In this document: positions 1-64,000 of the stretch, piece after piece
Layout of the letters: each line of letters begins with the position of its first letter
Position numbering within the stretch: the stretch's first letter is position 1
Source of the DNA: Actinomycetota bacterium
Lineage (GTDB): Bacteria; Actinomycetota; UBA4738; HRBIN12
Length of the DNA stretch: 64,000 nt
Reading direction: 5' to 3'
Assembly: GCA_034667405.1 (NCBI GenBank)
Contig: JAXDJX010000016.1
Location: 8,159-72,158, forward strand
The notes under the pieces: model-generated
Databases searched by the model: none
Told to the model about the DNA's origin: nothing
The model's input: only the letters and a program-made list of their open reading frames with translations
Program-made: the position numbers and the translations under genes

Positions 1-792
1 CACGAACACCAGCCATCGCAGTTGCTGGCGTTCGTCGCCCGTAGAGCGCTTGTAGCGGCCGCGAACGGCGAAGACGGTGGCCAAACTGATGGCGAGCGTC
101 ACCACGGTGCCCAGTGCGATCATCGTCGGGGCGAGGACGGACATCGACGCGATCCCCAGCGGATTCATGTACAGAACGCCCTGGTCGACGTAGGTGTTGA
201 GTGGCCCCGGCGCGATGAGGGAACCGATCACGATGGCGCCGAGCGCCGCGAAGAGGGTGTACTCAACGATCCGCCATCTGTGGCTCGGCGGGCGTCCGTC
301 CGGATACAGAAGGAACAGCAGTGGGATGAGCGTTACGACGAGGAATGTGTACTCGCCAAGTGATGCCCACAGGCCCAAGAGGGGGACGGAGCCCGGGTCA
401 ACCTTTGCCCCCGTGGTCACGAGGACCTGTGGCAGCAGGGTCAGTGCCGCGGCTGTGCCGATCGCAGAGAAGATCCACCCCGACGTGTTCTTCGGCTGCC
501 GGGAGACGATCAGGCTTCCGGTCACGAGCCAGGTGAGGCTGATCGCGGTGATGATGACGAGGAACCCGATGGATACGGTCTGGCGGAACGGGTCATCCTC
601 GGAGGCCTGACGGTCTCGCAGGTCAGCAAGCGTCGCCGGACCGTCCCCCTCCGACGGGTCCCCGATGACCACGATCTGGCCCGGCTCCTGCCGGGGGTAC
701 ACAAAGGTTGCGACCAAAAGCGATGCCAGCAGGCCGCTCACCGCGATCACCAGGAGCAGCCTGGAGATGATCTTGGCGGCCCGCGGACTCAC
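1..792 (-). CDS. Membrane sensor histidine kinase paralogue, N-terminal membrane part only (runs off the window edge)
   Basis: Not in the ORF track; translated by hand from GTG at 792 (GTGA overlap with the stop of 789..2951) and open to position 1. MSPRAAKIISRLLL...SRQPKNTSGWIF...LLYPDGRPPSHRWR...NPLGI...YKRSTGDERQQLRWL shares motifs with the two neighbouring kinases. Confidence 0.8.
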   Translation of the reverse strand, partial: MSPRAAKIISRLLLVIAVSGLLASLLVATFVYPRQEPGQIVVIGDPSEGDGPATLADLRDRQASEDDPFRQTVSIGFLVIITAISLTWLVTGSLIVSRQPKNTSGWIFSAIGTAAALTLLPQVLVTTGAKVDPGSVPLLGLWASLGEYTFLVVTLIPLLFLLYPDGRPPSHRWRIVEYTLFAALGAIVIGSLIAPGPLNTYVDQGVLYMNPLGIASMSVLAPTMIALGTVVTLAISLATVFAVRGRYKRSTGDERQQLRWLVFV

Positions 793-2951
793 GCGAACGC
801 CCCGCTGGGTGCTTCCACGTCGACCGGGAGTCTGCCCGTCACCGTCGTTCCACCTCCGGCGCTGCTCTCGAGCGTGAGCGCTCCATCCAACGCGGCGATC
901 CGGTCCCGAACGATCTGGATGCCCATCCCTTCCGGCGTGACCTCGATATCGAACCCCGGACCCTCGTCGTGGACGCTGAACGTGAGGGTGTGGTCTGTCA
1001 CGTCCAGCCGCACGGCCGTCGGCGCGTTCCCTGCATGGCGGAGCACGTTCTGGATCGCCTGCAGGCAGCAGAAGTAGACGCACGCCTCGGTGTCCACGTC
1101 GAATCTCTGGGCGTTGAACGCCGGCGTCGCGTCGATCACGCCGTTGGCGCCCACCTTGCGGATGTGTGCGTCGAGCGCGGAGGCGACGCCCTTGTCGGCT
1201 AGGAGCGGGGGGAAGATGCCGCGCGCCAGATCGCGCAGGCCTTCCAGGGTGGCGTTGGCCTCTTCGCCCAGACGGTCCAACTGCGACAGCGCCACGTCGG
1301 GATTGTCCGCCACCAGGGTCGAGGTGTGGGTCACCTGCTGGCCTATAGCCAGCAGTTGACGTTGGGGGCCTTCACGGATGTCGCGCTCGAGCCCGCGACG
1401 CTGCGCGTCGCGGGCGGTCACCAATCGCTGCCTGGACTGCTCGAGCTGCCGGGAGCGCTCGTCGAGTTCGGCGAGTCGAAGCTCCAGCGAGGCCGCGAGA
1501 CGAACATTGTGCATCGCGAGTCCTGCTTGCGCGGCAAGGTCGATGAGCAGGGCATCTTCGGCGGGGGTGAGGCGTTCGCCCGGCGGTTTTGCGATCTCGA
1601 TGTCGCCGATGTGCTCGCCCTCATAGGTGACGTCGATGCGCCGATCGAAGGGGCCCTCGATGGCTTCCACCGGCCAGGAGGCGGATCGCGTGTCCGATCC
1701 TGGAAGCTTCACGCGGACACGGCTCCGTTCTGCCCCCACTCCGCTCGCCGCAGTTGCGGCCATCGTCGGCAGCACATCGCCGAGCGAGTGGGTGTCCGCC
1801 ATGCGCCGTGAGAACTCCGCCATCAGCTCGTAGGGCGTCGAACGCTTGCCGTACACCATCCGGTTGGCGAACCTCCGCACCCGCTCGCGCACGGGCTGGA
1901 ACGCCACGGCGATGATGGCGGTGGCGGCGATCGACAACGACGTGTTCCCCTGACGGCCCAACAGCTGACCGAGCCCGACTACGATCGCGATGTAGAGCAC
2001 GGTGATGAACGTCGCGAGCAGCCCGTAGACGAGTGCCCTGTTGATGATCGTGTCGATCTCGTAGAGCTTGTACCGCAGCACCGCGAAGCCGATCGCCACG
2101 GGCAGGAGCGCGAAGGTCAGGAGCGAGACGTTCTGCAGGATGGTGATGGCGAGGGGCTGTTGGGTTCCGGGAGGCCTCGTCGCCTCGGATACGAGGGACC
2201 ACGCGATCGTGACCGCGTAGAGAACGGCCATGATCGCTCCGGTGGTGACGAGCCACTTCATCTGGAGGCGCTCGGTGCCACGTGACCGGCGGAAGCGGCC
2301 GACTACGGCGATCGCGGCCGCGATGATCCCGAGTGGGATCACGAAGATCAAGACCATCAGCGGGTCCAGGACCGGCGCGAGAGCGCGGATGCCGAGCGGG
2401 TTGACGACATCGGGGAACTGACCACCCTCCAGCTTGCCCGGCGAGACCAAGATCACCAGGAAGACGGTGGCCGACCCGATGCCGATCGCCCAGGCGACCT
2501 TCCGCCACTTCGGCCCTGGAAGATGCCCGTCGGGGAACAACAGCAGGACGTAGACCCCCATCAACACGATCATCGGAACCCAACTCGCACCGTCGAACGC
2601 TGCCGCCACTCCGGCTCCTGGGAGTCTGCCCGGGAGCAGCACGAATCCGACGACTTCGTAGGCACCGACGACCTGCATCGAAGCGAGATACACACCGATG
2701 AGGACGAGCACCCTGCCCAACCAATTCTCGGGATGGCGTGACATCACGATGGCGCCCACCAAGGGGAACAGGAGGAACCCGACTCCGAGCACCAAGTTCG
2801 AAAAGGCTGAGGAGCCGTTCCAGCCAGCCTCGGTGGCGGTGTGCGAGGTACGGGCTTGTGCGACGAACCCGATGATGTTGGTCGCGATGCCCAGCACGAC
2901 GTAGGCTGCGAACGACCCCCACGCGAGCCGCGCCGCCCTCCGCTGGTCCAT
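789..2951 (-). CDS. Multi-TM sensor histidine kinase-like protein (GAF-like + HisKA_3 + HATPase); phospho-His replaced by Arg
   Basis: Many TM helices, then LERDIREGPQRQL (H-box position), QAIQNVLRHA, HDEGPGF, GMG and GGGTTV boxes; paralogue of 2951..5143. Confidence 0.88.
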   Translation of the reverse strand: MDQRRAARLAWGSFAAYVVLGIATNIIGFVAQARTSHTATEAGWNGSSAFSNLVLGVGFLLFPLVGAIVMSRHPENWLGRVLVLIGVYLASMQVVGAYEVVGFVLLPGRLPGAGVAAAFDGASWVPMIVLMGVYVLLLFPDGHLPGPKWRKVAWAIGIGSATVFLVILVSPGKLEGGQFPDVVNPLGIRALAPVLDPLMVLIFVIPLGIIAAAIAVVGRFRRSRGTERLQMKWLVTTGAIMAVLYAVTIAWSLVSEATRPPGTQQPLAITILQNVSLLTFALLPVAIGFAVLRYKLYEIDTIINRALVYGLLATFITVLYIAIVVGLGQLLGRQGNTSLSIAATAIIAVAFQPVRERVRRFANRMVYGKRSTPYELMAEFSRRMADTHSLGDVLPTMAATAASGVGAERSRVRVKLPGSDTRSASWPVEAIEGPFDRRIDVTYEGEHIGDIEIAKPPGERLTPAEDALLIDLAAQAGLAMHNVRLAASLELRLAELDERSRQLEQSRQRLVTARDAQRRGLERDIREGPQRQLLAIGQQVTHTSTLVADNPDVALSQLDRLGEEANATLEGLRDLARGIFPPLLADKGVASALDAHIRKVGANGVIDATPAFNAQRFDVDTEACVYFCCLQAIQNVLRHAGNAPTAVRLDVTDHTLTFSVHDEGPGFDIEVTPEGMGIQIVRDRIAALDGALTLESSAGGGTTVTGRLPVDVEAPSGAFA

Positions 2952-5143
2952 CAGGAGATCCCCGCGATCGTTCGTTCGCTCTCGAGTGGTACCCGGCCGC
3001 GCACCGTGGTTCCACGACCTTGCGACGATGTCACCGTCACACCGCCACCGAGCACGGAGAGGCGGTCTCGCATGTTGTTCAGGCCTGAGCCCCGTGGCGC
3101 CGTGGCTGCGTCGAATCCCTGGCCGTCGTCGGTCACCTCGAACGTGAGGTCTCCGTCGCGCTCACCGAGCGTGATGTCGACGGCGCCTGCGTTCGCGTAT
3201 TTCGCGATGTTCTGAAGGGCCTCCAAAGCACAGAAGTAGACGGCCGCCTCGAGTTCGATCGGATAGCGAGAGACGCCGTTCGCGTGGAGCCGTACCGTGA
3301 GATCCATCCGTTGGTACTGCGCGGCGAGCGCGGTCGCGAGCCCTTGCTCCTCGAGCAGCGGAGGATAGATGCCGAGGGCCAGGTTCGACAGGGTCTCGAG
3401 CGCATCGTCGACCTCACCACGAAGTTCGGCGAGCATGGCGCCCGCCTTCACCGGATCACGGGAGATCAGCGAACGAACCAGTCGGAGCTTCACGGCCAAT
3501 GCGACCAGATGTTGTTGCGCGCCGTCGTGGATGTTGCGCTCGAGCCGGCGGCGTTCTTCATCCTGGGCCGTGACGATCCGCTGTCGCGATCTCTGGAGTT
3601 CTGCCGACCGCTCGGTGAGTTCGTTGAGTCGAGCTTGGAGTTCAGCGGTGAGACGGGCGTTGGCAAGGACCAGACCGGCCTGGCCCGCGAGATCGTCCAG
3701 CAGCACTTCCTCGGCGTGGCGCAAGGGGTCTCCCTGCGCTTTCGTCACCGTCACGGCGCCCAGGAGCGACCCTTGTAGCAGGACGGGTACCGCGCGGTCG
3801 ACGCCCCGGATCTCGGGCAGGGATACGCCATCGCCGGGGAGTTCGAGCCCTTGACCGTCGTCTGCTCCAGGAGGCCACGACGCGGATAGGCGAAGCTCGT
3901 TCCCCACCCGGAGCCACACGTCCGCGCGCTCGGCGCCGGTTCCCTCGGCGATCACTCGCGCCGTCCGGGGCAGCACGTCCTCGGCGGCATAGGTCGTGCC
4001 GACACGCCCGGCGAACTCGCTCAGCACCTGGTACGGCGTGGCACGTTCTCCGTAAACGAGACCGTTCGCAACGCGCGTCATCCGCTCCCGCACGGGTTGG
4101 AACCCAACGGCAACGACGGCGGTGGCTACGATCGCCAGCCCGATGTTCGCCTGATCGGTCTGCCCCAGGAGTGCTCCGAACCCGATGACGATCCCGACGT
4201 AGACCGCGGTGATGAACGCCGCAAGTGAGCCGAACAGGACGGTCTTCGAGATCACGATATCGATGTCGTAGAGCCGGTATTTGAGCACGGCGAGCCCAAC
4301 CGACAAGGGGATCGCATAGATCCCGAGCACCATGACGGCTTCGGCGAGCACGTCGACGAGACCCGAGGACTCCGTCCCGCTGACGGCGGCGCTTCCTCCC
4401 CCGATCACCAGCCAGGTATACGTCCCGAAGTACATGAGGAATGCGGCGGCGATGAGCGATCCGGAGACGGCGAGCCATTTCATCTGCGCACGTTCGTCAC
4501 CGCGCGAACGACGGAACCGCACGATCACGCTACTCGCGCCGATCACCAGCAAAAGAGGAACCGACACGAGCGCGATGCTCTGGATCGCGAACATCCCGGG
4601 GATCCCGAAAGGATTGTGGGCGTCGAGGTACGTGGTTTGCTGCTTCGACAAGATCCCGGCCACCGTGGCGATGCACACGCCGACGACACTCGTGATGAAC
4701 GGCGCTCGCCACCTGGCCGAGATGAGCTTCCCGTCGGGGAACAGAGCGCAGACCGCAGCGAGGGCCGAGAGCGCAGGCAGCCACACCCAATCCTCAGCGG
4801 CGGCCGCGAGTCGCGCCGGTGTGGCGCGATCTCCCGTCGTCAGGAACGCCCAGTTCGCATAGCCCTCCGCGATCGCCTGGAGCCCCGCGAAGATCGAGGC
4901 GAACATCAGGATCCACCCGATCGGGTTCTGGGGACGCTTCGTCGCCAGCGTTGCCCCCACGACCGCCAAGATCAGCGCGAGTGGGATCGCGACACCCCGC
5001 GGGCCGAACGAGGCGGATGGGCGAGTAGTCGCCTTGAGTTCGAAAACGAGGCCGGCGACCGCGAGTGCGATCGCCACCCCGCAGACCACCCACGGCGATC
5101 GTGGGGGGCGTTCCGGCGATAGTGCTGCTGCGGAGTCCTCCAT
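2951..5143 (-). CDS. Multi-TM sensor histidine kinase (GAF-like + HisKA_3 + HATPase_c)
   Basis: LERNIHDGAQQ H-box, EALQNIAKYA N-box, DDGQGF, GSGL, GRGTTV; start placed at ATG 5143 (MEDSAAAL); TGATG coupling to the next gene. Confidence 0.92.
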   Translation of the reverse strand: MEDSAAALSPERPPRSPWVVCGVAIALAVAGLVFELKATTRPSASFGPRGVAIPLALILAVVGATLATKRPQNPIGWILMFASIFAGLQAIAEGYANWAFLTTGDRATPARLAAAAEDWVWLPALSALAAVCALFPDGKLISARWRAPFITSVVGVCIATVAGILSKQQTTYLDAHNPFGIPGMFAIQSIALVSVPLLLVIGASSVIVRFRRSRGDERAQMKWLAVSGSLIAAAFLMYFGTYTWLVIGGGSAAVSGTESSGLVDVLAEAVMVLGIYAIPLSVGLAVLKYRLYDIDIVISKTVLFGSLAAFITAVYVGIVIGFGALLGQTDQANIGLAIVATAVVAVGFQPVRERMTRVANGLVYGERATPYQVLSEFAGRVGTTYAAEDVLPRTARVIAEGTGAERADVWLRVGNELRLSASWPPGADDGQGLELPGDGVSLPEIRGVDRAVPVLLQGSLLGAVTVTKAQGDPLRHAEEVLLDDLAGQAGLVLANARLTAELQARLNELTERSAELQRSRQRIVTAQDEERRRLERNIHDGAQQHLVALAVKLRLVRSLISRDPVKAGAMLAELRGEVDDALETLSNLALGIYPPLLEEQGLATALAAQYQRMDLTVRLHANGVSRYPIELEAAVYFCALEALQNIAKYANAGAVDITLGERDGDLTFEVTDDGQGFDAATAPRGSGLNNMRDRLSVLGGGVTVTSSQGRGTTVRGRVPLESERTIAGIS

Positions 5144-5300
5144 ATGACGCGGATGGTCGCACTTCAAGGCCGCCGGCGGAAAGGGGGAGGGCGCCACCTT
5201 CCCTCGGGTGCAGGCATCCCTGAGAACCGTGGTGCCGGCCGGGTTCGTTCTGGTCGGCGACGAGCGTAGCGTCCGGGGCGAGGACAAGGAGGAACCCACG

Positions 5301-5708
5301 ATGACGACCATCCTCACCGGAACCGATACCACCGCCGCGGCCGATCTTGCCGTGGATGACGCAGCCAGGCTCGCCCACGACCGCGGCGCAGAGCTCTTGG
5401 TCCTCTACGTGGAGCGAGAGGGAGACGAACGGAGAGCCGTTGACCCGGCGCGCGCTCCCGATCCCGGTTCGCATCTACAGAAACTGGCCGCCCGCTATCC
5501 CGGACTCAGCGTCAAGACCCGGGTCGAACACGGCGACCCGGCGGAGCGACTCGTCGAGGTAGCGGCGGAGGTTCGCGCCGAGGCGATCGTGGTCGGCAAC
5601 CGAGGCGCGCAAGGATCACGCTGGCGTGTCAAGGACGCCGTCCCCACGTTGGTCCTTCGGCACGCGCCGTGCAGCGTGTTCATCGTTGACACACGGCGCG
5701 CGCAGTGA
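5301..5708 (+). CDS. Universal stress protein (single USP domain)
   Basis: ILTGTD...GDPAERLVEVA...IVVGNRG...VPTLVLRHAPCSVFIV; AGGAGG RBS upstream of ATG 5301. Confidence 0.9.
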   Translation: MTTILTGTDTTAAADLAVDDAARLAHDRGAELLVLYVEREGDERRAVDPARAPDPGSHLQKLAARYPGLSVKTRVEHGDPAERLVEVAAEVRAEAIVVGNRGAQGSRWRVKDAVPTLVLRHAPCSVFIVDTRRAQ

Positions 5709-5731
5709 GGCCGGTCCCGCAGGAGGCGGAC

Positions 5732-6400
5732 TCAGGCGTGGTCGGTCTCGCGCAGGAACGCGAGCACCGCCATGACCCGGCGGTGAACGTCGGGCTCTTC
5801 GGTCAACCCGAGCTTGTGGAACAGCGAGTTGATGTGTTTCTCCACCGCCCGATCGGTGAGGAACAGCGATGCGGCGATCGCCGCATTGTTCCGGCCTTGC
5901 GCCATATGGGACAGCACTTCTCGCTCTCGGTCCGTCAGAGAGCGGAGCGGGCTCGACGCCATCCGGTCCTTCGCCGCGACCAGCGCCTCGACGACCTTGG
6001 GATCGAGAACGCTCCCGCCCCGGCTGACTTCCTCCAGTGCCCGCACCAGCTCGTCGATGTCGGCAACGCGCTCCTTCAAGAGGTACCCCAGACCCGCAGC
6101 GCCATCCTTCAGCAGGTCGTACGCATACTCCTCCTCGACGAACTGCGACAGCACCACGACGCCGATCTCGGGATGTTCCGCACGGATGCGCTTGGCCGCG
6201 TCGATCCCCTCGTTCGTGCCGGTCGGTGGCATGCGGATATCGGTGAGCACCGCATCGGGACGATGCTCGGTCACCGCCGCCAGCAACTCGTCGCGGTCCG
6301 TGACCATGGCAACCAGGTCGAGTTCGTCGACGCTTTCGAGGAGCGCCGCTGTTCCCTCGCGGACCAGGTAGTTATCCTCGGCGAACACCACGCGGATCAC
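5732..6400 (-). CDS. NarL/LuxR-family response regulator (REC + LuxR HTH)
   Basis: AEDN, LTDIRMP (phospho-Asp), YLLKE, LTDREREVLSHMAQGRNNAAIA...VEKHINSLFHKLGL; GTG 6400 lies 6 nt downstream of TACCAT. Confidence 0.95.
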   Translation of the reverse strand: MIRVVFAEDNYLVREGTAALLESVDELDLVAMVTDRDELLAAVTEHRPDAVLTDIRMPPTGTNEGIDAAKRIRAEHPEIGVVVLSQFVEEEYAYDLLKDGAAGLGYLLKERVADIDELVRALEEVSRGGSVLDPKVVEALVAAKDRMASSPLRSLTDREREVLSHMAQGRNNAAIAASLFLTDRAVEKHINSLFHKLGLTEEPDVHRRVMAVLAFLRETDHA

Positions 6401-6438
6401 GCGCGGATGGTACACGGGCGCAGGAGGCGGCTGGCAGC

Positions 6439-7719
6439 GTGAGCGGCATCAGGGTGGTCCTCGGTGAAGACAACGTCTTGGTTCGGGAGGGAGTCCGTGC
6501 CTTGCTCGATTCCTACGACGACATCGAGGTGGTCGGCGTGGCCGCCGACGCACCCGCCCTCATGGAGACCGCAGAGGAACATCTTCCCGATGTCGTCGTC
6601 ACGGATATCAAGATGCCCCCGTCGTTCCAACTCGAGGGGATCGATTGCGCGCACGCGATCCGCTCGATGCATCCGGATACGGGTGTGGTTGTGCTCTCGG
6701 CCCATGACGACGAGGCGTATGCGCTCGCGCTCCTGGGCGGCGGCCACAGCGGCCTGGCCTACCTGCTGAAAGACCGGATCGCCCAGGGCGACGAGCTTGC
6801 TCGCGCCATCCGTGAAGTGCACGCCGGGGGAAGTGCGGTCGATCCCCTCATCGCCGAACGTCTCTCCGGCCGCACGGATGCCGGCGAGGACGAGCGGCAG
6901 GTCCTCGACATGATGGCGAGGGGCCTCGGCTACGCGGAGATGGCAGCGGCCCTCGGCACCACCCAGGAAGCTGTGGACAGGCGGGTGACCGAACTCTTCG
7001 GTCGGATGGCCGACGGCACCGGCTCGGGCAACACTCGCGCGGTCGACGAGATGAAGAAGCTCCATGCCGCCGTCGTGACGCGCTCTACCGAGGCGACGAA
7101 CCTAAAGGAGTACATCCCGTCGCAGGTCGCCGATGCGATCGCCGGCGGACTGATGACGCAGCAGGAACTCGACGTCACGGTGCTGTTCAGCGACATCCGG
7201 GGCTTCTCCACCATCGCCGAACGTCTCTCCGCCCGCGAGATCGCGGACGTGGTGGGCAGGCATCTGGGTGCGATGGCCGAGATCGTCGCCCAACACGGTG
7301 GGACCATCGACAAGTTCCAAGGGGACGCCGTCATGGCGATCTTCGGCGCGCCTGTGGCCCTCACCGATCACGCCGAGCGCGCGCTGAGGTGCGCCATCGA
7401 CATGCAACGCCGGCAGACGGAACTCAACGCAGATGGCTGGGGTGCAGCGGTTCCTGAGTTGGTGGTAGGCATCGGTCTCAATACGGGCCCCGTCATCGCG
7501 GGAGCGGTGGGCGGCGGCGGCCGGCTGGAATACACGGTGATCGGCGATGCCGTGAACGTCGCGCAGCGCTTGCAGTCGGAGGCGGCGGGCGGCGAGATCG
7601 TCGCGGCCGCGAGCACGGTGCAGGCCGCCCCCGGCGTCATGTGTGAGCGGATCGGACCGCGGATCGTGAAGGGCCGCGACGAACCGGTCGAGGTGTTCCG
7701 CGTCGTTCTGGGTTCCTGA
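6439..7719 (+). CDS. Response regulator (REC + LuxR-like HTH) fused to a class III adenylate/guanylate cyclase
   Basis: REC: GEDN, VTDIKMP, YLLKD. HTH-like: ERQVLDMMARGLGYAEMAAAL. Cyclase: VLFSDIRGFS, DKFQGDAVMA, GIGLNTG, EYTVIGDAVNVAQRLQ. Confidence 0.92.
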   Translation: MSGIRVVLGEDNVLVREGVRALLDSYDDIEVVGVAADAPALMETAEEHLPDVVVTDIKMPPSFQLEGIDCAHAIRSMHPDTGVVVLSAHDDEAYALALLGGGHSGLAYLLKDRIAQGDELARAIREVHAGGSAVDPLIAERLSGRTDAGEDERQVLDMMARGLGYAEMAAALGTTQEAVDRRVTELFGRMADGTGSGNTRAVDEMKKLHAAVVTRSTEATNLKEYIPSQVADAIAGGLMTQQELDVTVLFSDIRGFSTIAERLSAREIADVVGRHLGAMAEIVAQHGGTIDKFQGDAVMAIFGAPVALTDHAERALRCAIDMQRRQTELNADGWGAAVPELVVGIGLNTGPVIAGAVGGGGRLEYTVIGDAVNVAQRLQSEAAGGEIVAAASTVQAAPGVMCERIGPRIVKGRDEPVEVFRVVLGS

Positions 7720-7740
7720 ACCGATCGGGAGGGAGGATTC

Positions 7741-8508
7741 GTGCGCAACGGGAAGGGGAGCGGGCGGCTCATGGCGTTCCGCATCGTCGCGGTGATCGGG
7801 GCCGTGCTGCACGCCGCGCCGATCGTCTTCCTCGGGGCGTCATACACCGCCGGAGAGATGAGGATCCACGTCGTGCACAACGCGGCCGGGCTGGCCATGT
7901 TCACGGCGGTGATCGCGCTGGGATGGATCCTGGCCGCGATCTCGCCCGACCGGATGGTCGCGCCGTTCCAAGCTGCCACGCTCGCCGTCGTCGCGGTGGT
8001 CGTCGCGTCGGTGATCTCTGCGGACGTCCAGGGCGGACTCCTCAGCGGGGTCGTTGGGCTCGTCTTGGTCGTCCTTCACCCGGATCGTCCGGTGCTGGCT
8101 CGGATCGGCAGGACTGGACCTCTGCCGCTGATCCTCGCCGCCCTCGCCGTGGTCCCCGCGGTAGGGTTCGCACTGGAGAGCGCCTCCTTGCAACGGAACG
8201 GGATGCCGATGGATCCGCACGTGGAGATGCACCACTGGACGGGCATGGCCGCCTTCGCGATGACCCTGGTCGTGGTGGCGGTCGTCGCCGGCTTGGGAGG
8301 CCCGAACCGACGTATCGTTGCCATGGTCGGCGGCCTCTCCGCGATGTTCTTCGGTGTCATGGCACTCGTCTACGCCGGGTACCCGGGAGCGCCGGCTAGA
8401 GCCTGGGCGATCGCGTGTATCGCCTGGGGCATGCTGCTGGCTGGCGACGGTTACCGCATGGCCCGCGAACCGGGGAACGAGCCCATCGTCATGGAAGGTC
8501 CAGCATGA
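7741..8508 (+). CDS. Hypothetical multi-pass membrane protein with His clusters
   Basis: About 7-8 hydrophobic segments; GGAGG upstream; ATGA overlap with the next ORF; alternative start at ATG 7771. Confidence 0.7.
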   Translation: MRNGKGSGRLMAFRIVAVIGAVLHAAPIVFLGASYTAGEMRIHVVHNAAGLAMFTAVIALGWILAAISPDRMVAPFQAATLAVVAVVVASVISADVQGGLLSGVVGLVLVVLHPDRPVLARIGRTGPLPLILAALAVVPAVGFALESASLQRNGMPMDPHVEMHHWTGMAAFAMTLVVVAVVAGLGGPNRRIVAMVGGLSAMFFGVMALVYAGYPGAPARAWAIACIAWGMLLAGDGYRMAREPGNEPIVMEGPA

Positions 8509-8696
8509 GCGTCGACGTCCACCGCCCCAAGACACTCACCCGCCGAGTAGAGCGGGCCATCGTCGGGTTCACCATGGCGATCGTCGCCTTGATCTTGGAG
8601 CGGGTGGTCATGAAGACCGTCAGGAAGGAAGGGGGCACCATGAAGGACGCTCCCGGCAAAGTGGTCACCAGCAAGGGCGGCGAGGTAGACGCGTAG
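8505..8696 (+). CDS. Small single-TM hypothetical protein (63 aa)
   Basis: MSVDVHRPKTLTRRVERAIVGFTMAIVALILERVV...; ATGA coupling with the upstream gene; GGAAGG upstream. Confidence 0.65.
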   Translation: MSVDVHRPKTLTRRVERAIVGFTMAIVALILERVVMKTVRKEGGTMKDAPGKVVTSKGGEVDA

Positions 8697-8710
8697 GGCC
8701 TCGGCCGGGA

Positions 8711-10807
8711 TCAGTTGCGCTTGCGGACCAGGTCGAGCAGCAGACCCAGCGTGAAGATGGCACCCACCGCGCCGAGCGTGATCGGCACCCAGGCCGCCAC
8801 CCTGCTCGATGTCGCCACGATCGCGGTGCCCAGGAGCGCCGCGGCGGCCACCACGCCCAGCGCCAATCGCCGTCCGGCCGCGTGCACCGTTCGTTCCAGG
8901 GAGACGGCTCGGAAGTTCACTTCGAGTTTCTGGCCCGGGCGGGCGCCGATGAGCCGTTCCACCGCCTCCACGACCTGGAAGATCCGAACCTTCGCCTTCT
9001 GCGTCTTGTAGAAGAGCGTTTGCGGATCGAAGACCGAGGTGGTCTGCCGGAGCACGGTTCGCATGAGGAATCTGCCCGCCACATCGAACGGGTCGAGGTC
9101 GGGGTCGAGTTGGGCGGCCGCCAGCTGCATCTGTGCCATCGCTTTCGCGGTGAGTGTGAGTGAGGCAGGCAGCGGCACCTCGTAACGGAGGCTGATCTCC
9201 GTCATCTCTTGGAGCACTGGTCCCAGTTGGATGTCTTTCAGCGACGCCGTGCGGTATTTCGCCATGAGGTCGCCGATCTCCGACTGGAACCCTTGGATGT
9301 CCAGGTCGGACTTGCCCATCCCCCCGGCGAGCATCAGGGAGACATCGGTGAGGAAGTCGACGTCCTGCTGCCAGAAGGCGAGCAGCAGGAGCATGAGCTG
9401 CTCGCGCATCTCGGGACCGACCTCGCCCACCATCCCCAGGTCCAAGAGGTAGAGCGTTTCCTCCTCCGGCTGCCACATCAGGTTCCCCGGGTGTGGATCA
9501 GCATGCACGAACCCGTCGACGAGGATCTGCTTGTAGAAGGACTCCAGCAGCTGGCGCGCCGTGTCTTCACGGACCGGTCCCTCGGGGCACTCGGCGATGG
9601 GGACCCCGCCAACGTCGTGCATGACCAATAGCCGCGACGTCGAGTAATCGGGGTGGAACACGGGGACCGCCAGACGGGAGTAGGGCGCGATGACATCGCG
9701 CATCCGGTCCATGTTCTGTGCCTCGATGCGGAAGTCGAGTTCGCGATGGAGCGACTCCGAGAGGTAGTTGAACACCGCCTCCAGGTCGATGACTTGTTTC
9801 AGTGCCTGCCGGTCCCCCGCCTTCTCGGCGAACAGCTGCAAGAGCGCCAGGTCTTGTTCGATGAGTTCGCGAGCGTCGGGACGTTGAACCTTGATCACGA
9901 CTTTTTCCGCGTTCGCGAGAACGGCACGGTGAACCTCCGCGATGGTTCCCGCTGCGAGCGGTTGGGGTTCGATGTGGTCGAAGACGTCTTCCCAGGGGAC
10001 GCCCAACTCCTCCTCCATCACCTTGACCACCTGCTCTTCCGACAGCGGAGGCACGTGGTCTTGCAAGAGCGCCAGCTCGTCGATGAACTCCGGTGGCAGA
10101 AGGTCGGGCCGCGTCGAAAGGATCTGTCCCAGCTTCGCGAACGTCGGTCCCAGTTCTTCCAGCGCCGCGCGCATCCGCTTCGCCTGTCGCTTCCGACCGA
10201 CGGCTCCTTCCTCATCAGGCCTGCCGAACAACTCTTTCAGCCCATGCTTGGCGAACACGGCCGCGATCTTCGTGCCTCGGGCCATCAAACGTGGTTCGGT
10301 GGGCTCCTCGACCCCACCGGCGCGAAGCGCCGTGGCGCGCGTCGTGGCGCGGCTCGGTTGCGCGCTGACCTCCCCGTCGGCCGCCGTGTTGACGATGATG
10401 ACGTGACAGCGAGCGTTGTGGCTGATCCGGTTCGGGACGTTCCCGAGGAGGAACTCCTTGCGTCCGCTCATCCCGGCGTTGCCGACCACCAGCACATCGA
10501 TCCCCGCGTCTTCGGAGGCTTGAACGATGGCCATGGCCGGGTCGTCGCTGACGACCACGCGAGAGGTACCGCGTTCGCCCGCCAGTGCGGTCACATGGTG
10601 TTGAAGGTCGTCGGCCGCCGCGGCCGCCTGGGTTGCCTCGGCTGCCCCGAATTCAGTCGTCGCACGGTTCGTCGGGAAGACGACCTGTACCACGTGAAGT
10701 TCGGCATCGAAGCGCTCCGCGAACGCGGCCGCCCACAGGACCGCGCGCTCGGCGGTCTGGGAACGGTCCGTTCCCACCATGACCCGGGTGACCGGCGTAT
10801 CCATCAT
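8711..10807 (-). CDS. USP domain fused to an ABC1/AarF/UbiB atypical kinase with C-terminal TM helices
   Basis: N-terminal VMVGTD...LVVGNAGMSG...LLGNVPNRISHNARCHVIIV (USP); then GPTFAKLGQ, VIKVQRP, ELDF, HADPHPGN, LDLG (ABC1). The longer ORF call to 11749 crosses a tRNA and is spurious. Confidence 0.9.
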   Translation of the reverse strand: MMDTPVTRVMVGTDRSQTAERAVLWAAAFAERFDAELHVVQVVFPTNRATTEFGAAEATQAAAAADDLQHHVTALAGERGTSRVVVSDDPAMAIVQASEDAGIDVLVVGNAGMSGRKEFLLGNVPNRISHNARCHVIIVNTAADGEVSAQPSRATTRATALRAGGVEEPTEPRLMARGTKIAAVFAKHGLKELFGRPDEEGAVGRKRQAKRMRAALEELGPTFAKLGQILSTRPDLLPPEFIDELALLQDHVPPLSEEQVVKVMEEELGVPWEDVFDHIEPQPLAAGTIAEVHRAVLANAEKVVIKVQRPDARELIEQDLALLQLFAEKAGDRQALKQVIDLEAVFNYLSESLHRELDFRIEAQNMDRMRDVIAPYSRLAVPVFHPDYSTSRLLVMHDVGGVPIAECPEGPVREDTARQLLESFYKQILVDGFVHADPHPGNLMWQPEEETLYLLDLGMVGEVGPEMREQLMLLLLAFWQQDVDFLTDVSLMLAGGMGKSDLDIQGFQSEIGDLMAKYRTASLKDIQLGPVLQEMTEISLRYEVPLPASLTLTAKAMAQMQLAAAQLDPDLDPFDVAGRFLMRTVLRQTTSVFDPQTLFYKTQKAKVRIFQVVEAVERLIGARPGQKLEVNFRAVSLERTVHAAGRRLALGVVAAAALLGTAIVATSSRVAAWVPITLGAVGAIFTLGLLLDLVRKRN

Positions 10808-10879
10808 CGGCGCATCATCGCGCACAAGTGCCCTCATCGACAGGTGTATCTGCCGGCCCGGTAGACTCCCCGATCGGCC

Positions 10880-10951
10880 GCCGGAGTAGCTCAGTGGTAG
10901 AGCAACCGCCTCGTAAGTGGTAGGTCCCGGGTTCAAATCCCGGCTCCGGCT
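10880..10951 (+). tRNA. tRNA-Thr (anticodon CGT)
   Basis: GCCGGAG/CTCCGGC acceptor stem, D arm GCTCAGTGGTAGAGC, anticodon arm ACCGC-CTCGTAA-GTGGT, T loop GGTTCAAATCC; no encoded CCA; TAGACT -10-like element upstream. Confidence 0.95.
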
Positions 10952-11011
10952 CTGGAGGGCAACGCCCGCGGCAAGTTGCCGCAGGGACCGTTCCGTTGCG
11001 AGAATCCGCCC

Positions 11012-11707
11012 GTGAAGACCATAAAGAGATCCCTCGCCGCTCTGTTCGCCTCTTCCATGCTGCTCATCGTCGGGGCGGGGGCGGCGGTCGCACAGATCTC
11101 CCAGGACCCCAACGTCTCCGCCGTCAAGAACAACAGCCCGCTCGGGAACCTCGGCTCCCGGATCTCGATCGCCGAGATCTTCATGATCCTTGCCATCATC
11201 ACCGTCGGTCTGCTCGCGCTCATGTACATCCGCAACGCCCCTCGGTTCGCCTCCGACGAGGACGGGCTGAGCGTCGTGCGGGCCGACCGCGTCGTGGGAG
11301 GCCAGGCGCCCCGGCGCGCCGTGGACGTCTCCCAGGCGGTCCCGATCGTGGTGGCACCGCCGGCCGTGCCTTCTGCGGCAGCCGCCGCGCCACCGGCCGC
11401 CCCCGCGCCACCGGCCGCCCCCGCGCCACCGGGAGCCGCAGCGGACGCGGCGCCCGCGGCTGAAGCACCCGCGACTGCCGCGGCCGAAGCGCCACCGGCA
11501 GCCGACACCGCACCCACGGCGGCACCTCCGCCACCTGCCGCACCACCCGCGGCGCGCCCGGAGGTTTCGCTGGATCAGGAAGTCTTCGACAAGAAGCTCG
11601 AAGAGCTGCTCGCGGCCGGCACCGACCGCCGCGTGGCCGAGGGACAAGCGCGACGCGCCGCCATGATAGCGGCCCGCAAGAAGGCCGAAGCCGAAGGCGC
11701 AGGCTAG
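11012..11707 (+). CDS. Hypothetical membrane protein with a Pro/Ala-rich linker and charged C-terminal helical motif
   Basis: Signal-like N-terminus, second TM, PA-rich region, C-terminal DQEVFDKKLEELLAAGTDRRVAEGQARRAA. Confidence 0.75.
   Translation: MKTIKRSLAALFASSMLLIVGAGAAVAQISQDPNVSAVKNNSPLGNLGSRISIAEIFMILAIITVGLLALMYIRNAPRFASDEDGLSVVRADRVVGGQAPRRAVDVSQAVPIVVAPPAVPSAAAAAPPAAPAPPAAPAPPGAAADAAPAAEAPATAAAEAPPAADTAPTAAPPPPAAPPAARPEVSLDQEVFDKKLEELLAAGTDRRVAEGQARRAAMIAARKKAEAEGAG
11387..11432 (+). repeat. In-frame 18-bp tandem repeat (GCGCCACCGGCCGCCCCC, about 2.5 copies)
   Basis: Seen directly; encodes APPAAP repeats of the Pro/Ala linker. Confidence 0.7.
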
Positions 11708-11711
11708 GTCC

Positions 11712-12794
11712 GTGCCTCCCGCCGACGCAACGGACGTCGACTGGTCCATGGGCTCTCAGGCGGCCCGCCTCGCCGACTGGGACACCGCCCAGCAGATCGG
11801 GCGCCGGGTCGCCGGGCCCGGTGTTCCCGTCCCCGCCGCGGATCGCGCGCGTATGCGGGAGGACCTTGCCGGCTTGGTCCCTCACGCCGAGGACCTCATC
11901 AAGGACTTCACGGGGATGACCGTCGATGGGTTCCCTTCGCGGGCGTGGGCCATGTCTCGCAGCGAATGGACCCGCGCGAACCTCGCCGGCGTCCAGCGGC
12001 TCATCGAACCCCTGGCCGGCCGGATCCTCGAGGCTCGCCCGGAGCGCGCCGACTTCCGCCGCAAAGCGCTCGGCGCCCAGATCGGTGTGCTGCTCGGGTA
12101 CGTGAGCAAGAAGGTGCTCGGCCAGTACGACGTCTTCTTGCCGCCCGACGACGAGGGACTCCTGTACTTCGTCGGCCCGAACATCATCGAGGCGGAGCAG
12201 CGCTTCAACCTGGTGCCGCGTGACTTCCGGCTGTGGATCGCCATCCATGAAGTGACGCACCGCGTGCAGTTCGGCGCGGCGCCGTGGCTCCGGGCCCACC
12301 TCTCCGGGATGGTGGACGCCTACCTGGACTCGATCAGCCTCGATTCGCACGAACTCATGGATCAGCTCCGTCGCGCCGCCGAGCAGGTGAGGTCCGGCGC
12401 GGACTGGCGCGGTCAGGGCGCGGTCGAGCTCCTCCTCAACGACACGCAACGCGAACTCTTCACCCACATGCAAGGCTTGATGTCGCTGCTCGAAGGGCAC
12501 GCGTCGTTCGTCATGAACGACGTGGCCCGGGCGAACGTTCCCGACGTCGACCGGATGCGCCGGGCGCTCCAGGCTCGGCGCAAGACGGGCGGGGTAGAGA
12601 AGACCTTCCAGCGCGTCATCGGCTTCGACCAGAAGATCGCGCAGTACGACGCCGGCGAGCGGTTCGTTCGACAGGTCTGGGAGCGGGCTGGGATGGACGG
12701 GCTGAACCTGGTCTGGCGCAGCGCCGACGATCTGCCTTCGCTCGAGGACATCCGCAACCCCGAACGCTGGCTCGCGAGGGTCGCGGGGCTGTAG
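11712..12794 (+). CDS. Zinc-dependent metalloprotease (Zincin_2 / DUF2342 type)
   Basis: HEVTH HExxH motif, VLGQYD, MSLLEGHA; typical actinobacterial position upstream of tilS. Confidence 0.88.
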   Translation: MPPADATDVDWSMGSQAARLADWDTAQQIGRRVAGPGVPVPAADRARMREDLAGLVPHAEDLIKDFTGMTVDGFPSRAWAMSRSEWTRANLAGVQRLIEPLAGRILEARPERADFRRKALGAQIGVLLGYVSKKVLGQYDVFLPPDDEGLLYFVGPNIIEAEQRFNLVPRDFRLWIAIHEVTHRVQFGAAPWLRAHLSGMVDAYLDSISLDSHELMDQLRRAAEQVRSGADWRGQGAVELLLNDTQRELFTHMQGLMSLLEGHASFVMNDVARANVPDVDRMRRALQARRKTGGVEKTFQRVIGFDQKIAQYDAGERFVRQVWERAGMDGLNLVWRSADDLPSLEDIRNPERWLARVAGL

Positions 12795-13799
12795 ATGACC
12801 GCGGCGGCCGGGCGCTCGAAGCCGCCGGCACTCGCCCGTGTTCTCGAGCGCGTCACCGCAACGGTGCGCGCCCACCACCTGGTGACGCCCGGCCAGACCG
12901 TGCTGCTCTGTGTCTCGGGAGGCCCCGATTCGGTGTGCTTGGTGGAGACGTTGGTTCGGCTTCGGAGGCTGTTCAAGATGCGTCTGGAGATCTTCCATCT
13001 GGATCACCGGCTCCGAGACGGATCCTCGGCCGACGCCGACTACGTGGAGCGCTTAGCCGCCAGGCACGGACTTCCTTACCACCTCAGGGTCGCCACCGAA
13101 CGCCCGGCCCGCGGCGTGTCCGTCGAGGCGTGGGCTCGAGATCAGCGGATGGCGGCCTCGGAGGAGGTCGCCGACCGGATCGGAGCAGAACGGATCGCCG
13201 AGGGTCACACCATGGACGACCAGGCGGAAACCGTGCTGATCGCGTTGGTCCGCGGCGGTGGGTTGGAGGCGTTGGCCGGTATCGCCCCGATGGTTGGCCG
13301 CGATATCCAGCCCCTGCTGGACGTGACCAGGGCCGAGGTTGAGGGGGCCTGCCGTTCCCTTCGTCTGCGCCCACGGACCGATCCGACCAATGCCGACACC
13401 CGACTATTGCGAAACGCCATCCGTCTCATCGGGCTCCCCGCCCTGGAAGCAGCCACCGGTCGGGAACTCGGTGCCACCATCGCCCGGACCGCAGGGCATC
13501 TGCGAGGCGATGCGCGTGAACTCGCCGAGCAGGCCGAGCGCGCGACCGATCGCATCACGAAGGACACCGCCGGGGGCTTGACGCTTCATGTCGACGCACT
13601 CCTCGATCTTCCCGAAGCCATCGGAGCGAGGGTCGTTCGGATCTCGCTGTACCGGCTGGGGATCCTTCCCACGCACACCGACATCGAGGCCGTTCTGGAC
13701 CTCGCCGTCGGGAGGCCCGGACGGCACCGGGATCTGACCGCGTCGGCGACCGCCCGACGAACGGCCTCGACCGTGGAGCTGTTCGCGCCGCAGAGGTAG
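12795..13799 (+). CDS. tilS: tRNA(Ile)-lysidine synthetase
   Basis: SGGPDS PP-loop, DHRLR, GHTMDDQAET, DPTN; upstream of hpt and ftsH. Confidence 0.95.
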   Translation: MTAAAGRSKPPALARVLERVTATVRAHHLVTPGQTVLLCVSGGPDSVCLVETLVRLRRLFKMRLEIFHLDHRLRDGSSADADYVERLAARHGLPYHLRVATERPARGVSVEAWARDQRMAASEEVADRIGAERIAEGHTMDDQAETVLIALVRGGGLEALAGIAPMVGRDIQPLLDVTRAEVEGACRSLRLRPRTDPTNADTRLLRNAIRLIGLPALEAATGRELGATIARTAGHLRGDARELAEQAERATDRITKDTAGGLTLHVDALLDLPEAIGARVVRISLYRLGILPTHTDIEAVLDLAVGRPGRHRDLTASATARRTASTVELFAPQR

Positions 13800-13852
13800 T
13801 CGCACCCGGCACTCCGACGCCTGTCGTCGTGACCCCTACACTGTGGCCTCTT

Positions 13853-14404
13853 ATGGATGCCTACTCCGCCGACATCGACCGCGTCCTGGTCAGCGCAGAA
13901 GAGATCCAGGCCAAGTTGGCGCAGATGGGCCAACAGATCACGAAGGACTACGCAGGAAGACCGCTCCTCCTTGTCGGCGTGCTCAAAGGAGCGTTCGTCG
14001 TCATGGCCGATCTCGCGCGCCAGATCGGGTTGCCACTGGAGTTCGATTTCATGGCGGTCTCCTCCTACGGGGCGGCCACGAAGACCTCGGGCGTCGTGCG
14101 GATCCTCAAGGACCTCGACCACGACCTCGAGGGGCGCGACGTTCTCATCGTCGAAGACATCATCGACTCAGGTCTCACCTTGAAATACCTCCTGAAGAGC
14201 CTCGCCGGACGCAAGCCCGCGAGCCTCGAGGTAGCGGCGCTCCTACGAAAGCAAGGCATCCAACAGGTCGAACTCGACCTCCGCTACGTCGGCTTCGATA
14301 TCCCGAACGAATTCGTCGTGGGGTACGGACTCGATTTCGCCGAGCGCTACCGGAACCTCCCCTACGTCGCCACCCTGAGGCCCGAGTTCTACGAAGGCAT
14401 CTGA
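13853..14404 (+). CDS. hpt: Hypoxanthine phosphoribosyltransferase
   Basis: VLKGA, VSSYG, IVEDIIDSGLTL PRPP motif, FVVGYGLD, YRNLP. Confidence 0.97.
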   Translation: MDAYSADIDRVLVSAEEIQAKLAQMGQQITKDYAGRPLLLVGVLKGAFVVMADLARQIGLPLEFDFMAVSSYGAATKTSGVVRILKDLDHDLEGRDVLIVEDIIDSGLTLKYLLKSLAGRKPASLEVAALLRKQGIQQVELDLRYVGFDIPNEFVVGYGLDFAERYRNLPYVATLRPEFYEGI

Positions 14405-14410
14405 CCTGCG

Positions 14411-14437
14411 GGAACCCTCCGGCAACCCCGGCTCGTC
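14411..14437 (+). promoter_or_regulatory. Candidate ECF-sigma promoter GGAACC-N17-CGTC
   Basis: Resembles the GGAAC...CGT consensus of ECF promoters; ends 8 nt upstream of the lipoprotein ATG. Confidence 0.35.
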
Positions 14438-14445
14438 GTAGACAG

Positions 14446-14832
14446 ATGCGTGGGACAACCTTCGCCCTGATCCTGCTTCTCGGACTGATCGCCTGCTCCA
14501 ACGGCGCGGCCCCCGACGCCGGGCTCACCTCCGGAGTCCGGGGAACCGTGACCGTCGGCCCCCAGTGCCCGGTGGTCCGCGCGGAATCGCCGTGCCCCGA
14601 CACACCGTTCGACGGGAAGGTGCGGGCCGTGCAAGGGCAGGATGATGTCGTTGCCGAGGTCCAGGTGGACGTCGATGGGGGCTACCGGATCCCGTTGGAA
14701 CCCGGAACCTACGTGGTGATGGCCGTGGTTCCGGGTGACGGCGGCCTTCCTACAGCGACCCCGAAGACAGTCGTTGTTCGGACGGGCGCATTCACGCAGG
14801 CCGACCTGAGTGTCGACACCGGCATCCGCTGA
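14446..14832 (+). CDS. Putative lipoprotein (carboxypeptidase-regulatory-like beta domain)
   Basis: Lipobox LIAC; GPQCPV...PC, GGYRIPLEPGTY, C-terminal DTGIR. Confidence 0.75.
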   Translation: MRGTTFALILLLGLIACSNGAAPDAGLTSGVRGTVTVGPQCPVVRAESPCPDTPFDGKVRAVQGQDDVVAEVQVDVDGGYRIPLEPGTYVVMAVVPGDGGLPTATPKTVVVRTGAFTQADLSVDTGIR

Positions 14833-14937
14833 TCGGGGGAGTCCCCTTGTCGGTAGCCAGTGCTACCATCGCGAACGGGCTGGTCGGCGGGGTGGGCCGA
14901 CGGCCCTGACCCATCTTCACCTCCAGGGAGAGCGCCG

Positions 14938-16860
14938 CTGAGCACGCCGGAATCGCCGTACAAACGGATCTCCAAGATCCCTACCCTGTGGATCTTCGGC
15001 GGGATCATCCTGTTGGTCGTCGGGCTCTCGCTGTTCAACCGGCCCGTCACCGGTAAGACGCTGACGCTTGCGCAGTTCGAGGACGGGCTGCAGAGCGGCC
15101 AGATACGTACCGCCACGTTCTACGAGCGCGATCAGGTGATCCGCGGAGAATTCGTCGCAGGCGGCCAGTACGTGACCACCCCGTATCCGGTCGACGCCGA
15201 ACACGATCTCTACCTCGAGATGAAGGACGTCGGCGTGGTGGCCCCCGCCGACCCGCAGCCCGAGAACCCCTTGATCGGATTGCTCTATTACCTCCTGCCC
15301 ATCGTCCTGGTCGGTGGTCTCGTCCTGTTCATGCTGAATCGAACCCAGGGCGCCGGCGGCCGAGTGATGCAGTTCAGTCGGAGCAAGCACCGTGTCGTGA
15401 ACAAGGACCTGCCCAAGACCACGTTCGACGATGTTGCCGGTGTCGACGAGGCCATCGAGGAACTCGAGGAGGTCAAGGACTTCCTGAGCGAGCCGGCCAA
15501 GTTCCAGGCGATGGGCGCGAAGATCCCGCGCGGCGTCCTGCTCTTCGGACCGCCGGGAACGGGCAAGACGCTGCTTGCTCGCGCGGTCGCCGGTGAGGCG
15601 GGTGTTCCCTTCTTCACCATCAGTGGGTCGGATTTCGTTGAGATGTTCGTGGGCGTTGGCGCGGCGCGGGTTCGCGACCTGTTCGAGCAGGCGAAGGCAT
15701 CTGCGCCCGCCATCGTGTTCATCGATGAGATCGACGCGGTGGGGCGACACCGGGGTGCGGGACTCGGCGGTGGCCACGACGAACGTGAACAGACGTTGAA
15801 CCAGTTGTTGGTGGAGATGGACGGGTTCGATCAGCGTTCCACCGTCATCCTCATGGCGGCGACCAATCGTCCGGACATCCTGGATCCTGCGCTCCTGCGG
15901 CCCGGGAGGTTCGATCGCCAGGTGGTCGTGGACCGGCCGGATCTGGAGGGTCGCAAAGCCATCCTGCGCGTTCACGCCCGCGGGAAACCGCTCGACCGTT
16001 CGGTCGATCTGACGGTACTCGCCCGCCGTACGCCTGGCTTCACCGGTGCCGATCTCGCGAACGTGATCAACGAGTCCGCGCTGCTCGCCGCGCGCCGGTC
16101 CAAGCGCGCCATCTCCATGCTCGAGGTGGAGGAAGCCGTCGACCGTGTCATGGCCGGCCCGGAACGCAAAACCAAGATCATGGACGAGAAGGAGCGGCGG
16201 CTCATCGCCTACCACGAAGGCGGCCACGCTCTCGTGGCGCACGTCCTGCCCAACACCGACGAGGTTCACAAGATCACGGTGATCCCGCGTGGACGCGCGC
16301 TCGGCTACACGCTCACCCTTCCGGAGCAGGACAAGTTCCTCATGACGCGCGAACAGCTCCGCGACGAGCTCGCGATGCTCATGGGCGGCCGGGTCGCCGA
16401 GGAGATCATCGCGGGCGACATCACCACCGGCGCCGGCAACGACATCGAGCGCGCCACGAAGGTAGCTCGTCAGATGGTCACGGAGTACGGCATGTCGGAC
16501 ACCATCGGTCCGCGCACGCTCGGACAGAAACAGGGCGAGGTGTTCCTGGGCCGCGACTGGGGCTCGACGCCCGACTACTCCGAGACCGTCGCGTATGAGA
16601 TCGACACCGAGATCCGGCAGCTCATCGACGAAGCCCACGACGTGGCTCTGGAGATCCTCAACGAACACCGGGTCAAGTTGGACCGGCTCGCGGAACTGCT
16701 GGTGCAGAAGGAGACGCTGGATCGCGATGAGGTAGCCGCCTTCTTCTCCGACATCCCCAAGCGAGCTCCGCGCGAACCCGAGGTTCGGGGCGCGGCCCTC
16801 GCCGTGTCACGTCAGGCCCAGCGCCACGAGGGATCTCCTCCGCCGGACTATCGCACCTAA
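14938..16860 (+). CDS. ftsH: ATP-dependent zinc metalloprotease FtsH
   Basis: Two TMs, [31 protein letters not shown]. Start uncertain (CTG 14938 after GGGAG, versus GTG 14860). Confidence 0.97.
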
Positions 16861-16929
16861 CGGCAACGGGCCCGAACCGCCTACCTAGCCGGTTCGCGCG
16901 TTGCCGAGGCTGGCCGGTAGCATCGGGCA

Positions 16930-17499
16930 ATGGGATTCGACGACGGAAAGATCGAACAGGGTGTACGGCTGATCTTGGAAGGGATCGGGGAAGACCCCGG
17001 CCGGGGCGGGCTGAAGGAGACTCCATCGCGCGTTGCGCGCATGTACCGGGAGATCTGCGGAGGCATCGACGTCGACCCCGAGGCGCTCGTCACCGTCGTC
17101 GAGGGGGCCGACTTCGACGAGATGATCATGGTCCGCGACATCCCTCTCAGTTCCCTGTGCGAGCATCACATGATCCCCTTCAACGGACGCGCGCACGTCG
17201 CCTACATCCCGAACAAGTCTCATCAGATCACCGGCCTGTCGAAGATCGCCCGCGTCGTGGACACCTTGTCCAAGCGACTCCAGGTGCAGGAACGTCTGAC
17301 CACGCAGATCGCCGACGCGATCGACGCGGCGCTCAGCCCTCGCGGTGTCTTCGTTGTGATCGAGGCCGAACACCTGTGCATGACCATGCGGGGCGTGAAG
17401 AAACCAGGTTCGACGACGGTGACGTCCTCGGTCCGAGGGTTGTTCAGAACCGATGCGCGAACACGCCAAGAGGCGATGGACCACATCGGTATGCACTGA
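16930..17499 (+). CDS. folE: GTP cyclohydrolase I
   Basis: CEHH, GLSK, LQVQERLT, HLCM...RG motifs. Confidence 0.97.
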   Translation: MGFDDGKIEQGVRLILEGIGEDPGRGGLKETPSRVARMYREICGGIDVDPEALVTVVEGADFDEMIMVRDIPLSSLCEHHMIPFNGRAHVAYIPNKSHQITGLSKIARVVDTLSKRLQVQERLTTQIADAIDAALSPRGVFVVIEAEHLCMTMRGVKKPGSTTVTSSVRGLFRTDARTRQEAMDHIGMH

Positions 17500-17530
17500 C
17501 GATCCGTCGAGCCGGGCTACCATGCTGGGC

Positions 17531-18397
17531 ATGACGGGGCCTCGCGTCTGGCGGTGTGGTACGTACGAACTGGAACTCGACGTGCGCACGCTGCTCATGG
17601 GCATCGTGAACGTCACGCCGGATTCCTTCAGCGACGGCGGGATGTTCGGTGACGACGCCGACGCCGCCATCCGCCACGGGGTCGGTCTCGCCACGGTTGG
17701 TGCGGACATCCTCGACGTCGGCGGCGAGTCCACCCGTCCGGGTGCGGACCCCGTTCCCGAAGCCATCGAGCTCGAACGCGTGGTTCCCGTCATCGAAGGA
17801 TTGGTCAAGTTGGTTGACGTGCCCGTCTCCGTGGACACCCGCAAACCGGCCGTGGCGCGCGCCGCGCTGGAGGCGGGAGCGTCGATCGTCAACGACATCT
17901 CCGCCGCCGCTGCCCCCGGGATGTTCGATGTCGTGAGGGAGAACGGCGCCGGTCTGGTCCTCATGCATATGCAGGGGCAACCCAAGACCATGCAATCGGC
18001 CCCGACGTACGGCGATGTGATCGCCGAAGTCCGGGGGTTCCTGGCGGATCGGATCGGGGCTGCCGTTGGCGCCGGCGTGCCGCGCACGCGTATCTGTGTC
18101 GATCCAGGGATCGGCTTCGGCAAATCGATGGAGCACAACCTGGCGCTTCTCCGTGGGATCGGCGGGCTGCACGAACTTCGCGTGCCAGTCATGGTGGGCG
18201 TGTCGCGCAAACGCTTCATCGGTGTCCTCTCGGGCGCCGAAGAGCCGGAGGACAGGGTGGAGGGAACGGCCGGAGCCGTCGCGTGGTGCGCGACCCAAGG
18301 CGTCGACCTGGTGCGGGTCCACGACGTGCTCGAGATGACGCGGGTTCTTCGCGTCGTGGACGCCCTCTCGCGGGTCCATCAGAAGGACGGAGGCTGA
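17531..18397 (+). CDS. folP: Dihydropteroate synthase
   Basis: NVTPDSFSDGG, GGESTRPG, DPGIGFGK, SRKRF, RVHDV. Confidence 0.97.
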   Translation: MTGPRVWRCGTYELELDVRTLLMGIVNVTPDSFSDGGMFGDDADAAIRHGVGLATVGADILDVGGESTRPGADPVPEAIELERVVPVIEGLVKLVDVPVSVDTRKPAVARAALEAGASIVNDISAAAAPGMFDVVRENGAGLVLMHMQGQPKTMQSAPTYGDVIAEVRGFLADRIGAAVGAGVPRTRICVDPGIGFGKSMEHNLALLRGIGGLHELRVPVMVGVSRKRFIGVLSGAEEPEDRVEGTAGAVAWCATQGVDLVRVHDVLEMTRVLRVVDALSRVHQKDGG

Positions 18398-19347
18398 TGC
18401 TGGCGGAGAAACGACGCGTCGGAACCTCGGGCGGAGAGGTCGCCGTTCTCGACGTCGGTCAGGGACCCGCCGTTGTCCTCCTGCACGGCTTCCCGCTGTC
18501 GTCCTTCCAATGGCGCGCGTTCATCCCGCACCTGGCGCCGAAGTTCCGCGTGATCGCGCCCGATCTCCTCGGCAACGGCGACTCGGACAAGCCAGAGGAT
18601 CTGGACCGGCTCCGGATCCGGGGGCAGGCGGCGACCATGCGCGAACTCTTGGACCACCTGAACGTCGATCGGTACGCGGTGGTGGGCGCAGGCGCCGGCG
18701 GCGGCATCGCCCAGCGGCTGGCGGTCGACGATCCCCGCGTCGAGGCCCTGGTGCTCATGAATTGCGTGGCGTTCGACTTGTGGCCCACCGAGAGCGCGCG
18801 AGCTGCGGCCGCGCGGCCGAAGTCCCAGCACTCGGAGACCCTGTCGCTGGCCATGCAGCGCACGGCGTTCGACCTGGGGATGTGTCACCGCGAGCGGCTC
18901 AGCGAGGCCGCGCTCGCCGAGTACCTCCGCCCCTTTTCCGGGCCGGAGGGATCAGCTGCGTTCTTCCGGTGGCTGGCGGCCAGCGACGGCACGGGCCTGG
19001 AAGACATGAACGAAGCCCTGCCCACCCTGTCATGCCCCACGCTTATCTTGTGGGGCGAGGAGCAAACCTTCTATGCCCCAGAAACTCCCGACCGGCTGAA
19101 CGAGGCCATCATGTCCTCCACGCTGGGCCTTCTGCCCGGCTGTGGCCATTTCGTGACCGAGGATGCGGCGGACACGATCACCCCCATGATCTTCGAGTAC
19201 CTCCGGGCGAAGTACCTTGGTCAGACGCACGGACACGATGACCCGAGCGGCGCGGTCCTCGTCCAGTTGGAACGCCGTCCCGAATGGGTAGACACCGCGG
19301 AGTTCGAACTCGACGAGGAAGAGACGCTGGGTGAGGAGAGCGAATGA
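18397..19347 (+). CDS. Alpha/beta-fold hydrolase homologue; Gly at the nucleophile position
   Basis: HGFP oxyanion motif, APDLLGNG, elbow GAGAGG, GCGHF; coupled to folP (TGATG) and folB (ATGA). Confidence 0.85.
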   Translation: MLAEKRRVGTSGGEVAVLDVGQGPAVVLLHGFPLSSFQWRAFIPHLAPKFRVIAPDLLGNGDSDKPEDLDRLRIRGQAATMRELLDHLNVDRYAVVGAGAGGGIAQRLAVDDPRVEALVLMNCVAFDLWPTESARAAAARPKSQHSETLSLAMQRTAFDLGMCHRERLSEAALAEYLRPFSGPEGSAAFFRWLAASDGTGLEDMNEALPTLSCPTLILWGEEQTFYAPETPDRLNEAIMSSTLGLLPGCGHFVTEDAADTITPMIFEYLRAKYLGQTHGHDDPSGAVLVQLERRPEWVDTAEFELDEEETLGEESE

Positions 19348-19688
19348 TCGCCAGGTTGTTCTTGTCCGGGATCCGCGCCGACGGGCGTCACGGTGCGCGC
19401 CCCGGTGAGAAGGATGCCGCCCAGCCGTTCGTGGTCGACCTGGATATCGAGGTCCACGTGGCGGGCGACGATATCGGATCGACGGCCGACTACCGCGGTG
19501 TGACCGAAGCGGTTCGCGCCATCGTGTCCGATCGGTCCTTCGACCTGATCGAGGTCATGGCGACCGAGATCGCAGGAGCCGTTCGAGCGATGCCCAACGT
19601 GGTCAGGGCGACCGCCGTGGTCCATAAGCCGAACGCCGCCGCCCGGCTGGATATCGACGGCGTGGCGGCTGCCGCCACCGCCGAGTGA
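19344..19688 (+). CDS. folB: Dihydroneopterin aldolase
   Basis: GRHG...EK...QPFVVD, TADY, FDLIE, HKP. Confidence 0.92.
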   Translation: MIARLFLSGIRADGRHGARPGEKDAAQPFVVDLDIEVHVAGDDIGSTADYRGVTEAVRAIVSDRSFDLIEVMATEIAGAVRAMPNVVRATAVVHKPNAAARLDIDGVAAAATAE

Positions 19689-19695
19689 CACCTCG

Positions 19696-20193
19696 GTGAG
19701 CACGCAGGCGTTCCTGGGACTCGGCTCGAATCTCGGGGATCGGTTGACCAACCTCCAGTCCGCGACGGATCTGCTCCGTAAAGAGTCCGATCTCGAGATA
19801 GCGGCTTCCTCTCGCGTGTGGGAGACCGATCCGGTCGGGCCGCCTCAACCCGACTATCTCAACGCCGTGCTCGAGATCGACACGGATCTCTCGCCCCGCG
19901 GACTCCTGGGATCGTGTCAGCACGTCGAGGCGGCCCTTCATCGTGAGCGCGCGGTTCGATGGGGTCCTCGCACCATCGACATCGACATCCTGCTGTTCGG
20001 CGACGCGTCCATCGACGAACCCGACCTCACCGTCCCGCACCCCGGCCTCCAAGAGCGCTCGTTCGTGGTCCTGCCGCTGATGGAACTTGCCCCGGATCTC
20101 GTGCTGCCGGGCGGCGCCGAACTTCGCTCCTCGGTGGCGACGGGCGGCGCCCGACCGTTCGCTCCGCCGCTTCGGATCACGGAGAGGCCATGA
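19696..20193 (+). CDS. folK: 2-amino-4-hydroxy-6-hydroxymethyldihydropteridine pyrophosphokinase
   Basis: LGSNLG, YLNAV, WGPRTIDIDIL, VPHP. Confidence 0.97.
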   Translation: MSTQAFLGLGSNLGDRLTNLQSATDLLRKESDLEIAASSRVWETDPVGPPQPDYLNAVLEIDTDLSPRGLLGSCQHVEAALHRERAVRWGPRTIDIDILLFGDASIDEPDLTVPHPGLQERSFVVLPLMELAPDLVLPGGAELRSSVATGGARPFAPPLRITERP

Positions 20194-21518
20194 CCCGTCA
20201 GGCGGTGTGCCTCCGATGCGACTGGGAGGGGCAGACCCGCTCGGACACCTGCCCGAACTGCGGGGTTCGGCTGTTCCGGCGCGTGGAGAGAGCTGGCCTT
20301 TCGACCCCTTGGCTCGCCCGAATTCGTCAACGCATCGCTCGCCGATCCGCGCCTCCCGCCGCCGGCGACCTCGCGCGAGGCCCGTTAGTACCGGCACACG
20401 GCACGCCGGCCGCCGCGGGTCCGATGGAGGAGGTCAGATCCGGCCGGCGGCGCGGTAGTGCGGCCGTCGTCGCAGCCGTAGTGATCGTCACGGGGCTCGC
20501 CGTGTGGTTCGTCCAGCAACACACACCCGCTCCCCCGCATGAGCGGACAGGAGAGGTGGGCTCGATCATCTACACCGCGAGGGCCGCGGACGGTCAGACA
20601 CGGCTCTATCGGTGGGACCTGTTCGCGGACACGGTCAGCCGTGGTCCTTTGGTGCACGACCCGCTCGCCCTCTTCGACGCCGAGGCGGCCCATCCGGGCT
20701 GGGTGGGCATCACCTCTCGTTCACCGGCCGGGGGCGTCGATATCGGGGTGTTCAAGTTCCTCGGCCCCGATGACCAGCCGCTTCCGCTCGGCCGCGGCGA
20801 CGTGTCAGCGTGGGCCCCCCACGGCGGCGACGCAGTGGTGGGATCACTGCAGCCCTCCATCGAAGGCTGCAGTGTTCTCTCCGTGTTCGCGATCCACCTC
20901 TCTCCGTCCAGTGAACGTCAGGCCGCAGACGAACGCATATGCGCGCAGTTGGACGCTGTGCAGCTCAGCCAAGGGGTGATCTACCTTTCACTCCGTGGCT
21001 CGAGTGGATCGCGGATCGCGTTCCTCAGTGTCAGTCGGTTGCGGCCGCTCTTGAACCACTACCGCCTCGACAGTCTTTCGCCCGCCAGCGACATGGTGGT
21101 GACGCCGGACTCTGTCGGCTCACAGTCGTCACCCGGCGCCGCATTGTTCTTCCGGGGCCCTTCCTCCCAGCGGCCGATCCCGTATGTGTTCGGTGGTTCG
21201 CCGTTCGTCCTTGACCGAGTGCTCGCGTGGGATCCGGACGCGACCGAGGCCCTGGCGCTGGGGTCCGTCGGAGGTCGCTCGGGGTTCTATCGTCTCCAGG
21301 CGGCACCTCCTCTCAGCGACACCCTGCCGCAGACGCAGCCCGCCACCTACATCGCCCCCGCTCAGGGACACGCAGAGGCTCTTTACACGGGAGTGGGGAC
21401 GCGCCTCGTCTTCTCCGGCGGCCGCTTCTCGCGGGTTTTCGACGACTCCACCTCACCGTTCCCCATGCCCCCCGGAGCTCCGGTCCCCACGGGACCGATG
21501 GCCTGGGTCGGCCCGTGA
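20190..21518 (+). CDS. Hypothetical protein: N-terminal zinc ribbon, TM helix, large beta-rich (TolB/propeller-like) domain
   Basis: CLRC...CPNC, hydrophobic AVVAAVVIVTGLAVWFV, repeated AW-P/SP motifs; ATGA-coupled to folK. Confidence 0.7.
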   Translation: MTRQAVCLRCDWEGQTRSDTCPNCGVRLFRRVERAGLSTPWLARIRQRIARRSAPPAAGDLARGPLVPAHGTPAAAGPMEEVRSGRRRGSAAVVAAVVIVTGLAVWFVQQHTPAPPHERTGEVGSIIYTARAADGQTRLYRWDLFADTVSRGPLVHDPLALFDAEAAHPGWVGITSRSPAGGVDIGVFKFLGPDDQPLPLGRGDVSAWAPHGGDAVVGSLQPSIEGCSVLSVFAIHLSPSSERQAADERICAQLDAVQLSQGVIYLSLRGSSGSRIAFLSVSRLRPLLNHYRLDSLSPASDMVVTPDSVGSQSSPGAALFFRGPSSQRPIPYVFGGSPFVLDRVLAWDPDATEALALGSVGGRSGFYRLQAAPPLSDTLPQTQPATYIAPAQGHAEALYTGVGTRLVFSGGRFSRVFDDSTSPFPMPPGAPVPTGPMAWVGP

Positions 21519-21537
21519 GTTGGGATACTCGCGGCAG

Positions 21538-22401
21538 ATGGATGTCGCGGTGGTGGGGGCCGGCAAGGTAGGGACGGCCGTCGCCCTCGCCCTGCGCTCT
21601 GCCGGGCACCGTGTGGTGGCCGTCAGTGGCCGTACGTCCACCGCGGCCAGGGCCGCCCGATATCTCCCCGGTGTGCCGGTGCTCGGTTCCGGGCAGGCGG
21701 CCCGGCGCGCATCGGTCGTCATCGTGGCTGTTCCGGACGACGTCCTCGCTTCCGTCATCTCCGCGATCGCGACGGAGGGCGGGTTCCGCGAAGGGGGCTG
21801 GGCGGTGCATGTCAGCGGGGCCGCAACCTTGGAAGTCCTCGATCCGGCCCTCGATGCCGGCGCGCACCGCCTCGCCGTTCATCCGCTCCAGACGTTCCCG
21901 ACGGCCGAGGATGCTCTCGAACGACTCCATGGGGCTGGCATCGCGGTGACGGCCGACGACGACGAAGGTGACGCGTTCGGTATGTCATTGGCCCGCGACA
22001 TGGGCGGCGTGCCTTTCCGGGTCCGCGATCAGGATCGCCCGCTCTATCACGCGGCGGCGGTCTTCGCGTCCAATTACCTTGTCGCAGTGTCCGCCGTGGC
22101 AGCCGAACTCTTTTCCGCAGCCGGTCTCGAGGACCCCGCCGCGGCCATGGCACCGCTCCAGCGAGCGACACTCCAGAACATCGAGCAGCTCGGTGCCGGC
22201 GCGGCCCTGACGGGTCCGGCTGTTCGCGGAGACGTCACGACCATCGAACGCAACCTCGCCGCGCTGGCGGCGTCGCGAGCCGACGCCGTGGTGCCGTACG
22301 TAGCCCTGTGTCGAGTTGCCACGCAACTTGGGTTGGATGCAGGACGACTGACGCCGGACGACGCCCGCGTCGTCGTGGAGGTGCTCGACACATGGATGTG
22401 A
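21538..22401 (+). CDS. Rossmann-like + DUF2520 protein (PanG-type ketopantoate reductase candidate)
   Basis: VVGAGKVG, AVPDD, HVSG, HPLQTF, YHAAAVFASN, LTGPAVRGD; directly upstream of panC. Confidence 0.88.
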   Translation: MDVAVVGAGKVGTAVALALRSAGHRVVAVSGRTSTAARAARYLPGVPVLGSGQAARRASVVIVAVPDDVLASVISAIATEGGFREGGWAVHVSGAATLEVLDPALDAGAHRLAVHPLQTFPTAEDALERLHGAGIAVTADDDEGDAFGMSLARDMGGVPFRVRDQDRPLYHAAAVFASNYLVAVSAVAAELFSAAGLEDPAAAMAPLQRATLQNIEQLGAGAALTGPAVRGDVTTIERNLAALAASRADAVVPYVALCRVATQLGLDAGRLTPDDARVVVEVLDTWM

Positions 22402-23246
22402 TCCGCGAAGCGGCCGCGTTCACCGTCGCCACCGATGCGGCGCGCAAGAGTGGCAGGGCCGTGGGACTCGTTCCCACGATGGGTGCTCTGCACCAAGGGC
22501 ACGACGCGCTGATCACCCGCGCGCGCGACCGGGGTGGGTTCGTCGCGGTGAGCATCTTCGTGAACCCCAAGCAGTTCGCGAATGGGGAGGATGCGGATCG
22601 ATACCCGCGGGATGAGGCCGCAGATCTGTCGCGATGCGAGCGGTTCGGTGTGGATGTCGTTTTCGCGCCGTCGGTCTTGGAGGTCTACCCCCCCGACATC
22701 GACCTCCCGGCGCCTGACCCCGGTCCGGTGGGTGCCACGTTCGAAGGGGCCTCGAGGCCGGGCCATTTCCAGGGCGTGCTCACGGTGGTGCACCGGTTGC
22801 TCTCGTTGGTCGGCCCAACGGCCGCCTACTTCGGGGAGAAGGACGCGCAGCAGCTCTTCCTGGTCCGCACCATGGTTGCGAACCTGAGACTGGCGGCCGA
22901 GATCGTTGCGTGTCCGACGGTGCGTGAGCCCGACGGTCTGGCGTGGGCCTCACGCAACCGCTTCCTCACCCCCGACGAACGCGAGCATGCGCCGAGTCTG
23001 TTCCTGGGCCTCTCCGAGGCGGCAGTGGCCGCACGTGCGGGGGAACGGGATGCAGCAGCGGTTGTCGCCGCGATCGCCCGGGAGGTGGGTGCCGCCGGTC
23101 TCGCCAGGTTGGACTACGCCGCGGTGGTGGACGACGCCACGTTCCGGCCCATCGCCACGTTGGATCGACCCTCCAGGGCGATCGTCGCCGCCCGCTTCTC
23201 GGGAACCAGACTCATCGACAATCTCCTCCTGCCCGGTCCGGCATGA
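22392..23246 (+). CDS. panC: Pantoate--beta-alanine ligase
   Basis: VPTMGALHQGH, SIFVNP.QF, RPGHF, FGEKDAQQ, RLIDN. Confidence 0.96.
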   Translation: MDVIREAAAFTVATDAARKSGRAVGLVPTMGALHQGHDALITRARDRGGFVAVSIFVNPKQFANGEDADRYPRDEAADLSRCERFGVDVVFAPSVLEVYPPDIDLPAPDPGPVGATFEGASRPGHFQGVLTVVHRLLSLVGPTAAYFGEKDAQQLFLVRTMVANLRLAAEIVACPTVREPDGLAWASRNRFLTPDEREHAPSLFLGLSEAAVAARAGERDAAAVVAAIAREVGAAGLARLDYAAVVDDATFRPIATLDRPSRAIVAARFSGTRLIDNLLLPGPA

Positions 23247-23695
23247 CCGCCGTGCCGCCGACACTGGACCGGGTCGACATCATGACGGCCGCCATGTCCG
23301 CGCTGCTGGAAGACGGGGCCGCGGCGCTCGGCGATCGCGACGCCGTAGGCATCGCGCACATCCGCTGCACCACACCGGGGATGGTGGTAGGGCTGCCGGT
23401 GTTGAAAGAGGTGTTCGGGCGGATGGGCGCACGCGTGCGTCCGAACGTGACCGACGGTGAGGTCGTGGGACTCGGCGCCATCATCGCCGACATCGGAGGG
23501 CCCGTCGCTGCCATCCGGGGAGCGAGCCCGACGGCCATCCGGTTCCTCACCAAGTTGTCGGCGGTGGCATCAGGCTTCGCCGAGCGGGACTCCGGCGACC
23601 CATTGGAAGTCTGGGCCGGCGAGGTCGGCCGGTTGTCGCCCGTTGCACCGGTGGGCGATGCTGGACCCTCGTTCGAGCTGGAGGTTGATCCGTAA
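23243..23695 (+). CDS. NadC (QRPTase) N-terminal-domain-like protein, truncated or degenerate
   Basis: ALLED...GMVVGL...VF...DGEVV...IADIGGP...TAIRFLTKLSAVAS resembles QRPTase_N; lies in the nadC slot before coaX; no catalytic barrel follows. Confidence 0.6.
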   Translation: MTAVPPTLDRVDIMTAAMSALLEDGAAALGDRDAVGIAHIRCTTPGMVVGLPVLKEVFGRMGARVRPNVTDGEVVGLGAIIADIGGPVAAIRGASPTAIRFLTKLSAVASGFAERDSGDPLEVWAGEVGRLSPVAPVGDAGPSFELEVDP

Positions 23696-24469
23696 GTGCT
23701 GCTCGCAGCCGATGTCGGCAACACGGAGATCGTTCTCGGTGTCTTCGATGGACCAACCCTTGTGCACACCTGGCGTTTGTCCACGCGGCCCGAACGCACC
23801 GCGGACGAGCTCGCGCTGCATCTCGAGTTCTTCTTGGAGCACCGGGGCCTGGAGTTCTCGTCTCTGGCCGGATTCGTGGTTGCGAGCGTCGTCCCCGACG
23901 TGACCCATGCCGTTCGCGACCTTGCGGAGCAGTACCTGGCGTTCGCTCCCGTCATCGTCGGACCGGGCACGAAGACCGGAGTTCCCGTGCTCACCGATAA
24001 CCCTCGCGAGGTCGGAGCCGACCGAGTCGTCAACGCGCTGGCCGCCTTCACGCACTTCGGAGGACCGGCGATCGTCGTCGACTTCGGTACCAGCACGAAC
24101 TTCGACGTGGTGTCGGAGAAGGGCGAATTCTTGGGTGGGGTCATCGCTCCCGGACTCCAGGTGAGCGCATCGTCGCTGGTGTCGCACACGGCCCGTCTGA
24201 CCCGGGTCGATCTTTCGCCGCCTCGATCGCCAATCGGCAGGTCCACGGTCGAAGCCATCCAGTCTGGGTTGCTCTACGGAACTGCCGGAGAGGTCGATGC
24301 CATCGTGACCCGGATCCGCACCGAGCTCGTTGCCCCCGCCGCCCCCGTGGTCGCCACGGGCGGTCTCGCGCCCACGGTGATCCCGCATTGCACCACCGTC
24401 GATCACCACGAGCCGTGGCTCACCCTGGAAGGGCTGCGGATGGTGTACGAACGTAATGCCGATGACTGA
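23696..24469 (+). CDS. coaX: Type III pantothenate kinase
   Basis: DVGNT, SVVP, GADR, VDFGT, GGVIAPG, TGG. Confidence 0.95.
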   Translation: MLLAADVGNTEIVLGVFDGPTLVHTWRLSTRPERTADELALHLEFFLEHRGLEFSSLAGFVVASVVPDVTHAVRDLAEQYLAFAPVIVGPGTKTGVPVLTDNPREVGADRVVNALAAFTHFGGPAIVVDFGTSTNFDVVSEKGEFLGGVIAPGLQVSASSLVSHTARLTRVDLSPPRSPIGRSTVEAIQSGLLYGTAGEVDAIVTRIRTELVAPAAPVVATGGLAPTVIPHCTTVDHHEPWLTLEGLRMVYERNADD

Positions 24470-26009
24470 TCCCACGGATGGTCCCGAGGAGTTCGCTGCC
24501 CACGAGGGGCTCTCGCGCGAGGACGAGGTGTTGCGCGCCAGGCGGGAGAGCTTGCAACGCCTTCGCGAGAGCGGCGTCGAACCGTTCGCGATCGAGTTCG
24601 CGCAGGACACGCACGCGGCAGACATCCACGCCGAGTTCCCCGACGGGGTATTGGCGAACGAAGAAGACTCCGGCCGGCAAGCGTCGGTCGCCGGACGAGT
24701 CGTCCTCGCCCGCCGGCACGGCAAGCTGACCTTCCTGGTTATCCGCGACGCCACCGGCGATCTTCAGCTGTTCTGTGAGGCGGCGGCACTAGGCGATGGC
24801 TACGCGCTCTTGGACGACGTCGACCTCGGCGACATCATCGGTGCGACGGGTCACGTGGTTCGCACCCGCCGCGGCGAGATCAGCCTGAAGGCCGACTCGC
24901 TCGCCTTGCTCACGAAGGCGCTCCGTCCGCTGCCGGAGAAATGGCATGGGCTGAAAGATCCAGACCTCCAGCAGCGCCGCCGCTACCTCCACCTCATCGC
25001 GGACGAGACGCCGCGACGCTACGCGTTGGCCAGGGCGGTCGTTCTCAAGACCATCCGCGCCTATCTGGACGACCACGCCTACATCGAGTTCGAGGGGCCC
25101 ATACTCCAACCCGTTGCCGGCGGGGCGAACGCGCGCCCGTTCACCACGTTCCACAACGTGCTGAACCGGGAGATGAAGCTTCGGATCTCGCTCGAGCTCT
25201 ACCTCAAGCGGATGTTGGTTGGCGGGATCGAACGGGTGTACGAGATCGGCCGCAACTTCCGCAACGAGGGCATCGACCGCGATCACAACCCCGAGTTCAC
25301 GATGCTCGAGGCCTACCAGGCCTACGGCGACTACTCGACGATGATGGAGCTTACGGAGGACCTCATCGTATCGAGCGTCCGCGCGGTCGCGCCGATCATG
25401 GGGCGTGACCCCATGTCCCTGGTCGTTCCATTCCGCGGCCGGGAGGTCGATCTCACACCACCTTTCAGACGCATCACCATCCTGGGGAGCGTCTCGGAGG
25501 CCACGGGGGAATCGGTCACTCTGGAGCGGACCGACCTGCGCCAGATCGCCGACCGGTTCGACGTGGGCCATGAGCCGTCGTGGGGACCAGGGAAGATCAT
25601 CCAGGAACTCTTCGAGAAGCTCGTTGAGGGAACCATCGTCGAGCCGACGTTCGTGTGCGATTTCCCGCGCGAGGTTTCACCACTGGCTCGCCCCCATCGC
25701 TCGGAGCCGGGCCTCACCGAGCACTTCGACCTGGTGATCGGCGGCCTCGAACTCGTCACCGCCTTCAGCGAACTCACCGACCCCGACGAACAACGCGCGA
25801 GGTTCGAGGATCAGCTTCGCGCGAAGGAAGCCGGCGACGAGGAGGCACATCCTCTGGACGAAGACTTCCTTCGCGCGCTGGAGCACGGGATGCCGCCGAC
25901 GGGCGGCATGGGCATGGGGATCGACCGGCTGCTCATGCTGCTGACGGACGCGCCGAGCCTGCGCGACCTGATCATGTTCCCGAGTCAACGGCCCGAGTCC
26001 GCCGACTAA
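24456..26009 (+). CDS. lysS: Lysine--tRNA ligase (class II)
   Basis: OB-fold, PLPEKWHGL, GGANARPF, FRNEG...HNPEFT, GMPPTGG.GIDRL. Confidence 0.97.
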   Translation: MPMTDPTDGPEEFAAHEGLSREDEVLRARRESLQRLRESGVEPFAIEFAQDTHAADIHAEFPDGVLANEEDSGRQASVAGRVVLARRHGKLTFLVIRDATGDLQLFCEAAALGDGYALLDDVDLGDIIGATGHVVRTRRGEISLKADSLALLTKALRPLPEKWHGLKDPDLQQRRRYLHLIADETPRRYALARAVVLKTIRAYLDDHAYIEFEGPILQPVAGGANARPFTTFHNVLNREMKLRISLELYLKRMLVGGIERVYEIGRNFRNEGIDRDHNPEFTMLEAYQAYGDYSTMMELTEDLIVSSVRAVAPIMGRDPMSLVVPFRGREVDLTPPFRRITILGSVSEATGESVTLERTDLRQIADRFDVGHEPSWGPGKIIQELFEKLVEGTIVEPTFVCDFPREVSPLARPHRSEPGLTEHFDLVIGGLELVTAFSELTDPDEQRARFEDQLRAKEAGDEEAHPLDEDFLRALEHGMPPTGGMGMGIDRLLMLLTDAPSLRDLIMFPSQRPESAD

Positions 26010-26035
26010 GGCACCCGCCGGCTCACGCCGCCGGC

Positions 26036-26425
26036 TCACTCCTGTGCAGGGTCATCCTCATTCTCGGCGGCCTCGTGGAGGACGATGACCAGGTCCTGCA
26101 AGCCCGTCCCTTTCGCCAAGAAGCCCGAGGCTCCTGCTTCGCGTGCTTCGCGCTCCACACCGGGATCGGCGTGGGCAGTCAAGATGACCACCGGCAGGTC
26201 GGGTTTGGATTCGTGCATCTTCTTCATGGCGCCGATCCCGTCGAGATCCGGCATGGACAGATCCATCAGCACGACATCGGGCTGAAGTTCAGCTGCGCCT
26301 TCGCAGGCAGCGACACCGCCGCCGGCTTCACCGGCAACTTCGATGTCATCCACCAAGCGGAGCGCTGATGTCAGCGCCTTGCGGAACGCAGGGTGGTCAT
26401 CGACCACGAGCACTCGCACGACCAT
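26036..26425 (-). CDS. Stand-alone receiver-domain response regulator
   Basis: VVDDH, LMDLSMP, ILTAH, FLAKG; no output domain; AAGGAG RBS. Confidence 0.88.
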   Translation of the reverse strand: MVVRVLVVDDHPAFRKALTSALRLVDDIEVAGEAGGGVAACEGAAELQPDVVLMDLSMPDLDGIGAMKKMHESKPDLPVVILTAHADPGVEREAREAGASGFLAKGTGLQDLVIVLHEAAENEDDPAQE

Positions 26426-26650
26426 GTTCTCCTTCAAGGGCGGTTCGGGAGGTCACGCCCACGGGGGGAGAGCGTGCTCGCTCCTCGGGGGGTAGGAAGC
26501 GAAGGCAATCGTGGCATGCGCCCCCCCTGCCTGCCATCTACCGTCCGGGGGAGATTCGGTGACCCATTCGGGGGATATCTGACATGTACCGTCTGGTCCC
26601 TCATCTTCGGGCGTCAAGCGACCGAAGACGTAGGGGAGGTGGAGCCCATG

Positions 26651-26678
26651 GGGAACAACACGTTCAGCTTCGAAGGTT
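26651..26678 (+). promoter_or_regulatory. Candidate SigH/SigR-type stress promoter (GGGAAC-N19-GTT) upstream of clpC
   Basis: gggaacaacacgttcagcttcgaaggtt resembles the GGAAY-N18/19-GTT consensus; a TATACT -10-like hexamer also lies at 26694. Confidence 0.4.
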
Positions 26679-26822
26679 ACGAGAGGGCACGGGTATACTT
26701 CGAACAAGCAGGCGCTGTGGCCGGGTTCCGACCTCAGCGCCCCTTGTACCTCGGGGGTAGGACGGAGTCCGTTGATCCCGGAGGAACTGGAACATGCGGG
26801 TTACGGCCCGGAGGACGCTGAC

Positions 26823-29330
26823 ATGTTCGAACGGTTCACAGATCGCGCCAGGAGGGTTGTGGTCCTCGCCCAAGAAGAAGCGAGGATGCTCAACCACAAC
26901 TACATCGGGACCGAGCACATCCTGCTCGGCCTGATCCACGAGGGCGAGGGCGTCGCCGCCAAGGCCCTGGAATCGCTCAACATCTCGCTGGAGGCCGTGC
27001 GGCAGCAGGTCGAGGAGATCATCGGTCAGGGACAGGCAGCTCCCACCGGTCATATCCCGTTCACCCCGCGCGCGAAGAAAGTCCTGGAGCTCTCGCTTCG
27101 CGAAGCGTTGCAGCTCGGTCACAACTACATCGGAACCGAACACATCCTGCTCGGCCTCATCCGCGAAGGCGAAGGTGTCGCCGCCCAGGTTCTGCAGAAG
27201 CTCGGCGCAGATCTGAACCGTGTCCGGCAGACCGTCATCCAGCTCCTTTCCGGCTACACCGGCGGCAAGGGCGAGCAGACGCCCGGTGGTGCGCCGGGCG
27301 AGGGCGGCCCGCAAGGGTCGATGGTGTTGGACCAGTTCGGCCGGAACCTTACGCAACTCGCTCGCGAATCCAAGCTCGACCCTGTCATCGGGCGCGAGAA
27401 GGAGATCGAGCGCGTCATGCAGGTCCTTTCGCGCCGAACGAAGAACAACCCGGTTCTCATCGGCGATCCCGGTGTGGGCAAGACCGCCGTCGTCGAGGGT
27501 CTCTCGCAGGCCATCGTCAAAGGTGAGGTCCCCGAGACGCTGAAGGGGAAGCAGATCTACACGCTTGACCTTGGCGCGTTGGTTGCCGGCTCTCGCTACC
27601 GCGGAGACTTCGAGGAGCGCCTGAAGAAGGTCCTCAAGGAGATCAAGACCCGCGGCGACATCGTGTTGTTCATCGACGAACTCCACACGTTGGTGGGAGC
27701 AGGAGCCGCCGAAGGTGCGATCGACGCGGCCAGCATCCTCAAGCCGATGCTGGCACGAGGGGAACTCCAGACCATCGGCGCCACCACGCGTGACGAGTAC
27801 CGCAAGCATCTGGAGAAGGACGCAGCCCTGGAGCGCCGGTTCCAGCCCATCGAGGTCAAGGAACCGTCGGTCACCCACACCATCGAGATCCTCAAGGGGC
27901 TCCGCGACCGGTACGAGGCGCACCACCGCGTGAACTTCACCGACGATGCGCTGGTCGCCGCCGCGAACCTCGCGGACCGCTACATCTCCGACCGGCAGCT
28001 CCCCGACAAGGCCATCGACCTCATCGACGAGGCCGGAAGCCGCATGCGGATCCGCCGCATGACCGCGCCGCCCGACGTTCGCGAGATCGACGAGAAGATC
28101 GCCGAGGTTCGTCTGCGCAAGGAAAGCGCCATCGACGGTCAGGACTTCGAGAAGGCGGCCAGCCTGCGTGATGAGGAGCGTCAGCTCCAAGAAGAGCGGA
28201 CCCGTCGGGAACAAGCGTGGAAGTCCGGCGAGATGGACATCCTCAGTGAGGTCGACGAAGAGGAGATCGCCGAGGTCCTCTCCATCTGGACCGGCATCCC
28301 CGTCTTCAAGCTGACGGAAGAAGAGACCGAGAAGCTGCTCCGCATGGAGGATGAACTCCACAAGCGGATCGTCACTCAGGACGAGGCGATCAGCGCGGTC
28401 AGCCGCGCGATGCGTCGCACCCGCAGCGGCCTGAAAGACCCACGGCGTCCCGCCGGCTCGTTCATCTTCCTCGGACCGTCCGGCGTCGGGAAGACCGAGT
28501 TGTCCAAGACGCTCGCTGAGTTCCTCTTCGGTGACGAGGATTCGCTGATCCAGCTCGACATGTCCGAATACATGGAGAAGCACACCGTCTCGCGGCTCAT
28601 CGGCTCGCCTCCCGGCTACGTGGGATACGAGGAGGGTGGCCAGCTCACCGAGGCCGTCCGCCGCAAGCCCTTCAGCGTCATCCTCTTCGACGAGATCGAG
28701 AAGGCGCACCCGGACGTGTTCAACACGCTGCTCCAGATCCTGGAGGATGGGCGTCTGACGGACTCCCAGGGCCGCGCCGTCGACTTCAAGAACACCATCA
28801 TCATCATGACTTCCAACCTCGGAACCAGGGACATCCAGAAGGGACCCGGCATCGGGTTCGCGACCAGCGGGAACGAACAGGTCACCTACGAGCGCATGCG
28901 CGACGGCGTGAAGGACGAACTGAAGAAGAGCTTCCGTCCGGAATTCCTGAACCGCATCGACGAGGTCATCGTGTTCCGTTCGCTGAGCGAAGAAGACGTG
29001 AAGAACATCGTCGATCTGCTGATGAAGCGCGTGACGGAGCAGTTGAAGGCCAAGGACCTGGACATCGAGCTCACGGACGCCGCGAAGGCGCTTCTGGCGA
29101 AAGAGGGCTACGACGTGGCCATGGGTGCCCGGCCGCTCCGCCGAACCATCCAGCGATTGGTCGAGGACCCTCTGGCAGAGAAGCTGCTGTGGAAAGAGTT
29201 CCGGGCAGGCGAGACGGTCATGGTGGACGCCGTCGACGGCGAGATCACGTTCGAGCACGCCGGCGGTATCCCCGACGCGGCGCTGCCGCCGGACACTCCG
29301 CCCGTAGAACTCGCCGGCTCGCCCGAATAA
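26823..29330 (+). CDS. clpC: ATP-dependent Clp protease ATP-binding subunit ClpC
   Basis: [13 protein letters not shown], duplicated N-domain, [11 protein letters not shown]-like middle domain, [15 protein letters not shown]. Confidence 0.98.
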
Positions 29331-29344
29331 GGCGAACGTCGACC

Positions 29345-30100
29345 TCAGCTGAAGTCGCGGAGTTCCTCGGGTACCAGGGCAGCGAACTCCCAGCCCGTCC
29401 ACAGGTCGTCTGCGAAACGAACCGGGTCGGGTGCGTCCGCTCCCTGCTTGGCCGCCCATTCGCACAGTCGAAGCACGTCGCGACGCAGGAACTCGTGCGC
29501 GCTGGAGTTGAAGCGCGCGTCGACCGCTTGGGGGAAGTCGATGATCCACGGCTGCTCCTCCCACCACAACACGTTGTACGCCGAGAGGTCGGCGTGAATG
29601 ATGTCCCGCAGGAGGAATCGCTCGATCGCCCGCAACAAGAGCGCGAGGACTTCACCGGCTTCCTCCGGTTCCCACCGCAATTCGCGGAGCTGCGGGGCGG
29701 GGGCGTCATCTTCGCCCAGGTACTGGAGCAGCATGCCTCGGTCGGCGCTCGCGATGGGGCGGGGGACGGGGCAACCGGCATCGTGGAGCGCCGTCAGCGT
29801 CGAGAACTCGTGAGCTACCCAGAAGGTCTGTGAGAACTCACGTCCGGGTTTGTTCTTCTTCTGCATCGCCCGGACTTCGCTGGTGACCTTTCGGAACCGG
29901 CCATCCAGGTATGCGGCGCTATCCGCGAAGTCGCGGACACTCGTGCTTCTGTAGGTCTTGGCCACCACGGTGTCCTCGCCGGTAAGACGAGGGTTCGCGC
30001 GGCAGAGCCAGATCATCGCTTCCTTGCCGCTAGCGAGCGGCCGGATCACTTCGTGGATCAGCCCTTCATCGAAGAACGGCTCTAGTGCGGGGTCGAGCAA
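29345..30100 (-). CDS. RIO1-family atypical Ser/Thr kinase
   Basis: SGKEA, AKTYR, W...EF..L, IIHADLSAYNVL, IIDFPQAV; TTG start with AAGGAG RBS. Confidence 0.92.
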   Translation of the reverse strand: MLDPALEPFFDEGLIHEVIRPLASGKEAMIWLCRANPRLTGEDTVVAKTYRSTSVRDFADSAAYLDGRFRKVTSEVRAMQKKNKPGREFSQTFWVAHEFSTLTALHDAGCPVPRPIASADRGMLLQYLGEDDAPAPQLRELRWEPEEAGEVLALLLRAIERFLLRDIIHADLSAYNVLWWEEQPWIIDFPQAVDARFNSSAHEFLRRDVLRLCEWAAKQGADAPDPVRFADDLWTGWEFAALVPEELRDFS

Positions 30101-30172
30101 CGGATGTCTCCTTCGAGATCGCAGGCATGAATGAACGATGCTGCGTCCCTCGGGAGCCGGTGAGCGCCTGGA

Positions 30173-30226
30173 TCAGGCGGAGGCGGAGGGACGCAGGGTG
30201 AAGACCGGGGCAAAGGTCACGGCCAT
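30173..30226 (-). CDS. Putative leader peptide (17 aa, MAVTFAPVFTLRPSASA) upstream of the RIO1 kinase
   Basis: AGGAGG 8 nt before ATG; overlaps one arm of an 11-bp inverted repeat; lies downstream of a good sigma70-type promoter. Confidence 0.6.
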   Translation of the reverse strand: MAVTFAPVFTLRPSASA

Positions 30227-30277
30227 CTCACATCCCTCCTTCGTGTCGGGCCGGCGCGAGCGCACCAGCACGCGCCA

Positions 30278-30306
30278 AGCATACGCCCGGGGAGCGGTGC
30301 ATCCAA
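30278..30306 (-). promoter_or_regulatory. Sigma70-type promoter TTGGAT-N17-TATGCT for the leader/RIO1 transcript
   Basis: Seen directly on the minus strand with 17-bp spacing. Confidence 0.6.
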
Positions 30307-30327
30307 GTCTGCTACAGGTTCTGTGAT

Positions 30328-30696
30328 CTACCCGGCGTCGGGGCCCGGCACCGGGGAGGGTCCGGCGTAGAGCATCGTGATGCTCTCGACGATGGAACGC
30401 GGGATGTGCGTAACGGCGCGGAATCCGTCCTCGTCGGGGAGCAGCTCCTGGGCGATCGAGAGGAACCGAGGACCTTCCTTCACGAGGTACCCGACGGTTC
30501 GGACGACATAGTCCTCGCGGCAGTCCTCGGGATCCGTCTCTTGAAAGTCGAAGAACGCGTCGTGCCAGAGGCAGAGGACCAAGGGGTACTCGGGCACCTC
30601 GTCCAGGGCCGGCCCGCCGTCCTTCGGTTCCCCGACGGGGAACTGAGGTTGTGCCTGGGACGAACGCGGGACTGCTCGCAACGGGACCTCCTTCAA
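30328..30696 (-). CDS. Hypothetical small protein (WxDA...TVGYL...IP family)
   Basis: LWHDAFFD...RTVGYLV...LSIAQE...THIP pattern; start uncertain. Confidence 0.7.
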   Translation of the reverse strand: MKEVPLRAVPRSSQAQPQFPVGEPKDGGPALDEVPEYPLVLCLWHDAFFDFQETDPEDCREDYVVRTVGYLVKEGPRFLSIAQELLPDEDGFRAVTHIPRSIVESITMLYAGPSPVPGPDAG

Positions 30697-30865
30697 CGTG
30701 CTAGATATCGGCAGTTTTCGTCCCGGGATAACCGCCCCTCGCCACTTCTCGAACCCGCTCGCCCCGAACTAGCCTGAGGGCCTAACCCGGGGCCGTCGAC
30801 GATACCGGCGGGGGCTGACATGAGGGGGCACAACCGTGTCAGTGCCTGACTCTAGGGTCGGTCCG

Positions 30866-32230
30866 ATGGCGAAGAAGCGAGCGTTCCATTGCACGGCGTG
30901 CGGGGTCCGAGCGGAGCAGTGGACGGGTCGCTGCAGCGGGTGTGGCGGGTGGGGAAGCATCGAGGAAGTCCCATCATCGTTCGTGAGCAAGGGGTCCGGG
31001 GTTGCCGCAGTCGCGCCGGTGCCGTTGCTGTCCATCTCAGCGGGTGCCGCCGCGGCCAGGGTCTCTACGGGGATGGAGGGTATCGATCGGGTCTTGGGCG
31101 GAGGAGTCGTCCCGGCTTCGGTCGCCTTGCTCGCCGGCGAACCTGGCATCGGGAAGTCCACGCTGCTCCTCCAGATGGTCGCCCACTTGTCGGCCACAGG
31201 ATCTCGGTGTCTGGTGGTCTCGGGCGAGGAGTCCCACGCCCAGGTGGCGGCCCGGGCCAGGCGTCTGGGTGTCGCCGCGGAGTCCGTCACGTTCGCCCCC
31301 GGTAGAGATCTGGGCGCGGTCCTGCAGAGCGCATCGGAAGCACGGCCATTCCTCCTGGCTGTGGACTCCATCCAGACCATCCGGGACATGGACGCCACGC
31401 AGATCCCCGGAGGCGTCTCGCAGGTACGAACCTGCACGGATGCTTTGGTCGGGCTCGCAAAGACCCAGGGGATCGCCGTGCTGCTGACCGGCCATGTCAC
31501 GAAGGACGGGGACTTGGCCGGTCCCCGGGCACTCGAGCACGCCGTCGATGTCGTCCTCACGTTCGACGGTGACGCCCGGTCGGGGCTGCGGGTGCTCGCG
31601 GGAGGCAAGAACCGATTCGGTGCCGAAGGGGAGACGGCCTGGTTCGAGATGGAGCCTTCCGGATTGCGGGAGATCGACCCGACCGACCTCCTTCTGTCCG
31701 GCGAACGGGTTGCGGGGGCAGCGACTGCGCTGCCGCTAGCGGGCAGGCGGGCGCTCGCGGTAGAGGTGCAGGCCCTGGTGGGGACGACCGAAGGCCCGGC
31801 GCGCCGGCAGGCGACGGGGCTCGACCTGCGGAGATTCCAGCTCGTCGCGGCCGTGCTCGATCATGCCATCGGATTTGGCATTGGTCGCTCCGAACTGTTC
31901 GGGGCCTCGGGCGGCGGGGTGCGCATCGATGATCCAGCCTGCGATCTGGCGGTCGCGGCGGCTCTTGCTTCGGCTGCGGCCGGGGTTCCGCCTCCCGCCG
32001 ACGCCGCATTCGTGGGCGAGGTGGCCCTCACCGGGCTCATCCGGCCTGCTCCGGGGATGGCCCAGCGGCTCGCCGCCGCCAGAGCCGCCGGCTGTGCCAC
32101 CGTGTTCGCCCCCCGCGGGGAGGCTCTGGCGCTGGAGGGTGTGACCATCGTGCCGGTCAGCCGGGTCGCTGAAGCCCTCACTTGGGCACGTCGACCTGCA
32201 GGAACGCGGTCAGAACGGCGTTCGGCGTAG
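30866..32230 (+). CDS. radA: DNA repair protein RadA/Sms
   Basis: C4 zinc finger, GEPGIGKSTL, VDSIQT, GHVTK, KNRFG, Lon-like C-terminus. Confidence 0.96.
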   Translation: MAKKRAFHCTACGVRAEQWTGRCSGCGGWGSIEEVPSSFVSKGSGVAAVAPVPLLSISAGAAAARVSTGMEGIDRVLGGGVVPASVALLAGEPGIGKSTLLLQMVAHLSATGSRCLVVSGEESHAQVAARARRLGVAAESVTFAPGRDLGAVLQSASEARPFLLAVDSIQTIRDMDATQIPGGVSQVRTCTDALVGLAKTQGIAVLLTGHVTKDGDLAGPRALEHAVDVVLTFDGDARSGLRVLAGGKNRFGAEGETAWFEMEPSGLREIDPTDLLLSGERVAGAATALPLAGRRALAVEVQALVGTTEGPARRQATGLDLRRFQLVAAVLDHAIGFGIGRSELFGASGGGVRIDDPACDLAVAAALASAAAGVPPPADAAFVGEVALTGLIRPAPGMAQRLAAARAAGCATVFAPRGEALALEGVTIVPVSRVAEALTWARRPAGTRSERRSA

Positions 32231-32376
32231 ACCTTTGAGACCCCGTCATGCACGTCTATTAGGCCTCTGACCTGCGGTTTTGGGTTGCGTTCTGACAGTG
32301 CCCCGTGTTACCCTGTGACTAGTCATCGCGCAGGGCTCTATCTCGCATTCTCGTGAAGGTTCGCTAAGGAGGGTTC

Positions 32377-32889
32377 GTGGGGTTCCGAAAAGGCGACACC
32401 GTTGTGCATCCGGAACATGGGGCTGCGATCATCCAAGAGCTCCGCGACAAGGAATTCCTCGGCGAGAAGCGAAAGTATCTGGTCCTGAAGGTCGTGTATG
32501 GCGACCTCACCCTCTTGGTTCCGGCTGATTCGGCCGATCAGGTGGGGCTGCGACAGGTCGTGAGCAAGGCCGAAGTGAAGAAGATCCTGAAGGTCTTGAC
32601 CGAGGGCGAGTCCGTGATGGCTGCCAACTGGTCACGCCGCTACAAGAACAACCTGGAGAAGCTGCATTCCGGCGACCCCTACGAAGTGGCCGAGGTACTC
32701 CGCAACCTATCCATCCGCGACCGGGAGAAGGGCCTCTCCGCGGGTGAGAAACGCATGATCCAGAAGGCGCGTCAGATCCTTATCTCCGAGCTTCATTACG
32801 CCACAGGCAAGACGGAAGAGGACGCGGAGACCATGATCGACGACGTTCTGGACGGCGCTCACGGCGAGAAACTGGCAGCTCAAGCCTAG
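32377..32889 (+). CDS. carD: CarD-family transcriptional regulator
   Basis: GDTVVHPEHGA, VGLRQV, NWSRRYK.N.EKL, LSAGEKRM. Confidence 0.96.
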   Translation: MGFRKGDTVVHPEHGAAIIQELRDKEFLGEKRKYLVLKVVYGDLTLLVPADSADQVGLRQVVSKAEVKKILKVLTEGESVMAANWSRRYKNNLEKLHSGDPYEVAEVLRNLSIRDREKGLSAGEKRMIQKARQILISELHYATGKTEEDAETMIDDVLDGAHGEKLAAQA

Positions 32890-33026
32890 GTACCGCCGCT
32901 CTCCATCCCGTTCCGGCAACCTCCTTGCGAAACGTTCAGTCGTGCCTAGAAGCCGCCGATGGGTTCTCTAGGGGCTGGCACCTTCGTTGCCTGCCTACAA
33001 CCGGCAAAGGCCCGGAGGATGCCGCT

Positions 33027-34097
33027 ATGACTGAGAACGCCCCAGAGCGTGGGAGGGGAGCCCTTCGGGGCCGCCTGGTCGAGGGCATCCGCCTCATCTT
33101 CATCCCCGTCATGGCCACCGGTGCCTATGAGATCGGTGCCGCCCATGAGCCGAGCGGAGGCCAGACACTCCTGTGGGTCTTCGTGGGCGCGGGACTCGGC
33201 TATGTGATCGGAGGCATCACCGGCCGCCTGACGCTTCGCGCCGTCACCGGCATGGAGCGCGAACTGGGGCGCACACCAGCTCCGCAGTTGGCCGGAGGCG
33301 TCGTCGGTCTGATCATCGGTCTCATCATCTCCGCCCTCATCATGGTCCCGCTCCTGTTCCTTCCGCCGTCGGTCACCTGGCCTGCGATCCTGTTCATCTA
33401 CATCGTCATCGGCTCGTTGGGCTTCCGCCTGGGGCAAGCGAAGTACGAGGACCTCTTCGGACTGGTCGGTATGAAGCCTCGCGCCACGGCATCGGCGCGT
33501 GGTGACCTCCATGTGATCGACACCAGTGCGCTCATCGACGGTCGCGTGGCGGACCTGGTGGCGACGGGCTTCGTCAGCGGCACCGTGTTGTTGCACGACG
33601 GCGTCCTTCGCGAACTCCAAGCCATCTCCGACTCATCCGACCCGAGACGACGTCAACGAGGGCGTCGTGGCCTGGACGTACTCGTCGATCTCCAGAAGGC
33701 TCCGACGGTCCAGTTCCAACTGGTCGAGGAGGCGGGTGTCATGGATGTGGACGCCGCCCTGGTTCGTCTGGCTCGGGAACGTGGCGCATCGCTCATCACG
33801 GTCGATCACAACCTGGCGAAGGTCGCGGAAGCCCTGCGAGTCCCCGTCGCCCAGATCAACGCGCTGGCCTCGAAGTTCCGCGTTCCCTACACCGCCGGCG
33901 ACGAGATCTCGGTTCGTCTGGTGAAGGAGGGCCGAGAGCATGCGCAGGCGGTCGGGTACCTCGAGGACGGCACGATGGTGGTCGTCGAGAAGGCTGACGA
34001 CCACATCGGAACCCAAGTGGAGGTCAAGGTGAAGAACGTCATCCTCACCACCACCGGCCGGATGGTCTTTGCCCTCCTCGCCGACGCAGAGGCCTGA
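33027..34097 (+). CDS. Membrane PIN/TRAM domain protein (YacL-like)
   Basis: 4 TMs, IDTSALIDGR, ELQ.ISDS.D...RGRRGLD, GYLEDGTMVVV, GRMVFA. Confidence 0.92.
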   Translation: MTENAPERGRGALRGRLVEGIRLIFIPVMATGAYEIGAAHEPSGGQTLLWVFVGAGLGYVIGGITGRLTLRAVTGMERELGRTPAPQLAGGVVGLIIGLIISALIMVPLLFLPPSVTWPAILFIYIVIGSLGFRLGQAKYEDLFGLVGMKPRATASARGDLHVIDTSALIDGRVADLVATGFVSGTVLLHDGVLRELQAISDSSDPRRRQRGRRGLDVLVDLQKAPTVQFQLVEEAGVMDVDAALVRLARERGASLITVDHNLAKVAEALRVPVAQINALASKFRVPYTAGDEISVRLVKEGREHAQAVGYLEDGTMVVVEKADDHIGTQVEVKVKNVILTTTGRMVFALLADAEA

Positions 34098-34141
34098 GAC
34101 CAAGCACACCGCTGCGGTACGTTCTGCCATCCTTGTCGTTC

Positions 34142-34819
34142 ATGGAAGCGGTCGCGATCGTGTTGGCAGCCGGTGTCGGACGGCGTCTGGGGATGGGCGA
34201 ACCCAAGGCGTTCCTGTCGCTCGGGGATGCGCCGATCCTGGTGTGGGCCGCGCGCTCTGCCCTTGCCTGCCCGCAGGTTGGCGCCTTGGTGGTCACCGCG
34301 CCGCTCGGGTTCGAGGACGAAGCCCGTTCTGCGCTCGCCGGCCTCGGAGGCACGGTCACGGTTGTCACGGGCGGGGACTCGCGCCAGGCCTCGGTCCGAA
34401 ACGCTCTCCTGCAGGTCCCCCCGGAAGTGCCGTTCGTGCTGGTCCATGACGCGGCGCGGCCGTTCGTGTCTCCGGATCTCTTCACGCGGGCGCTGGAGGC
34501 GGTTCAGGGGGAGGCGGCCGGGGCGTTGCCCGTCCTGCCGGTCACCGACACGGTGAAGCAGGTTTCGCGAGGGTGGGTGACGGCAACGGTCGCCAGAGAC
34601 GAATTGGGACTCGCCCAGACGCCCCAAGCCTTCCGCACCGACCTTCTGCGTGAGAGTCACGCATCCGCCGCCTCTGACGAACTCACCGACGACGCTGCCG
34701 TCCTGGAACGCGCGGGCCATCGCGTCCGAGCGATCGCGGGTGATCCCAACAACGTGAAGATCACCACCATGCTCGACCTCATCGCCGCCCGCGAGCGAGT
34801 GGATGGCACACGTGGTTGA
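34142..34819 (+). CDS. ispD: 2-C-methyl-D-erythritol 4-phosphate cytidylyltransferase
   Basis: LAAG.G.R, GGDSRQASV, VHDAARP, AQTPQ, TDD, NVKITT. Confidence 0.95.
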   Translation: MEAVAIVLAAGVGRRLGMGEPKAFLSLGDAPILVWAARSALACPQVGALVVTAPLGFEDEARSALAGLGGTVTVVTGGDSRQASVRNALLQVPPEVPFVLVHDAARPFVSPDLFTRALEAVQGEAAGALPVLPVTDTVKQVSRGWVTATVARDELGLAQTPQAFRTDLLRESHASAASDELTDDAAVLERAGHRVRAIAGDPNNVKITTMLDLIAARERVDGTRG

Positions 34820-35291
34820 GATCAGGATCGGACAGGGGTTCGACGTGCACCCGTGGGCGCAAGGCCGGCCCCTCCTGCTCGGTGGTGTTCCGTTCGAAGG
34901 GGATGCGGGGCTCGAGGGCCATTCCGATGGCGATGTCGTGTGCCACGCCCTCGCGGACGCGATGCTCGGCGCAGCGGCGCTGGGTGACATCGGCATGCAC
35001 TTCCCCGACACCGATCCGGCCATGTCGGGCATCGGCGGGCTCGAGGTGCTGTCTCGCACCATCGCCTTGCTTCGCGAAGGCGGGTTCGTTCCGGCGTCGG
35101 TGGATCTCACCGTCATCTGTGAGCGCCCGGCTGTAGCCCCGCGTCGAGATGAGATGCGCCGGGTGCTGGCCGGCGCGCTCGACATCTCGGTCGACCGCGT
35201 CTCCGTGAAGGCCACACGTCCCGAAGGTCTCGGTCTGACTGCCGACGGCATCGGCTGCATGGCACTTGCGACCATCTCGGGGGAACCGTGA
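34803..35291 (+). CDS. ispF: 2-C-methyl-D-erythritol 2,4-cyclodiphosphate synthase
   Basis: GQGFDVH, GHSDGDV..HA, GDIG.HFP, VKAT. Confidence 0.95.
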   Translation: MAHVVEIRIGQGFDVHPWAQGRPLLLGGVPFEGDAGLEGHSDGDVVCHALADAMLGAAALGDIGMHFPDTDPAMSGIGGLEVLSRTIALLREGGFVPASVDLTVICERPAVAPRRDEMRRVLAGALDISVDRVSVKATRPEGLGLTADGIGCMALATISGEP

Positions 35292-36100
35292 GCGAGAGGG
35301 GCCGCGGGCGACAGGCGGGAAGCCGCACATCCAAGGCACGCCCGCCTCGGCCCTCTACCGGTGGCCTTACAAGCGTGGTTGCCGGGCGCCGGGCCGTCAC
35401 CGAAGCGCTCCGTGCGGGAGACGTCGTCGATCTTCTCATCATGCCGAACGCGAAGGCAACGGAGGGACTGCGCGCCGTGCTTCAGGCTGCGGCCGCAGCG
35501 GGCCTTGCCGTGCAGACCGTGGCACGCTCGGAACTCGATCAGATGGCTCCCGCGCACCAGGGTGTCGTCGCGCGCGTCCGGGAACCCGCCGTTCCGAAAG
35601 AGCTCTCCGAACGCGATCTGGACTCGTTCCCGTTCACGCAGGACGCGGTCGTGGTGATCCTGGACGGCATCACCGATCCGCAGAACCTGGGGGCGGCGGC
35701 GCGTTCGGCCGAGGCTGCCGGTGCCGCGATGCTCGTCACCCGGACCCGACGGGCGGCGGAGGTGACGCCGGCAGCGGTGCGCGCTTCCGCGGGCGCGCTG
35801 CTCCACCTGGCGCACGCCCGCGTCGCCAACATCGCCCGTGCCATCGAACGGTTGCAAGCCAACGGGTTCTTCGTGACGGGTCTTGACGGTGATGCCACGG
35901 CCAGCGTGTTCGACGACCCGTGCCCTCCCGGGCGGGTGGCGGTCGTCATCGGAAGCGAGGGCGAAGGGATGGCCCGCTTGACCCGGGAGAAGTGTGACGC
36001 GCTCGTCTCGCTGCCGATGAACGGAAGGGTCGCATCGTTGAACGCGTCCGCCTCGCTCGCGGCGACTCTCTATGCCTACGTCCTGGCCTCGCGCGCCTAG
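35288..36100 (+). CDS. rlmB: 23S rRNA (Gm2251) 2'-O-methyltransferase, SpoU/TrmH family
   Basis: HQGV, DPQNLGA..RS, GSEGEG, SLNAS. Confidence 0.9.
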   Translation: MSERGRGRQAGSRTSKARPPRPSTGGLTSVVAGRRAVTEALRAGDVVDLLIMPNAKATEGLRAVLQAAAAAGLAVQTVARSELDQMAPAHQGVVARVREPAVPKELSERDLDSFPFTQDAVVVILDGITDPQNLGAAARSAEAAGAAMLVTRTRRAAEVTPAAVRASAGALLHLAHARVANIARAIERLQANGFFVTGLDGDATASVFDDPCPPGRVAVVIGSEGEGMARLTREKCDALVSLPMNGRVASLNASASLAATLYAYVLASRA

Positions 36101-36161
36101 AGCGTGCACGGGCGCGTGCCGTTGCTGCTAGCGTCGATGACGTCCAGAGAGGGAGCGTGCC

Positions 36162-36677
36162 GTGTCCGACATACCGCCGCCACCATCAACGCCGCCGCCA
36201 TCCGGCGGACCTGAGGGTGTGGTCCCGCCGCCTCCTACCAGCGACGCGGTCCCGTTCGTCATCCCGACGCCCATGGCCGCGCCCCCGCGACGCCCATCCG
36301 TGCTGACAACGGCTGCGGTGGCGTTCCTGGTGCTCGCCTTCCTGCACGGGTTCGCCGCGCTGGTCATCCTCTCGCTTCGGAGTTCGTCCACGCCCTCGCC
36401 ACTGCTACAGACGTCGACGGGCAATCATTCCTTCGGCGTCGGTGTGGGGGTGTTGGTCCTCGGCGTTCTTGAACTGCTGGCAGGGTTCCTTGTGCTTCGA
36501 CTCAACGGAGCCGGCAGGATCCTCGGTCTCGTGGTGGCGAGTCTTGAGGTGATCAACGGCTTGCGTGTCCTCATCGACGGCCAGGGCACGGCGGTGCTCG
36601 GGATCGGGATCAACCTGTTCCTCATCTACGCCCTCGCCACCACGGGAGATGTCTTCGCCCGAGCACGGCGGCGGTAG
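36162..36677 (+). CDS. Hypothetical membrane protein (Pro-rich N-terminus, 4 TM)
   Basis: GAGGGAG RBS; hydrophobic segments. Confidence 0.7.
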   Translation: MSDIPPPPSTPPPSGGPEGVVPPPPTSDAVPFVIPTPMAAPPRRPSVLTTAAVAFLVLAFLHGFAALVILSLRSSSTPSPLLQTSTGNHSFGVGVGVLVLGVLELLAGFLVLRLNGAGRILGLVVASLEVINGLRVLIDGQGTAVLGIGINLFLIYALATTGDVFARARRR

Positions 36678-36688
36678 ACTCAGCCTCG

Positions 36689-36762
36689 GCCGGCGTGGCG
36701 CAGTCCGGTAGCGCAACCGATTTGTAATCGGTAGGTCGTCGGTTCGAATCCGACCGCCGGCT
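36689..36762 (+). tRNA. tRNA-Thr (anticodon TGT)
   Basis: GCCGGCG/CGCCGGC acceptor stem, anticodon arm ACCGA-TTTGTAA-TCGGT, GGTTCGAATCC T loop; no encoded CCA; TAGACT upstream. Confidence 0.95.
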
Positions 36763-36763
36763 C

Positions 36764-38317
36764 TCAGTGACGCAGGATGTGTCCGGCTCGTTCCCCCAGA
36801 CCACCGTCATCCACCGCCACACGCCCGTTGACGACGACGAGATCGATCCCCTTCGGGAAGGCATGCGGCGCACCGAACTCCGCGGTGTCGTCCACCCGGT
36901 CCGCGTCGAACACCACCAGGTCGGCGAACGCTCCTTCCTGGATGAGGCCGCGCCCGGTGAGGCCGAACCGCCTCGCCGGCAGCGAGGTCATCTTCGCGAC
37001 GGCGGTCTCGAGCGACAGCACCCCGTCGCGGACGTAGCGTCCAAGGACCCGCGGAAACGTCCCGTAGTTCCGTGGGTGGACGGGCTGTGTGCCGAGAGGA
37101 CCGTCGGGACTCATCGCGATCGCGTCGCTCGCTACCATCACCTCCGGGTCCGCGAGGATCGTGCGCACGTCGTCTTCATGCATGGCGTGCCCGATGCATC
37201 CCGTCTCCGCCCGCGCATCCAGCAACCGCACGAACATGTCGAACGGCTCGCATGCGGCATCCTCGGCGAGCGCCGCGATGCTCCGGCTGTCCCAGGTCGG
37301 GTCCGCGCTTGCTTCGACGACGATGCTGTCCCACCCAACACCGTTGATGCTCGACTGGAAACCCGGTTCGCCATCTTCAACAGCGGTGCGGAGCCGGGTC
37401 GGTTCCGCGGCTGCGATAGCCGCCACGCGGTCGACGGGAGCCCACGGGGGCAGGAGCGAGGAGAGGATGGATTCCCACGCGGTGTACGGATACTGATCGG
37501 CCGTCACATCGTCGGCGCCATGAAGTGTTGCCAACAACTCTCCGGCGCGTCCCCACATGCCGCGGGTCTCGCATTTGAGGTGGCTGATGTGCGCGGGGAG
37601 CCCGGCTTCTCTCGCCACTCGTATCGCCTCATCAACCGCCGCGAAGAGCGGGTGGCCTTCGCCACGGATATGGCTCGCGTAGACGCCGCCCCGGTCTGCG
37701 ACTTCACGGGCCAGCGCCACCACTTCCTGGGTCTCCGCGAACATGCCCGGGACGTAGATGAGGCCGGTGGAAAGCCCGACGGCACCGTCATCCACGGCAG
37801 CGGCGACGAGCGCGCGCATGCCGCGGAGTTCGTCCGCGTTCGGTGCGCGTTGCGCGAGCCCCATCACCTCGGCGCGCACGGCGCCGTGTCCAACCAGCGC
37901 GGCGATGTTCACGGCGGGCCTGCAGGCCTGCATCGCGTCCATCCACTTCCCGAACGATGGCCACCCGACCGGCAGGGACGGCTCGCCCACCATCTCGGCG
38001 CACTCGAGCGCGCCGGCGTTCGGCCACGGCGAGATCCCGCAGTTCCCGACCACGACCGTGGTGACACCTTGATGCACCGTGCTCGCGAAGCCCGGTTCGA
38101 CCATGGGGGCCAGGTCGGAATGATTGTGGACGTCGATGGATCCGGGAGCGAGCACCGACGCGCCAGCATCCACCACGCGAGCGGCGTCCTGCGGCGGCAT
38201 CACGTCAGCACGCTCCACCGCGGCGATCCGATCTCCGCGGATCCCGACCCAGCCGTCCCACCCGGGCCGGCCGAGACCGTCGACGATCCGCGCGTTCACG
38301 ATGACGAGGTCGAACAC
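36764..38317 (-). CDS. N-acyl-D-amino-acid deacylase (amidohydrolase family)
   Basis: IDVHNHSD, GVTTVVVGNCG, STGLIY.PG, HISHLK, HPRNYGTFPRVLG; GTG 38317 lies 7 nt after TAACAT. Confidence 0.92.
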   Translation of the reverse strand: MFDLVIVNARIVDGLGRPGWDGWVGIRGDRIAAVERADVMPPQDAARVVDAGASVLAPGSIDVHNHSDLAPMVEPGFASTVHQGVTTVVVGNCGISPWPNAGALECAEMVGEPSLPVGWPSFGKWMDAMQACRPAVNIAALVGHGAVRAEVMGLAQRAPNADELRGMRALVAAAVDDGAVGLSTGLIYVPGMFAETQEVVALAREVADRGGVYASHIRGEGHPLFAAVDEAIRVAREAGLPAHISHLKCETRGMWGRAGELLATLHGADDVTADQYPYTAWESILSSLLPPWAPVDRVAAIAAAEPTRLRTAVEDGEPGFQSSINGVGWDSIVVEASADPTWDSRSIAALAEDAACEPFDMFVRLLDARAETGCIGHAMHEDDVRTILADPEVMVASDAIAMSPDGPLGTQPVHPRNYGTFPRVLGRYVRDGVLSLETAVAKMTSLPARRFGLTGRGLIQEGAFADLVVFDADRVDDTAEFGAPHAFPKGIDLVVVNGRVAVDDGGLGERAGHILRH

Positions 38318-38376
38318 GGGCAGGATGTTATCGGCCGAACGCGTTACGGTGAGGGCCGATCGAGAAGGAGGTCGCG

Positions 38377-38673
38377 ATGGGATTGCTCGACAAGGCGAAG
38401 GACCTGGCATCGAAGGCCGCGGAAGAAGCGCAGAAGGCGGCCGGCGCCGCCAAGGAGAAGGTCGATGACGTCCAGGCCCGACGGAAGGCCGACGACCTGG
38501 CCAAACAGCTCGGCTACCTGATCGTGCGCGAACGCACGGACGGCACGATGGCGGGCGAAGAAGGGGACCGGCTGGTCGCAGAGATCACCGTTATCGAGGC
38601 GTCGCTCGTGGCGGTTCCGGCGACGGACGCCGCGGACATGCCGCCCGCCGAAGGCGACGCTCCGGCCTCCTAG
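38377..38673 (+). CDS. Small hypothetical protein (helical, MGLLDKAK N-terminus)
   Basis: AAGGAGG RBS; coherent composition. Confidence 0.75.
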   Translation: MGLLDKAKDLASKAAEEAQKAAGAAKEKVDDVQARRKADDLAKQLGYLIVRERTDGTMAGEEGDRLVAEITVIEASLVAVPATDAADMPPAEGDAPAS

Positions 38674-40886
38674 CCGCCGGGTAGGAACACGTGGAAGGCC
38701 GCCCCGCCGCCGGGGCGTTCGTCCAGCCACGCCCGGCCCCCGTGCAGCTCCGCGAAGCGCAGCACCAACGAAAGTCCGACCCCCACGCCCGGAGAGTGGC
38801 CGGCCGCGGAGCCGGGTACCTGGCGGAACGGTTCGAACACGGCATCGCGGAGATCGTCGGGCACACCCGGGCCGTCGTCCTCGACGGTGAACAGGACGCC
38901 GCCGTCCTTCGCCTCGGCCGTGAGCCATATGTGCGCACCGGGAGGCGTGTGCCGGAGCGCGTTCGAGAGCAAGTTCTCGATGATCCGTTCGACCTTCGCG
39001 CCATCGATCGACACCGTGACCGGCCGAACGTCGAGCTCCAACTTCCGTCCCTCCGGGATCTCGAGCTCGGCAACGCAGCGTTCGACCAACTCCCGCACAT
39101 CGGTTGGCCGGAGTTGGGGTGAGACGATCCCGCGCTGCAGCCGATCAAGGTCCAAGAGGTCGGACAACAAACGCTCAAGTTTGCGGGCGTTCATCGCGAT
39201 CCGGCGGATCAGGTCGTCCGTGTCATCGCGTGTCAGATCGGGTCCGGCTTGCTCCAGCGTGAGCGCCGATCCCAAGATCGCGGTAAGCGGCGTCCGGAGG
39301 TCGTGCGATACGGCTTCCAAGAACGTGTTCTTCATCTCGTCCAGGTTGCGCAGGCGTTCGCTGGCCTCCTTCTCCCGTCGGAAGGCCTCGGAATACTTCC
39401 GCTCCGATCTGCGAAGCGCCTGTTCGGCGGTCTTGCGTTCGGTGATGTCGACCATGAGTCCGCGGAGCAGGCGGGTGCCCCCTTGTGGAGCGCGAACGGG
39501 GTGGATGAGGTCTCGCATCCATCGAACGGTTCCGTCCTTGGCACGAGCCCGGTACTCCAGGCTCAGATCGGAGACCTCGGCCACCGACCCCAGGAGCGCG
39601 AGCCGCGCACCGGCTCGATCCTGGTCGGCGATGTGATCGCCCCACGCCCGTTCCTCGAGATCGGTTCCCAGGGCGCCCGAGCCCAGCAGCGCGTCGACCC
39701 GGCCGCCCACGAACCGGAACGCCAGGGTGGCGGGGTCCGCCTCCCAGAAGATGGCATCGAGACTCTCGACCAACTCGTGGAAGCGCTCGAGTTCGGTGAT
39801 CCTCCGCGCGTTCCCGAGCGCGAGCGATGCGGTGTCGGCCACGCCGCGGGCAAGTCGTAGATCGGCCGGGCTGAACGTCGCGTCGGGGCTTCGAGCGATG
39901 AGGATGAGCGCTCCGAAACCGTCCGGCTCCCAGTGCAGGGGCGCCACCATGGTTTCCCGGGCGTCCGGGAGGATCCAATGCTCCGGCGGCACCTGTGCGA
40001 CCAGATCCTTCGGGATGATGAACGGCTCGACGTCCGAGACCATCATTGCCGTCGCGAGTTCCGCGCTCACCGCGCCGATCTCGCCAAGGGGTTTGGCCGT
40101 CTCATCGTCGGAGAGGATGCTTTTGGCTCGGAAGTCGCCGGTCGATTCGTCGCGGGTGTACGCGGCGAGCGTGTCGCTCGGCACCAAGGTGCTGACGGTG
40201 GTTAGTGCCTCCGTGAGGATGTCTACAGGGGAGGACATCCCGGTGAGGGCCTGCGACAACCGCAGGAGAGCCGCGGATGTCTCGGCCGCCTCGCGTTCGG
40301 CTTGGAAGAGCTTCGCATTCTCGAAGGCAACCGCAGCCTGGGAGGCGAGCACCTCCAACAGCCGTTGATCGTTCTCGTCGAACTTGCCGAAGCCGAGCGA
40401 GGACAGGACGATCACGCCGACCAGCTTGTCCCCCGCCGTCATCGGCACGGCCAGCATCGATTCGAGGATGTCCTCCGTGCCCTCGATCACGACGGAGTAA
40501 TCGATGAGCCGGGCATCGGCTGTTAGCAACGATTCGCGGCGTTCGGCGACCTGGCCGGTGATGCCCTCGCCCATCAGCGTGACCAGGTCCTCGACGGATT
40601 CGCGTTCGTATTCGGAGAAGAGCGTGCCGTGGAAGGCGACCGGAAGCAGGGTGATGCCATCCGTCTGGAGGAGGTACACCCGGCAGTTGTGATAATCGAT
40701 GATGGTGTGGAGTTCGCCGGTGATGGCGTTGCCGATCTCCCCCACGTCGCTGAGGCTGTTGAGCTTGGCCGCCAGACTGTGGAGCATGTCCAGCTCCGCG
40801 CCAGAGCGCACAGCCTGATCCCGCTGGGGGTGAGGTCGGCTCGCGAGCGCCTCGCCCGCTTCTCCGCCTTCGACCGGTCCGGCCAT
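38670..40886 (-). CDS. Cytoplasmic sensor histidine kinase (GAF-GAF-PAS-HisKA-HATPase_c)
   Basis: GEGITGQVA...SMLAVPM (GAF), EYR...WMRD...VDITERK (PAS/PAC), VSHDLRTPLT, NLLSNA, DDGPGV, GVGVGL; start uncertain (40886 or 40973). Confidence 0.92.
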   Translation of the reverse strand: MAGPVEGGEAGEALASRPHPQRDQAVRSGAELDMLHSLAAKLNSLSDVGEIGNAITGELHTIIDYHNCRVYLLQTDGITLLPVAFHGTLFSEYERESVEDLVTLMGEGITGQVAERRESLLTADARLIDYSVVIEGTEDILESMLAVPMTAGDKLVGVIVLSSLGFGKFDENDQRLLEVLASQAAVAFENAKLFQAEREAAETSAALLRLSQALTGMSSPVDILTEALTTVSTLVPSDTLAAYTRDESTGDFRAKSILSDDETAKPLGEIGAVSAELATAMMVSDVEPFIIPKDLVAQVPPEHWILPDARETMVAPLHWEPDGFGALILIARSPDATFSPADLRLARGVADTASLALGNARRITELERFHELVESLDAIFWEADPATLAFRFVGGRVDALLGSGALGTDLEERAWGDHIADQDRAGARLALLGSVAEVSDLSLEYRARAKDGTVRWMRDLIHPVRAPQGGTRLLRGLMVDITERKTAEQALRRSERKYSEAFRREKEASERLRNLDEMKNTFLEAVSHDLRTPLTAILGSALTLEQAGPDLTRDDTDDLIRRIAMNARKLERLLSDLLDLDRLQRGIVSPQLRPTDVRELVERCVAELEIPEGRKLELDVRPVTVSIDGAKVERIIENLLSNALRHTPPGAHIWLTAEAKDGGVLFTVEDDGPGVPDDLRDAVFEPFRQVPGSAAGHSPGVGVGLSLVLRFAELHGGRAWLDERPGGGAAFHVFLPGG

Positions 40887-41030
40887 CCCGCCCCCTTCTT
40901 GCGGTTCTACGGTGGATTCTCTCACTGGGTCCCGGCGCGCGTTCCTTCGGCAGGCGGCCGCCTCCTCCTTCAAGGTCGGCAGTTCGGCGTAGGTGCTTGA
41001 ACCGTCGGAGGTGGTTGCTAGCCTCGCCCC

Positions 41031-41294
41031 ATGAACCCCACCTCACCCTTGGATCAAGCCGTCCGAGACATCCTGGATTTCGAGCGGGAGTGCTGGAAGC
41101 TCACCATGACGAAAGAGCGGGCGATCCGGGAATGCTTCGGATTCTCCCCCACGCGGTACCACCAGTTACTGAATCGCGCGGTGGACCACCCCTCGGCACT
41201 CGCCTACGACCCGATGCTGGTGCGGCGCCTTCGGCGGCTCCGCGATTCGCGTCGGCGGAGTCGTGTCGCCGACCAGCTCGGCGTCCGTCCCTGA
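41031..41294 (+). CDS. DUF3263 domain protein
   Basis: ILDFER..W...KE.AIR..FG.S.TRYHQ.LN...DPMLVRRLRR. Confidence 0.88.
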   Translation: MNPTSPLDQAVRDILDFERECWKLTMTKERAIRECFGFSPTRYHQLLNRAVDHPSALAYDPMLVRRLRRLRDSRRRSRVADQLGVRP

Positions 41295-41320
41295 GGCGGG
41301 CGGAGCGGTAGGATTGCCCC

Positions 41321-41842
41321 GTGAATCTGGGCACCGCACGGATCATCATCATCCTGGCTCTCGTCGTGGCCGGCGTCGCGGTCCTCACGAACGCCTTCGG
41401 CCCCGGAACGGTTGCCCTCACGCCGCTCGACCCGGGAAGCTCGACCAGCAGCAGCCCAACGGGTTCCACCAGTCCCTCCGTCAGCGCCAGCCATTCCCCC
41501 AAGCCCCTTCCTTCGCCGGAAACCACAGGTGTACTCGTGTCCGTATTCAGCGGCATCAGCGCGCCGGGATGCGCGGCCAAGGTCAACACCATGCTCGTTG
41601 GCGATGGGTACGTCGCGGCGGATCCGGCGGGCGACGCAACCCGCAAGCCCATCGCGAAGACCGTCGTCTACTACCGCATCCCCGATCCTCAGCGTCACAA
41701 CCAGTCTGACGCCATCAACATCGCGAAGACCTACTTCGACTCGGCACACGTGTCGAAGCTTCCGGGGGACTTTCCGGGCGTGGTGAGCGGCCAAGCTCAG
41801 GCCGTCGTCCTCATCGGTGCCGACTACGTCGCGAACTGCTAG
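41321..41842 (+). CDS. LytR C-terminal domain-containing membrane-anchored protein
   Basis: N-terminal TM, Ser/Pro linker, VSVFSG...GCA...GDA...TVVYY...VVLIGADY; follows DUF3263. Confidence 0.8.
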   Translation: MNLGTARIIIILALVVAGVAVLTNAFGPGTVALTPLDPGSSTSSSPTGSTSPSVSASHSPKPLPSPETTGVLVSVFSGISAPGCAAKVNTMLVGDGYVAADPAGDATRKPIAKTVVYYRIPDPQRHNQSDAINIAKTYFDSAHVSKLPGDFPGVVSGQAQAVVLIGADYVANC

Positions 41843-41867
41843 CAGCCCGGCCCGCGGAAGGCCTCGA

Positions 41868-41897
41868 TTGACGTTCGCCGGGTGGTATCCCTAGGCT
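41868..41897 (+). promoter_or_regulatory. Sigma70-type promoter TTGACG-N18-TAGGCT for the Rrf2 gene
   Basis: Seen directly; GGAGG RBS follows. Confidence 0.55.
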
Positions 41898-41914
41898 GAC
41901 CTGCGGAGGAGCAG

Positions 41915-42388
41915 ATGCTCAAGATCTCCCAGAAGCTCGAATACGCCATGCGCGCCATGATCGAACTCGCCCAACGGCGGAGCGAAGGGGTCCTGGTCCC
42001 TGCCCGGGAGATCGCCGAGCGGCAGCAGATCCCGTTGCGTTTCCTGGAGCAGCAGCTCGGGGCGCTCTCGAAGGCGGGACTGGTGGAGAGCTTCCGTGGG
42101 GCCGGGGGAGGGTGCAAGTTGGCGAAGGAGCCGGACACCATCACGGTGGCCCAGATCGCGGACGCCATCGAGGGACAGATGTTCCCGGTGTTCTGCCTGG
42201 AACCCTCGGATCACACGTGCTTCCAGGACTCGAAGTGCGGACTGCAGGGGTTCTGGGGCGATGTGGCCCGCGCCGTAGCTACGGTGTTCGATGAGACGAC
42301 GGTGGCGGACCTCGCGGCCCGCCACCAACGGATGACACCCGGCCGGACCCTGGTCAGTCCGGAATCGCTCTTGTCACGCTTGAACTAG
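41915..42388 (+). CDS. Rrf2-family transcriptional regulator (three Cys, IscR/NsrR-like)
   Basis: EYAMRAM.ELA, LEQ.L..L.KAGLV.S.RG.GGG, C-x7-C-x5-C...W. Confidence 0.92.
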   Translation: MLKISQKLEYAMRAMIELAQRRSEGVLVPAREIAERQQIPLRFLEQQLGALSKAGLVESFRGAGGGCKLAKEPDTITVAQIADAIEGQMFPVFCLEPSDHTCFQDSKCGLQGFWGDVARAVATVFDETTVADLAARHQRMTPGRTLVSPESLLSRLN

Positions 42389-42555
42389 CTCTTACTTCCC
42401 TCTGCCTCAGCTTTGCTGAGGATCCGGGTGAGTTTCGTGCCGCACACGCTGCACAACCCCTGGGCTGCGGGGCGCCCATTCTTCAGGGTCACCACCGAAC
42501 CTTCGAACTTGCGCTTCTCACGGCACTTCATGCAGTACGCCTCGTACTCGGCCAC
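42385..42555 (-). CDS. DUF5679-like small zinc-ribbon protein
   Basis: YCMKCREKR...LKNGRPA..G.CSVCGTKL; AAGGAGG RBS before GTG 42555. Confidence 0.85.
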   Translation of the reverse strand: MAEYEAYCMKCREKRKFEGSVVTLKNGRPAAQGLCSVCGTKLTRILSKAEAEGSKS

Positions 42556-42769
42556 GACTGCCTCCTTCCCCAAGGTCGCGCGGGCGACCGCCCTTGCCGG
42601 GACGCTGCTCCCAGCTTCAAGGCCGCCCGAATGGGCGGCCCCTCCGTGCGATGGTGGCCCCCGCGTAGTCACGATGCAAGCACCTACCGTACGTGAAGGG
42701 TCGCGTGAACGGCCCCTTCCCCCGTACGATGCACCCCGTCGACGACGTTCCCGAGCCCGAGGAGCCCCC

Positions 42770-44731
42770 GTGACCGAGATCGAACCCAACATCGACGCCC
42801 TACTCTCAGAACACCGCGTGTTCGAACCTCCACAGTCGTTCCGGGACACCGCAGTGGTCTCAGACCCCGCCATCTACGATCGCGCGAACGCCGACTACCA
42901 GGCCTTTTGGGCCGAACAGGCCAAAGCCCTCACCTGGTCGAAGCCCTGGGACACCGTGATGGAGTGGACCCCACCCTGGGTCAAGTGGTTCGTTGGAGGG
43001 AAACTCAACGTGTCCGCGAACTGCCTGGACCGCCACCTGGAGGATGGGGGCGGCGACAAGGTGGCCTACCACTGGGAGGGCGAGCCGGGAGACACGCGGA
43101 CCATCACGTATCGGGATCTCTATGAAGAAACCTGCCGATTCGCCAATGCCCTGCGTTCGTTGGGGGTGGGCAAAGGGGACCGGGTTGCCATCTACCTCGG
43201 CATGGTTCCCGAACTCCCCGTCGCGATGCTGGCGTGCGCAAGGATCGGGGCGCCGCACAGCGTGGTGTTCGGCGGATTCAGCGCGGAGGCACTGAAGGAT
43301 CGGATCAACGACGCGCAGGCCAAGATCCTGATCACCGCCGACGGTGCGTGGCGGCGGGGAACCGTGGTCCCACTGAAGGCCAATGCGGACGAAGCGGTGG
43401 AGCAGTGTCCCTCCATCGAGCACGTCATCACCGTTCGCCGAACGGAGAGCGAGCACGCGTTCACGCCGGGCCGCGACCTGTGGTGGCACGACCTCGTGGC
43501 CGACCAGCCGGCGGAATGTGAACCGGAAGAGATGGACGCCGAGGATCTGCTGTACCTCCTCTACACGAGCGGCACCACCGGAAAGCCGAAGGGGATCGTG
43601 CACACCACCGGCGGGTACCTCACGCAGGTGGCGGCGACGCACCGGATGATCTTCGACATCCATGACGACGATGTGTATTGGTGCGCGGCCGACATCGGCT
43701 GGGTGACCGGGCACTCCTACATCGTGTATGGACCGCTCGCGAACCACACGACGAGCGTCATGTACGAAGGCGCGCCCGATCAACCGGACAAGGACCGCCT
43801 GTGGTCGATCGCGGAGAAGTACAAGGCGACGATCCTCTACACCGCGCCCACCGCCATCCGCGCGTTCATGCGATGGGGGACGAACTACCCCGAGCGTCAC
43901 GATCTGTCATCGCTTCGTCTCTTGGGCTCCGTGGGCGAGCCGATCAATCCGGAAGCATGGGTCTGGTACTGGACCTACATCGGTGGCGAACGCTGTCCCG
44001 TCGTGGACACGTGGTGGCAGACCGAAACCGGGGCGATCCTGATCTCGCCGCTCCCCGGCATCACGCCGCTCACGCCCGGCTCTGCCACGTTCCCGTTCCC
44101 CGGGATCGACGCCGATGTGGTGGACGAGAAGGGCGAGTCCGTGCCGCTCGGGGGCGGTGGCTATCTGGTGCTGCGTCATCCGTGGCCCGCCATCAGCCGC
44201 ACCATCTACGGCGATCCCGACCGATACGTTGAGACGTATTTCGGGCGGTTCGGCAACGACGTCTATGTTGCGGGCGACGGCGCGCGCCGGGATGAGGACG
44301 GCGCGTTCTGGCTGATGGGACGCATCGACGACGTCATGAACGTTGCGGGGCACCGGCTCTCCACGTTCGAGATCGAGAGTGCTCTGGTCGACAACCAGAA
44401 AGTTGCAGAGGCAGCTGTGGTCTCACGTCCGGACGAACTCAAGGGCGAGGGCATCGTGGCGTTCGTGACGCTCAAGGGCGACGTGGATGGCGACGCGTCC
44501 ACCGTGAAGGAATTGCGCGACCACGTGGCGAAGATGATCGGTCCCATCGCCAAGCCCGACAACATCATCTTCACGCCGGATCTGCCGAAGACGCGGTCGG
44601 GGAAGATCATGCGCCGGCTGCTCCGTGACGTCGCGCGCGGCAATGTGCTCGGCGACGTGACCACGCTCGCCAACGCAGAGATCGTCGAAGGCATCCGCCA
44701 GCAGGCAGCGGCCAAACCGACCGAGGACTGA
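42770..44731 (+). CDS. acs: Acetyl-CoA synthetase
   Basis: YTSGTTGKPKG, ADIGWVTGHSY, VGEPINPEAW, DTWWQTETG, PKTRSGKIMRR. Confidence 0.97.
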   Translation: MTEIEPNIDALLSEHRVFEPPQSFRDTAVVSDPAIYDRANADYQAFWAEQAKALTWSKPWDTVMEWTPPWVKWFVGGKLNVSANCLDRHLEDGGGDKVAYHWEGEPGDTRTITYRDLYEETCRFANALRSLGVGKGDRVAIYLGMVPELPVAMLACARIGAPHSVVFGGFSAEALKDRINDAQAKILITADGAWRRGTVVPLKANADEAVEQCPSIEHVITVRRTESEHAFTPGRDLWWHDLVADQPAECEPEEMDAEDLLYLLYTSGTTGKPKGIVHTTGGYLTQVAATHRMIFDIHDDDVYWCAADIGWVTGHSYIVYGPLANHTTSVMYEGAPDQPDKDRLWSIAEKYKATILYTAPTAIRAFMRWGTNYPERHDLSSLRLLGSVGEPINPEAWVWYWTYIGGERCPVVDTWWQTETGAILISPLPGITPLTPGSATFPFPGIDADVVDEKGESVPLGGGGYLVLRHPWPAISRTIYGDPDRYVETYFGRFGNDVYVAGDGARRDEDGAFWLMGRIDDVMNVAGHRLSTFEIESALVDNQKVAEAAVVSRPDELKGEGIVAFVTLKGDVDGDASTVKELRDHVAKMIGPIAKPDNIIFTPDLPKTRSGKIMRRLLRDVARGNVLGDVTTLANAEIVEGIRQQAAAKPTED

Positions 44732-44733
44732 CC

Positions 44734-45129
44734 GTGTTCACCGACGCCGAGCGAGCGTTCGTCGAGCCGCGGCCGGTTGCGCGCGTGGCGACCGTGCAGC
44801 CGGACGGTTCGCCGCATGTCGTTCCGGTCTGTCCCGTGGTCGTCGGAGACCGTGTCATCTTCGAGTCCGGCGCGGGGACGGCCAAGACGCGCAACCTCGC
44901 GGCGGATGCGCGCGTCGCCATCTGCTGGGACGAGTACCTGGACGATTGGGACGCGCTCGCGCAGGTCGTGGGGTTCGGGCGGGCGCGGGTGCTCACAGGA
45001 GACGAGCGAGCACGGGCCGCCGCGCTCCTGGTGCAGACGTTTCCACAATTCTTGACTCAGTCCACGTTCGACGAGCACGACATGGTGGTGGAGGTGGCGA
45101 TCGAGCGCGTCTCTAGTTGGGGCGTGTGA
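44734..45129 (+). CDS. Pyridoxamine 5'-phosphate oxidase-family (PPOX / possibly F420-binding) protein
   Basis: VARVATVQPDGSPHVVPV, KTRNL..D.RV, C-terminal SWG. Confidence 0.85.
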   Translation: MFTDAERAFVEPRPVARVATVQPDGSPHVVPVCPVVVGDRVIFESGAGTAKTRNLAADARVAICWDEYLDDWDALAQVVGFGRARVLTGDERARAAALLVQTFPQFLTQSTFDEHDMVVEVAIERVSSWGV

Positions 45130-45136
45130 GCGCCTC

Positions 45137-46912
45137 TCAGACGTGTCGCTTCAGGAAGTCGAGGATCAGTTCGACGTGCCGGATCTGTTCGGCGGCATCG
45201 TTCGCGTGGTGGCCTCCTGGGTAGGTGTGCACGTCGACCTCTTTGCCGAGACGTTTGAGCGCGTGCGCGTACACCATCACCTGACCCAACGGGCATCGGC
45301 TGTCGTGCTCGCCGGCGATCATCAACGTGGGCGCGACGACGTGTTCGACATAGGTCATGGGATTGCGCTCGTGATAGAGCTCGGGAAGATCCATCGGTGA
45401 GCCACCCATGACGGAGAGGTCCCATGCGCGAAGGGCCGGCGCCGATTCGTAGTGGGCGGCAACGTAATCGCCGGCGGGGATGCCCGCCACCACGGCTCGC
45501 CACCGTTCGGGATGGATACCGGCATTGAGGTTCGCGAGGTAGCCGCCCCAGGACCACCCTTCGATGGCCACGCGCGCGGGATCGGCGATCCCTTCCAAGA
45601 TGATCTGATCCAGCGCCGCGATGAGGTCCTCGGACTCGACGAACCCGATGTTTGCGTGGATGGCTTCGCGGTGAGCACGGTCCGAGCCCGTCGAACCTCG
45701 GTAGTTCACCAACAGGACGGCGTACCCATCGTCGACGTAGGCCTGGGTCCTGGGATCCCATCCGTCCGTGTGGTGCGACTCGGGTCCGCCATGCACCGAA
45801 ACCACAGTGGGGAACGGACCGTCCCCGTCCGGCGTGACCACGTACGCGCCGATCCGATCGCCGTGTGTGTTCGTTACCTCCATGGCTCGGAACGGGTGGC
45901 CGTCGGGGGCGTGGCCGGGGATCGACACGACGACGTCGCCGGCGGTGTTCCGGATGCTCGGGGCTCGGGCTCCGGAGTGTCCGCGGTACCAGACCTCGCC
46001 GTCGGGTCGGACGCGAGCGTCGGACAGGGTCCCGGCGACACGCAGCAGCTGCGTCGATGCCTCGCCGGCGGGATCCATAACGAGGAGTTCCTGCTCACCG
46101 ATGGTCTCGTGATGCAGGAGCACCCGGATGCCGTCCGGCATCCAATCGAGCGGCGTGACGGGACCCCGGAACTCACCGAGCGGGATATCGGTCCTGGCCC
46201 CTGTGGCGGCGTCCCAGATCGCCGGGCGGTCCATCCCGTCGCGTTCGTGGACGATGAGGAGGCGTTGATCGCCCGGGATGGGGGACCACGCCGCGGGACC
46301 CAAGAAGCAGCCCGGGTCGGCCTCCTCCGCTACGGTCTTTCCGGTTCGCGCATCGATGACGCGGAGGCCCTGATGCATGATGTCGCCCTGTTCGGCGTGG
46401 CGGATACAGACCAGGGTTCCGTCGGCCGATAGACCGCCCGCTCCTTGCGGGAACTCACGTCCGACGCCCGCCGGATGGGCGTTCCGGTAGATCTCGCGTG
46501 GCTCCCCATCTCCGTGCCGTGTGTACACCACGTAATCCTCGTCGGTGGCGAATCCCACGCCGACGGCGTCGCCCGCGAACGAGATCCCCATCATCCAGGC
46601 ATCGGGAAGTTCCGGGAACAGCGGGACCGCCGTGCCGCCGGCGAACGGCGTGACCATCCAGTGGCCGTGTTCGTCGCCCAGGAGGTCCAACCACCAGAGG
46701 ACCCCGCTGCCGTCGGGCAGCATGTGGACCTCCTCTGCGCCGACCCCGGCCGTGGAGACACGGCGGCGTTCCCCGGTTCCCAGGTCCCAGCTCCATGCTT
46801 GCGTCGACCCGTCCTCGGTCGAGACCACCGCGAGATGGCCGGGAGCGCCGGCCGCCCACGCGACCTGCTGGATGTTCGGCGTTGAGAATCGCTGCCTCCA
46901 GGTGTCAGACAT
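45137..46912 (-). CDS. S9 (prolyl oligopeptidase-family) peptidase
   Basis: HGGP, NYRGSTG, GWSWGG, DSRCP, GGHH; ATG 46912 lies 7 nt after TACGAT. Confidence 0.92.
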   Translation of the reverse strand: MSDTWRQRFSTPNIQQVAWAAGAPGHLAVVSTEDGSTQAWSWDLGTGERRRVSTAGVGAEEVHMLPDGSGVLWWLDLLGDEHGHWMVTPFAGGTAVPLFPELPDAWMMGISFAGDAVGVGFATDEDYVVYTRHGDGEPREIYRNAHPAGVGREFPQGAGGLSADGTLVCIRHAEQGDIMHQGLRVIDARTGKTVAEEADPGCFLGPAAWSPIPGDQRLLIVHERDGMDRPAIWDAATGARTDIPLGEFRGPVTPLDWMPDGIRVLLHHETIGEQELLVMDPAGEASTQLLRVAGTLSDARVRPDGEVWYRGHSGARAPSIRNTAGDVVVSIPGHAPDGHPFRAMEVTNTHGDRIGAYVVTPDGDGPFPTVVSVHGGPESHHTDGWDPRTQAYVDDGYAVLLVNYRGSTGSDRAHREAIHANIGFVESEDLIAALDQIILEGIADPARVAIEGWSWGGYLANLNAGIHPERWRAVVAGIPAGDYVAAHYESAPALRAWDLSVMGGSPMDLPELYHERNPMTYVEHVVAPTLMIAGEHDSRCPLGQVMVYAHALKRLGKEVDVHTYPGGHHANDAAEQIRHVELILDFLKRHV

Positions 46913-46943
46913 GGGCGGAATCGTACGGGCGCCGTAGCGGGGC

Positions 46944-46974
46944 TTGCCACGACCGCCGGGTTTCCCGTTACAAT
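46944..46974 (+). promoter_or_regulatory. groEL promoter (TTGCCA-N19-TACAAT)
   Basis: Strong -10 immediately before the CIRCE; the -35 spacing is long. Confidence 0.55.
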
Positions 46975-46976
46975 CG

Positions 46977-48678
<1,702 letters not shown>

Positions 48679-48702
48679 GTCCAGCGGCATCTCGCGCACG
48701 GT

Positions 48703-48731
48703 CGAACGGGGCCCCTTCGGGGCCCCGTTCG
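48703..48731 (+). terminator. GC-rich hairpin terminator after groEL
   Basis: CGAACGGGGCCCC-TTC-GGGGCCCCGTTCG, perfect 13-bp stem; weak U-tract. Confidence 0.8.
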
Positions 48732-48745
48732 CGTTCTCCCACCGG

Positions 48746-48774
48746 TTGACCCGCGCGACGCGCCCGTCGACAAT
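48746..48774 (+). promoter_or_regulatory. Promoter TTGACC-N17-GACAAT upstream of the uORF/MFS gene
   Basis: Seen directly; ATG follows 7 nt after the -10. Confidence 0.55.
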
Positions 48775-48804
48775 CGCTGCCATGCCCCGGTCCGCTGCTC
48801 GCTG

Positions 48805-50514
48805 ATGGCGCTCTCCGACTCCGCCCGCGCACTCCGCGAGGTCGCCCATAGCAAGGGGATGCGCCGGGTTCTGTTCGCGTTCCTGTTCTTCAATGTGGCG
48901 GAATGGGCGACGTGGGTGGCGATGCTGGTGTTCGCCTACCAACGCGGCGGCGTAACCACCGCCGGCATCGTGGCGGTCGTGCAGCTGATCCCGGGCATCT
49001 TCGTCGCCCCTCTGGGCTCGGTGGTTGGGGACCGGATCCCGAGGAACCGAGCGCTCGCGATCGCATATTCCGCCATGGCGATCGCCCTGTTCGCTGCCGG
49101 TATCGTGCTCGTCGTCCACGCCCCGGCCCCCATCGCCTATCTCATGGGGGCAGTGGCCAATGCCGCGCTGACGATGATCCGGCCCGTGCACAATTCGATC
49201 CTTCCCGAGCTTGCGGATCGACCCGAGACCCTTACGGCAGCGAACGCGCTTTCCAGCACTGCTGAAGGGTTGTCGACGTTCGTCGGACCGGTGGTGACCG
49301 GGGTGCTCCTGCAAACAGAAGGAGCCGGTGCCGTCTTCCTGGTGATGGGCGGCTGTCTGATCATCTCGAGCCTGCTTGCCGCAGGCGTCCCGTTGCGCTC
49401 GGGTGTACGGAGCCTGGTGCACGCCGGATCAGTGGTCGGAGATGCTGCCGCGGGGTTTCGTGAACTTCGGAGCACAGCGGGAGCGGGGGCGATCATGGGT
49501 TTGTTCTGCGCCCAGTTCGTGGTCATGGGGCTCATGGATGTGCTGGCCGTCGTGTTGGCATTCCAGGTGTTCAACATGTCGCCGTCGGGACCCGGCCTGC
49601 TGACCGGAGCACTCGGGCTCGGAGCCTTGATCGGCTCGGGCGCGACGATCATCCTCATCGGCCGCAAGCGTCTCTCGACCTCTATCGGCGTCGGCGCGTT
49701 GGCGACCGGCCTCCCGCTCGCCTTGATCACCGTGGTGCCCGCCTACGCTCAGGCGATCATCCTGCTCATGGCCTCGGGCATGGGCCGGGCGTTCGTCGAT
49801 GTAGGCGGGCGCACACTCCTTCAACGCACGGTGAAGGACGAGATCCTGGCACGGGTGTTCGGGCTCCAGGAGTCGGCGGCGATGCTCGGGTTGACGATCG
49901 GCTCGGCCCTTGCGCCGCTGCTGGTTTTCTGGCTTGGTGGACGGGGCGCGTTCCTGGCGGCGGGGGTGTTCCTCCCGGCCATGGCCATCTTCGCGTGGCG
50001 GCAGCTGGCCCTGGCCGATCGTCTGGCCACGGCACCCGATCCCGCACGCGTGTCGCTCCTGCGCTCAACGTCGATCTTCCATCCACTCCCACAGCCGGTC
50101 ATCGAACGACTCTCCCGCAACCTCATCGCGATCGAGGCGTCGCCCGGTGAGGTCATCATCCGGCAGGGTGATCCCGGCGATCGGTTCTACCTGGTGAACG
50201 ACGGGACCGTCGCGGTGAGCATCGACGGTGGACACGTGGCCGACCTGAGCCCGGGGCACTTCTTCGGAGAGATCGCCCTCTTGCGGGACGCCCCGCGCAA
50301 CGCGACGGTGACGGCCTCCGGCCCGGTGCATCTGCTGGCGCTGGAGCGTGTGGAGTTCCTGGATGCGGTGACCGGCTCCCATGCCGCCTCCGAAGCCGCC
50401 GACCGGACGGTGGAACTTCGCTTGGGGCAGACGTCGGCGGACGACGAAGATCCGGCGGCCTTCACAGAACCGCAACATCTTCCCTCGAACCCGTCCGAAC
50501 CCCCGGGCCCGTAG
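48805..50514 (+). CDS. MFS transporter with a C-terminal cyclic-nucleotide-binding domain
   Basis: About 12 TMs with GSVVGDRIPR MFS motif; IIRQGDPGDRFY, FFGEIALL...PRNATV cNMP phosphate-binding cassette. Confidence 0.92.
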   Translation: MALSDSARALREVAHSKGMRRVLFAFLFFNVAEWATWVAMLVFAYQRGGVTTAGIVAVVQLIPGIFVAPLGSVVGDRIPRNRALAIAYSAMAIALFAAGIVLVVHAPAPIAYLMGAVANAALTMIRPVHNSILPELADRPETLTAANALSSTAEGLSTFVGPVVTGVLLQTEGAGAVFLVMGGCLIISSLLAAGVPLRSGVRSLVHAGSVVGDAAAGFRELRSTAGAGAIMGLFCAQFVVMGLMDVLAVVLAFQVFNMSPSGPGLLTGALGLGALIGSGATIILIGRKRLSTSIGVGALATGLPLALITVVPAYAQAIILLMASGMGRAFVDVGGRTLLQRTVKDEILARVFGLQESAAMLGLTIGSALAPLLVFWLGGRGAFLAAGVFLPAMAIFAWRQLALADRLATAPDPARVSLLRSTSIFHPLPQPVIERLSRNLIAIEASPGEVIIRQGDPGDRFYLVNDGTVAVSIDGGHVADLSPGHFFGEIALLRDAPRNATVTASGPVHLLALERVEFLDAVTGSHAASEAADRTVELRLGQTSADDEDPAAFTEPQHLPSNPSEPPGP

Positions 50515-50623
50515 CGCCGAAGATGAGGTGGAGCCCCTCTCTCCGATCGAACGGTCCGGCAGCCACGTGCGGCCGGGCCGTTCGTGAGTCCGGGGCCTAC
50601 CGAACCTCCGTGGGACAATCGCC

Positions 50624-51448
50624 ATGATGGTTGCGACCGAGGTATCCCCGAAGCTCGACCGGCTGCACGCGGTGCTGGCTGCCGAGACCGCCGGGGTTGT
50701 CGTGGCGTACAGCGGAGGCATCGATTCGACCTTGGTCGCGGCTGTGGCGGCCCGGGCCCTGGGTGATCGTGCGCTGGCGGTCACCGCCGTGTCGCCCTCC
50801 CTCGCGCCCGGCGAAGCCGAGCAGGCAGCGCAGGTCGCGCAGCAGCTCGGCATCGCCCACCGGACGGTTCGGACGCATGAAACGGAGAACCCGTCGTACC
50901 TGGCGAACGACGTCGACCGCTGCTACCACTGCAAGACCGAGCTGTATGACGTCTTGGGCCGGGTCGCCGGCGAAGCCGGGGACCGCACCGTGGTGTCGGG
51001 GGCCAACGCGGACGATCTGGGCGACTATCGTCCCGGCCTGCGCGCCGCGGCCGAACACGGCATCCGTCACCCGCTGGTGGAGGTGGGCATGAACAAGATC
51101 GACGTTCGCCGCGCGGCGCAGGCGCTCGACATCCCCACGTGGGACAAGCCGGCGTCGGCCTGCCTATCGTCGAGGATCGCGTTCGGAGTGAGGATCACCG
51201 TGGAGGAACTATCGAAGGTCGGACGCGCCGAGCGTGTCTTGAAAGACGAAGGATTCCGTCAGTGCCGGGTCCGCGTCCATGGGGACGTGGTGCGCATCGA
51301 AGTGGAGATCGGCGAACTCTCGCGACTGGCCGACGCGGCCCTGCGGGAACGCGTCTTGACCGGCATCAAGGCTCTGGGGTACCGCTACGTCACGCTGGAC
51401 CTCGAAGGGTTCCGTTCGGGTTCGATGAATCCGCCCGACGCAGGGTAG
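50624..51448 (+). CDS. larE: ATP-dependent sacrificial sulfur transferase LarE family
   Basis: AYSGGIDS, RCYHCK, DYRPG, WDKP..ACLSSR, CRVRVH, GFRSGSMN. Confidence 0.9.
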   Translation: MMVATEVSPKLDRLHAVLAAETAGVVVAYSGGIDSTLVAAVAARALGDRALAVTAVSPSLAPGEAEQAAQVAQQLGIAHRTVRTHETENPSYLANDVDRCYHCKTELYDVLGRVAGEAGDRTVVSGANADDLGDYRPGLRAAAEHGIRHPLVEVGMNKIDVRRAAQALDIPTWDKPASACLSSRIAFGVRITVEELSKVGRAERVLKDEGFRQCRVRVHGDVVRIEVEIGELSRLADAALRERVLTGIKALGYRYVTLDLEGFRSGSMNPPDAG

Positions 51449-51459
51449 GCTCCGGCGGC

Positions 51460-51855
51460 ATGAGCGAGGTCCTGATCACTATCCGCTGGCGCGACATGGA
51501 CGCGTACGGTCACGTGAACAACGGCGTCTACCTCAACTATCTGGAGGAGGCTCGCGACGGTCTCGCCGCAGAGTTGTTCGGGGAGCAGGCGTCGTGGGAC
51601 TTCGTCCTCGCGCACGTGGAGATCGACTTCCGTTCCCAACTGACGCAAGCCGACGGCACCATCACGGTGCGCTCTGAAGTTGCCGGCCTCGGCACGTCAA
51701 GTGTTCGAACGCGAGAACGCATCTTCAAGTCCGATGGGACGCTCGCCGCCGAAGCCGCATCGGTGATCGTTCCCCGGAATGCGGAAGGCACCGGGTCGCG
51801 GCCGTTAACCGAGGATGAGCGGCGAACGATCGATGCTGCGATCGTGACGGACTAG
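51460..51855 (+). CDS. Acyl-CoA thioesterase (4HBT/hotdog family)
   Basis: RWRDMDAYGHVNN..Y..YLEEAR. Confidence 0.9.
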   Translation: MSEVLITIRWRDMDAYGHVNNGVYLNYLEEARDGLAAELFGEQASWDFVLAHVEIDFRSQLTQADGTITVRSEVAGLGTSSVRTRERIFKSDGTLAAEAASVIVPRNAEGTGSRPLTEDERRTIDAAIVTD

Positions 51856-53201
51856 GTGGTCACGATGGTGCGGCCGTGCGTGAAGTTATCTGCGTAGGAT
51901 CCGCTGCCGGTCCACATGAACGTGACCCCGCCCACGCCGCTCGATGAATCGAGCGAGAAACCGGCGCCCACGTAGGTGTCGACGTGGTCCACGACTCCGT
52001 TGTGGTCCCAGTCGTAGAACATGATGTCGCCCGGGTGAAGGTCCGCGAACTTCACGCGGTTGCCGTTGGCCGCCATGTCTGCGGACGTGCGTTGAGGAAG
52101 GCTCCAGCCCGCGAACGGCCGAGGCGGCGCCACGTTCCACGCCCCGCCGTCGTCGTGCCGAAGGAGCCACCAAGTGAGTCCGGAGCAGTCGAACCCGGGT
52201 ACCGGTTGACCGCCCAGTCCGGATGGTTCGGGCGCGCTGAACCCCCACTCGCCGGCCCAGACGTACGGATAGCCCACGTACTTGATGCCCCATTGGACGA
52301 CCTGGGTCATCTTGTTCCCGAGATGCGGGAGGACCATCGAGGAATACTGCGCCGCAGCGTTGTTCACGGTGTAATTCTGACTGGATCCGCTGGGTGCGTC
52401 GTATGCGGTGGCGGCCATGAAGAGCGAATACGCGACCTGCGCCCGCGGCATCTTCGAGTGCGGGTTCACATCCTTGGACTCTTGGGCGTTGTTGTTGTAG
52501 CGAAGGTAGATGCGCTGACCGATGAGCGTCGTCGCGAAGTTGTGCTGGATCTTGAAGTGATGGCCGTCCGCGGTGTGCAGGTTGCTCAGGTTGTTGATAG
52601 CGGCGTTGAGGGCCGGGTAGTGCTCGGTGAGCGCCAGTACCAGCGCCTTGTGAACCATCGACATCGTGACGGCTTTGTTCGGATTGAAGTTGCCTGCGCC
52701 GTCATGGAGCAACCACCCGCGCTGCTGCACGATGTTCGCGTACTTGAAGAACGAACTGCTGTTGTCCATGTCCTTGAACGAGATCGACGGGTCAACCTTG
52801 GCTCCCGGAGCGAACGCTCTCACCATCGTTCGGGCGAAGTACTTCCGCGTTTCGATCGCGGCGGGGCGGAAGCGGTACGTCCCGTCGTTGTCGGCCGAGG
52901 TGTCGAGCATCCAGCCATGGCTCTCCGCGACGTAATTGACGGCGGGCCGCGCCCAGTTGTAATTCCCCATGTCCGACCACGTGATGCTGCGGCGCACAGC
53001 CTGCATCTGCGGCGAGATGTAGGGTTTCGGCGGCTTCGGACCGCCCCCCATCTCACCGGCAAGGATGCCCCGTTCGGCATCCGTTGGCGCTGTGCTCGCC
53101 TGCGCCACGCCGACTGTGGGCATCAGGAGGACCGCAAGCGATCCTGCGATCACTAACGGCGCCAAGCGACGGCGGAAACGGCGACATCCCCCCGGAGTCA
53201 T
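51852..53201 (-). CDS. Secreted NlpC/P60 peptidoglycan peptidase with SLH-like repeats
   Basis: Signal peptide; WARPAVNYV...FRP...TR and FKDM...GNFNPNKAVT (SLH-like); GYPYVWAG, GFDCSG, HPGD..FY, DHV. Confidence 0.85.
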   Translation of the reverse strand: MTPGGCRRFRRRLAPLVIAGSLAVLLMPTVGVAQASTAPTDAERGILAGEMGGGPKPPKPYISPQMQAVRRSITWSDMGNYNWARPAVNYVAESHGWMLDTSADNDGTYRFRPAAIETRKYFARTMVRAFAPGAKVDPSISFKDMDNSSSFFKYANIVQQRGWLLHDGAGNFNPNKAVTMSMVHKALVLALTEHYPALNAAINNLSNLHTADGHHFKIQHNFATTLIGQRIYLRYNNNAQESKDVNPHSKMPRAQVAYSLFMAATAYDAPSGSSQNYTVNNAAAQYSSMVLPHLGNKMTQVVQWGIKYVGYPYVWAGEWGFSAPEPSGLGGQPVPGFDCSGLTWWLLRHDDGGAWNVAPPRPFAGWSLPQRTSADMAANGNRVKFADLHPGDIMFYDWDHNGVVDHVDTYVGAGFSLDSSSGVGGVTFMWTGSGSYADNFTHGRTIVTT

Positions 53202-53335
53202 ATGGATAGGGTCGGCGGGACGACGTCGTTCCTTGAGCCTGCGGAACGAACGACACATCGCGATCGACCGTAACAGGCCTTATGCCGGCAGCGGAAGGGG
53301 TCCGGCCCCTACGGTCGGTGAGGTAGGCTCGCGCC

Positions 53336-53554
53336 GTGCTCGGGGAGCAGCCGGCGTTGGTGTTGGATCTCAAGTGGTGGGATGTCCACGGCGTTGCCTA
53401 TGTCGACATCACTGTCGCGTACAAGGATCGTTCCGTGGAGACCGCCCGCCTCGGCGGCGAAAGTGTGCCGCAAGGGCTGGCGGCGGGCGACGAAGTGCTG
53501 GTCAGCAAGGCGATGAACATGATCGTGGCGATCAGCCGAACAGACCCCGTTTAG
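53336..53554 (+). CDS. Small hypothetical protein (72 aa)
   Basis: GTG 6 nt after TAGGCT; beta-rich coherent sequence; converges on the next gene. Confidence 0.65.
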   Translation: MLGEQPALVLDLKWWDVHGVAYVDITVAYKDRSVETARLGGESVPQGLAAGDEVLVSKAMNMIVAISRTDPV

Positions 53555-54078
53555 TCCTTCTTCGGCCCTTCAGCTCGAACCTCTTCCACGGCGGTGAGCG
53601 CCTGCCGTAGATCGTTCAGCCACTCGTCCTGACGCTCGGCGACCAATCGGACGCACCAGGCGAGGGCGTGCGAACGGCTCCTGGCGACGCCCGAATCCAC
53701 CAGCGTGTCCAACACCCGGCGTTCGGGCATCCGCAGACGTGTCATGGCAGGCACGGAGAGGGTCGTGAACAGCTGGCGCTGATCGCCGCAGACCGCGCCC
53801 CATGAGACCTTGCGATCGAACTGATGCTGGGCCTCGTCCGCGATACGCATCCGCTGGCTGCGCGTGTCTTCCCGGAACCCGGCGATCCGTGAACCGAGCG
53901 CCGCCCCACGAGCCTCGGGGGTGGCATCGGACCCCAGGTCCGGTTCGGCGAGCGTCCCCACGACCAGGATCTCGTCGCGGTCGACGGTGACCTCCGGTGG
54001 TCCGGCGAGCCACCCATCTGGAAGCCGTCCGGTGAACCATCCCTGCACCTGCTCGTCTGCGTTCTCTCGCGTCGTCAT
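53551..54078 (-). CDS. Conserved actinobacterial hypothetical protein with a C-terminal RHH-like segment
   Basis: GWFTGRLP..W...DRDEI...FREDTR..R...KVSWG...TRLR..ER.VLDTLVD.GVARSRS.AL.WCVRLV. Confidence 0.8.
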   Translation of the reverse strand: MTTRENADEQVQGWFTGRLPDGWLAGPPEVTVDRDEILVVGTLAEPDLGSDATPEARGAALGSRIAGFREDTRSQRMRIADEAQHQFDRKVSWGAVCGDQRQLFTTLSVPAMTRLRMPERRVLDTLVDSGVARSRSHALAWCVRLVAERQDEWLNDLRQALTAVEEVRAEGPKKD

Positions 54079-54242
54079 GCAATGGAGATTACCGCATTAC
54101 ACGGCCACGGTCAAGGGTTGTCGGAGGGGGCCTTCCTCCCTTCCTTGAAGGGGCTGTCGGAAGCGGGGATGCGCTGGATGCGCTTCCGTCCGCCGCTCGT
54201 GGGTGGTTCACTTCGCCTGTTGTCCGAGAGAGGGGCTCGAAG

Positions 54243-54995
54243 ATGGAGAAGAAGCCAGGGGCGGTCGTTATCATTGTCGGCGGCGCGCTCATGACGATCG
54301 GTGCATTCCTGACCTGGGTTACCGCCAAGGTCGACCTCACGGCGTTCGCAGACGCCATCAAGGAGAAAACCGGGGTGGATGTCACCGGCGTCCCGGGGTT
54401 CTCGTCGGTGGCGAAGTCGTACTCGGCCGCGGGGATCAAGGGCTGGGAGGGGAAGCTCGCCCTCGTGGGCGGTCTGCTGGCCCTCGGGCTCGGCGTGGCT
54501 GCCATCATCGGGTCGGTGTCCCATCCGTTGGCAGGGCGGATCGCGGCTGCAGGTGGCGTCCTCGGGATCCTCGGCGCCGGATACGTGCTGGTTCGGACGT
54601 CCAGCGCGATCGCTGACGCGAAGGCAAGCATGGCCACCGAGGTGACGGGCCTTGGTCTCAGCCCGAGCATCGTGGACACGATCTTCAAAGTGTCCACCGG
54701 GATCGGTCTCTACCTGACACTGCTCGGCGGGATCATCGCCATCGTCGGTGCCATCATGCTCATGCGAACGGCCGCGCCGGTCGCGACCGCGGTTGCCCCC
54801 TCGGGGCCTCCAGCCGGCCCCGGGTCCGGCTTCGGCGCCCCGACGGCTCCCATGGCTCCGACGCCCGCGGGTTCGAGCTCCGCGCCGCCGCCCGCGGCAC
54901 CCTCGCCGCCCGCCGTGCCACCCACGACGCCGGTCGCGCCACCCGAGCCACCCGCACCGATGGGCAGCGGCACCGGCGGTGACGCTCCGAGCTAG
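54243..54995 (+). CDS. Hypothetical membrane protein with a Pro-rich tail
   Basis: GAFLTW...GIGLYLTLLGG pattern, 4 TMs; GAGGGG RBS. Confidence 0.75.
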   Translation: MEKKPGAVVIIVGGALMTIGAFLTWVTAKVDLTAFADAIKEKTGVDVTGVPGFSSVAKSYSAAGIKGWEGKLALVGGLLALGLGVAAIIGSVSHPLAGRIAAAGGVLGILGAGYVLVRTSSAIADAKASMATEVTGLGLSPSIVDTIFKVSTGIGLYLTLLGGIIAIVGAIMLMRTAAPVATAVAPSGPPAGPGSGFGAPTAPMAPTPAGSSSAPPPAAPSPPAVPPTTPVAPPEPPAPMGSGTGGDAPS

Positions 54996-55002
54996 ATCCC
55001 CG

Positions 55003-55408
55003 ATGCGAACTATCGAGTTCCGGATCTCGACGGCGGGCCGACGTGTAGCCGACATCACCACGGAGGTTCGAACGTTCGCTGCGAACGCGGGTGGAGATGG
55101 GCTGCTGAACGTGTTCGTCCCGCATGCCACTGCGGGCGCGGCCTTGATGGAGATCGGGTCGGGCTCTGAGCCCCGATCTGGAAGCCGCGCTCGAGCGCCT
55201 GTTGCCTCGCGACGACCGATATGCGCACCAGCACGGATCCGTGGGCCACGGCGGCGATCACCTCTTGCCGGTGATCGTGTCGCCGTCTCTAACCATCCCC
55301 GTGCTGGCGGGCTCGCTGGCGCTCGGGGTGTGGCAGTCGGTGGTCGTCGTAGACGCCAATCGCGAGAACGACACGCGAACCGTTCGCCTGAGTTTCTTCC
55401 CTGCCTAG
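55003..55408 (+). pseudogene. yjbQ: YjbQ/UPF0047 family gene with a +1 frameshift (pseudogene or sequence error)
   Basis: N-part ...FVPHATAG...GSGSEP and C-part DLEAALERLLPRDDRYAH.HG..GHG.DH...LGVWQS are in different frames; extra C in CCCC at 55171-55174. Confidence 0.85.
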
Positions 55409-55815
55409 AGGTACTGGCCGGGGGCTCGGTCCTTCTTCGACGCCGGCGGGGACTTCACCGCCTGCACATCGCGCTCGCGAAGCAGGACCAGATCAGCGCC
55501 GTCAAGTTCGACCTCCAGGCCGCTCGAGGGGAGGAACAGCACGCGGTCACCCGGTTTGGCTACGCGGACATCCGGGCCGACCAACTGCACGTCGGCCCAG
55601 CTCAGCCGCCTGGGCGCCGGCATGGCGGTCGCGGGGATGAGGAGTCCGCCGGCCGATCTTCGCTCGCCGTCTGCGGGAGGACGGACCACCAGCCGATCCG
55701 CGGTGAGGCGAACATCGCCCGCTCCGTTGGATGCTGCTGCTGCCTTCTTCGCCCGCGGCCTCTTCGCCTTCTCGGCGCCGGCCGGCGGGGACGCTGGTTC
55801 GTTCGTTCGTGGCAT
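55405..55815 (-). CDS. Divergent GroES/Cpn10-like protein with a basic N-terminal extension
   Basis: DRLVV...ERRSAGGLLIPATA...VGPDVR...GDRVLF...LLRERDV.AV. Confidence 0.85.
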   Translation of the reverse strand: MPRTNEPASPPAGAEKAKRPRAKKAAAASNGAGDVRLTADRLVVRPPADGERRSAGGLLIPATAMPAPRRLSWADVQLVGPDVRVAKPGDRVLFLPSSGLEVELDGADLVLLRERDVQAVKSPPASKKDRAPGQYL

Positions 55816-55858
55816 CGCTTGCGAGTGTACCGACGCCGAACCGGTACGATGCCGCCCC

Positions 55859-56725
55859 ATGAAAGCGAAGAAATTGTTGGATCGTGGCGTCAAGGTGCTC
55901 AAGGCGTCCCCCGCTATCGATCACTGGCAGAAGGGCCGAGAGCGGATCGAGGCCGAAGATCTCTTGAACTTCGTGCTCGGCGTGGACGAAGATCCACCTG
56001 AGGACCAGGAGATCCGGAAGAAAGACGCTGAGACGTTCGACGTGTTGATCGATCGGCGAGCAACCGGGGAACCCATCCCGTTCATCAAGGGCTACACGGT
56101 GTTCCGCGATCTGGAGATCCTGGCGGCGCCCGGGGTGTTCGTTCCTCGCGACTCGTCGGAGTTCCTGGCCGAACAGGCGATCGTCCGGCTCCGCAAGCGC
56201 AAGCGCCCCGTTCACGTCGACCTGGCGACCGGTGGGGGCACTATCGCCCTTGCCGTGGCCGACGAGGTCCCCAAGGCAGCGGTGTACGGCGCTGACCTGG
56301 CCGCCGATGCGGTCAAGCTCGCCCGCAAGAACGCCAAGCGCCTCGGCCTGGCGGCAACGTTCGCGCAGGGCGATCTGTTCGACGGGCTGCCGAAGAAGCT
56401 CCGCGGGACGGTGGACGTCATCACGCTACATCCTCCCTACGTCGCCAAGGGCGAGGTACAAGATCTGCCGGACGAGGTTCGCGACTGGGAGCCCGAGCAC
56501 ACGCTAACCGATCAGAGTCACGACGGGCTGGGACTCATCACGCAGAGCGTCGAGGAATCCCCGCAGTGGCTGAGCAAGAACGGCTGGTTGCTGGTGGAGG
56601 TGAGCCCCGATCGCGCGCGTGATGTGGTCCGCGTGTTCAAAGCCGGTAGGTTCCGCGACGTGAAGAGCACGAAAGGCGGGGATCTCCCCGTCACCCGGGT
56701 CATCCTCGGGAGGCGACCGAGCTGA
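55859..56725 (+). CDS. HemK/PrmC-family protein methyltransferase (HPPY variant)
   Basis: RRATGEP...G...FR, GVFVPR..SE, DLATGGG.IA, QGDLF, HPPY, EP...L...DGL. Confidence 0.88.
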   Translation: MKAKKLLDRGVKVLKASPAIDHWQKGRERIEAEDLLNFVLGVDEDPPEDQEIRKKDAETFDVLIDRRATGEPIPFIKGYTVFRDLEILAAPGVFVPRDSSEFLAEQAIVRLRKRKRPVHVDLATGGGTIALAVADEVPKAAVYGADLAADAVKLARKNAKRLGLAATFAQGDLFDGLPKKLRGTVDVITLHPPYVAKGEVQDLPDEVRDWEPEHTLTDQSHDGLGLITQSVEESPQWLSKNGWLLVEVSPDRARDVVRVFKAGRFRDVKSTKGGDLPVTRVILGRRPS

Positions 56726-58692
56726 GCGCTGACGTTCTTGCCTTCGGCACCTGGCCTTCGCCGATCACGGCGGCGATGCTGGTCGAGGGTGGGCTGAGCC
56801 TCTCCGAACTCTGGCTCGAGGACGGCATCACCTACTGGCGAGAGGGCCGCCCGGCCGAAGGCGGCCGCGGCGTCATCGTCCGCGGCGACCCCTGGTCCAC
56901 CCCGGTGGACGTTATCCCAGAGGGGTTCAACGCCCGTACCACCGTCCACGAATACGGGGGCGGCAGCTACGTGGTGCACCGGGGCACGGTGTGGTTCTCG
57001 AACATGGCGGATCAGCGGCTCTATCGCGTGACACCCGGCGGCGGAGCCCCAGAGCCCATCACGTCCGACACGAACGGCACCCATCGCTACGCCGATGGGC
57101 GGGTCACCACCGACGGGTCGCTCCTCATCACCGTTCGCGAACGCCATGACGGTGGCGACCGGCCCGAGAACGTCATCAATGAGATCGCCGTTCTGCCCGC
57201 GGACGGGTCGGGAGCGCCGCGGACCATCCTCGGCGGCCGCGACTTCTATGCCGCCCCACGGATCTCCCCCGACGGGACGAAGCTCTGCTGGCTCGAATGG
57301 GATCTCCCGTTCATGCCGTGGGACGGCACGGAACTATGGGTCGCCGATCTCGCAGCCGACGGCTCGGTCGGTTCGCCTGGCCTCGTAGCCGGCCGGCTCC
57401 CCCGAGGGGATGCACCCGGCCGGGCCGTGGTCGCACCGGAATGGAGCCCATCCGGCGAGCTCCATTTCGTGGATGATCCCGACGGCTGGTGGAATCTCTA
57501 TCGCGAACGAGATGGCGATATCGTCGCCCTCACTTCCCTGGAGGCCGAGTTCGGATGGCCGGCGTGGGGGTTCGGTCAGCGGCCGTTCGGATTCCTGTCG
57601 GACGGACGGATCGCCTGTCTCTACGGGCGGGACGGCGTGCAGCACGCGGCGATCCTGGACCCGACCTCCGGAGAACTCCTGGATCTCGATCTTCCGCACA
57701 CCGCCATCGACTGGCCTCAGGTGGCGGTGGAAGGAAGCACGGCCTCGCTCATCGCGGCGGGCCCCAGCCTGCCCGTGCAGGTGGTGCATCTGGACTTCGC
57801 CTCGCGCGGTGTTGAGGTGCTCCGGGAGAGTGCTGATGTCTCCATCGACCCGGGCTACCTCAGCGAACCTGTTCCCATCGAGTTCCCTACAGAGGGGGGA
57901 CTCACCGCGCACGCGCACTACTACCCCCCGGCGAACCCGGCCGCCACGGGTCCCGACGGCGAGCTTCCGCCGTTGATCGTGCACAGTCATGGAGGCCCAA
58001 CCGCCGAACACACGCCGGCGCTGGAACTGGAGGTGCAGTACTTCACTTCTCGTGGATTCGCCTTGGTGGACGTGAACTACGGGGGCTCGACCGGTTTCGG
58101 CAGGGGTTACCGCGAGCGTCTCTACGGGACCTGGGGCGTCGTCGACACGATGGATTGCATCAATGCCGCGAAGCACCTGGCGGCACAAGGACTCGCCGAC
58201 CCGAACCGTCTCATCATCACCGGGGGAAGCGCCGGCGGCTACACCACGCTCTGCGCCCTTACCTTCCACGACGACTTCGCGGTGGGTTCAAGCTACTTCG
58301 GGTTGGCGGATCTTGAACCGTTCGCCACCGGGGAAACGCACAAGTTCGAGTCTCGGTACTTGGATCAGCTGATCGGACCGTTCCCGGCGTTCGCCGACAC
58401 GTTCCGGGCGCGCTCTCCGATCCACTACGTGGACCTGTTGTCGTGTCCGGTCCTCCTGCTCCAAGGCGCTGAGGATGAAGTGGTGCCGCCCGCGCAGGCC
58501 GAGATCATGGTCGAGGCGCTGAAAGCCAAGGGCATGCCCTACGCCTATCTATTGTTCGAAGGTGAACAGCACGGGTTCCGCAAGGCCGAGAACATCATCA
58601 CCGCCACGCAGGCCGAACTGTCCTTCTACGGACAGATCCTGGGATTCGAGCCGCCCGACGTCCCCCGGCTCTCCATCGAGAACGCTCCCTAG
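56722..58692 (+). CDS. S9-family peptidase (dipeptidyl/acylaminoacyl peptidase-like)
   Basis: FGTWPSPIT N-terminal motif, VHEYGGG, HGGPT, GGSAGG, HKFESRY, GEQHGFR; probable CTG start at 56722. Confidence 0.93.
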   Translation: MSADVLAFGTWPSPITAAMLVEGGLSLSELWLEDGITYWREGRPAEGGRGVIVRGDPWSTPVDVIPEGFNARTTVHEYGGGSYVVHRGTVWFSNMADQRLYRVTPGGGAPEPITSDTNGTHRYADGRVTTDGSLLITVRERHDGGDRPENVINEIAVLPADGSGAPRTILGGRDFYAAPRISPDGTKLCWLEWDLPFMPWDGTELWVADLAADGSVGSPGLVAGRLPRGDAPGRAVVAPEWSPSGELHFVDDPDGWWNLYRERDGDIVALTSLEAEFGWPAWGFGQRPFGFLSDGRIACLYGRDGVQHAAILDPTSGELLDLDLPHTAIDWPQVAVEGSTASLIAAGPSLPVQVVHLDFASRGVEVLRESADVSIDPGYLSEPVPIEFPTEGGLTAHAHYYPPANPAATGPDGELPPLIVHSHGGPTAEHTPALELEVQYFTSRGFALVDVNYGGSTGFGRGYRERLYGTWGVVDTMDCINAAKHLAAQGLADPNRLIITGGSAGGYTTLCALTFHDDFAVGSSYFGLADLEPFATGETHKFESRYLDQLIGPFPAFADTFRARSPIHYVDLLSCPVLLLQGAEDEVVPPAQAEIMVEALKAKGMPYAYLLFEGEQHGFRKAENIITATQAELSFYGQILGFEPPDVPRLSIENAP

Positions 58693-58718
58693 GCTCCCCG
58701 CCCAAAACTTCGGACGGC

Positions 58719-59735
58719 CTAGCCGCCGATCATCGACATGCTGCGCACCGGCTGAACGAAGTCGGGGTGGTTCACCCGGTGTCCCGACCATTTCCCCCAC
58801 ACGGCCGCCCGGATGAGGGCAGCCAACTCGTCGTCTCCGGCACCGGTGCGCATCGGTTCACGCAGTTCCGTCTCTTCCATCGCGAACAGACATGCACGAA
58901 CGAACCCTTCGGCGGTGATCCGCAGTCGGTTGCACGTGTCGCAGAACGGTTCGGTGACGCTGTTGATCACACCGACCGCTCCCGGCGCACCATCGGCGAA
59001 CCGATACAGCGCCGCGGGCTCGCTCCCGTTCCCGACCGGTGCCAGGGGGAACGCCGCGTTGATCGTGTCCAGGATCTGCGCGCCGGGGACCACCTTCGCG
59101 CGTTCCCATTCGTGCTGGGCGTCCAGTGGCATGTACTCGATGAACCGCACTTCGTAGCCCGTGTCGCGGGACCATCGTGCGAAGTCGGTCAGCTCTCCGT
59201 CGTTGGTGCCGCCGATGACCACACAGTTGATCTTGATGGGGGTGAGTCCTGCGGCCTCGGCCGCGCGCAGCCCGGCCAACACCTTTTCGAGTGCGTCTCG
59301 CCGCGTCATCTCCAGGAACCGGTGGCGGAGCAGAGAGTCCACGCTGACCGTGGCGCGGTTCACACCGGCGGCGGCCAGCCCGACGGCCTGCCGGTCCAGG
59401 AGCACGCCGTTCGTGGTGAGGGAGATGTCCAGATCGGGGCCGACCTCGCGGAACATCCGGATCAGCGTCGCCAGATCCGAGCGGACCAACGGCTCGCCGC
59501 CGGTGACTTTGATGGACTTCACGCCCAACCCGACGAAGATCCCCAACAACCGGGTCAGTTCTTCGAACGACAGGATCTCGGACTTCGGGAGCCACGCGAG
59601 CCCTTCGGCCGGCATGCAATAGGTGCAACGGAAGTTGCAGCGGTCGGTCACGGATATCCGCAGATCATCGGCCACGCGACCGAATCGGTCGATGAGTGGC
59701 CCGGATGCGGGCGGGGAGGTCTCCACGTCGGTCAT
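58719..59735 (-). CDS. moaA: GTP 3',8-cyclase MoaA
   Basis: LRISVTDRCNFRCTYC, TGGEP, FIEYMP, PFC..CNR.R, C-terminal MSMIGG. Confidence 0.97.
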   Translation of the reverse strand: MTDVETSPPASGPLIDRFGRVADDLRISVTDRCNFRCTYCMPAEGLAWLPKSEILSFEELTRLLGIFVGLGVKSIKVTGGEPLVRSDLATLIRMFREVGPDLDISLTTNGVLLDRQAVGLAAAGVNRATVSVDSLLRHRFLEMTRRDALEKVLAGLRAAEAAGLTPIKINCVVIGGTNDGELTDFARWSRDTGYEVRFIEYMPLDAQHEWERAKVVPGAQILDTINAAFPLAPVGNGSEPAALYRFADGAPGAVGVINSVTEPFCDTCNRLRITAEGFVRACLFAMEETELREPMRTGAGDDELAALIRAAVWGKWSGHRVNHPDFVQPVRSMSMIGG

Positions 59736-59783
59736 ATCAGGCACTCAGCCTACCCGTCGCGGTCGTTACGGGCTATGGGCTGG

Positions 59784-60026
59784 TCAGTCGGCGGCCGGGA
59801 ACGTCCCGGCCAGGGTCCGGATGATCTCGGCCAACGCTTCGTGACGGGACAGCCCGTCCGCACGGGCGCGTTCGACGGCCGCGCCCATCAAGAAGGTGGA
59901 GAGCGGGGTGATCTTTCGCTCGACGCTGTGCGCGACATCGCGCGCGGCGTCGAGCAGCAACGACTCCTCTTCCATCGTGAGCGGATCATCTCCGAGCGCG
60001 GCGGCGAAGTCTTCGATCCATCCCAT
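59784..60026 (-). CDS. DUF6457-like small protein (molybdenum cofactor-associated)
   Basis: W...LLD.ARD.AH.VER...PL.TFL.G.A; directly upstream of moaA. Confidence 0.8.
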   Translation of the reverse strand: MGWIEDFAAALGDDPLTMEEESLLLDAARDVAHSVERKITPLSTFLMGAAVERARADGLSRHEALAEIIRTLAGTFPAAD

Positions 60027-60090
60027 GGTTGGGAGCCTACCCTGCGTTCGGCGGTCGGACACCCTCCCACGCCCTCGTAGAATGCCCGGC

Positions 60091-60561
60091 ATGAGGGTCT
60101 TGGTCGCCTACGACAGCAAGAAGGGCACGACCCGCGCCGTTGCCGAACGTATCGCGCTGATCGCACAGGGGACCACCCCGGATGTCACGGTGTCGCATGT
60201 GGGAGCCATCTCGCCGGGGGACGCTGCAGGTGCCGATGTCCTGTTCCTTGGGGCCTGGACGCACGGGATGTTCGTGATCGGCGTGGGACCGTCGGCGGGC
60301 GCGGTGGCGTGGGCGCAGGGCCTGCCACCGCTCCCCGGGACGCTCGGAGCGGTGTTCTGTACCTACGACGTGAACCCCCGGGGAACGCTGGCGGCGATGG
60401 CGTCCCTCCTTCGCGCGAAGGGCACCGACGTGGTCGGCAGCCATGGATCGAAACGACGGAATCGCTTGGCCGGCGTCGAGGATTTCGCTCGGGAGGTCAT
60501 GGTGCAGGCGCGTCAACGGTCCGGGCCGCGTTCATCCGGCGACCGGGCCCTCAGGCCCTGA
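60091..60561 (+). CDS. Flavodoxin-family protein
   Basis: LVAYDSKKGTT..VAE.IA FMN-binding loop, LFLGAW, VFCTY. Confidence 0.85.
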   Translation: MRVLVAYDSKKGTTRAVAERIALIAQGTTPDVTVSHVGAISPGDAAGADVLFLGAWTHGMFVIGVGPSAGAVAWAQGLPPLPGTLGAVFCTYDVNPRGTLAAMASLLRAKGTDVVGSHGSKRRNRLAGVEDFAREVMVQARQRSGPRSSGDRALRP

Positions 60562-60566
60562 GCGGG

Positions 60567-61817
60567 ATGGCTGCCGCCCGCGCCGCCGTGCTCACCGTTT
60601 CCGACGGGGTGACGGCGGGCACCCGAGAGGACGCCTCAGGCCAGGCCGCCGAGGAACTTCTGCGCGCGGCGGGATTCGACGTGGCAACCCGCGCGGTGAC
60701 GCCGGACGAGCGTCCCTCGATCGAAGCAACCATCCGTCGGCTCGCGTCCTCCCACGCCCTGGTGGTCACGACCGGGGGAACCGGATTTGGTCCCCGTGAC
60801 GTGACGCCCGAGGCAACTCGATCGGTGCTCGACCGGGAGGCCCCCGGGTTGGCCGAGGTCATGCGTGCCGCAGGCCTGGCGCACACGCCGATGGCCGCAC
60901 TCTCGCGCGCGGTGGTGGGCTCACTCGGCGCTGCGCTGATCGTGAATCTTCCCGGCAGTCCGAACGGTGTCCGCGAGTCGCTGGAAGCCGTTCTCCCCGT
61001 CCTCCCTCACGCGGTCGAACTCCTGGCCGGTGCGAGCGGCGCACACCCGACGGGTCACACATCGGAAGCCGAGGCGGCGCCGGCGTCCGAACAACCGGCC
61101 GCCGAACCCACCGCGAGTGCGCACGTGCAGGCCACCGCCGTTCGGGTCATGGGATCGCCACCGTGCCGCGTGGGCAACCGGATGTCCATCGTTCCCGGGG
61201 GAGAAATCCATGGCAGCCTGGGATGCGCGGAGTTCGACTCGGCGGCGACGGCGGCGGCCGAAGAGGTGATGCGTGCCGGCGAACCCGAAACCAGAACCCT
61301 CCATCACGACAACGGCGACATCGAGGTGTACTTCGAGCCGGTCTCGCCACCGACCCCGCTGGTCATCTTGAGCGCGACCGATGTCGCTCGAGCGCTCCGG
61401 CTGCACGCCGCCACTCTGTCCGTCGCCCCCATCATGGTCGAACCCAGGACGGAACGTGTCACCGCGGAGGATCGCGCCGGGTTCGCCCGGATCGTCGCCT
61501 CCACGGACGAACTCGAACTCACCGAGCAGACCGAGGTGGTGCTGACCGATCACGACGCGCCGGACGTGACGTCCACGCTGACCGCCCTCCTTCGATCGCC
61601 TGTGCGGTACATCGGGGTCATGGGAAGCCGCCGTCATATCGGTCCGTACGTCGGGGCACTGAAGGACGCCGGCTTCACCGATGAGGATCTGGCCAGGTTG
61701 AATTCGCCGGTTGGATTGGACCTGGGTGGTCAGCGTCCCGACCAGGTCGCGCTTTCCATCGCCGCAGGACTCATCGCCTCTCGCAATGGGCGCCCCGGCG
61801 GGTGGATCACGAGGTGA
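60567..61817 (+). CDS. MogA/MoaB molybdopterin adenylyltransferase fused to an XdhC/CoxI-family domain
   Basis: TVSD...REDASG, TTGGTGFGPRDVTPEA, NLPGSP; then GSLGC, TDHD, YIGVMGSRR, SPVGLDLGG..P..VALSI. Confidence 0.88.
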   Translation: MAAARAAVLTVSDGVTAGTREDASGQAAEELLRAAGFDVATRAVTPDERPSIEATIRRLASSHALVVTTGGTGFGPRDVTPEATRSVLDREAPGLAEVMRAAGLAHTPMAALSRAVVGSLGAALIVNLPGSPNGVRESLEAVLPVLPHAVELLAGASGAHPTGHTSEAEAAPASEQPAAEPTASAHVQATAVRVMGSPPCRVGNRMSIVPGGEIHGSLGCAEFDSAATAAAEEVMRAGEPETRTLHHDNGDIEVYFEPVSPPTPLVILSATDVARALRLHAATLSVAPIMVEPRTERVTAEDRAGFARIVASTDELELTEQTEVVLTDHDAPDVTSTLTALLRSPVRYIGVMGSRRHIGPYVGALKDAGFTDEDLARLNSPVGLDLGGQRPDQVALSIAAGLIASRNGRPGGWITR

Positions 61818-63268
61818 CCCGCGGCCGTGGCGCGATCGCCTTGGCCATCGCGCTCGCCGTCGGTCTCGCGGTCGCGGCCGGCCTGGTGACCGCCGGGTCG
61901 AACGCGGTTCGCCCCGGCTCCGGATATCAACCCGGCACCGACCACCGCCCCGGCTTCCACCATCGCCCGAACGTCATCGTGGTCCTCACCGACGACCAGT
62001 CACTGGACACGCTGCCGCACGATCCGCCCGTCATGCCGTGGCTGCAGTCCCAGATCCAGGATCCCTCGGGACACTGGCAGTGGTTCCCCGATGCGGTCTT
62101 CGATACCCCGCTGTGCTGCCCCAGCCGGGCAACGATCCTGACCGGTCAGTACTCGCATCACACCGGCGTGGTGAACAACGACACCGGCCATCTGCTGGAC
62201 GAGTCCAACACCCTCGCCGTGTGGCTCCACGACTCGGGCTACACCACCGGTCTCATCGGCAAGTATCTGAACCTCTATCCCTTCGGCCGGGGGAACTACG
62301 TGCCCGCTGGTTGGGACCGATGGTTCGCGAAGCTCAACGAATCGGCGTCAACCACCTACTTCGGGTACGACGTGGTCGATCAGGGCGTACTCCGTTCCTA
62401 TGGACACGATCCGACCGACTACGTCACCCGCGTCCTCACAGAGCAGGCCGTCGACTTCGTCCGAACGGCGCCGACATCCGAGCCGTTCTTCCTCTACTTC
62501 ACCCCACCCGCGCCGCACTTTCCGTGGACCCCGGCGCCCGGTGATGCCGGCGCTTATCAGGGCGGCACGCTGGTTCCCCCCCCGGCCGACACCGCCTCCG
62601 TGATCGGGATGCCCGACTGGGTGCGAGCCCTACCCCCGCTAACGACTCATGACATCGCGGTCCAGCAGACGGAACGCCGTCGGCAATACGACACGCTGCT
62701 TGGCGTCGACCGCTCCGTCCACGACATCGTCGATGCCGTGGACGCCCGGGGAGACCTTTCCAACACCTACATCTTCTTCCTCACCGATAACGGCTATTCG
62801 TTCGGAGAACACCGGATCGTTGGGAAGCGTTGCCCCTACGAGGAGTGCATCCGCACGCCGTTCGCCGTGTACGTCCCCGGTGGGGAATCCGGCACCGACC
62901 CGCACCTCGTTTCCAACGTCGATCTGGCCCCGACCATCGCGGCGCTGGCCGGTGTCACGCCGAAGCTCCCCGAGGACGGCTCGAGCTTCGCCCGCAGCCT
63001 CGTGGATCCTGCGGCCCCCGTTCGCCACCAGGCGAAGCTCATCGAGTGGGCGGGTGACCCCCAGGTTCCCCCGTGGTGGGGCGTTCGCACCCCGGACTTC
63101 GCCTACATCGAAACCGGCTCTCAGGTCGAGCTCTACGATCTGACGGGTCGCCTTGGTCCCCCCGACCCTCAGGAGCTGCACAACGTCGCCGCCCTTCCGG
63201 TCTATGCGGAGATCCGCGCGCGGCTTGCGGCGCGTCTCCTCGTTCTCCGAGACAACTCAACCCCGTAA
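61814..63268 (+). CDS. Secreted Cys-type sulfatase
   Basis: PNVIVVLTDDQ, LCCPSRATILTG, GKYLN, APH.P, TDNG...GEH...GK; GTGA-coupled to the upstream gene. Confidence 0.93.
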   Translation: MTRGRGAIALAIALAVGLAVAAGLVTAGSNAVRPGSGYQPGTDHRPGFHHRPNVIVVLTDDQSLDTLPHDPPVMPWLQSQIQDPSGHWQWFPDAVFDTPLCCPSRATILTGQYSHHTGVVNNDTGHLLDESNTLAVWLHDSGYTTGLIGKYLNLYPFGRGNYVPAGWDRWFAKLNESASTTYFGYDVVDQGVLRSYGHDPTDYVTRVLTEQAVDFVRTAPTSEPFFLYFTPPAPHFPWTPAPGDAGAYQGGTLVPPPADTASVIGMPDWVRALPPLTTHDIAVQQTERRRQYDTLLGVDRSVHDIVDAVDARGDLSNTYIFFLTDNGYSFGEHRIVGKRCPYEECIRTPFAVYVPGGESGTDPHLVSNVDLAPTIAALAGVTPKLPEDGSSFARSLVDPAAPVRHQAKLIEWAGDPQVPPWWGVRTPDFAYIETGSQVELYDLTGRLGPPDPQELHNVAALPVYAEIRARLAARLLVLRDNSTP

Positions 63269-63310
63269 AGGTCTGGACCTGCGCAAGACCGGGAGTACAC
63301 TCGCGCCACC

Positions 63311-64000
63311 GTGCAACAGCGACCCAGTCAGATCATCCGGCCGGCCGGCCCTCGGCACCGTCGCCCCTCTCGTCAACAGATCGCTCGCCGTCGTGCATCC
63401 GCGTTATTCATCCTTGTGGCGGTGGCCGTGATCCTGGCGGTGTACCTCTGGCCCGAGAGCGCCACACCTAAGCCGGGCGGACCGTCGGCGACGGGTGGTG
63501 GTACCAGTCCAGCTGCCACCAACCCGATCAAGCACGTCGTGTTCATCGTCAAGGAGAATCGAAGCTTCAACAGCTACTTCGGGGCGTACCCCGGGGCGGC
63601 GGGATCCACGGTCGGGAAGACGCTCAGGTGCACAGCCGCCGCGGGCTGTGTTCCCGGGCCAAACTACCCGTTGAAGCCCGCGCTCGATGTTCAGCCGCAC
63701 GACATCACGCATGGATTCGAGAGCGGGCTGTACGCCATCGACGGCGGGAAGATGGACGGCTTCAACATCATCGGCTCCGGTCAGGACATGAGCGGCTACG
63801 TGCAGTTCAAACGCCAGGGCATCCCCAACTACTGGGCATACGCCGACCACTACACGCTGGCCGATCATTTCTTCACGTCGATGTACGGCCCCACCTTCCC
63901 CGAACATCTCTACACGGTTGCGGCGCAGTCCAATGGGATCGTCGACAACAAGTCAACGGTCGACCATCCCGGGAGTTATTGCACGGACCCCACCGAGACG
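63311..64000 (+). CDS. Phosphoesterase / phospholipase C family protein (partial, runs off the window)
   Basis: Translated by hand from GTG 63311: TM segment, then NPIKHVVFIVKENRSFNSYFG, GKMDGF, IPNYWAYA...LADHFF...GPTFPEHL. Confidence 0.88.
   Translation, partial: MQQRPSQIIRPAGPRHRRPSRQQIARRRASALFILVAVAVILAVYLWPESATPKPGGPSATGGGTSPAATNPIKHVVFIVKENRSFNSYFGAYPGAAGSTVGKTLRCTAAAGCVPGPNYPLKPALDVQPHDITHGFESGLYAIDGGKMDGFNIIGSGQDMSGYVQFKRQGIPNYWAYADHYTLADHFFTSMYGPTFPEHLYTVAAQSNGIVDNKSTVDHPGSYCTDPTET

What the first reader, a model, noticed from the sequence alone, without database searches (positions are those of the whole stretch)
1..10807. Candidate self-contained phosphorelay -> cAMP -> USP-kinase signalling circuit
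Seen: within 11 kb lie three paralogous membrane kinases, a NarL regulator, a REC-HTH-adenylate cyclase fusion, a stand-alone USP and a USP-ABC1 kinase fusion. Established: mycobacterial USP Rv1636 binds cAMP. Both USPs here carry motifs I recall from that subfamily (GTD at the N-terminus, VVGNxG; the fused one also LLGxVPxxxS). Inference: kinase-driven phosphorylation turns on the cyclase, cAMP is read by the USP domain that gates a membrane-anchored ABC1/UbiB kinase, and the free USP acts as buffer or feedback. I know of no described system with this combination.
Basis: partly seen in the sequence, partly recalled or inferred. Interest (0 to 1): 0.85.

Follow-up and report, generated by a model that had tools for sequence, protein, structure and literature searches.

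The report
Kinase cluster with cAMP-making response regulator
An uncultured soil actinobacterium carries a conserved sensing cluster in which membrane kinases probably switch on both a gene regulator and a cAMP-producing enzyme, while the neighbouring stress-protein genes look like co-regulated targets, with no evidence yet that they read cAMP.

Summary
Four corrections apply.
- The middle "kinase" has Arg where the phospho-accepting His should be.
- The HTH of the cyclase fusion is degenerate: Pfam GerE is seen in 4 of 34 orthologs, all below threshold.
- A single-domain receiver gene (REC1) lies just left of the window.
- The stand-alone USP lacks the last Gly-Ser/Thr of the ATP motif.

The cyclase keeps all its catalytic residues and the receiver keeps its phospho-acceptor set.

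The conserved core is kinases + NarL regulator + REC1 + REC-cyclase. It persists in distant families (45-49% identity) where USP and USP-ABC1 are missing from 13 of 13 loci.

Within the order, USP-ABC1 stays beside tRNA-Thr and a metalloprotease-like gene even in two genomes that lack the cyclase ortholog.

An 18-bp palindrome sits upstream of the USP, USP-ABC1 and REC1 genes. In 80 public loci it accounts for 81 of 83 sites. It is absent upstream of this window's own USP-ABC1.

Most likely this is a branched two-component system with a cAMP output and a small USP-containing regulon. The cAMP-to-USP step is untested.

The parts
1..798 (-). HK3, N-terminal membrane sensor part of a HisKA_3 histidine kinase. 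The gene runs off the window's left edge.
   Evidence: Open frame. The full gene is G000:C16:6758-8956, 40% identical to HK1 over 93% of its length, with His at the H-box (ERNIHDGAQ).
789..2951 (-). HK2, a His-less paralog (pseudo-histidine kinase). It has about 8-10 hydrophobic segments, a degenerate DHp domain and an intact-looking HATPase_c domain.
   Evidence: Pfam HATPase_c E 1.7e-10; HisKA_3 17.7 bits, below the cut-off of 24. Arg at the phospho-His column. The same Arg type recurs in 9 of 68 family members examined. Hydropathy.
2951..5143 (-). HK1, a membrane sensor histidine kinase: multi-TM module, GAF-like region, HisKA_3, HATPase_c.
   Evidence: Pfam. His present. About 10 hydrophobic segments in the first 350 residues. 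The start at 5143 is my choice (MEDSAAAL...), not tested.
5204..5245 (.). Candidate operator in the divergent HK1/USP promoter region. It has a palindrome GGGTGC-AG-GCATCC (5206-5219) and a second, similar box (5227-5245).
   Evidence: PWM score 21.0, the best hit in the 2.8-Mb genome. The site holds the same position in 13 of 16 orthologous USP upstream regions. The same motif lies upstream of USP-ABC1 and REC1 in relatives.
5301..5708 (+). Stand-alone universal stress protein, 135 aa.
   Evidence: PF00582 71.9 bits at G000:C16:13462-13845. The best solved relative is 5AHW, E 2.2e-07. The nucleotide motif reads G-N-R-G-x9-D-A here and [D/E/G/Q/R]-[S/T] in 14 of 15 orthologs, with D-A again in L029.
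5732..6415 (-). NarL/LuxR-type response regulator (REC + GerE HTH). The probable true start is GTG at 6400.
   Evidence: Pfam. It sits divergently next to the REC-cyclase in 20 of 20 relatives and 74 of 80 public loci. The start is inferred from a conserved TACCAT + 6 nt + start codon arrangement.
6439..7719 (+). Response regulator with a class III adenylate cyclase output: REC, a degenerate LuxR-like four-helix region, a long helix, then the cyclase.
   Evidence: Pfam. PDB matches 2W01 (E 7e-37), 6FHT and 3R5G for the cyclase, and VraR, DevR and NarL chains over residues 4-190. Invariant catalytic and phospho-acceptor residues. AlphaFold2 model with mean pLDDT 77.
7741..8508 (+). Integral membrane protein of unknown function (weak DUF998 hit), immediately downstream of the cyclase.
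   Evidence: Pfam DUF998 E 1.7e-4, 21.7 bits against a cut-off of 30. About 7 hydrophobic segments. Found in 7 of 20 relatives' loci.
8711..10807 (-). USP-ABC1 (UbiB-family atypical kinase) fusion with two C-terminal membrane segments.
   Evidence: Pfam Usp E 4.5e-25, ABC1 E 1e-61. NCBIfam UbiB 326 bits, below the 487.55 cut-off. PDB matches 5YJZ, 7CY2 and COQ8A/B. The start at 10807 fits a conserved CATGAT/GATGAT + 6 nt + ATG arrangement. No operator lies upstream in this window.
10880..10952 (+). tRNA-Thr (CGT), the right-hand boundary of the cluster and a constant neighbour of USP-ABC1.
   Evidence: ARAGORN. The same tRNA lies next to USP-ABC1 in G012 and G035, which lack the cyclase ortholog.

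Best explanation
This is a branched, multi-sensor two-component system of an uncultured soil Actinomycetota lineage.

Proposed mechanism:
1. Two canonical membrane kinases (HK1, HK3) and a His-less paralog (HK2) sense an unknown membrane or envelope signal.
2. They pass phosphate to three receiver proteins.
   - The NarL-type regulator, once phosphorylated, binds an 18-bp palindrome (GGTGC-N2-GCACC core). It then activates the stand-alone USP gene, the single-domain receiver REC1 and, in many relatives, USP-ABC1.
   - The REC-(HTH-like)-cyclase paralog dimerises on phosphorylation and makes cAMP, which feeds the cell's large general cAMP network.
   - REC1 acts as an induced phosphate sink.
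3. The USP and USP-ABC1 proteins are stress effectors under this transcriptional control, not dedicated cAMP receptors.

Shown here: gene content, intact catalytic and phospho-acceptor residues, conservation of the core, and the position and specificity of the operator.

Inferred: who phosphorylates whom, which protein binds the operator, the activation mechanism, and the role of REC1.
For: Core conservation:
- NarL sits divergently next to the REC-cyclase in 20 of 20 relatives. Same-family kinases are present in 19 of 20.
- In 80 public loci, NarL is present in 74, kinases in 73 and USP in 68.
- In 13 distant loci (45-49% identity), kinases are present in 9, a NarL paralog in 6 and REC1 in 7.
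- REC1 and the REC-cyclase co-occur tightly across 41 genomes: 29 have both, 1 has the cyclase only (a 64%-complete genome), 3 have REC1 only and 8 have neither.
- These three are the only kinases of this family in the genome.

Competence of the proteins:
- D11, D56, S87, K111, D252, D296, N373 and R377 are invariant in 34 of 34 orthologs. The window protein has K292 and T366.
- The cyclase domain matches active cyclases 3R5G, 6FHT and 1WC0.

Operator:
- A PWM built from 13 USP-upstream sites hits upstream of USP-ABC1 in 5 loci and upstream of REC1 in 2, out of about 629 kb scanned. There is one other site, upstream of a distant REC-cyclase.
- It lies upstream of REC1 in 21 of 30 loci at score 15 or more, centred 39-83 bp before the start codon. 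No further site scoring 13 or more was found in those 98 kb, apart from the palindrome's own opposite-strand reading in 2 loci.
- In 80 public loci, 81 of 83 sites scoring 17 or more lie 20-160 bp upstream of USP (44), USP-ABC1 (24) or REC1 (13).
- The whole 2.8-Mb genome holds only one unrelated site scoring 18 or more.
- NarL is the only protein in the cluster with a full-scoring DNA-binding domain.

Precedent: NarL-family DosR/DevR controls USP genes in mycobacteria (passages and reference list of bioRxiv 10.1101/2022.06.10.495724).
Against: - Nothing here is experimental.
- The NarL gene is not in one operon with the kinases. A convergent USP gene lies between them, so the pairing rests on neighbourhood only.
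- The protein that binds the palindrome is unknown. The HTH-like region of the cyclase protein, or an unlinked factor, could do it.
- This window's own USP-ABC1 has no operator (best match 9 of 15). Only 24 of 59 public loci have one. USP-ABC1 may therefore be outside the regulon in this genome.
- 7 of 30 REC1 loci and 25 of 68 USP loci show no site at the thresholds used.
- The PWM was trained on USP-upstream sites, some from the same species as the public loci. The USP counts are therefore partly circular; the USP-ABC1 and REC1 counts are not.
- The adenine-specifying Lys is Gln in 11 and Ala in 1 of the 34 orthologs.
- Both USPs do score best, per domain, against the cAMP-binding mycobacterial USPs. 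A cAMP role is therefore not excluded.
Confidence: 0.55

Rival explanations
1. The kinases activate the REC-cyclase. The resulting cAMP is bound by the USP domain of USP-ABC1 and gates that membrane kinase. The free USP buffers cAMP or feeds back.
For: - The REC-cyclase looks active and phosphorylatable.
- Per domain, the best solved matches of both USPs are the cAMP-binding Rv1636 and MSMEG_3811. The fused USP scores 41.3 bits against 1TQ8 and 36.7 against 5AHW, versus 32.4 against 1WJG and 28.0 against Rv2623 domain 2. The free USP scores best against 5AHW, E 2.2e-07.
- Of the cAMP contacts listed for 5AHW in PMC8126637, the fused USP keeps G10, T11, D12, S14, A20, V113, G114, N115, V129, P130 and T146, and has Thr for S16. 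This is my reading of the alignment.
- The C-terminal Thr is invariant in 16 of 16 orthologs of each USP.
- The REC-cyclase and USP-ABC1 co-occur in 27 of 41 genomes and lie in one neighbourhood in at least 23 of those 27.
- A third USP of this genome lies 184 bp upstream of another cyclase.
- The Asp/Glu that replaces the last motif Gly in most free-USP orthologs could disfavour a triphosphate. This is inference.
Against: - USP and USP-ABC1 were found in 0 of 13 distant REC-cyclase loci.
- Five genomes have USP-ABC1 without the cyclase ortholog and three have the reverse.
- USP-ABC1 keeps its tRNA-Thr/metalloprotease neighbours without the cluster, and in G028 and G039 it lies far from the cluster.
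- General synteny is high here: holB is adjacent in 21 of 30 loci.
- G10 and G113/114 serve ATP binding as well (PMC8126637 passage). No residue known to me tells cAMP from ATP.
- The free USP has Ala at S16 and lacks the last Gly.
- The second USP-cyclase pair is not conserved in the relatives that have both genes.
- About 17 cyclase genes and about 11 cNMP-binding genes make a private cAMP channel unlikely for a diffusible messenger.
Confidence: 0.17
2. Only kinases + NarL + REC1 + REC-cyclase + the embedded USP form a functional unit. In this genome USP-ABC1 is an unrelated backbone gene that happens to lie beside the cluster.
For: - There is no operator upstream of the window's USP-ABC1.
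- USP-ABC1, tRNA-Thr and the metalloprotease-like gene stay together in G012 and G035, which have no REC-cyclase ortholog.
- The flanking housekeeping genes are equally syntenic.
- The Usp+ABC1 family is very large: 7923 proteins at E <= 1e-20 among the 8000 scored, and all of the top 120 carry Usp+ABC1.
Against: The operator lies 20-160 bp upstream of USP-ABC1 in 24 of 59 public loci and in 5 of 16 relatives. Given a background of about one site per 2.8 Mb, that is far beyond chance. The gene therefore belongs to the regulon in many relatives.
Confidence: 0.2
3. The REC-HTH-cyclase itself is the protein that binds the palindrome. It would combine DNA binding with local cAMP synthesis, and NarL would have other targets.
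For: - It is 46% identical to NarL over REC + HTH.
- NarL-family chains align over residues 4-190.
- Four helices are modelled at residues 136-192.
- One site (score 17.1) lies upstream of a distant REC-cyclase.
Against: - GerE is detected in only 4 of 34 orthologs, all below threshold.
- The HTH region is among the least conserved parts, 66% identity in near and 32% in distant orthologs, against 86/60% for REC and 74/45% for the cyclase (only the helical linker at 196-240 is lower, 46/25%). It also models with low confidence.
- Distant orthologs have no basic residues in the helix that reads DNA in NarL-type proteins. This is my reading of the alignment; which helix contacts DNA is recalled.
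Confidence: 0.08

Closest known systems
DosR/DevR-DosS/DosT system of Mycobacterium tuberculosis and its USP-rich regulon
   Same: - A NarL-family regulator works with more than one HisKA_3 kinase carrying GAF-type domains.
- USP genes are under its control. [quoted passage not shown]
- The DevR structure 3C3W is among the PDB matches.
- A palindromic operator is shared by several targets. That the Dos box is a palindrome is recalled.
   Different: - The kinases here have a large multi-TM sensor module with no Pfam family, and one paralog lacks the His.
- The system has two extra receivers, REC1 and a cyclase-bearing paralog of the regulator.
- No NCBIfam equivalog threshold is reached. The best hits are MadR and MctR at 120-126 bits against cut-offs of 300.
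- The signal is unknown.
Receiver-regulated class III adenylate cyclases such as cyanobacterial CyaC (recalled, not seen in any call)
   Same: A receiver domain sits in the same polypeptide as a class III cyclase, so phosphorylation can set cAMP synthesis.
   Different: - Here the protein is a plain response regulator derived from a NarL-type paralog, with a leftover LuxR-like helical region between REC and cyclase.
- It is not a hybrid kinase.
- I found no paper describing this architecture. The 2012 census of actinobacterial LuxR proteins lists cyclase+LuxR but no REC+LuxR+cyclase (PMC3466318, passages read).
Rv1636 / MSMEG_3811, cAMP-binding universal stress proteins (PDB 1TQ8, 5AHW)
   Same: - They are the best per-domain solved matches of both USPs.
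- They share GTD, VVGNxG, LLGxVP and the C-terminal Thr.
   Different: - The matches are only moderate, E 1e-7 to 1e-9.
- The free USP lacks the final Gly of the motif and has Ala at the Ser16 position. The fused USP has G-N instead of G-S.
- No binding data exist.
- No tree including Rv1636 could be built here.
UbiB/ABC1/COQ8 atypical kinases, including M. tuberculosis Rv3197 (MABP-1, PDB 5YJZ); Usp-ABC1 fusion noted in Nitrosomonas europaea (PMC1262709)
   Same: - The ABC1 domain scores E 1e-61.
- The KxGQ-like FAKLGQ, the Ala-rich loop, VIKVQRP, HADPHPGN and DLG are visible in the alignments. The motif names are recalled.
- The protein has C-terminal membrane segments.
- The N-terminal Usp fusion is already recorded.
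   Different: - It scores below the UbiB equivalog cut-off, 326 against 487.55 bits.
- It occurs in a phylum that, as I recall, uses menaquinone, so a ubiquinone role is doubtful.
- The substrate is unknown.
Mycobacterial cyclase-ATPase-LuxR proteins (Rv0386 type; recalled, and listed as CHD+LuxR in PMC3466318)
   Same: A class III cyclase and a LuxR-type HTH sit in one protein. The Gln seen at the Lys position in 11 of 34 orthologs recalls the Gln-Asn substrate pair of Rv0386 (recalled).
   Different: The domain order is reversed, there is no receiver domain, and these proteins are about 1000 aa with an ATPase module.

Membership tests
Class III adenylate cyclase (subclass IIIb; subclass definition recalled) | Two metal-binding Asp residues | tested here: met
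   D252 (FSDIRGF) and D296 (QGDAVM) are invariant in 34 of 34 and aligned to 2W01, 6FHT and 3R5G.
Class III adenylate cyclase (subclass IIIb; subclass definition recalled) | Adenine-specifying Lys, with Thr (IIIb) or Asp partner | tested here: met
   The window protein has K292 and T366. Across the orthologs, K appears in 22, Q in 11 and A in 1; T in 29 and S in 5, all out of 34.
Class III adenylate cyclase (subclass IIIb; subclass definition recalled) | Transition-state Asn and Arg | tested here: met
   N373 and R377 are invariant in 34 of 34.
Class III adenylate cyclase (subclass IIIb; subclass definition recalled) | Catalytic homodimer and measured cAMP synthesis | not testable with these tools
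Two-component response regulator (receiver domain) | Acidic pair, phospho-accepting Asp, Ser/Thr and Lys | tested here: met
   REC-cyclase: E/D10, D11, D56, S87 and K111 in 34 of 34. NarL and REC1: Pfam Response_reg E 3.2e-16 and E 1.6e-23; their individual residues were not tabulated.
NarL/LuxR (GerE) DNA-binding domain in the REC-cyclase | Match to the GerE model at Pfam's threshold | tested here: not met
   GerE is found in 4 of 34 orthologs, best E 2.4e-4, and not in the window protein. Sigma70_r4_2 is found in 16 of 34, below threshold. Homology to NarL-family chains over residues 4-190 remains.
HisKA_3 sensor histidine kinase | Phospho-accepting His in the H-box | tested here: met
   HK1 and HK3 have His (ERNIHDGAQ).
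HisKA_3 sensor histidine kinase | Phospho-accepting His in the H-box, for HK2 (window 789-2951) | tested here: not met
   HK2 has Arg at that column. Of 68 family members examined, 57 have H, 9 R, 1 E and 1 N.
ATP-binding (UspFG / MJ0577-type) universal stress protein | Motif G-x2-G-x9-G-(S/T), as quoted in bioRxiv 10.1101/2022.06.10.495724 | tested here: not met
   Free USP: G-N-R-G-x9-D-A in the window. In its orthologs the last pair reads [D/E/G/Q/R]-[S/T/A]; Gly appears in 1 of 16. Fused USP: G-N-A-G-x9-G-N in the window, and the final G-N is invariant in 16 of 16. The last position is therefore Asn, not Ser/Thr.
cAMP-binding USP of the Rv1636 / MSMEG_3811 type | Gly10 and Gly113/114, whose mutation lowers cAMP binding (PMC11107214 passage) | tested here: met
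   Both glycines are present in both USPs and in all orthologs. The same residues also serve ATP binding, so this does not discriminate.
cAMP-binding USP of the Rv1636 / MSMEG_3811 type | Side-chain contacts Ser16 and Thr146 (PMC8126637 passage) | tested here: inconclusive
   The Thr146 equivalent is present in both USPs, 16 of 16 each. At Ser16, the fused USP has Thr and the free USP has Ala.
cAMP-binding USP of the Rv1636 / MSMEG_3811 type | Measured preference for cAMP over ATP; placement in one clade with Rv1636 | not testable with these tools
   No assay is possible. Rv1636 was not available as a stored protein, so no tree was built. The 2015 paper that defines the family is not held.
UbiB/ABC1 atypical kinase family | ABC1 domain at Pfam's threshold, with the catalytic loop and the Lys | tested here: met
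   ABC1 scores 208.7 bits against a cut-off of 22.9. HADPHPGN, VIKVQRP and DLG are aligned to 5YJZ, 7CY2 and COQ8 chains.
UbiB proper (ubiquinone biosynthesis) | NCBIfam equivalog score | tested here: not met
   TIGR01982 scores 326.4 bits against a cut-off of 487.55. NF003404 scores 259.5 against 667.

The most novel reading that the evidence does not exclude
In this order of soil Actinomycetota, USP domains are cAMP (or AMP) sensors.
- The free USP would bind the cyclase's product instead of ATP, because an acidic residue replaces the last glycine of its phosphate-binding motif.
- The Rv1636-like USP domain fused to a UbiB-family kinase would turn that membrane kinase on or off in response to cAMP made by the phosphorylated REC-cyclase.
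- The same two-component system also induces both genes through the palindromic operator. It would thus control its effectors at two levels, a feed-forward loop.
Probability: 0.15. Interest if true: 0.75.

Novelty: new variant of a known kind. Interest (0 to 1): 0.45.

Why it matters
- Response regulators that make cAMP are little studied. This one is a clean case: it is conserved, it sits next to its transcription-factor paralog and its likely kinases, and it is widespread in uncultured soil Actinomycetota (254 relatives confirmed by tblastn among 327 matched stretches in species-representative genomes; 51 of 401 sampled genomes of the phylum).
- The cluster offers a compact model for how one sensor array splits its signal between gene regulation, a second messenger and a phosphate sink. 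It also bears on what His-less kinase paralogs do.
- The predicted operator gives an immediately testable regulon.
- If the USP domain of USP-ABC1 did read cAMP, it would supply a ligand and a regulatory logic for a UbiB-family kinase. That family's biochemical function is still debated.

Tried and rejected
- **Second USP-cyclase pair.** This genome has TauE-USP-HAMP-cyclase at G000:C19. It looked like independent support for a USP-cAMP link. It is not conserved. Of the 4 relatives with the cyclase ortholog, G017 and G018 carry the USP homolog elsewhere, G004 has the two genes on different contigs, and G009 has no USP match.
- **Regulon search in the own genome.** Besides the USP site, only one site scores 18 or more. 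It lies inside a GFO_IDH_MocA reading frame. No further regulon member was found.
- **Synteny as proof of coupling.** I rejected it as sufficient evidence. holB and the metalloprotease-like gene are equally constant neighbours.
- **USP tree including Rv1636.** Not built, because the protein was not available as a stored sequence. Per-domain PDB scores were used as a weak proxy.
- **Banerjee et al. 2015 (JBC).** This paper defines cAMP binding by Rv1636. It is not held. What I say about contacts comes from passages of PMC11107214 and PMC8126637. The figures showing those contacts are in supplements that I could not see.
- **Expression.** No RNA holder was listed for window 5100-10900. No reads were laid.
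- **Complex prediction.** Not used. A USP-USP or cyclase dimer would probably pass by likeness to solved dimers and would not discriminate.
- **Fold search.** Not run on the model.
- **The search of earlier findings.** It was closed, so no earlier findings were used.
- **Literature.** Searches for a REC-LuxR-cyclase or for this cluster and for Usp-ABC1 gave only the 2005 note on the Usp-ABC1 architecture.
- **Unpublished genomes.** The 41-genome tallies include G029 and G037, both counted under 'USP-ABC1 only'. The 401-genome tally includes G153 and G181, both counted as having a match. No DNA was fetched from these four.

Full report
**What is in the window.** The DNA is about 67% G+C, so long spurious frames abound. 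Pfam, NCBIfam and PDB comparisons single out the real genes.

| Gene | Window position | Note |
|---|---|---|
| HK3 | 1-798 (-) | Cut by the window edge |
| HK2 | 789-2951 (-) | His-less paralog |
| HK1 | 2951-5143 (-) | Canonical kinase |
| Free USP | 5301-5708 (+) | 135 aa |
| NarL-type regulator | 5732-6415 (-) | REC + GerE HTH |
| REC-(HTH-like)-cyclase | 6439-7719 (+) | 426 aa |
| Membrane protein | 7741-8508 (+) | Weak DUF998 hit |
| USP-ABC1 | 8711-10807 (-) | Two C-terminal hydrophobic segments |
| tRNA-Thr(CGT) | 10880-10952 (+) | Right-hand boundary |

The window is G000:C16:8159-72158 of a 2.8-Mb, 32-contig genome. Related contigs are labelled as uncultured Actinomycetota MAGs, and the DNA holders listed are soil metagenomes.

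**Corrections to the inventory.**
- HK3 is complete in the genome, at C16:6758-8956. These three are the only members of this kinase family in the genome.
- HK2 has Arg where HK1 and HK3 have the phospho-accepting His. This Arg type is a recurrent paralog line: of 68 family members examined in the fetched loci, 57 have H, 9 R, 1 E and 1 N.
- A single-domain receiver, REC1 (130 aa, Response_reg E 1.6e-23), lies 46 bp beyond the HK3 stop, just outside the window.
- The kinases' N-terminal module has about 8-10 hydrophobic segments and no Pfam family. As a lead only, its structural neighbours in the ESM Atlas include a Chloroflexota cluster in which a similar module is fused directly to a class III cyclase.

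**The cyclase protein.**
- Its cyclase domain aligns with solved cyclases 2W01, 6FHT and 3R5G at E 1e-32 to 1e-37.
- In an alignment of 34 orthologs, the two metal Asp residues, the Asn and the Arg are invariant. The window protein has Lys and Thr at the substrate positions.
- The receiver keeps D11, D56, S87 and K111 in 34 of 34.
- Residues 4-190 are 46% identical to the neighbouring NarL regulator. They align with NarL-family structures VraR, DevR and NarL, so the protein arose from a NarL-type paralog.
- The HTH is degenerate. GerE is detected in 4 of 34 orthologs, always below threshold. This region is among the least conserved parts of the protein (only the helical linker at 196-240 is lower).
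- The AlphaFold2 model has mean pLDDT 77. It shows four helices of low confidence at 136-192, then a long helix at 199-223 leading into a confident cyclase domain.
- I read this region as a helical coupler that passes receiver dimerisation on to the cyclase. This is inference.

**How far the neighbourhood is conserved.**
- In 20 relatives from the same order, NarL is divergent next to the cyclase in 20 of 20. Same-family kinases are present in 19 of 20, at one to five per locus. The free USP is present in 15 of 20 and USP-ABC1 in 15 of 20.
- In 80 public species-representative loci the figures are NarL 74, kinases 73, USP 68, USP-ABC1 59 and REC1 25. The REC1 figure is limited by the 8-kb flanks.
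- Across 41 genomes, the REC-cyclase and USP-ABC1 orthologs are both present in 27. The cyclase alone is present in 3, USP-ABC1 alone in 5, and neither in 6.
- REC1 tracks the cyclase more tightly: 29 both, 1 cyclase only, 3 REC1 only, 8 neither.
- The full-length REC-HTH-cyclase also occurs in other families of the phylum at 45-49% identity, in 51 of 401 genomes sampled.
- In 13 such distant loci, kinases of the family are present in 9, a NarL paralog in 6 and REC1 in 7. No USP or USP-ABC1 was found there by tblastn.
- The old core is therefore kinases + NarL + REC1 + REC-cyclase. The USP genes were added within one order.

**Why adjacency of USP-ABC1 is weak evidence.**
- The whole stretch is syntenic in this order. 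holB is next to REC1 in 21 of 30 loci. The metalloprotease-like gene right of the tRNA is present in 10 of 20 loci.
- In G012 and G035, which lack the cyclase ortholog, USP-ABC1 still sits beside tRNA-Thr and that gene.
- In G028 and G039, USP-ABC1 lies elsewhere while the cluster persists.

**A shared operator.** Aligning upstream regions revealed a palindrome, GGGTGCTGGCACCC, with a second similar box about 22 bp downstream. It holds a fixed position upstream of the free USP, in the divergent HK1/USP region.

I built a PWM from 13 such sites and scanned with it.
- In the 2.8-Mb genome, the USP site (score 21.0) is the best hit. Only one other site scores 18 or more, and it lies inside an oxidoreductase frame.
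- In about 629 kb of window plus 33 loci, all sites scoring 16 or more outside the training set lie upstream of USP-ABC1 (5 loci) or REC1 (2 loci). The one exception lies upstream of a distant REC-cyclase.
- In 30 REC1 loci, the single hit lies 39-83 bp before the start codon in 21. It scores 20 or more in 14 of them. The consensus there is AGTGGTGC-TG-GCACCACT.
- In the 80 public loci (1.16 Mb), 81 of 83 sites scoring 17 or more lie 20-160 bp upstream of USP (44), USP-ABC1 (24) or REC1 (13).

The window's own USP-ABC1 has no such site. The USP counts are partly circular, because the PWM was trained on them; the other two are not.

The position of the site, overlapping where a -35 element would be, and its dimer-type symmetry suit an activator of the NarL type. 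NarL is the only full-scoring DNA-binding protein in the cluster. This assignment is inference.

Conserved -10-like hexamers lie 6 nt before the start codons of NarL and USP-ABC1. They suggest leaderless transcripts and fix the USP-ABC1 start at 10807 (inference).

**The USP question.**
- Both USPs score best, per domain, against the cAMP-binding mycobacterial proteins. The margin over ATP binders is small.
- They share many of the residues listed as cAMP contacts in 5AHW (PMC8126637), including the C-terminal Thr.
- The two glycines whose mutation abolishes cAMP binding (PMC11107214) also affect ATP binding.
- The free USP ends its motif with D-A, and with [D/E]-S in most orthologs. The fused USP ends with an invariant G-N.
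- Sequence alone cannot decide the ligand. The genome also has about 17 cyclase genes and about 11 cNMP-binding genes, so cAMP signalling here is a network, not a private line.
- A second USP-cyclase adjacency in this genome is not conserved.

**Verdict.**
- The cAMP-to-USP-kinase step remains a hypothesis, to which I give about 0.15-0.2.
- The better-supported reading is a branched two-component system with a cAMP-producing regulator and a small operator-defined regulon containing the USP genes. This resembles DosR-type control of USPs.
- The Usp-ABC1 fusion is a known and very common architecture.
- I found no description of the REC-LuxR-like-cyclase regulator or of this cluster.
- I rate it a new variant of a known kind, of moderate interest.

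Noticed in passing
window 789-2951 (-): HK2 has Arg in place of the phospho-accepting His but keeps a HATPase_c domain. The same His-to-Arg type recurs as a conserved paralog in relatives and in two distant loci (9 of 68 family members). It suggests a pseudo-kinase partner or modulator.
   Followed up: partly
G000:C16:6320-6712 (+), left of the window (L131:1320-1709): A single-domain receiver gene (REC1) flanks the kinase array. It is 74-93% identical across 32 of 41 genomes and is preceded by a near-perfect 18-bp palindrome.
   Followed up: yes
window 10880-10952 (+): tRNA-Thr(CGT) lies directly upstream of USP-ABC1. The pair stays together in relatives, including two that lack the cyclase cluster.
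   Followed up: partly
L113:3928-7328 (G000:C19:331927-335327): TauE-family exporter, a USP and a membrane HAMP-cyclase lie in a row on one strand, with the USP ending 184 bp before the cyclase. The arrangement is not conserved in relatives.
   Followed up: yes
window 6400-6439: The NarL and REC-cyclase genes start only about 24-39 bp apart on opposite strands. A conserved GGATGGTACAC block holds a -10-like TACCAT for NarL, so the two promoters must overlap and NarL is probably leaderless.
   Followed up: partly
window 789-5143, N-terminal 350-400 residues of HK1 and HK2: The multi-TM sensor module has no Pfam family. ESM Atlas structural neighbours include stand-alone 400-aa proteins and a Chloroflexota cluster in which a similar module is fused to a class III cyclase (TM-score 0.73, predicted models only).
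   Followed up: no
whole genome G000: Signalling density is high for 2.8 Mb. There are 19 cyclase-domain matches (about 17 genes, several in frames of 1000-1450 aa) and 12 cNMP-binding matches. One of the latter lies in this window at about 50137-50367.
   Followed up: no
G028:C1:224791-226855: The USP part and the ABC1 part of the USP-ABC1 homolog match as two separate adjacent stretches. This could be a split gene or a frameshift. It was not examined.
   Followed up: no
L073:6802 and L093:6853: Two strong operator sites (scores 23.8 and 20.3) were not assigned to a USP, USP-ABC1 or REC1 start by my script. Their context was not inspected.
   Followed up: no
L112 (contig JBHGAT010000428.1): A 1.8-kb contig with a 73%-identical REC-cyclase is filed under Candidatus Velamenicoccus archaeovorus, and another contig (L090) under Solirubrobacterales. 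All other titles say Actinomycetota or Actinomycetes. The first looks like a binning error.
   Followed up: no

Follow-up and report, generated by a model that had tools for sequence, protein, structure and literature searches.

Translation attenuators of the ermC type use a uORF (upstream open reading frame) to control access to a downstream Shine-Dalgarno sequence (SD). The leader of Bacillus subtilis vmlR has a uORF of three codons whose SD is single-stranded before SL-1; stalling on this uORF blocks the anti-antiterminator so that an antiterminator forms and an ABCF protein is expressed, and the leader also contains an SD-sequestering hairpin (PMC9226507). In Listeria, the rli80 leader of hflXr contains a 14-codon uORF that lies over the anti-antiterminator and carries an RLR macrolide motif; it has three competing segments, is induced by stalling, and its target gene acts on ribosomes (PMC6310831). 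The whiB7/wblC attenuator of Actinomycetota has a uORF of variable, Ala-rich sequence, with efficient translation leading to a terminator and stalling leading to an antiterminator (10.1101/2023.06.02.543512), and the lmrC leader (PMC8546547) can be grouped with it. In the Escherichia coli toiL-topAI system, the uORF governs access to the downstream SD by pairing with it directly, so that stalling anywhere induces, and several drug classes act (PMC12121999). Leaders of this kind precede genes that protect or rescue ribosomes, among them vmlR, hflXr, lmrC and whiB7.

We compared these systems with a leader that precedes a RIO kinase gene in a window (the whole stretch of DNA analyzed) of 64,000 nucleotides from an Actinomycetota bacterium. 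The predicted logic of this leader is like that of vmlR, rli80, whiB7/wblC and lmrC in that stalling on the uORF would favor expression, and like that of toiL in that the uORF would govern access to a downstream SD. It differs from vmlR in its uORF, which has 15-25 codons among related leaders, contains the antiterminator strand and contributes its own SD as 5' arm to the first helix, and in its target, a kinase. Where rli80 has its macrolide motif, the conserved codons of the RIO leader are a pairing strand, and in two thirds of the family to which the window genome belongs (hereafter, the family) a stem that hides the SD replaces the terminator. Sequence and target are unrelated to those of whiB7/wblC. 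Unlike toiL, the RIO leader is predicted to relay the signal via three helices, so that only early stalling would induce. The leader in the window has a short uORF with its own SD and mutually exclusive helices that overlap the uORF, both as in known attenuators, but no intrinsic terminator. The RIO leader is set apart by a first arm made of the uORF's own SD, the missing peptide stall motif, a swappable output and a kinase as target. The features of the locus are as follows.

30301..30306, minus strand: candidate -35 hexamer TTGGAT, weak and unconserved
30278..30283, minus strand: -10 hexamer TATGCT, the promoter being likely of the housekeeping-sigma kind, TANNNT kept in the family
30231..30240, minus strand: segment A, which serves the uORF as a very strong SD and the A:B helix as its 5' arm
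30173..30226, minus strand: uORF of 17 codons, MAVTFAPVFTLRPSASA, with a counterpart in 90/92 family leaders
30185..30196, minus strand: segment B, codons L11-S14 (LRPS), the switching strand that pairs with A or C
30165..30179, minus strand: 6-bp hairpin spanning the uORF stop codon, within the B:C loop
30153..30159, minus strand: "clamp" strand, which the predicted OFF hairpin pairs with the kinase SD
30141..30151, minus strand: segment C, which as the 11-bp repeat's 3' arm forms B:C (predicted ON) and as a 5' arm opens the C:D hairpin (predicted OFF)
30114..30128, minus strand: segment D, which pairs with C in the predicted OFF hairpin
30108..30113, minus strand: kinase SD, AAGGAG
29345..30100, minus strand: RIO1-family atypical kinase, 251 aa, TTG start at 30100

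A preliminary description of this DNA had named the uORF, its strong SD, a perfect 11-bp inverted repeat (arms 30196-30186 and 30151-30141, minus strand), the hairpin over the stop codon, the kinase SD and the TTG start, and each of these was found where it had been placed. A hairpin of -5 kcal/mol or lower is present in the stop-codon region in 83/89 family leaders, a count made without a shuffle control. The promoter had been proposed as TTGGAT-N17-TATGCT. Both hexamers and the 17-nt spacer are present, and the -10 pattern TANNNT occurs in 84/89 family leaders, in 75 of these at 47-69 nt upstream of the ATG (also without a shuffle control). By contrast, the -35 is CTGGAC or CTAGAC in congeners and is thus unconserved, and a consensus promoter and terminator scan gave 0 promoter sites for the leader promoter; it found no terminator in the window. 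The overall folding stability of the whole 201-nt leader is unremarkable (z -1.31), and an Rfam scan of 28000-32000 returned no family at cut-off and none on the leader. No WhiB7 site was seen by eye ahead of the window promoter. The upstream regions of six loci (L039, L043, L048, L027, L050 and L052) have an A-tract directly 5' of the -35, absent in the window, that in the first three resembles the WblC site GAAAWY (PMC7157823). An ORF of 122 aa without a Pfam or NCBIfam match (window 30328-30696, minus strand) ends 22 nt before the -35. Inspection by eye showed a comparable end of a coding region ahead of the kinase in several relatives (L002-L004, L007, L014, L017, L018 and L029).

The 251-aa product matches Pfam RIO1 (PF01163) with 116.3 bits against a cut-off of 22 (E 1.6e-33), which confirms the earlier assignment to a bacterial RIO1 kinase. 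The catalytic residues K48, H169, D171, N176 and D188 are invariant across 22 aligned relatives. The Pfam RIO1 domain and these residues are shared with the archaeal and eukaryotic Rio1 kinases, and in the PDB the window kinase is matched best by human RIO1, RIO3 and archaeal Rio1 (E about 1e-17). Pfam RIO1 is also shared with the Pseudomonas PA4780 family, but the window kinase falls below both NCBIfam equivalog cut-offs, that of PA4780 (NF041645; 170.8 vs 350 bits) and that of the haloarchaeal Rio1. Rio has been described as universal in eukaryotes and archaea (PMC1821047) with a role in ribosome maturation, at the small subunit, in eukaryotes (PMC6125641); the passage of PMC11197903 that covers PA4780 lists it as a predicted kinase only. 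In the open-access literature searched, with most supplements outside the search, we found no function for bacterial RIO kinases, including a role at the ribosome, and no published leader for a RIO gene. The word RIO is absent from the text and 10 supplement files of the Streptomyces coelicolor WblC regulon paper, where a "hypothetical" label could mask the gene, and from the main text of the Breaker 50-genome paper. In Deinococcus radiodurans, DR2209 (Rio1) was 21-fold down in an oxyR mutant, listed together with ABC ATPases and with an RNA helicase (PMC2225504), a result not interpretable for the present question. The term "RIO1-like" occurs five times in a study of Pseudoalteromonas phages (PMC5498523).

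The kinase is present in 22/61 relatives, 162/223 genomes of the family and 42/301 genomes of the phylum. These tallies include the window genome (G000) and three genomes flagged as unpublished (G041, G347 and G448); our other claims rest on none of the flagged genomes. Leaders were taken from part of the family, namely the best-scoring loci, 40 regions covering the genera and six loci assigned by similarity, and of 198 loci in the set, 178 were kept once duplicates, two fragments and the two loci from G041 had been dropped. In 90/92 family leaders there is a strong SD followed by a uORF of 15-25 codons. The exceptions were L060, with no uORF in the interval used by the script, and L114, which is cut short; L128 is a duplicate of L096, so later family counts use n=89. 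In other lineages, a short ORF with a strong SD lies no more than 750 nt upstream of the kinase in 61/81 loci, compared with 10/112 background windows of equal size taken from these loci; a further five loci were short and left out. In the window genome just 18/977 long ORFs, spurious ones included, have a comparable ORF upstream, and the SD of the RIO kinase leader is the strongest among these 18. A 17-base two-part leader pattern matched 50/113 family genomes and its reversed control matched 0. Related leaders are non-independent observations. We consider a real and conserved translated-leader switch ahead of the RIO kinase to be very probable. Five matches of the 17-base pattern were at non-kinase sites. 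One record titled Planctomycetaceae (L127) has a family-type kinase and leader (uORF MAKVLALVFTPRPSASA), by mis-binning or transfer, and L022/L023 (G007:C106) are two pieces of one kinase gene whose 5' part and leader are missing.

The same data bear on whether the uORF is incidental, the leader being a small-molecule riboswitch or protein-binding site in which purine-rich A is just an RNA arm. Segment A is indeed both SD-like and a pairing strand, and translation of the uORF is predicted from sequence. Yet the start codon at SD distance and the open frame of 15-25 codons are kept in 90/92 leaders while the intervening sequence drifts, the leader alignments contain no conserved aptamer-type loops, and the leader has no Rfam match. 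We regard this as the least probable of the readings considered here.

We propose that the 170 bases ahead of the kinase function as a ribosome-position switch formed by a mini-gene and three competing pairings. With no ribosome on the leader, B would pair with A, and C could then form the downstream hairpin that keeps the kinase off. The outcome would be the same with a ribosome in transit over codons 8-17 or stalled there, as B would be covered and C would again close the hairpin. A ribosome stalled on codons 1-4, and probably to about codon 7, would instead cover A and expose B, which would capture C and block the hairpin, turning the kinase on. The downstream hairpin of C would hide the kinase SD in the window, whereas in roughly one third of the family it would act as an intrinsic terminator. 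The signal may be a general arrest of initiation or early elongation, caused for instance by drugs that stall ribosomes on or close to the start codon or by a lack of charged tRNA, and the kinase may help the cell cope with blocked or damaged ribosomes. Lincomycin and retapamulin cause early arrest on the vmlR uORF (PMC9226507) and tetracycline acts at the toiL start codon (PMC12121999). We give a probability of roughly 0.6 to early uORF stalling turning on the kinase as a general translation-stress response. Induction of the kinase by translation stress or antibiotics, suggested in the preliminary description, would fit this predicted logic and the known analogues.

Codon usage in segment B suggests what is conserved there. 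The motif P-[RH]-P-S recurs across the family at codons 10-16. In this stretch Pro is encoded by CCC in 82/90 cases, compared with 30% in the kinase genes, Arg by CGT in 49/56 (8% in kinase genes) and His by CAT in 25/26 (15%), whereas Ser is always TCN (79/79) and never AGY (0/79, compared with 29% AGY in kinase genes); one duplicate is among these counts, as are a few rows with a wrong anchor (L003 and L066, for instance). The position ahead of Pro is taken by any of seven residues (R, H, T, I, M, C, D), and in L019 the B strand is in a different frame. The codon bias, the Arg/His/Met/Ile swaps and the L019 frame change argue for selection on the bases of B. Judged from these patterns, B is conserved as RNA, and its pairing role yields the LRPS peptide as a by-product. 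With conservation at the level of bases, the uORF contains no conserved nascent-peptide stall motif.

The recurring motif is what would be expected if a drug or the peptide itself stalled the ribosome on LRPS by an Erm-type nascent-peptide arrest, breaking the 11-bp repeat and releasing the kinase. Of the readings considered, this one is closest to that of the preliminary description. The base-level selection on B speaks against such an arrest, which we consider very unlikely. The 11-bp repeat is the predicted ON helix, which a ribosome on LRPS would disrupt, leaving the kinase off.

The A:B, B:C and C:D helices share strands, are mutually exclusive and overlap the uORF. For B:C, 95.7% of cells are paired in 58 SD-type leaders (those with an SD-hiding stem, see below), with 7 double-sided changes; 0/500 shuffles were as high and slid controls gave 24-47%, a comparison in which kinship can beat shuffles. 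For A:B, 96.4% of cells are paired with no double changes in the family, as A is constrained by its role as an SD. No covariation was found within the family for A:B or for the terminator-type helices, the columns of which are nearly invariant. Across lineages A and B have been rewritten jointly, with other sequences and reading frames, and outside the family A:B beats shuffles in 28/61 leaders and B:C in 21/61. The alignment of leaders for uORF and stem covariation that had been put forward as a check thus returned a uORF in 90/92 and the B:C changes. Conservation gives good support to the uORF-hairpin attenuator that had been proposed from the window; of its three helices one had been noticed, and A:B and the downstream hairpin had been missed.

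The family contains two types of output. In the terminator type (31/90 leaders), C forms the 3' arm of a hairpin that is rich in GC and has a T-rich tail after it. The SD type (59/90 leaders, including the window) is without such a terminator, and in isolated folds of 58 leaders (L005 excluded) the kinase SD is paired in 54 by a hairpin that begins with C. On a quick tree of 57 kinases, in which long branches are flagged and the direction of output change is left undirected, the terminator label needs 3 changes and the starred branches, which are well supported, force 2. This would make the RIO leader family a natural experiment in RNA evolution, with one sensor, two output modules and, on the quick tree, at least two switches. 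We put forward only tentatively, and jointly with the ribosome-repair feedback loop described below, that the output was swapped between a terminator and an SD-hiding stem more than once inside one family.

We used RNA folding to examine the direction of the switch, which in these models is clearest in the terminator type. Placing a ribosome on codon 1 lowered the terminator probability below 0.5 in 12/30 leaders, compared with 0/30 when the leader was free or B was covered; in the other 18/30 the terminator was still favored at equilibrium. B:C beats 95% of shuffles in 22/30. Covering B freed C to close the terminator in 30/30, which also argues against release of the kinase by a ribosome on LRPS.

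Predicted support for this direction in the SD type is mixed. In a local test of 58 leaders, the median cost of opening the kinase SD was 9.2 kcal/mol in the OFF fragment (4.9 when shuffled) and 4.2 in the ON fragment. The drop was at least 2 kcal/mol in 47/58 and better than 90% of 20 shuffles in 41/58. C:D alone beats shuffles in 15/58 and clamp:SD in 20/58. In whole-leader equilibrium folding (n=59), the free leader was harder to open than the start-occupied leader by at least 1 kcal/mol in 37/59. Covering B gave no direction in this test, making the 25-nt kinase ribosome-binding site harder to open in 28 and easier in 28, with a median of -0.1 kcal/mol; the 28/59 that became easier are in line with an Erm-type arrest on LRPS.

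In the window, the predicted fold was A:B plus C:D with no ribosome, B:C with the ribosome footprint placed with codons 1-4 in the P site, and C:D again from codon 7 onward or with B covered. A return to A:B at codons 5-7 is probably an artefact of the model because this helix could form only by enclosing the ribosome. In energy the two conformations are no more than about 3 kcal/mol apart, and the accessibility of the kinase SD barely changes with ribosome position. The gain in the local test was just 1.5 kcal/mol, with 30% of shuffles as good; in the congeners L003 and L004 it was 4.4 and 5.4 kcal/mol. The modeled support for the direction is thus weak in the window, and it is uncertain how strongly the leader controls the kinase in this genome. 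One soil metatranscriptome (word share 0.12) had no cover of the leader and was uninformative.

The start of the uORF bears on the nature of the signal. In 89 family uORFs, residues 2-7 are 29% Ala and 75% Ala, Val, Thr or Ser (211 gene starts in the window genome gave 9% and 33%), and 85/89 contain Ala among these residues. The same switch could therefore be tuned to amino-acid supply, with a shortage of Ala (or Thr, Val or Ser) stalling the ribosome on codons 2-7 and turning the kinase on, much as the alanine-rich whiB7 uORF senses alanine starvation (10.1101/2023.06.02.543512). This is unlikely in our view. The bias fades beyond the family, where Ala makes up 12% in a set of 20 from other Actinomycetota and 10% in a set of 40 from Chloroflexota and further groups, and no single residue is conserved in codons 2-7. 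The bias would be consistent too with drugs that stall after Ala, such as linezolid (10.1101/2021.08.10.455846), or base pairing of the start region.

The strength of the uORF SD, the highest of the 18 such leaders in the genome, together with the OFF fold of the ribosome-free state, would also suit a leader that gauges ribosome abundance. Frequent loading on this SD would keep A covered and B:C formed, so that the kinase would track growth rate and drop when ribosomes are scarce; a ribosome-maturation kinase, as Rio is in eukaryotes (PMC6125641), would be most needed in fast growth. Each loaded ribosome, however, also crosses B, melting B:C, after which the leader folds OFF, and in the known systems of the same layout (vmlR, whiB7 and hflXr) efficient translation means OFF as described in the sources cited above. 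We judge a gauge of abundance to be a little less likely still than tuning to amino-acid supply.

General translation stress, sensed as early stalling, is thus our preferred reading. An extension of it, which we offer as possible but doubtful, is a widespread feedback loop in which ribosomes trapped at or just after initiation, whether drug-bound, damaged or immature, would flip a leader with a self-masked SD and induce a kinase that repairs, recycles or matures ribosomes, with the sensor kept from Actinomycetota to Chloroflexota. A conserved leader at RIO kinases would be a testable clue that places the kinase in the translation-stress response and points to conditions.

Downstream neighbors of the kinase included no recurring ribosome-related factor among the 85 of 115 downstream ORFs that were scanned. 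Efflux-type transporters lie downstream of the kinase in 12 loci, mostly titled Chloroflexota. An MFS transporter is next in 7 of them, one under the Pfam cut-off (L151, L154, L156, L157, L177, L186 and L196), and an ABC transporter in 5 (L153, L164, L187, L194 and L195). In the family the next gene after the kinase is an ECF sigma factor in 7 loci. In the window the kinase and clpC are convergent, with stop codons 14 nt apart (29330-29345) and no terminator-like site found between them by the scan.

We also looked for further leaders of this type in the window genome. When SD:uORF duplexes were ranked across the whole genome, GC-rich noise dominated the result. With a tighter SD:uORF pattern the RIO locus stood alone among 151 strong SDs, and no regulon sharing the leader was found in this genome. 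Neither its HflX gene nor one ABC-F gene has a leader of the RIO type. On contig C18 of the same genome (G000), plus strand, a uORF starting near 215685 has 14 codons (MSVPLFRPSKGPSL) and a GGAGG SD, and its end overlaps the ATG of a gene for an ABC-F-like ATPase. The SD of this uORF is able to pair with the first codons, making it a candidate for a second translated leader with a different layout.
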